A stretch of 20,342 bases of DNA from Candidatus Eiseniibacteriota bacterium (GCA_031370645.1 JANMQV010000187.1:1-20342); one strand, 5' to 3'. Positions 1-20,342 are shown, numbered from the stretch's first letter. Notes: generated from the sequence alone by a model not told the origin. A program made the numbers and translations.

Positions 1-25
1 GTCCGGCTGACTCCAGCGCTTGCAA

Positions 26-63
26 GTGACCGCCATTTGACGGGAAGATGATCATTCGGCAAT
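26..63 (+). promoter_or_regulatory. Putative OmpR-family (CusR/CopR-like) binding site upstream of the response regulator
   Basis: GTGAC(26), TTGAC(37), ATGAT(48) at 11-bp spacing, then N6-GCAAT. Closely matches boxes at 3059-3085 and 3136-3162. Confidence 0.55.
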
Positions 64-136
64 GTTCTCAGAGTCGAATTCGTTCTGGAGGCTGGTTGCC
101 CTAGACTTGTTGTCTGGAGACGGATCAAGGGGGCCC

Positions 137-814
137 ATGCGCATTCTACTCGTTGAAGACGATGAAACCGTGGCGGACTTCGTGCGGAAGGGATTGAAGG
201 AGGAGGGCTACGTCGTCGCCCACGCGGCCGACGGCGACTCCGGCCTCCACATGGCCCTGACCGAGACATTCGACGCCGCCATCATCGACATCATGCTACC
301 CGGAATGGACGGCCTGCAGATCATCGACGAAGTGCGTCGTCGTCGCGTGCGGCTTCCGGTCCTCATCCTGAGCGCGAAACGCTCCGTGGACGAGCGGGTC
401 GGCGGGCTCCGCGCCGGCGGGGACGACTATCTCACCAAACCGTTCGCTTTCTCCGAGTTGGTGGCGCGATTGCAGGCGCTCACGCGGCGCGCGCAGGAAG
501 GTTCGGAAGTGTCTCACGTCGATGTCGGCTCGCTTCAAATCGATCTCGCGCGCAGAACGGTCATTCGCGACGGACGCAAGATCGATCTGCCGCCCCGCGA
601 ATTCACGTTGTTGGCGTACTTGGCCAGAAACGCCGGGCGCGTCGTCTCGAAGACGATGATCATGGAGCAGGTGTGGGACTACAACTTCGACCCGCAGACA
701 AACGTCGTCGAATCCCGCATCTGTCGGCTCCGTGACAAGATCGACCGAGGGTTCGACCGCCCCCTCCTTCACACCGTCCGCGGCGTCGGGTACGTCCTCC
801 GTGAAGACTCCTAA
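137..814 (+). CDS. OmpR/PhoB-family response regulator (CusR/CopR/CzcR-like)
   Basis: MRILLVEDD start, DIMLPGMDG phospho-acceptor, GGDDYLTKPF, winged-helix end LRDKIDRGFDRPLLHTVRGVGY. ATG at 137 follows AAGGGGG; the ORF-track start at 62 is an unlikely extension. Confidence 0.96.
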   Translation: MRILLVEDDETVADFVRKGLKEEGYVVAHAADGDSGLHMALTETFDAAIIDIMLPGMDGLQIIDEVRRRRVRLPVLILSAKRSVDERVGGLRAGGDDYLTKPFAFSELVARLQALTRRAQEGSEVSHVDVGSLQIDLARRTVIRDGRKIDLPPREFTLLAYLARNAGRVVSKTMIMEQVWDYNFDPQTNVVESRICRLRDKIDRGFDRPLLHTVRGVGYVLREDS

Positions 815-2195
815 ACGAGGCGCCACCGTCGCGGTTCGGCTGACGCTGTGGTACACGGCGGCGTTCTCGGTCTCTTCCCTGCTGGCGATGGGGCTCGTGT
901 ACTCGTCGGTCGTGGGCGTCCTTCGCGCGAAGACGGACACGGAATTGCGCCAAGATCTCGAAGAGACTGTCGCCGTACTCGAGCGCGGCGGAATCGAAGG
1001 GTTCCGAGCGGAACTCGCCCGCGAACTCGCGGGCCCGGACTCGACACATGTCTTCTACCGGCTTTGGTCTCCCGCCGGGCTGCCGCTCGTGTCGGCCGGA
1101 TTCAACGCGCCGGATCAAGCAACTCGCCTTGTCGTGTTGGAGCGCCTCGAAGCCGCGGGGGCGTTCCTTCGCACGATCCACCCGTCGGGATTCGAGCACG
1201 CGGTCCGAGTCGCGTACGCGAGGTCTGATTCAGGCTTCGTCGTGGAGTTCGGACAGGCGCTCGACGAGGTCGAGGAACTTCTCGCTGCCTTCCGCAATGG
1301 GATTCTCATCGCGCTGCCCGCCATCTTGTTGCTCGGTGGCCTCATCGGTTGGGTCGTGGCACGCCGAGCCTTGCGGGGAGTGGAAGCCGTGACGCGGACG
1401 GCGTTGGAGATCGCCGATGGAGCCCTGGATCGGCGCGTCCCGGTTGGCGCCCAGAACGACGAGTTGGATCGGCTGGCACGGGCGTTCAACACGATGCTCG
1501 ATCGCATCGAAACGCTGATCGCCGGGATGCGCGAGGTCACGGACAATCTCGCGCACGATCTGCGGACACCGCTGGCTCGAGTCCGCGCGTCCGCGGAGCG
1601 CGCGTCCGCCGGGAGCGCGACCTCGGACGAGTGGGCTGCCCTTGCCGGCACCACCATCGAAGAGTGCGACCGATTGCTCCGGATTCTGAACAGCACCCTC
1701 GAGATCGCCGAGGCGCAGGCGGGCGCCGCGTCGCTCCGGCTCGAGGAAGTCGATTTGGCGCAGCTATTGGGAGAGGCGCGGGACCTGTTCACCACGCTGG
1801 CCGAGGATGGCGGGGTCGTGCTCGAGCTCGAAGCGCCGAACCGGCGCCTGGTGCGGGCGGATCGAAGCCGGGTGCAGCGAATTGTCGCGAACTTGCTCGA
1901 CAACGCGCTGAAGTACACGCCCCCCGGCGGCCGCGTCGTGATGAGCCTGAGAGACGAGGGCCGATGGGTTGTCGTCGACGTCGCCGACACGGGGATCGGC
2001 GTCTCGGCCGAGGATCTGCCGAAGATCTTCGAGCGGTTTTATCGCGTCGATGGCAGCCGCACGGGACACGGGAGCGGGCTGGGTCTCAGTCTCGCCCGCG
2101 CCTTTGCTCGTGCTCACGGCGGGGATCTGACCGCCGTGAGCACGCCCGGTTCGGGGAGCGTCTTCGCGCTCCGACTCAAGGGGAGCGCGGAATGA
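801..2195 (+). CDS. Membrane sensor histidine kinase (2 TM, HAMP, HisKA, HATPase; CusS/CzcS-like)
   Basis: TM1 RLTLWYTAAFSVSSLLAMGLVY, TM2, HAMP DELDRLARAFNTML, H-box LAHDLRTPL, NLLDNALKY, DTGIG, GSGLGLS. Probable GTG start at 801 overlaps the regulator stop by 14 nt. Confidence 0.94.
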   Translation: MKTPKRGATVAVRLTLWYTAAFSVSSLLAMGLVYSSVVGVLRAKTDTELRQDLEETVAVLERGGIEGFRAELARELAGPDSTHVFYRLWSPAGLPLVSAGFNAPDQATRLVVLERLEAAGAFLRTIHPSGFEHAVRVAYARSDSGFVVEFGQALDEVEELLAAFRNGILIALPAILLLGGLIGWVVARRALRGVEAVTRTALEIADGALDRRVPVGAQNDELDRLARAFNTMLDRIETLIAGMREVTDNLAHDLRTPLARVRASAERASAGSATSDEWAALAGTTIEECDRLLRILNSTLEIAEAQAGAASLRLEEVDLAQLLGEARDLFTTLAEDGGVVLELEAPNRRLVRADRSRVQRIVANLLDNALKYTPPGGRVVMSLRDEGRWVVVDVADTGIGVSAEDLPKIFERFYRVDGSRTGHGSGLGLSLARAFARAHGGDLTAVSTPGSGSVFALRLKGSAE

Positions 2196-2204
2196 ATCGC
2201 GAGG

Positions 2205-2966
2205 TCACTCCGTCGCGAATTCGCCAGAAGACAACGTCTGATTTCCGCTCTCGTCGATGGCCAGGACCTCCCACGCATACTTGGTGTGCGGCTCAAGGAA
2301 CGCGCGAGGAATCGCCATCGACAGAATGGAAGGTGGCAGATACATGCTGAGTCCCCACTTCCCGATCATTTTGGGATGCGGATCCCCGGTCCTCTCGACG
2401 ATGAGCTGATATCCGATGATGTTCACCGGTTTGCCTTCCAGCGATTGCGTTACCGCCCCCCACTTCATCACGAGGCCATCCAGCCCGACCGACGCGCCTT
2501 TCGCCGGGTACAGCAGCTCCGGCCCCTTGGGGATCGTGTGCGAGAGCGTCGCCGTGCCCTCGGTCTCCCCCGAGCTTTCCCCGTCGATCATCACGTGCCC
2601 TCGGTAGGTGTAGGTGCCCGCGGGGATGTCCTGAAGCAGTTCCTCAATCGGAACGTTGGCGTTCTCGGGCTCCACCGTTTCGAAGAACAACTCGGTCAAT
2701 CCGAGCTCGCCGAGCGCGCCCTTGCCCTCGAAATGCAGGACCGCCCCCTTGGGGCCGATCAAGTCCAATCGGTCCCATCCCTCGCTGTCGACCGCACCTT
2801 GGAACCCGGTGTCGTGGTCCGTGGCGTTGTGCTCGATGATGAACTTCGCCTCCTTGAGCGCCACGGGCCCCTTGGGACGAGCGATGGCCGGAAGCGCCAG
2901 AAGCGCGATGACGCCCGCGGCGCAAATCGCGCCCCCGATAGTCCGTTTCAATCGAATGATCGTCAT
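2205..2966 (-). CDS. Exported hypothetical protein, beta-rich, with possible fibronectin-III-like C-terminal domain
   Basis: AGGAGG RBS, signal peptide (...LLALPAIA-RP). C-terminal MKWGAV...IIGYQLIV...LEPHTKYAWEVLAIDESGNQT resembles an FN3 pattern. Confidence 0.8.
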   Translation of the reverse strand: MTIIRLKRTIGGAICAAGVIALLALPAIARPKGPVALKEAKFIIEHNATDHDTGFQGAVDSEGWDRLDLIGPKGAVLHFEGKGALGELGLTELFFETVEPENANVPIEELLQDIPAGTYTYRGHVMIDGESSGETEGTATLSHTIPKGPELLYPAKGASVGLDGLVMKWGAVTQSLEGKPVNIIGYQLIVERTGDPHPKMIGKWGLSMYLPPSILSMAIPRAFLEPHTKYAWEVLAIDESGNQTLSSGEFATE

Positions 2967-3058
2967 GGATTCCTCCTGTGGTGGGCTCGTGTCGTTCCAT
3001 CAACGGCGCATCGCGCGCGTTGTATGTATGAATGGTAGGCGGATTCCCTTGCCCCACC

Positions 3059-3085
3059 GTGACGGCCGGATGACACCTTCGTCAT
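3059..3085. promoter_or_regulatory. CusR/CopR-box-like site
   Basis: GTGAC-GGCCGG-ATGAC-ACCTTC-GTCAT. Contains the ATGAC-N6-GTCAT inverted repeat, the same core and spacing as the E. coli CusR box. Confidence 0.6.
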
Positions 3086-3135
3086 GCGAGGGGATGCCCG
3101 AAGCGCGAGATGCGGGGGCGCGGCCGCCGACTTCT

Positions 3136-3162
3136 CCGACGGGAACATGACCAAATCGCAAC
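3136..3162 (+). promoter_or_regulatory. Second response-regulator box
   Basis: CCGAC-GGGAAC-ATGAC-CAAATC-GCAAC aligns with TTGAC-GGGAAG-ATGAT-CATTCG-GCAAT at 37-63. Confidence 0.5.
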
Positions 3163-3242
3163 TCGCGCGCCATCTTCGGGTCACACACCTCGGGTACCAT
3201 GGAACGAACGGAGAAAGATCCACTCCGACTGGAGGAACTCTC

Positions 3243-4004
3243 ATGAGACGACCCGATGGCGGTGTCCGGCTGGCGATGATCGGCGCGGTCTGTTTCGGGA
3301 TTCTGGCCCACGGCCCGGCGAACGCAAGCCTCACCAGGAACGCGGCGGGCGCGAAAAACATCGGCGAGGCCGGGCGGCTCACGATCGACACGGCCGGAGA
3401 ACTCGAAAGCGATCAGGACGGAAAGAAATGGGTTCTCGAAGCCGGGGTCCAGTACCAGGTGTTCAACCGGCTCCAGTTACTCCTCGAGGGAGTTCCCTAC
3501 GAGCGATCTCACCCGAATGCCGGAAAGACTACGAGCGGCCTCGGCGACACGGGCCTTACGTTGTCGTGGCTGCTGGCGGGGGAGAACAAATCCCTCCCCT
3601 CCTTGGTGGTGGGCGGGAAGGTCAAGCTGCCCACGGCCGGCGAAGGGATCGGGACCCGGAGAGCGGACTACTCAACCATTCTCGTTCTCGGCAAGGAATT
3701 TGGCGAATTGGAACTGAACCTCGAGGCGGAGTACGCGACGTTCGGAGCGACTCCGAGCAAGGCACTCAAAAACCAACTGCTCTACACGGTCACGGCGGAG
3801 TACGGCCTCACCGACTTCCTCTCGGCGTACGCGGAACTGTTCGGCAACAGCGCCCCGACTTCCGCGGAATCGAGAAGCGACGCGGCTCTCGTCGGCCTTG
3901 AGTTCGACTACCAGATCAGCAAAGTAGCGGCCCCGTATCTTTCGTTCGAGATGGACACCGAAGGGGTGGGCTCGGCCCGAGCCGGAGTCGAGTGGACATG
4001 GTAG
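3243..4004 (+). CDS. Outer-membrane beta-barrel, putative 'transporter' (MetA-pathway phenol-degradation/COG4313-like)
   Basis: GGAGGA RBS before ATG 3243, signal peptide ending ANA, GLGDTGLTLSW and VKLPTA motifs, alternating beta-strands, C-terminal GVEWTW beta-signal. Confidence 0.8.
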   Translation: MRRPDGGVRLAMIGAVCFGILAHGPANASLTRNAAGAKNIGEAGRLTIDTAGELESDQDGKKWVLEAGVQYQVFNRLQLLLEGVPYERSHPNAGKTTSGLGDTGLTLSWLLAGENKSLPSLVVGGKVKLPTAGEGIGTRRADYSTILVLGKEFGELELNLEAEYATFGATPSKALKNQLLYTVTAEYGLTDFLSAYAELFGNSAPTSAESRSDAALVGLEFDYQISKVAAPYLSFEMDTEGVGSARAGVEWTW

Positions 4005-4078
4005 CGGGCGAATCCGCCAACGACGCGCCGAGACTCGGCACGTCGGACCGTCGGGTACAGGCAACAAGGAGGAACACC

Positions 4079-4837
4079 ATGAAATGCGACCTGCGTATCA
4101 TTGCTTCGACTTGTGCGGCAATCGGCTTGCTCGCCGGCTGCTCCGAGAATCGCGCCGGCGTTCCGGGCGGAACCGCCCCGTTCGCGCCCCGCGTGACGAA
4201 TGCGGCACTCCAGGCCCCGAGTCTCCCCACGGACGCGAGCGGCTGGGTTTCGGGGCTTAGCAACCCCTACCTCGCGTTCGAACGCGGCAGAGTTTTCAAC
4301 TACCGGGCCATGACTGGCGAAGGGGTGGAAACGACGATCATCGAAGTTACCAACGAGACGAAGACAATCCAGGGCGTCGTCACGACCGTCGTCCACGACC
4401 GCGTTTCGCTGAATGGGTCACTCATCGAAGACACGTTCGACTGGTACGCCCAGGATAACGAGGGAAACGTCTGGTACTTTGGCGAGGACTCGAAGCGAAT
4501 CGACCACGGTGTCGTCATCGGTACGGAAGGTTCCTGGGAAGCGGGGGTGAACGGCGCACGACCCGGGATCGCCATGCTTGGCGAGCCTGAAGTAGGCGCG
4601 AAATACCAGCAGGAGTTCGCGGCGGGCGTCGCCGAGGACATGGCGAGGGTGAGAAGCCTCTCCCGATCGGTCCAGGTTTCGTACGGAGCGTTCGACAACT
4701 GCCTTCAGACGTTCGAGTGGACCCCATTGGACCGGAGCGTGCGCGAATACAAGTACTACGCTCGGGGCGTGGGCTTGGTTCTGACGACTGAGGACAAGGG
4801 CAGCGTGCGCGACGAGTTGGTGTCCATCACGCCCTGA
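4079..4837 (+). CDS. Uncharacterised lipoprotein
   Basis: AGGAGG RBS, lipobox LLAG-C, protein-like motifs EDTFDWYAQDNEGNVWYFGE, GSWEAG, KYYARGVGLV. Confidence 0.85.
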   Translation: MKCDLRIIASTCAAIGLLAGCSENRAGVPGGTAPFAPRVTNAALQAPSLPTDASGWVSGLSNPYLAFERGRVFNYRAMTGEGVETTIIEVTNETKTIQGVVTTVVHDRVSLNGSLIEDTFDWYAQDNEGNVWYFGEDSKRIDHGVVIGTEGSWEAGVNGARPGIAMLGEPEVGAKYQQEFAAGVAEDMARVRSLSRSVQVSYGAFDNCLQTFEWTPLDRSVREYKYYARGVGLVLTTEDKGSVRDELVSITP

Positions 4838-4865
4838 AACGGCCGTCGTTGGCCAGCCCAAGCAG

Positions 4866-4899
4866 AAGCCCTAGGCGGGTACTCCGCCTGGGGCTTTTT
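4866..4899 (+). terminator. Rho-independent terminator
   Basis: AAGCCCTAGGCGG-GTACT-CCGCCTGGGGCTT stem running into a TTTTT tract, 28 nt after the lipoprotein stop. Confidence 0.85.
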
Positions 4900-5434
4900 G
4901 TATCGGCCCACGGGAACGTTGATCGCGGCAGTGCCGGGGTCGAAGAGTGATCGCCAAACCGGCGGCCCGAATCGTGGGGCTTTCCACCATCTGGTCGACG
5001 TATTCGCGATCATGTCGTATTGTCGCGGATGTCCTTTTAGTGTCGGAGTTCCGATACGAACTGGACTGAGTATCAGCCCTGAGACTTACTGCAGGTACCC
5101 TTCGATGTGAATCTTGCCCGTCGCGAAATTGGCACCCCTTCCTTGGAGTGGCTCTCGTCCCGCCGATCCCACTTCTCCCCCGCGGATCGCTGGAACGAAT
5201 CGCTGACCGAGACCCCTGGCTACGCGGTAAGTAGCTGTGAATGGGGAGGTTGGGCTGGAGCGCCGGATGCACCATTGCCCACTGCATCTGCCGGCGCGAC
5301 CATCGTCAATGTCGGAGCCGGCGCGGCCGATAAGGACTTATGGGCTGGGCAGATATCGAACCACCCTCGCGCCCCTGAGCGACGCCCGAAGAGTGACCAA
5401 CAATACCCCGCCACGGAGGCATCCTAGAGCGAGC

Positions 5435-7387
5435 ATGGACGAGAACCCCGAGCGAATCTCCGTCATCGTCGTCGAGTCCCACGACCTCATCGCCAAGCTG
5501 GTTGCTCGTCGCATCGCCGAGATCATTCGCGACCAGCGCGCGGCGGGGCGAATGGCGGTGCTTGGTCTCGCCACCGGCTCAACGCCGATCGGCGTCTATC
5601 GCGAGCTGATCCGGATGCACCGCGAGGAAGGACTCGATTGGTCGAACGTCAAGACGTTCAACCTCGACGAATACTTCCCCATGCCGTCCGACAGCGTCCA
5701 TAGCTACCACCGGTTCATGCGGGAGAATCTCTTCGACCACGTGAACATCGATCCGCGAAACGTTCACATTCCGCGCGGGGACCTTCCTCGCGAGGCGATC
5801 CACGCGCACTGCGCCGATTATGAACAGGCCATCGCGGTCGCGGGTGGAATCGACTTCCAGATTCTGGGAGTCGGGCAGACGGGGCACATCGGCTTCAACG
5901 AACCCGGTTCGAGCACCGCGTCGCGCACCCGCCTCATCGCCCTGGACACGATTACCCGCCGCACCGCCGCCTCCGACTTCTTCGGCGCCGAGAACGTCCC
6001 TGCTGAGGCGATCACCATGGGCGTCGCGACCATCCTCGAAGCACGGGAGATCGCGCTCATCGCAACGGGCGAGCACAAGGCCGCCATCGTGAAGCGATCC
6101 GTCGAAGGCGACATCGATCGGTCCGTGACCGCGACCTACCTTCAGCAGCACCCGAACGCGACGGTCTATCTCGACAACGCCGCGGCGGCGAAACTGACCC
6201 GCGTGAGGACCCCGTGGCTCCTCCGCGAGATCGAGTGGACTCCGCGCCTTGCGATCGAAGCCGTCGTCTGGCTTTCCGAGATCACGGGCAAATCGGTCCT
6301 CAAGCTGGCCGACGTCGACTATCGCGAACACCACCTCGGGGCGCTTCTCGGGCGCCACGGTTCCTCCGCAGCGCTCAACGGCGTCGTTTTCAACGCGCTG
6401 GGAGCCAAGATCCGCGGGCGAAGCGGACTCCCCCGGGGCCGGCGCATCCTTGTGTTCTCTCCCCATCCGGACGACGACGTGATCTCGGCGGGAGGAACGC
6501 TCCACAAACTTCGCCAGAATGAGAACGATCTGCTCGTGGCGTACATGACGTCGGGCAACATCGCCGTGTTCGATCACGAAGTTCGGCGCTATCTCGACTT
6601 CATTCGCCGGACAGCGGGAGACTTCGAATACGGAACCGAACGACTGCAATCGCTGCTGGCGGATGTGGAAGAGTCCCTCCGGCGGAAACAGCCGGGTCAG
6701 TTGGACTCCGACGCAGTGCTGATGCTGAAGCGCCGGCTCCGGGAAGTCGAGGCGGTCTCCGCCGTCGAGACGCTCCGCTTGAGCCCGGAACAGACTCGAT
6801 TCCTGAATCTTCCCTTCTACCAAACCGGAACGGTGAGGAAGGATCCGATCGGCGAGCGAGACGTCGAGATCATCCTCGCGTTGCTGGAAGAGCGTCGTCC
6901 CGAAATCATTCTCGTCGCCGGTGACCTCTCCGATCCGCACGGGACGCACCGCATGTGCAAGGAAGCGATCGAGCGGGCGCTTGAGCGATACTCGGGAGAG
7001 CCGCCCGAGATCTGGCTCTATCGCGGAGCCTGGGAGGAGTGGTCCATCGCCGAGGCCGACATCCTCGTGCCAATGTCGGAAGAAGAACTGCGACTCAAGA
7101 TCAACGCCATCTTCAAGCATCAGAGCCAGAAAGACCGCGCGCCCTTCCCCGGGGTCGACGAGCGTGAGTTCTGGCAGCGCGTCGAGGAGCGAAACAAGGG
7201 AACGGCACGGCTGGTCGATGGGCTGGGGCTCTCGGAGTACTACGCGATGGAAGCCTTGGTGGTGCAGGGTGCGGTCTCTACCCCCCAAAACGAGCCAACC
7301 GGCGGGCATACTCACGTCGAGCCTGCCCACCGGCTGAGCGTTGGGCGTCGTTATGGCGTGTTCAAGTCGAAACTGAACACTGCCTGA
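5435..7387 (+). CDS. nagB: Glucosamine-6-phosphate deaminase fused to a PIG-L/LmbE deacetylase-like domain (long-form NagB)
   Basis: LGLATGSTP, FNLDEY, GHIGFNEPGS, AITMGVATI in the N-half; SPHPDDDVIS, DPHGTH and IFKHQSQKD in the C-half. Start placed at ATG 5435 (MDENPERI). Confidence 0.95.
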   Translation: MDENPERISVIVVESHDLIAKLVARRIAEIIRDQRAAGRMAVLGLATGSTPIGVYRELIRMHREEGLDWSNVKTFNLDEYFPMPSDSVHSYHRFMRENLFDHVNIDPRNVHIPRGDLPREAIHAHCADYEQAIAVAGGIDFQILGVGQTGHIGFNEPGSSTASRTRLIALDTITRRTAASDFFGAENVPAEAITMGVATILEAREIALIATGEHKAAIVKRSVEGDIDRSVTATYLQQHPNATVYLDNAAAAKLTRVRTPWLLREIEWTPRLAIEAVVWLSEITGKSVLKLADVDYREHHLGALLGRHGSSAALNGVVFNALGAKIRGRSGLPRGRRILVFSPHPDDDVISAGGTLHKLRQNENDLLVAYMTSGNIAVFDHEVRRYLDFIRRTAGDFEYGTERLQSLLADVEESLRRKQPGQLDSDAVLMLKRRLREVEAVSAVETLRLSPEQTRFLNLPFYQTGTVRKDPIGERDVEIILALLEERRPEIILVAGDLSDPHGTHRMCKEAIERALERYSGEPPEIWLYRGAWEEWSIAEADILVPMSEEELRLKINAIFKHQSQKDRAPFPGVDEREFWQRVEERNKGTARLVDGLGLSEYYAMEALVVQGAVSTPQNEPTGGHTHVEPAHRLSVGRRYGVFKSKLNTA

Positions 7388-7956
7388 ACATTGAAGTACT
7401 GCGTCGAGTTGCCTTCCGTGAAGATGTCGTGGTAGAGCCCCTGCAGTCCGATGTGCGTCTTCGACCCGGCATCGAACATCACGCCGAACCCGCCGTTAAT
7501 GCCCGCGTCGCTGTTCGAGTCGCTCGCCACAAGTCCGGCGGCCTCGATTGTCGCCTTGTAGCTGTAGATCCCACCTCCGGCGATAAAGTAGGGGCGGGTC
7601 GTGCTCTCCGGATTGAAGAAGAACTTCATATCCGCGCCGTAGTGCATCACGGTGTAGTGCCCGTCGGCCGTGAAGGGGAAGATCAGGAGGTCCAGCGCGG
7701 TCTTGAGATCGTCCGAAATCCCGTTCCGGTTGTACTGAATCGTCCCTCCCAGCGTGACAGCGGGTGATACCGCGTAGTCCACGCTCGCCGCACCGCCGAA
7801 CCCGGTCTTCGCCACGTCGCCGAAGTCTCCGGTGGGGACTTGAAGCCCACCCGCCAGCGTACCGACCATCTGGCCCTTCTTCATTCCCGCCGCGGACGCG
7901 CTCGATGCGACCAACGCAAACGCCGCGACCATTGCGATCCCCATCTTGAGTGTCAT
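7351..7956 (-). CDS. Small outer-membrane beta-barrel protein (OmpA/OmpW-like, probably 8-stranded)
   Basis: GGAGG RBS, signal peptide ending ASA-A, RPYFIAGGG, GINGGFGV, terminal strand YFNVQAVFSF. Confidence 0.88.
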   Translation of the reverse strand: MTLKMGIAMVAAFALVASSASAAGMKKGQMVGTLAGGLQVPTGDFGDVAKTGFGGAASVDYAVSPAVTLGGTIQYNRNGISDDLKTALDLLIFPFTADGHYTVMHYGADMKFFFNPESTTRPYFIAGGGIYSYKATIEAAGLVASDSNSDAGINGGFGVMFDAGSKTHIGLQGLYHDIFTEGNSTQYFNVQAVFSFDLNTP

Positions 7957-8057
7957 CGCCTGCCTCCCCCGTTTCAGGTGAGCGACACCGGACCGGTTGC
8001 GCCGTGTCGCCGCGTACCCTGCTCCGATTGTGGCGACATGTCAATCATCCCCAATCC

Positions 8058-8228
8058 TACTGGACGATCGTCTCGGAGATGGAAGTGCCGAGCCTCAAGG
8101 CATTCGAGGAGATGTTCTCGGGACAGGGCGACGACGAGAAAGCCATGAAGGAGTTTGAGAAGATCATGGACGGATACCACGATCTCGTGGAGCACGGACG
8201 GCGGGAGATTTACAAGATCGAGGGATAG
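8058..8228 (+). pseudogene. Probable 5'-truncated remnant of a small NIPSNAP/dimeric alpha-beta-barrel-like gene
   Basis: YWTIVSEMEVPSLKAFEEMF...GYHDLVEHGRREIYKIEG* is strongly protein-like with a GC3-rich codon pattern. The in-frame upstream sequence is not protein-like and is the 5' region of the opposite-strand gene. Confidence 0.55.
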
Positions 8229-8272
8229 GCGAGTGGCGGCGCACGCGATTCCCGAGACCCACGAACAACCAG

Positions 8273-8325
8273 ACGCGCACCTCCAGGCGAGCATGAATCG
8301 AATCTCGCTCGATGGAGGTGCGCGT
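8273..8325. terminator. Strong hairpin between convergent genes
   Basis: Perfect 13-bp inverted repeat ACGCGCACCTCCA / TGGAGGTGCGCGT with an inner GCGAG/CTCGC stem. No U-tract. Confidence 0.5.
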
Positions 8326-8372
8326 GGTACGACTGGATCGCCGAACTCGGTTCGCCGATCGGAATCAGGAAT

Positions 8373-9422
8373 CTACGGAATCGGCATCACGACGGCATTG
8401 CTGGCGAGTGCCACCGCGCCGATCCGTGCCAGCGCCCTACCATTTAACGCCGCTCCCGTATTCAAGGTGATCGACTGATTCGCCATGATGGTGCCCTTGA
8501 ACGTGGACGTCGTTCCCAGCGTGGCGGAAGTTCCCACCTGCCAGAAGACGTTCGCCGATTTCGCGCCACCGCTCAGGATCACGAGCCGGCCGGAAGTGGT
8601 GGTGAGCGTCGAAGCGATCTGGAAAATAAAGACGGCATTCGCGTCGCCTTGAGCGTCGAGCGTGAGATCACCCGATGAGATCGCAAGCGATGAGGTGGAC
8701 TTATAGAGGCCCGGCGGAAGCGTCAGTCCGCCGAGATTCCCGGCGACCGTGACGGGCGACAGCGTCCTCCCCGCGGCGTCGTTATAGGCCGTTGTGAGAT
8801 CGGTCATGGCCGTGGAGGATGTGACGTCGGCGGCGTGAATCGAACCGCTCAACGTACCGGGCGGGAAGCCCGTCACCGCGGATCCCGGGCTCACGCCCAG
8901 ATCACCGCCCAGTGACGTCGGGCCAAGATTCGTGACGGTCGAGCCTCCCAGAACAACGAAAGCGCCCGCGCCGCCAAGGGCAACCGACGCCTGACTGCTC
9001 GATGCGCCCGAGGTCGTGAAGACCCAGATATAGCTGGTCGCCAGCGCGTTCGCGGAGGCATCCTTCGCCCCGGTCGTGATCGTCGCCGTATACGTCGTGC
9101 TAGGCGTGAGCGCGCTCGTCGGCGTGAAGACCGCGACGCCGGTCGACACGCTGTAAGCGGCCGTGCCCGCAACGGGGGTCGAGCCGGGTCCAGTCAGCGT
9201 GAAGGTGCTCGCCGTGATCGTCGAGGGATCCATGGCCTCGCTGAAGGACGCCGTGATGATGGCTACTCCCGTAGCCCCATTGGCGGGGTTGGTGGAACTT
9301 ACGGTCGGCGCGACCGTGTCCGCGCCGGGGCCGGTGGGGTTGTCCGAGTCACTGCATCCGGCCGTGGCGACAAGAAAAGCCGCCAACGCCAGTCCCGCAA
9401 GGCTGCTTGTACGAAGCTTCAT
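8373..9422 (-). CDS. Ice-binding-family (DUF3494) lipoprotein with N-terminal bacterial Ig-like (Big_5) domain
   Basis: Lipobox ATAG-C; DTVAPTVSSTNPANGATGV...FSEAMD Big_5 pattern; GDLGVSPGSAVTGFPPG, LPPGLY, LTLDAQGDANAVFIFQI, NVFWQVGTSATLGT, GRALA. Start at ATG 9422 after AAGGAA. Confidence 0.94.
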   Translation of the reverse strand: MKLRTSSLAGLALAAFLVATAGCSDSDNPTGPGADTVAPTVSSTNPANGATGVAIITASFSEAMDPSTITASTFTLTGPGSTPVAGTAAYSVSTGVAVFTPTSALTPSTTYTATITTGAKDASANALATSYIWVFTTSGASSSQASVALGGAGAFVVLGGSTVTNLGPTSLGGDLGVSPGSAVTGFPPGTLSGSIHAADVTSSTAMTDLTTAYNDAAGRTLSPVTVAGNLGGLTLPPGLYKSTSSLAISSGDLTLDAQGDANAVFIFQIASTLTTTSGRLVILSGGAKSANVFWQVGTSATLGTTSTFKGTIMANQSITLNTGAALNGRALARIGAVALASNAVVMPIP

Positions 9423-9465
9423 GAGAAGTTCCTTCCGTTTGAGTGGGTGTCGCGCTCTGAGGTAC

Positions 9466-9482
9466 GGCAGGAACGGTGCCAA
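9466..9482 (-). promoter_or_regulatory. Sigma54 (-24/-12) promoter of the DUF3494 gene
   Basis: Minus strand TTGGCACCGTTCCTGCC = GG-N10-GC, about 44 nt upstream of the start codon. Confidence 0.7.
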
Positions 9483-9600
9483 GCTACCGAGAAGTCGCAC
9501 ATCGCGCGGTAAGGCGTTGGAGGGGCGCTCGCAAGCGCCGCTTTGCGCACCCATCCGTCGCCGGCGATCGTGGTGGGCCGCCCGACAGCGAAGGTAGCCC

Positions 9601-9626
9601 TTTCAAGATCGGGCCGGGATCTTCAA
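9601..9626 (-). promoter_or_regulatory. Candidate enhancer (UAS)
   Basis: TTGAAG-N14-TTGAAA beginning 120 nt from the TGG of the sigma54 site. Confidence 0.5.
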
Positions 9627-9700
9627 CGTAGAGACGAAGGCGGGCGCCTGGCTGCTGCGCCCGCCTCGTTGGTACCGCGGCAGTTCGGAGGTTGCCAAAC

Positions 9701-10450
9701 TTAGTTGCCGCCGCGGCCACCCCGCCCGTTATTGCCTTTGCCATTCCCGCGGCCATTGCCGTTGCCATCGCCGTTGCCGGGGGAGTTGTTGTTCCGGTTT
9801 CCCCACGCGGGAGGATAGTTGCGCCATTGCTCGCGCGGAACTCTGGAGAATTCGCTCGGGACCGCGCTCGCTTCGATCACATTGAATCGACCGCTTTCGC
9901 GCGAGGACGAGTACCACCGGTCGCCGCTGTAGGCGTAATAATTTCCGCCGTAGCGGAACACGTCGTAGTTGGGTCGCGCGTCTCCATACACCATCGAGAC
10001 GTTCGTCCCGTTGATGCTCGACCAGCGGGGCGCGCTCCCGAAGTTGACTTGGAGGTACAGGCCCGAACCGTTCGAACCTCCCGGGCGGGAATCTTCCCAC
10101 GCGGTCGGATAATTCCGCCAATGGTCGCGCGGAATCCGGCGCAACTCTCTCGGGACCGAGCGAGTGTCGATCATGGTGAACCGACCGCGACCGCGCCGGG
10201 AGATGTACCACCGGGTGTTCCTGTAGTTGTAGGCGTAATACCGGCGACCGTACTGGAACACGTCATAGTCGCTGCGATCTTGCCGACGAATTTCCCGAAC
10301 CTGGGTGCCGGGGACGCCGACCCAGTGCGGGGTGCTTCCGAAGTTGATTTGAAGCGACACGTCCGTCGCCGCACGGGCCGTGGCGGCGGCGCCGCATCCC
10401 ATGCTCAGGGCGAGTAGCGGAACCAACAGCATCTTGGAACGAAGAATCAT
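9701..10450 (-). CDS. Exported hypothetical protein with two ~85-aa aromatic/Arg-rich repeats and a Gly/Asn tail
   Basis: AAGGA RBS, signal peptide, repeated LQ(I/V)NFGS.P.W...YDVF.YG..YYAY...WRNYP.AW, tail GNGDGNGNGRGNGKG. Confidence 0.88.
   Translation of the reverse strand: MILRSKMLLVPLLALSMGCGAAATARAATDVSLQINFGSTPHWVGVPGTQVREIRRQDRSDYDVFQYGRRYYAYNYRNTRWYISRRGRGRFTMIDTRSVPRELRRIPRDHWRNYPTAWEDSRPGGSNGSGLYLQVNFGSAPRWSSINGTNVSMVYGDARPNYDVFRYGGNYYAYSGDRWYSSSRESGRFNVIEASAVPSEFSRVPREQWRNYPPAWGNRNNNSPGNGDGNGNGRGNGKGNNGRGGRGGN
9803..10354 (-). repeat. Intragenic tandem domain duplication
   Basis: Unit 1 at 10097-10354 (86 aa) and unit 2 at 9803-10054 (84 aa); starts are 300 nt apart. Confidence 0.9.
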
Positions 10451-10526
10451 CGATTCATCCTTTCCTGCGCATCGCCTCTACCGATGCGATGGTCGCTTTG
10501 TGAGTGTTCTCGACGGGGGGGATTAG

Positions 10527-10542
10527 GGCACGAACGATGCCA
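10527..10542 (-). promoter_or_regulatory. Sigma54 promoter of the repeat protein gene
   Basis: Minus strand TGGCATCGTTCGTGCC = GG-N10-GC. Confidence 0.65.
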
Positions 10543-10661
10543 CCGGAGGGGGGAAATACGCGGCTCCGCGTATCGTCTTATGGGTGGGCCCTCTACCCCG
10601 CTTCCGGGCCGTCTAGAGCGGGGGTCGGGAGGGAGGCACCACGCCACAACGAAGGAAGCCG

Positions 10662-10687
10662 TTTCAATCTCACAGCGGTTTCTTCAA
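10662..10687 (-). promoter_or_regulatory. Candidate enhancer (UAS)
   Basis: TTGAAG-N14-TTGAAA, again 120 nt from the TGG of the sigma54 site. Confidence 0.5.
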
Positions 10688-10727
10688 TCCCCTAACGCGG
10701 CCGTGCAGGGCGAATCAGCGGTTCCGG

Positions 10728-12803
10728 CTAACGAACCTCCCAGCCGACCGAGAACGCCGACGCCCCGTCGGTGAATCCGTGCGCGGCATCGATTCGAAAT
10801 GCTCCGCGTCCGCCCGGCGCGGCGAGCCGGATGCCGGCGCCGCCGTCGAACTGCCACGGTTCCCGCTCCGTTCGCCACGGATCCAACGGCTTCGCCCCGT
10901 CGACAAAGACGCTCCATCCGAAGCGTATCGACTTCACGGTGCCGATCCTGTCTTGCCGCTCGAGTCCGGTGTGAACGAGCGTTCGTCCGAAGGCTCGTCC
11001 CGCCACGACGCCGTCGTCCAGCAGCGGATGGGCGCGTAGAAGCGGTTCACGGCCGCGGCCGGTTCCCGCTCCGGGCCAAAGCGCCAACGGGGCGGCGGCG
11101 GTAGCCGTTAAGACCCCGAGCCGGGCCAGCCATCGGCCATCAGCGCGGAATTCCGAACTCCATCGGGCGAGGAGGCCCGCCGCTTCGAACGGGACCGATC
11201 CGTCGAGGCTGGTCCACTGCGCCACTTCCGCGTTCAGCGCGAGCCGATCGTGCGCAAGTCGGGATTCAAGTTTGCCTTCGATTGATAGGTGAGCGCCACG
11301 CGCGGTCCATTTGTCCAACCCCGCTCCGAACTCGAGACGAAGATTCGGAGCGACCCAATCCGCGAAGGTGAGCACGGTGCGGCGGCGTTCCTCGCGCGTC
11401 ACCACGGCGCGAAGCACGCCGTCGGGACCGAGCGACTCCGAACCGGCGTAGGCCTGTCGCTCCCAGAGGCCTTCCACACGCCAGAGCCCGGGACGCCCAC
11501 CCGGAGCCGGGACTGCCAACGTCAACGAAGCGCTCGGGCGCTCCCGCTGCCAGCGATAGCCGGCCGTCCAGAGCTCTCCGTTCCCCGTAGGGCTGGCGAC
11601 GCGGAGCGAGACCTCCCGCTCGGCGAAGGCTCGGAGCCCCGCGGCCCCTGCATCGAGTGGTCCCGAGAAGAGAAGCGGGCGCTCCAGCACCGCGACGTTC
11701 ACCTGGGCACTTCCCTGCGGCAACGGCGTCAGGCTGAGTCGCGACTGCGAGTGGGCGGGCAACTCTGCTAGACGCCGTCGGGCGCGGAGGTAAGCCCCGG
11801 AGGTGAGCAGGCGTCCCGGCTGCAATCCGAGTTGTCCGGAGACCGCGCGGTAACGAGTGCGAGCCAATCCGTCGATCCGCGGCAGATCGGCGCGCGGTTC
11901 GGAAACCCGGTTCCATGCTCGGAGCGCGCCGTCCTCGTCGCCGAGAAGAAACCGGCTTCCCGCGAGGAGGCGCCACGTATATCGGTCATCCGGATCGAGG
12001 TCCAGCGCCTGTTGGGCGAATCGTGCGGCTCCGAGCCAATCCTCCGCCTTGAAACGCAAACCCGCGAGCCCCCGCAGGGGCGCGGCCGATTCCGGGCAGA
12101 GTGCCATGGCCGAACGCAGTCGATCCTCCGCCCCCGTCGTGTCGCCGTTCCTCGCTCGGACGATCGCGTCTTCCACGATCGCGTCGCAGCCGGTTTGCGG
12201 CACCGGAGGGGAAACGGCCATGGGCGCGGAGCCGTCGTCGGCGGGCCCGAATTTTCCCTCCGCCGGGAGAATCACAACAGCCCAGTACGCGCCTCCGCGC
12301 CAGGCCTCATTGAAGGCTTTTTCGCTACGTGTTCGAAACGGCGCGACGGCGGGGTCATGGAGGATCACGCCACCGTTCGCCCACGCCACGACTACCACAT
12401 AGTGATACAGGCCGGGACCTACCTGAATCAGGGCGATGACGGGTCGCCCCTTGTCGAGCTGTTCTCGAACATCGGACGGCGTGCCGGGGATCGACACCGC
12501 ACTCCAGCCGCGCGAACGCACCGCTCGAACCATCGCGTCGGTGCGGATGCCCGCCTCCCCGTTCTCGATCAGGGGCAGGAACTCCTCGGCCAAGACGGCG
12601 GGCTCGCCCCAGTAGCGGAATACCATGGCGATGGCCGCCCCACCGCAGAGAGCGGCCGTCTGAGGCACGTAGGGGACATCGAGCAGGCGTACCCGGTCCG
12701 TGGGTCGTCGCGCGGCCGACGGCGTTTCCGCGGCCGCCGATTGAAACAGAAGGGCGGCCAGCGTCAACCAGACGCTGACCGCCAGTCCTGCTCGCAGAAA
12801 CAC
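10728..12803 (-). CDS. C39-like cysteine peptidase (PA2778-like) fused to TPR, POTRA-like and Omp85-like beta-barrel regions
   Basis: Signal peptide; LDVPYVPQTAALCGGAA (Cys), GRPVIALI, YHYVVVV (His), HDP (Asp); TPR helices (ALDLDPDD); POTRA-like IDGLARTR...GRLL...RRRLAELP...VAVLER; barrel end GGAGIRL...FRIDAAHG...FSVGW. GTG start 7 nt after the upstream stop. Confidence 0.82.
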   Translation of the reverse strand: MFLRAGLAVSVWLTLAALLFQSAAAETPSAARRPTDRVRLLDVPYVPQTAALCGGAAIAMVFRYWGEPAVLAEEFLPLIENGEAGIRTDAMVRAVRSRGWSAVSIPGTPSDVREQLDKGRPVIALIQVGPGLYHYVVVVAWANGGVILHDPAVAPFRTRSEKAFNEAWRGGAYWAVVILPAEGKFGPADDGSAPMAVSPPVPQTGCDAIVEDAIVRARNGDTTGAEDRLRSAMALCPESAAPLRGLAGLRFKAEDWLGAARFAQQALDLDPDDRYTWRLLAGSRFLLGDEDGALRAWNRVSEPRADLPRIDGLARTRYRAVSGQLGLQPGRLLTSGAYLRARRRLAELPAHSQSRLSLTPLPQGSAQVNVAVLERPLLFSGPLDAGAAGLRAFAEREVSLRVASPTGNGELWTAGYRWQRERPSASLTLAVPAPGGRPGLWRVEGLWERQAYAGSESLGPDGVLRAVVTREERRRTVLTFADWVAPNLRLEFGAGLDKWTARGAHLSIEGKLESRLAHDRLALNAEVAQWTSLDGSVPFEAAGLLARWSSEFRADGRWLARLGVLTATAAAPLALWPGAGTGRGREPLLRAHPLLDDGVVAGRAFGRTLVHTGLERQDRIGTVKSIRFGWSVFVDGAKPLDPWRTEREPWQFDGGAGIRLAAPGGRGAFRIDAAHGFTDGASAFSVGWEVR

Positions 12804-12810
12804 TGCGTGC

Positions 12811-13218
12811 TCAGTTCGCCAGAATGATGATCAGCAAAAGGATGATGATGATCGTGGTGACCGTGAGCGTTACGGTTTGGACACCGCCGACGCTTCCGTT
12901 CGCCGCGGTGGCCGTGTGCACGCGGGCCGCGAGATCTTTGAGCTCAGCCCCGGACAGGACATTCGCGGCGGCGCTGGCCCGCTGGATGTCCAAGCCCGCC
13001 GCCCCGGCGATCTTGCGAACGTCGGGACGGGCGAGAAGATCCTGGATCGCCTGTCGATCGGCGCTTTGGGTGTCCACGCGCTGGTCGATCTTGGCCTGAA
13101 TGTCGACTTCGCCGATCACGTCGGGACGCGGCTCGCCGGCCGATGCCACGGTTGCCGCCCCGAGAACGACGAGTGAGGCTGCAAGTAGAGCCAGTATGAT
13201 TTTTCGGTACATCGTCAT
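12811..13218 (-). CDS. PA2779-like exported protein with GG motif and hydrophobic C-terminal tail
   Basis: AAGGGG RBS, signal peptide, DRQAIQDLLARPDVRKIA...LSGAELKDLAAR, then VGG-VQTVTLTVTTIIIILLLIIILAN. Lies directly upstream of a C39-like peptidase. Confidence 0.8.
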   Translation of the reverse strand: MTMYRKIILALLAASLVVLGAATVASAGEPRPDVIGEVDIQAKIDQRVDTQSADRQAIQDLLARPDVRKIAGAAGLDIQRASAAANVLSGAELKDLAARVHTATAANGSVGGVQTVTLTVTTIIIILLLIIILAN

Positions 13219-13289
13219 CGCATTCCCCTTGTTGGTTGCTCCCTTCATGGAGCGACGTTTGCACTCATGGAGACGCACGGATGTGGGCA

Positions 13290-13318
13290 GGGAGGGAGGC
13301 CTTTAGGGTCCCCCTCCC
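13290..13318. other. Intergenic hairpin (mRNA stabiliser or weak terminator)
   Basis: GGGAGGG...CCCTCCC stem 27 nt downstream of the OmpA stop. No U-tract on the minus strand. Confidence 0.4.
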
Positions 13319-13345
13319 GCCTCAGGGTTTAACGGCTCAACGCCG

Positions 13346-14950
13346 CTACTCCCCTTTCTTTAGCAGCCTCCGGCGCTCGCGTTCCTTCGTCAGTTCCTCG
13401 GTATTCAGCACCTTGAACTCCACGCGACGATTCTTCGCCATGCCTTCGATCGTCTTGTTGGACGCCACCGGCAGGCTCTCGCCGTAGCCCTTCGCGACGT
13501 ACTGCTCGCGGGCGATCTGCGGGAACTTCTGCACGAGGTAATCCAGGACCGACTGCGAACGCTTCTGCGAGAGGTCCAGGTTGTAGGCATCCGCGCCGCG
13601 CGCGTCGCAATGTCCGCCGACTTCGATCCGAAGACGCGGCCACTGGATCAAGATCGTGCCGATACCGTCGAGGACCGGCTGCGACTCCGGCAGAATGTCC
13701 CACTTCGCGGTTTCGAAGTGGATCTCGCGAGTCGTGATCGTTCCCTTGTCCAGCAGTTCGCGCTCGCGATCGGTGAGCGTGATCGGGCAGCCGTCCGAGT
13801 CGACTTTGACGTCCGCCTGCGTATTCGGGCAGAGATCCTTGTCGTCCGTGACGCCGTCCTGATCCGAGTCGGTGGCGCAGCCGCGCGTGTCGACCTGGGT
13901 TCCTGCCGGGGTGTTCGGGCATTGATCGAGTCCATCGGGAACGCCGTCGTGGTCGGAGTCGACCGGGCATCCGGTCTCATCCACCTTGGTTCCCGGCGGG
14001 GTGCCGGCGCATCGATCGGCGGCGTCCAAAACGCCGTCACCGTCGGAGTCGGCGGCGCAACCGCGCGCGTCGACCGCCGTGCCGGCGGGCGTGTTCGCGC
14101 ACTGATCCACTCCGTCCGGAACACCGTCGCCGTCCGCGTCGCTGGGGCAGCCACGTACGTCGACCGTGGCGCCTGCCGGCGTATTCGGGCACTGGTCGAT
14201 GCCGTCAGGCACGTGATCGCCGTCCGCATCCAGCGGACAGCCGGAAGCGTCGACAAGCGCTCCGCGAGGCGTGTCAGCGCAGGTGTCGTCCTTGTCCTTC
14301 ACACCGTCCTTGTCGGAGTCCCCGTTATGTCCGGATCCGCCGAGCGTGATCTGAATGCCGGCGCTGTAGAAAAGGTTGTGCACGCTCTTGTCGCCCGGGG
14401 GATCCGGCGCGGGAGGTGAATCGAACTTCCAGATCTTGTCGCGAATCTCGAGCCGAAGGGCCGTCTTCCGGCCGAAGCCGAGCTTCACGCCGCCGCCGAA
14501 CTCCAGACCGTTCTGGAACGTCTGAGAGCTCGAGACATCCGATTTGATCTTCTCTTCGTGCCATCCGCCGAGCACGTACGGGTTGAACGCGATCGAGGGG
14601 AAGAGATTCAACGTGAGGTCGGCACCGTAGGCTTGAATGCTTTGGTCCGTCGGCGGCGTCAGGCTCGCAGCAGTAAAGAGCGAGTCGCCCGTGCCGTATT
14701 CCGTGTGTGTCTTCATCCAGCCGTAGTAGCCCTCGACGCCGAGATGCCGTCCGAAGCCGAGACCGACGCGGCCGCCGAACATCGGCTTGTCATCGAGGTT
14801 CACGTCCTTCGCCCACATTCCATAACCGGCGAATGGCGTGAGATTCAAATGCAAACCACCCGGCTCGCTCCTGGCGACTCCGGATGCTAGCGGCCCCTGG
14901 AGCAGAAACACCGCCAATACCACCAACCACTTTCGCAGCGAATTCATCAT
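13346..14950 (-). CDS. OmpA/OprF-family protein: N-terminal beta-barrel, thrombospondin type-3 repeats, C-terminal peptidoglycan-binding OmpA domain
   Basis: Signal peptide, barrel strands, DxDxDGVxDxxDxCxxTP repeats, IHFETAK, IEVGGHCDARG, YNLDLSQKRS, KGYGES, NRRVEF. Confidence 0.95.
   Translation of the reverse strand: MMNSLRKWLVVLAVFLLQGPLASGVARSEPGGLHLNLTPFAGYGMWAKDVNLDDKPMFGGRVGLGFGRHLGVEGYYGWMKTHTEYGTGDSLFTAASLTPPTDQSIQAYGADLTLNLFPSIAFNPYVLGGWHEEKIKSDVSSSQTFQNGLEFGGGVKLGFGRKTALRLEIRDKIWKFDSPPAPDPPGDKSVHNLFYSAGIQITLGGSGHNGDSDKDGVKDKDDTCADTPRGALVDASGCPLDADGDHVPDGIDQCPNTPAGATVDVRGCPSDADGDGVPDGVDQCANTPAGTAVDARGCAADSDGDGVLDAADRCAGTPPGTKVDETGCPVDSDHDGVPDGLDQCPNTPAGTQVDTRGCATDSDQDGVTDDKDLCPNTQADVKVDSDGCPITLTDRERELLDKGTITTREIHFETAKWDILPESQPVLDGIGTILIQWPRLRIEVGGHCDARGADAYNLDLSQKRSQSVLDYLVQKFPQIAREQYVAKGYGESLPVASNKTIEGMAKNRRVEFKVLNTEELTKERERRRLLKKGE
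13784..14323 (-). repeat. Six 90-nt (30-aa) TSP3 calcium-binding repeats
   Basis: Six consecutive units of consensus xDxDxDGVxDxxDxCxxTPxGxxVDxxGC(P/A), 540 nt in total. Confidence 0.93.
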
Positions 14951-15012
14951 GTGCCCTCTCTCTCGAGGTGGATACTCTAACGCGGGTCTGACCTAGTCCA
15001 TGCCCCTGGCAA

Positions 15013-15028
15013 GGCAAAGAATGTGCCA
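15013..15028 (-). promoter_or_regulatory. Sigma54 promoter of the ompA / PA2779-like / peptidase unit
   Basis: Minus strand TGGCACATTCTTTGCC, a near-consensus TGGCAC-N5-TTGC. Confidence 0.8.
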
Positions 15029-15137
15029 CGGTCGCCATCGTTCCAACCCCGCCCCGAAACGATTCGGGTGCAGCCTGATGCGCCGATCTTCTCCACCATA
15101 ACGAGACGGGGAGCCGGTCGTGTGCCCCGGCTCCCCG

Positions 15138-15163
15138 CTTCAACCAATTTGTAAACTTTACAA
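15138..15163 (-). promoter_or_regulatory. Candidate enhancer (UAS) with embedded palindrome
   Basis: TTGTAA-N14-TTGAAG 110 nt from the sigma54 TGG. Includes the perfect palindrome TTGTAAA-C-TTTACAA (15149-15163). Confidence 0.55.
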
Positions 15164-15205
15164 GCCGGGCCGAGCGCCACGCCGGCCCCCGACAGCGGAA
15201 CGCGA

Positions 15206-16612
15206 TCAGGCCGTTCCGGAGAGACGCTTGAACAATCGGCCGATGGCGACCGCCAGGACGAGCCAGACAACGATGAGTCCGACATTCACCAGCGCGAACT
15301 CTCGCGGGGCGAAGCCAAGCCACGTCGTACCGGCAAAGACGAGCCCGGCCGACAGGACGTCGCCGAAGCGAACGAAGAAGGTATCGTTCGCTTGCTTGGC
15401 CTTGTACTTCGCCTCTCGGCTCGTCGGGAGGTAGAGCGCATTTCGCGTGGTGTTCTGGAGCGAGTAGTCGAGAGAGTTCTCCGCCAGTTTCGCGCCGCGA
15501 ATGAAGGAGAGCAGCGGAACGAACGCCATCGACGTATATCCGATCAAGGCGACCGCGGGCAGGACCAGAAGCGCCACCCTCACCCCGAAGTACTTGATGA
15601 CGCGGGAGACGACAAACGCCTGAATCAGGGCCGAGATGACGTTCACCATCGTCTGGAAGTTTCCGTAGAACTCCCCGATCACTTTCTTCGCGTCGAGACC
15701 GGCGACCGCCGCGGCGCCGTGCGCGGCCGTATACGCCGCCAGCACCATCTTGCCCAAAATGTATTCCCCGTTGGTATTCACGAAATTGTAGAGAAGCATC
15801 AGGATGCCGATGAGGAGGAGATAGCGATCGCGAAAGACGAGGGCGAATCCACTTCGTCCGCGCACGGGTTCGTCCGCGCCGCCGGCGGGAGCGTCAGCGG
15901 CGCTTGCGTCCGTCGGCACCTCGGGCTGCGGCAACTTCCCCCCGCGGGCACGTTTCTCGCGAAGGTTGATCACGTTCGTGAGCACCATGCAGAAGGCCAA
16001 GAGCACGCACGCGCCGAGCATGAAGGGATAGGGCCCGTAGAGGGAAACCAGTTGCCCGGTGGAGAACGAGCCTGCGATGGCGCCCAAGGACGCGCCGAAC
16101 CCCACGATCGCGAATAGCCGCTTCCCCTGCTCCACGGTGTAGACGTCGTTCGCGAAGGCCCAAAGTTGCGCGATCACCATCAGGTTGAAGATCCCGACCC
16201 AGATGAAAAACGCGACACCGACCGGCACGCCGGCCTGGCTGAGCACGAAGAAAGCGACCAGACACGCGGCGAAGAAGAGAGTGACCCCGTTGATGAGTTT
16301 CACACGCGAGACGCGAGAAGCGAGGGCGCTGTAGAGCGGAACCAGAATGATGAAGAGCCCGGCGATGGCGGCGGCCGCGTAGCTCTTCACCTCCGCACCG
16401 CCCGGCACGGTCAAGATCAGCGGCTCGCGGATCGTCTTGAGCATCGAATACGCGGCCAAGAGGAAAAAGATGTTCAGCATCAGGAGGATCGCGGTGAGCC
16501 CCTCTCCGCCGCGCACCTCCGTGAAGACACCAAGGGCTCGATCGAGCAGCCCCTTGACGGCGGAATCCGGCTTGGCCCGGTCGCTCCCGGCAGTCGCTTC
16601 AGTGCTGGCCAT
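15206..16612 (-). CDS. Npt1/Npt2 (TLC/AAA family) nucleotide translocase, MFS fold
   Basis: GGAGG RBS, about 12 hydrophobic segments, YSMLKTIRE, FFIWVGIFNLMVIAQLWAFANDVY, QGKRLF, ENSLDYS, LYLPTSREAKYKAK..DTFFVRFGD. Confidence 0.88.
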   Translation of the reverse strand: MASTEATAGSDRAKPDSAVKGLLDRALGVFTEVRGGEGLTAILLMLNIFFLLAAYSMLKTIREPLILTVPGGAEVKSYAAAAIAGLFIILVPLYSALASRVSRVKLINGVTLFFAACLVAFFVLSQAGVPVGVAFFIWVGIFNLMVIAQLWAFANDVYTVEQGKRLFAIVGFGASLGAIAGSFSTGQLVSLYGPYPFMLGACVLLAFCMVLTNVINLREKRARGGKLPQPEVPTDASAADAPAGGADEPVRGRSGFALVFRDRYLLLIGILMLLYNFVNTNGEYILGKMVLAAYTAAHGAAAVAGLDAKKVIGEFYGNFQTMVNVISALIQAFVVSRVIKYFGVRVALLVLPAVALIGYTSMAFVPLLSFIRGAKLAENSLDYSLQNTTRNALYLPTSREAKYKAKQANDTFFVRFGDVLSAGLVFAGTTWLGFAPREFALVNVGLIVVWLVLAVAIGRLFKRLSGTA

Positions 16613-16665
16613 GGTGGTTCCTCCAGGGTCGGGTCAGGAGACGCTCGAGCGGCATGTGGGGTGGC

Positions 16666-18318
16666 TCACTGCATCCCCGCCGGCGTCGCGGGCGGTGGAG
16701 GCTTGACCCTCACGGGGACCGCCACACTCGTGCGTTTCGGTTTCGGCTTGCTGATCACGCGGGGAGTTGGTTTCGAGAGGAGCCGCGCGCTCACCGCGGT
16801 CGAATCGACCGAAGCGCCGGCGTGCCTCGCCGGCATGCTGGCGACCACCTTCGGGGTTTCCTTGGGGCCCGTGGAGGGCGGAACGACCACCTTATGTTGA
16901 TCGACCTTCGGAATGCCGTATCGATCGAGGTCGACCTTCACCTCGTCAATCTTTGTCGCGGCCGAATTCGCGTCGACCGCATAGGTAATGAGGTCGCCTC
17001 CACCGAACCAGAGACGAAGGTGGGTGAAATTGAACACTTGGCTCGTGAAGACGTTCTCCGGCTTGATGACGCCACCGCCCACCTTGTACTCGCTGAAGAG
17101 TCGTGCGCCTTCGTCGGGCGACGGAATTTGGTGGAGCGGAGATCCGGCCCCACCCGAAACGAGCACGATGAGGACGGCATCGGGCCAGGTCAGGAGGGCG
17201 CGCTCGTAGGAGTGCTCGTGCCCCGCAATGATGGCGCCGATTCCGGCCTCATGCAGCGTCTGCACCAAGCGTTCCCTCCGTTGCACGAGGACAGAGTCGC
17301 TTTGCCACTCCTGTCGGTGGTCGCCGGAGGAGAGGGGCGGATGATGCATCAGCACGAGCACCGGCCCTTGGTGTTCCTTCACGCGCGCCACCAACCACGT
17401 GAGTTGCTCCTCCGAGTAGGCGATCTGGGCTTCGCGCGTCCAGTGGCTTCCGGCATTCACGATCGGATTCGAGTCGAGGGCGATGAACCGCACCCACCCG
17501 TCCGCCGAATCGAAGCAGTAGTAAAGTCGGTCGCCTCCAACGGGGAGCCCGGTCGCCATCCGCCAGTTCTCGACCCCGTTTTCGGTATCGGTCCGCTCGT
17601 GGTTCCCCGCGATCGGAAAGTACGGCACCTTCGAGGTGAGCGGTTCGGTGATTCGCAAAAAGCGCTCCCAGTGCGCCGGGTACTGCCCGTCTTTCACCAG
17701 ATCGCCGGTGTTGATCACCGCGGCCACGGTTTGCCCGTGGGAGCGCAACGAATCGATCTTCGCCAGCATCGCGGTCATCACCTGGTGTTCGCGGGACCAT
17801 TTTGGCATGCGTGTGATGACGGCGGGGAATTCCCGGATGAGCGCAAGATCCGGATAGAGCCCCTTAGCGATGGCGTAAGGGATATTGACCAGGCCGCGAA
17901 CGATGCGGAACGGATTGAGCGAGAGACCTTGCCGAATCGCCAATAATTGCGGCGTCAGGCGTTTGAGGCGGAAGCCGGGACGATTGTCGCCGCAGAGGAA
18001 GATGTGCAGCGTGTCCACCGTGTAGCCGTCGCGAAGTCTCCCCAGAAAACGGATGGTGGAGTCCGCTGTCCCCGGCGCCAGCCCTATCAGCGTGTCGCCG
18101 AACAAGGGCCGCAACGGGGCCCGGACCTCGCGCTTCGCTTCCTCGTCCTGGGCGGTACTGTCGGCCACAACCGGAGACACGGTGTGTCCCACGTTTTGCA
18201 AGCGCCCGATGTGGGCGCAACCGGTCAGAAAGATCGCCCCTGCTGTTGCTGCCCAGAGGAAACTCCGCCCCGGCGGCCGTGGGGAGGCCGCTCCGGAACG
18301 ACGCGTCGGTGATGTCAT
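16666..18318 (-). CDS. Calcineurin-like metallophosphoesterase (purple-acid-phosphatase-like), predicted lipoprotein
   Basis: Lipobox FLTG-C; metal motifs CGDNR, TGDLV, GNHE, MHHP, GHEHSYER; Pro/Lys-rich C-terminal tail. Confidence 0.9.
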   Translation of the reverse strand: MTSPTRRSGAASPRPPGRSFLWAATAGAIFLTGCAHIGRLQNVGHTVSPVVADSTAQDEEAKREVRAPLRPLFGDTLIGLAPGTADSTIRFLGRLRDGYTVDTLHIFLCGDNRPGFRLKRLTPQLLAIRQGLSLNPFRIVRGLVNIPYAIAKGLYPDLALIREFPAVITRMPKWSREHQVMTAMLAKIDSLRSHGQTVAAVINTGDLVKDGQYPAHWERFLRITEPLTSKVPYFPIAGNHERTDTENGVENWRMATGLPVGGDRLYYCFDSADGWVRFIALDSNPIVNAGSHWTREAQIAYSEEQLTWLVARVKEHQGPVLVLMHHPPLSSGDHRQEWQSDSVLVQRRERLVQTLHEAGIGAIIAGHEHSYERALLTWPDAVLIVLVSGGAGSPLHQIPSPDEGARLFSEYKVGGGVIKPENVFTSQVFNFTHLRLWFGGGDLITYAVDANSAATKIDEVKVDLDRYGIPKVDQHKVVVPPSTGPKETPKVVASMPARHAGASVDSTAVSARLLSKPTPRVISKPKPKRTSVAVPVRVKPPPPATPAGMQ

Positions 18319-20030
18319 CCGTGGCGCACTCGCGTGACGCTCCAGACATTGTCCTTTCGGGTCAACTCGACATGGGCCGGTTTCGCCTGGTTCCCCACGA
18401 TCGAGATATCGAGAGAGAGGCGCGAAACGCCGGTTTCAAAGCGGAGTAGCGAGAACTCCGAAGTCTTCAGCTCGACGTGCTTGTCTCCTCGATCGCCTCC
18501 GTGCGCCGACACGACCTCGACGTCATATGAGCGAGCGCCGGCGAGCCGGGTGTCGACGGCAAGGTCACGAAATCGCAGGACGCCGTCTTCGACCACGAAG
18601 AAGTCCAACGGTGCTACCCGGCCGAACCAGTGCCGCGCGATCTTGTCGCGGCGAACGATGAGATTCAACTCCATGAACTCGCGGGCTCGCGGATCCTCAT
18701 AGCCGGCGGCCTCCACGGCCGCCGCGATCTGCTCGTTCGAGAAAGAGGCTACGATCTTCGCGCCCCAGTAGCCATCCCGATCGGTCATCTCGCGAAACGC
18801 GGGCTGCGGCATCTCCTGCTTGAAGTCTTGGGACCGGAAGACGACCGACTCATAATTGCCCACGGAGGGGATGCCCGTCTCCTGGCGTGCCCGCCTCCAC
18901 GGCTCTTGGACGAAGCCGAGCGTGACCAGGCGGCGCCCGGTCCACGCGAGATCGAAGGCGTTCTCGTATCCTGCCGGAAGGTGCTTGGGTCCGCGAGCGG
19001 CCGCCCCGAAAGACGATCCGACATCGAGAAGGTAGTGCTCGACGTGTCCGAGGCTGTCGCGAGTCTCGACGAACATATCCAGAAATTGGTGATCCTTCGT
19101 GTCCCAGTCGTTGATCCACGCGCATAGCGCATAGAGGCCCCGGAGTTCGCGGCGGTTCCCGTGCGAATACCAGTCGTTCGAATCGCCGGGGCGTAGCCGT
19201 CGCATGCTCGGCGCTCCCAAGGCCTTTCCCTTAAGGAACAAACTAGCGGATGCCGAATAGCTCCCATCGGGGAACACCGCGCCGTTCACGAGCACCGAAT
19301 CCAACTCGGCCTCGGTGAATTGCTCGCCCTTGGTGCCTCGGAGCAGATCCGGATCGATCGTGAGGTCGGCACGCTGGAATCGGACGGGAGTATTGTGCGG
19401 TACGTTGTACCCTGCGGCGTGGATCAAGGTGCGCGCCACCACGTCGGCGCCCGAGCCGAGCTGAGGATAGCCTCTCGGGTCCAGCTTCACCAACCACTTG
19501 TTTCCGGCCGCGTCCTTGATTTGGAATCCCGCGCTCCATCCGCCCTGTTTCGCGTGTTTGATCGTCCAGGGCTTCGCGGGCACGAAGACCGAATCCGGAC
19601 CCAGGCGCAGTTCGGCCACCGGCACGGCGCGCCAGTGATTACGGTTCGTAAACCACGAGGAGTTAGGCACCTCGTCGAACGCGTTGACGTTCACTGCCTC
19701 GCGCCGCGTGTTGGCGCCGAGGCGCCGCGCCACCCAGAGCAGTTTGTCGGGAATGTCGAACAGATGAGAGATCGGCGCGAAGAGACCCTGGTGGGCCTGC
19801 AGCCCCCAGTAATTGGGTTCCCAATTCCGCGGCTTCTGAATCGGCTCCCGATCGTGGTCGACCCACGTGCTATCGGCGATATCCTGGGAATCGTCCGCGT
19901 CCTTCGACTCGACTCGGCCCGGGCCGCGGTCATCGGCGGGAGCGCCATAGCCGGGGCCGACTCCACACAACAACGACGCGCCCAGCAGGCCGAGCATCCA
20001 CGCGCGAAGAGACTGAGGTCCACGTCGCAT
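18315..20030 (-). CDS. Exported hypothetical protein with predicted HipA/PI3K-like atypical kinase fold
   Basis: Signal peptide; KQGGWSAGF (Gly loop), WLVKLDP (beta3 Lys), ADVVARTLIHAAGYNVP (alphaC), DWDTKDHQ (catalytic loop), YLLDVGSSFG (DxG). The CDS is secure; the kinase call is inference. Confidence 0.72.
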   Translation of the reverse strand: MRRGPQSLRAWMLGLLGASLLCGVGPGYGAPADDRGPGRVESKDADDSQDIADSTWVDHDREPIQKPRNWEPNYWGLQAHQGLFAPISHLFDIPDKLLWVARRLGANTRREAVNVNAFDEVPNSSWFTNRNHWRAVPVAELRLGPDSVFVPAKPWTIKHAKQGGWSAGFQIKDAAGNKWLVKLDPRGYPQLGSGADVVARTLIHAAGYNVPHNTPVRFQRADLTIDPDLLRGTKGEQFTEAELDSVLVNGAVFPDGSYSASASLFLKGKALGAPSMRRLRPGDSNDWYSHGNRRELRGLYALCAWINDWDTKDHQFLDMFVETRDSLGHVEHYLLDVGSSFGAAARGPKHLPAGYENAFDLAWTGRRLVTLGFVQEPWRRARQETGIPSVGNYESVVFRSQDFKQEMPQPAFREMTDRDGYWGAKIVASFSNEQIAAAVEAAGYEDPRAREFMELNLIVRRDKIARHWFGRVAPLDFFVVEDGVLRFRDLAVDTRLAGARSYDVEVVSAHGGDRGDKHVELKTSEFSLLRFETGVSRLSLDISIVGNQAKPAHVELTRKDNVWSVTRVRHG

Positions 20031-20342
20031 TAGAAGGTACTCCCTAGATCGAGGGCCACGCGGAGGCCCTCGTCACTCTTGGCGATTTCAAGGCGAACCG
20101 CGGCCAGCTCGCTCCGCCCCAGACGGAGGCCGCCGCCGACCGATCGATGCGCGTCACGCAGGGTGAACGCGTCGGAGCGAGACGCGACCGCCCCGAGTTC
20201 GAACAGCGCGATCGCGCTCATCTCGTGAACGATCATCCACCGGTACTCCACCCGGCCGAGCAGGAGCTGCCGATCACGAAATCGGTTGGGGGCGTAGCCC
20301 GCAAAGTTCGTGACGCCGTCGCTCCGAATAAGACGATAGAAC
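20030..20342 (-). CDS. C-terminal part of an Omp85 (BamA/TamA-family) outer-membrane protein; 5' end outside the window
   Basis: Open frame from the window edge: FYRLIRSDGVTNFAGYAPNRFRDRQLLLGRVEYRW...FELGAV...HRSVGGGLRL...VRLEIAKSDEG...LGSTF*, ending in Phe. Confidence 0.8.
   Translation of the reverse strand, partial: FYRLIRSDGVTNFAGYAPNRFRDRQLLLGRVEYRWMIVHEMSAIALFELGAVASRSDAFTLRDAHRSVGGGLRLGRSELAAVRLEIAKSDEGLRVALDLGSTF

Follow-up and report, generated by a model that had tools for sequence, protein, structure and literature searches.

In the textbook view, the bacterial periplasm is free of ATP, and the processes of the cell envelope are thought to draw their energy from the inner membrane. 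Lipids are phosphorylated and dephosphorylated in this compartment by PAP2 enzymes such as LpxT, LpxE/F and PgpB, and the periplasmic phosphotransfer known to us uses undecaprenyl pyrophosphate as the donor, not ATP, and is not performed by a kinase-fold enzyme. In the eukaryotic secretory pathway, lumenal ATP for the Fam20 kinases is provided by a dedicated ATP/ADP exchanger, and in bacteria, CtkA of Helicobacter pylori is a secreted kinase. Genes for NTT and NTT-HEAT proteins occur in free-living bacteria as well, where their function was left open (Major et al., 2017, PMC5381601); as far as passages of its main text go, that work does not link NTTs to an exported kinase.

Here, we analyzed a stretch of 20,342 nucleotides from a Candidatus Eiseniibacteriota bacterium (GCA_031370645.1, JANMQV010000187.1:1-20342; hereafter the window), in which four genes follow each other in the order Omp85 barrel, exported kinase-fold protein, lipoprotein metallophosphoesterase and TLC/NTT carrier. 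We found no description of a system with this composition in the literature, and we propose, with slightly less than even confidence, that the four genes constitute a new module for phosphorylation in the cell envelope, to which the carrier probably supplies ATP. The initial annotation had described four co-oriented genes joined by a TAATG overlap, an ATGA overlap and a 53-nt gap with GGAGG, and ORF reading and direct inspection recovered all of them, on the minus strand, exactly where it had placed them (Table 1); the GGAGG sits 7 nt ahead of the carrier ATG. The Omp85 barrel gene named there is incomplete, since the window is a whole contig and its end leaves only a 103-codon tail. Over 141 nt, the end of the contig matches the start of contig C78 exactly, and the barrel gene appears to continue on the latter. 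The inverted repeat past the carrier gene is a possible operon end; it is without a T-run and absent from the output of the terminator scan, which gave 4 sites in the region in total versus 3.7 expected.

Table 1. Features of the four-gene locus in gene order, with positions counted from the first nucleotide of the window
Feature	Position	Strand	Basis
Omp85-type barrel fragment, C-terminal 103 codons	20033..20342 (ORF 20033-20341, open at contig end)	-	NCBIfam match below cut-off
Barrel/kinase TAATG stop/start overlap (TAA/ATG)	20028..20032	-	Read directly
Predicted exported atypical kinase-fold protein, 571 aa	18315..20030	-	AlphaFold2 model, fold searches, conserved residues
Kinase/phosphoesterase ATGA start/stop overlap (ATG/TGA)	18315..18318	-	Read directly
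Lipoprotein calcineurin-like metallophosphoesterase, 550 aa	16666..18318	-	Pfam PF00149, lipobox, motifs
53-nt gap with GGAGG 5' of the carrier gene	16613..16665; GGAGG 16620-16624	-	Read directly
TLC/NTT-family (MFS-fold) inner-membrane carrier, 468 aa	15206..16612	-	Pfam TLC and MFS_1
GC-rich 10-bp inverted repeat, 70 nt past the carrier stop codon	15108..15136	-	Read directly

The 571-aa protein is a predicted exported kinase that represents an undescribed family. A signal peptide (residues ~1-30) and a disordered linker to ~50 lead into a conserved N-terminal segment, after which come the kinase-like domain (~140-472) and the FN3-like domain (~472-561). It matched no Pfam or NCBIfam family and, profile search included, no PDB sequence, and therefore would be a kinase by fold that stands outside the described families. 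Its AlphaFold2 model (pLDDT 90.7, pTM 0.89) adopts a two-lobed atypical kinase fold of the protein-kinase-like superfamily, nearest to CtkA, Fam20, PI4KIIα, CotH and HipA. The best 14 rows of the VIA-align comparison are all atypical kinases (Z 9.4-14.1, 212-257 residues aligned, span ~140-476), with CtkA ranking first (3akj, Z 14.1, 223 residues, rmsd 4.0), followed by Fam20 (12.8), PI4KIIα and CotH (both 12.0) and HipT (10.9), and FN3 domains reach Z ~8 on residues 472-561. Foldseek gave 7 matches at E<=0.001, which are Fam20C (2e-4), PI4KIIα and CtkA, with probabilities of 0.99-1.00. Motif columns were assigned by following their succession along the predicted secondary structure and by standard motif definitions; we take K182, D310 and D336 to be the ATP-site Lys, the catalytic-loop Asp and the metal-binding Asp of a DFG-like motif, and these are kept in 83, 82 and 81 of the 84 aligned relatives, respectively, the last being followed by F or V and then G. 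Additionally, G164 and G168 are conserved at 90% or more, and an acidic residue occupies position 196 in 77/84. The kinase fold claimed in the initial annotation, which sequence profiles could not reveal, is thus upheld by the model, the fold searches and the conserved catalytic residues; that annotation had named a missing kinase fold or a cytoplasmic location as grounds for refutation, and the protein has the fold and carries a signal peptide.

The family to which this protein belongs comprises 2452 representative clusters at E<=0.001, and all listed members begin with a hydrophobic signal-like N-terminus, many of them with a Cys lipobox. One relative (P0244) is a kinase-PAP2 fusion; another (P0270) carries a fused GT4 glycosyltransferase, a normally cytoplasmic enzyme, which counts against the module. 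A relation to CtkA and HipA is also indicated by weak matches of the Pfam models HipA_2 and HipA_C in 13/84 and 12/84 relatives, whereas the window protein itself matched no HipA model in the Pfam search, adds an N-terminal domain, the FN3-like domain and a signal peptide, and has neither an antitoxin neighbour nor a PADLOC model match. With Fam20C and its kin it shares an atypical kinase fold placed outside the cytosol (Fam20 structures, Z 12.7-12.8, 257 residues aligned) and the same logic of an exported kinase paired with a nucleotide carrier. However, no sequence similarity to them is detectable (the Pfam Fam20C model is unmatched), the module belongs to a bacterial envelope, its carrier is of the TLC/NTT and not the SLC35 type, and the Omp85-type barrel has no Fam20 counterpart.

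A kinase-like fold could serve other chemistry, and the same parts might perform AMPylation or glutamylation or form a pseudokinase scaffold on the barrel, or else the carrier might move a cargo other than ATP, for example a different nucleotide, a cofactor or some compound linked to a lipid; we consider this somewhat unlikely. Consistent with it, SidJ and lipid kinases are found among the fold matches beside protein kinases, and the catalytic-loop Asn (HxDxxxxN), present in 74/84 relatives, is replaced by Gln in the window protein and 8 others and by Asp in 1, a substitution in the window's clade that counts against the module. Yet most relatives keep the full phosphotransfer residue set, and the recurrence of two unrelated phosphatase families as partners fits a phosphomonoester product.

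As for the cargo, the 468-aa protein matches Pfam TLC (PF03219, TC 2.A.12, 5e-14, 52.4 bits vs a cut-off of 21), covering only residues 144-370, and the solved ADP,ATP carrier protein 1 (9j3n) at 3.9e-13 over residues 134-463, and its relatives of 74-89% identity bear the source names 'AAA family ATP:ADP antiporter' and 'Npt1/Npt2 family nucleotide transporter'. From this distant TLC family membership, the carrier would export ATP in exchange for ADP. A different cargo is favoured by its 54.6 bits against NCBIfam TIGR00769 (NTP/NDP exchange transporter), far under the cut-off of 387.2, and by the match to the generic Pfam MFS_1 (7.7e-12); the sub-cut-off score, the partial TLC span and an identity of ~23% to a TLC-HEAT paralog of the same genome all count against an ATP carrier. 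Therefore, although related by TLC membership and by homology to the solved carrier, it is very distant from the NTT/Npt1 carriers of Chlamydia, Rickettsia and plastids, and the direction proposed for it is export, in a free-living organism that makes its own ATP: the genome gave matches to ATP synthase and purH, and so the host is not an energy parasite. Also in keeping with a different cargo, NTT relatives carry NAD, SAM and other nucleotides (Major et al., 2017, PMC5381601). The window genome also has an NTT-HEAT gene followed by a cNMP-binding gene, an arrangement known from the same study (Major, Embley and Williams, 2017, PMC5381601).

The 550-aa protein has a lipobox (FLTGC), a C-terminal tail rich in Pro and Lys, and a match to Pfam Metallophos (PF00149, 9.6e-13, 49.4 bits vs 21.5). 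Its translation contains GD, GDLVKDG (GDxxxD), GNHE, H and GHEH (GHxH), which we take to be the metal-binding motifs of calcineurin-like metallophosphoesterases. Patterns of the GNH[ED], GHxH and GD[LIVM] type match 16 of 17 phosphoesterase relatives, the exception being a fragment at a contig end, and lipoboxes of the LLAGC, LLGGC, VLAGC or LAAGC type were seen in 7/17 by a crude pattern with ORFs read stop to stop. In other phyla, the exported phosphatase is of another type, and loci from Nitrospira and Zixibacteria have PAP2 genes immediately 5' of the barrel and kinase genes, which resembles LpxT, LpxE/F and PgpB; unlike those systems, the module has an ATP-type kinase and a nucleotide-carrier homolog. 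This position of PAP2 and the single PAP2-kinase fusion point to a lipid-phosphate product. The 'eraser' role given to the phosphoesterase in the initial annotation therefore gains support from an unrelated exported PAP2 enzyme that adjoins the kinase in other phyla and is once fused to it, but the phosphoesterase is an accessory part of the module, not its core.

The solved proteins that best match the phosphoesterase work on nucleotides and phosphodiesters; they are a diphosphonucleotide phosphatase (3zk4, 2.8e-5), GpdQ and purple acid phosphatases. This speaks for nucleotide or phosphate scavenging, wherein the barrel would admit extracellular nucleotides or organophosphates, the phosphoesterase or PAP2 enzyme would trim them, the TLC carrier would import nucleotides, as do some Npt/NTT carriers, and the kinase-fold protein would bind or process nucleotides instead of marking a target in the envelope. 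The characterised NTTs are importers (Major et al., 2017, PMC5381601), and in the window genome a PiT phosphate transporter gene and a DUF47/PhoU-like gene, which also fit this reading, lie between the TLC-HEAT/cNMP-binding pair and the barrel gene, with the block linked in three further loci (L034, L035 and L064) in differing arrangements. However, only 3 of the 34 loci compared within the window's phylum and 0 of the best-scoring 79 of 574 cross-phylum loci carry PiT and DUF47, the invariant core is barrel plus kinase rather than a hydrolase, the genome encodes its own ATP synthase and enzymes of purine synthesis, and scavenging leaves the conservation of the ATP-site Lys, the catalytic Asp and the DFG Asp unexplained in an ATP-free compartment. 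We regard scavenging as unlikely and prefer envelope phosphorylation.

The barrel would be an Omp85-type outer-membrane protein devoid of POTRA domains, to judge from family models. The fragment in the window matches NCBIfam Omp85_fam (NF047779) at 2.2e-8, below cut-off; the full-length ortholog L034:9757-11073 matches it at 2e-14, likewise below cut-off, and scores 23.0 bits against Pfam Omp85 (cut-off 24), and the Nitrospira moscoviensis homolog matches it at 4.8e-25, below the curated cut-off, and, also below cut-off, TIGR03303 over its BamA barrel positions 405-709 (1.4e-21). No POTRA model matched the two full-length orthologs at E<=1, and in the N. moscoviensis homolog the barrel-homologous part starts at about residue 128 of 458, with only ~100-130 residues ahead. 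As in two-partner secretion (TpsB/TpsA) and in BamA and TamA, an Omp85-type barrel gene stands directly ahead of an exported protein's gene and is translationally coupled to it: in L034 the barrel stop codon ends, by coordinates, on the first base of the kinase ATG, and the two genes overlap or lie <=20 nt apart in 19 of the 23 adjacent pairs listed, with starts set at the first Met. Nevertheless, the module barrel differs from TpsB, BamA and TamA in lacking POTRA in its full-length orthologs, and no TPS or haemagglutination domain was matched by Pfam in the 571-aa kinase.

The gene order was compared over 34 loci of the window's phylum and over a cross-phylum set, which is the best-scoring 79 of 574 loci and not random, with sampled kin that are not independent, and includes Zixibacteria, Ignavibacteria, Calditrichia, KSB1, Latescibacterota, Acidobacteriota, Nitrospira, Gemmatimonadota and Rhodothermales. 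Within the phylum, the barrel is directly upstream of the kinase in 32/33 loci, a co-oriented TLC gene lies <=3 kb from the kinase in 23/32, and the phosphoesterase is present in 13/32, a minority that counts against the module. Among the best 79 of 574 loci, the barrel precedes the kinase in 70/75, and TLC is co-oriented within 3 kb in 27/59 and within 6 kb on either strand in 24/38; ORF clustering of the same set found the barrel in 73, TLC in 49, PAP2 in 15 and the metallophosphoesterase in 13, with at least one of the two phosphatases in 25. The core is a barrel and a translationally coupled exported kinase, repeatedly joined by a TLC carrier and an exported phosphatase, and the TLC link is frequent, not constant. 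All 5 examined genomes without TLC in the locus carry it elsewhere, in 3 of them ~8.4-10 kb from the kinase. Among 101 genomes of the window's phylum, 45 (including the unpublished G015) have both kinase and carrier, 6 the kinase only, 3 the carrier only and 47 neither, and 4 of the 6 kinase genomes without a close carrier have only weak kinase matches; in a Nitrospirota sample, TLC without the kinase occurs in 3/61 genomes, 2 of them marginal.

These counts bear on whether the genes share a function at all. That they are chance neighbours, or merely part of a general envelope-related regulon, could be argued from the accessory genes, which differ between loci, and from kinase copies that stand alone, such as that in L039 without barrel or TLC; the copy on contig C137 also has no barrel gene upstream on that 4.3-kb contig. 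We disfavour this as highly improbable in view of the barrel-kinase order and start/stop overlaps over many phyla, the phyletic table of kinase and carrier, and the proximity of TLC, a family with matches in 0/14 control genomes. Accordingly, the earlier expectation that the gene families co-occur in other genomes held, and extended to other phyla. The earlier interpretation as a whole is partly supported, with co-occurrence and the kinase fold confirmed and the eraser idea strengthened.

Based on these findings, we infer a role for the carrier in ATP export, a substrate for the kinase and a role for the barrel. First, the carrier would move ATP out to the periplasm in exchange for ADP, the direction following from the cell's own production of ATP. 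Subsequently, the kinase would transfer phosphate from periplasmic ATP to an envelope substrate, for which a lipid or glycolipid is our first guess, because PAP2 enzymes are partners of the kinase and in one case fused to it, and because lipid kinases are among the fold matches, and a protein our second; the phosphatase would take the mark off again. The barrel may hold the kinase at the outer membrane, pass it to the surface or present the substrate. In its widest form, the proposal is that free-living bacteria of several phyla (Eisenbacteria-like, Zixibacteria, Calditrichia, Latescibacterota, Acidobacteriota, Nitrospira, Gemmatimonadota and others) use ATP to phosphorylate a lipid, glycan or protein of the envelope, either in the periplasm or at the outer membrane, with an NTT-type carrier passing ATP out and ADP in, an exported kinase docked to or passed through the POTRA-less barrel, and an exported phosphatase as eraser. 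We hold this to be possible but doubtful.

The conserved cluster points to a supply of ATP to the cell envelope in some free-living bacteria, and the widespread pairing of an exported kinase with an ATP/ADP exchanger homolog is a testable candidate for a regulated ATP supply there. If true, it would overturn the rule that no ATP-driven chemistry takes place in the periplasm and would account for NTT homologs in free-living bacteria. The analysis also defines a large, unnamed kinase-fold family and may assign a role to a POTRA-less Omp85 class. The module offers a possible function for the free-living NTT genes, a question left open by the earlier study (Major et al., 2017, PMC5381601). Additionally, the window genome has a second barrel-kinase pair, which adjoins a TLC-HEAT gene on contig C221, and the module is carried by Nitrospira moscoviensis (locus L102), a named strain with a complete genome.

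The four genes that head this analysis lie in a row at one end of the window, which is a complete contig (C48), and their junctions were confirmed as first annotated, namely a TAATG overlap at 20028-20032, an ATGA overlap at 18315-18318 and a 53-nt gap with a GGAGG motif at 16620-16624. A GC-rich 10-bp inverted repeat occurs 3′ of the carrier gene, the last of the cluster, while a terminator and promoter scan of the region gave a site count not above chance. Comparison with related loci establishes that the Omp85-type barrel and the exported kinase-fold protein are the core pair, that its link to TLC/NTT carriers is strong though not constant, that one or the other of two unrelated exported phosphatases is a recurrent partner, and that sigma-54 regulators are frequent neighbours.

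Coordinates of the cluster genes, of further copies and of other genes mentioned in the text
Feature	Contig or locus	Position	Strand	Remark
Barrel gene, 3′ part (last 103 codons)	window	20033-20341	minus	first in transcription order; ORF truncated at contig end
Kinase ORF, 571 aa	window	18315-20030	minus	second
Phosphoesterase ORF, 550 aa	window	16666-18318	minus	third
Carrier ORF, 468 aa	window	15206-16612	minus	fourth
Outer-membrane protein, 534 aa	window	13346-14950	minus	
C39-like peptidase/TPR protein, 691 aa	window	10728-12803	minus	
Ice-binding-like protein, 393 aa	window	8373-9554	minus	
Isomerase-like/deacetylase fusion, 716 aa	window	5237-7387	plus	
PiT phosphate transporter	C78	1476-2474	as barrel, upstream	PHO4 3.2e-95
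DUF47/PhoU-like gene	C78	2470-3120	as barrel, upstream	6.3e-25
cNMP-binding protein	C78	3158-3760	as barrel, upstream	9.8e-15
TLC-HEAT protein, 922 aa	C78	3757-6522	as barrel, upstream	
Sigma-54 response regulator, then histidine kinase	C78	7032-8678 (regulator)	plus, opposite to barrel	
Second barrel-kinase pair and convergent TLC-HEAT gene	C221 (L147, 18000-32701)	26356-32143		
Third kinase copy	C137 (L002)	1318-2895	plus	
Second metallophosphoesterase	C210	27262-28854	plus	
Barrel gene with in-frame stop	L073	6659-7975	plus	
Short TLC gene	L049 (G054)	9633-11038	plus	

The 571-aa protein found no match in Pfam, NCBIfam or the PDB sequences, the last searched with both the single protein and a profile; it has 2452 relatives at E ≤ 0.001 in a search of 1.84 billion representatives, and every named one among 120 close relatives is called a 'hypothetical protein'. 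An AlphaFold2 model built from an 84-sequence alignment (A1) reached a mean pLDDT of 90.7 and a pTM of 0.89, and Foldseek gave seven matches to it at E ≤ 0.001, all of them to the Golgi casein kinase Fam20C, to PI4KIIα or to H. pylori CtkA. When the model was compared with 48,161 chains by VIA-align, the top fourteen matches were atypical kinases, with CtkA the best (Z 14.1, rmsd 4.0, 223 residues aligned) and Fam20 (Z 12.8 and 12.7), PI4KIIα (12.0), CotH (12.0), actin-fragmin kinase (11.5), HipT (10.9), HipA (10.8) and the lipid kinase MavQ (10.6) among the others, and next in the ranking came FN3 domains, for residues 472-561 (Z ~8). Within A1, K182 is conserved in 83/84 members, D310 in 82/84 and D336, followed by F/V-G, in 81/84, position 196 is acidic in 77/84, and at position 315 the catalytic-loop Asn is present in 74/84, the window kinase and eight others carrying Gln; 13 of the 84 weakly matched Pfam HipA_2 (best 7.4e-5). 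Every N-terminus inspected among the relatives is signal-peptide-like, many with a Cys lipobox, and the clade of the window kinase has a cleavage-type end (…GYG/APADD). Taken together, the N-termini, the fold model and the A1 conservation indicate a protein that is predicted to be extracytoplasmic and to adopt a kinase fold, both as proposed in the initial annotation, with the presumptive phosphotransfer residues K/D/D retained. The kinase is outside every described family.

The kinase was found in 51 of the 101 genomes sampled from the window's phylum, and 34 of the 71 listed kinase places were analysed, leaving out the unpublished genome G015, fragmentary matches and further copies. Of the 33 such loci whose flank was long enough, 32 have the barrel gene immediately upstream in the same orientation; a TLC gene follows co-oriented within 3 kb in 23/32 and is present within 6 kb irrespective of strand in 22/25, and the phosphoesterase gene follows within 1.5 kb in 13/32. 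The co-conservation of the four genes, for which a neighbourhood search had been suggested, is borne out by the recurrence of the window's complete order in ten loci (L034-L038, L041-L043, L046 and L048). A search with a 12-sequence alignment (A2) yielded 574 stretches encoding kinase relatives in species-representative genomes, and the best 79 of these, analysed here, come from Zixibacteria, Ignavibacteria, Calditrichia, KSB1, Latescibacterota, Krumholzibacteriia, Acidobacteriota, Nitrospira (including N. moscoviensis NSP M-1), Gemmatimonadota, Rhodothermales, Balneolaceae, Marinimicrobia, Poribacteria and others. In these cross-phylum loci the barrel is directly upstream of the kinase in 70/75, and 19 of the 23 adjacent pairs listed overlap or are at most 20 nt apart when starts are taken as the first Met; a TLC gene in the same orientation lies no more than 3 kb away in 27/59, one in either orientation no more than 6 kb away in 24/38, and a phosphoesterase gene is co-oriented within 1.5 kb in 8/59. 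Clustering of all ORFs in the best 79 of 574 (L067-L145) placed the kinase family in 79/79 loci, the barrel in 73, the TLC family in 49, an NtrC-type sigma-54 response regulator in 29, PAP2 phosphatase in 15 and metallophosphoesterase in 13, either phosphatase occurring in 25 and both in 3. Chance adjacency of the cluster genes is for practical purposes excluded. A Nitrospirota-wide sample was uninformative as a replicate, with the kinase in 1/61 genomes, the one on which the sample was centred, and TLC in 4/61.

The window's barrel fragment matched NCBIfam Omp85_fam at 2.2e-8, and its full-length orthologs are ~430-470 aa long, two of which gave no match to POTRA models at E ≤ 1; the ortholog in L034 scored 2e-14 with Omp85_fam and 23.0 bits with Pfam Omp85 (cut-off 24), and the Nitrospira moscoviensis homolog matched positions 405-709 of the BamA model (1.4e-21). 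With the reservation that all scores fall under the curated cut-offs, the barrel appears to be of Omp85 type without POTRA domains. On one Zixibacteria chromosome (L073) the barrel gene contains an in-frame stop, and in G054 a short TLC gene after the kinase was matched as three separate pieces; both may be decayed copies.

The carrier matched Pfam TLC over residues 144-370 (5e-14; 52.4 bits, cut-off 21), as well as MFS_1 and the solved ADP,ATP carrier protein 1 (9j3n, 3.9e-13); with the NCBIfam NTP/NDP exchanger model it scored 54.6 bits, below the cut-off of 387, and its close relatives, 74-89% identical, bear automatic source names of ATP:ADP antiporters or Npt1/Npt2 transporters. The TLC family was found in 0/14 well-known control genomes. 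In the 101-genome sample a close-type carrier (E ≤ 1e-40) occurs in 48, such that 45 genomes (including G015) have both kinase and carrier, 6 the kinase only, 3 the carrier only and 47 neither, which is a pattern and not a statistic, because kin are not independent; the kinase match is weak in four of the kinase-only genomes, and two of the carrier-only genomes are ~85% complete. For the cross-phylum set, a search of five genomes lacking TLC in the retrieved locus found it in all five, and in three of them it lies at a distance of ~8.4-10 kb from the kinase.

The 550-aa ORF encodes a calcineurin-like metallophosphoesterase (Pfam 9.6e-13) with a lipobox (FLTGC) and intact metal-binding motifs; among solved structures it is closest to a diphosphonucleotide phosphatase, GpdQ and purple acid phosphatases. 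Loci of Nitrospira and Zixibacteria show the order PAP2, barrel, kinase, and one kinase relative (P0244, 782 aa) is itself a fusion with PAP2 phosphatase as the C-terminal domain.

The window's final 141 nt (20202-20342) are identical to those at the start of contig C78, into which the barrel gene appears to carry on (L146, 1-6522, minus strand); this join is based on the overlap and on synteny in relatives, with these blocks also linked, though differently arranged, in L034, L035 and L064. On C78 the cNMP-binding gene comes after the TLC-HEAT gene, an arrangement described by Major et al. 2017 (PMC5381601). The regulator adjoining the cluster on C78, together with the frequency of such regulators across phyla, hints at sigma-54 control. 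The PiT and DUF47 genes were rejected as core parts. A pathway scavenging nucleotides and phosphate would fit these two neighbours in the window's genome and also the hydrolase, but they accompany the kinase only in few close relatives (3/34 phylum and 0/79 cross-phylum loci), and the conserved kinase site would be left unexplained, so that we regard scavenging as quite unlikely.

Based on these findings, we propose that the genes encode an extracytoplasmic phosphorylation module. First, the kinase would need ATP in a compartment where ATP is not expected, and TLC/NTT carriers are a family known for ATP/ADP exchange; since the host genome has matches to its own ATP and purine synthesis genes, the carrier as an exchanger would run outward. 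Second, the use of either of two phosphatases points to a phosphomonoester product, which would be written by the kinase and erased by the phosphatase, and from the PAP2 partners and the lipid-kinase fold matches we would guess first at a lipid or glycolipid as substrate. The role of the barrel may be anchoring, export or presentation. The module finds its nearest analogue in the eukaryotic secretory pathway, whose lumenal kinases rely on imported ATP.

Several points count against this reading: the carrier is distant from characterised carriers, the window kinase has Gln in place of the catalytic-loop Asn, some copies of the kinase are isolated and some carriers occur without the kinase. In addition, a relative fused to an N-terminal GT4 glycosyltransferase (P0270, 955 aa) does not fit an extracytoplasmic location, barring a gene-calling artefact. 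Two longer fused forms of the kinase, P0391 and P0392, are without a Pfam family and did not match the barrel profile. Other chemistry or cargo is in our estimate somewhat unlikely; the kinase-fold protein might, for example, catalyse AMPylation or act as a pseudokinase scaffold, or the carrier might move another nucleotide or a lipid-linked compound.

The components come from known superfamilies, but the family of the kinase has no name. Literature searches for a periplasmic or extracytoplasmic kinase with an ATP supply returned nothing relevant, and those for a system of Omp85, kinase-like protein and translocase returned no description of such a composition; the available portion of Major et al. 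2017 (PMC5381601) makes no mention of a carrier link to an exported kinase. PADLOC defence models matched none of the four cluster proteins.

The window's genome holds further copies. The kinase of a second barrel-kinase pair (C221) is 38% identical to that of the window, and the pair is convergent with a 797-aa TLC-HEAT gene, an arrangement that recurs with an intervening short TLC gene in the relatives L051, L055, L056, L133 and L142. A third kinase copy (66% identity) lies on a 4.3-kb contig whose 1.3 kb upstream of the kinase contains no barrel gene, and a second metallophosphoesterase (54% identity) has the lipobox LLAGC.

Elsewhere in the window, the next gene downstream of the carrier, 255 nt away, encodes an outer-membrane protein that begins with a beta-barrel, contains thrombospondin type 3 repeats and ends in an OmpA domain. 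Other genes encode a protein with a C39-like peptidase domain and TPR repeats, one with bacterial Ig-like and ice-binding-like domains (PF11999, 7.7e-65), and a fusion of glucosamine-6-phosphate isomerase-like and PIG-L deacetylase domains.
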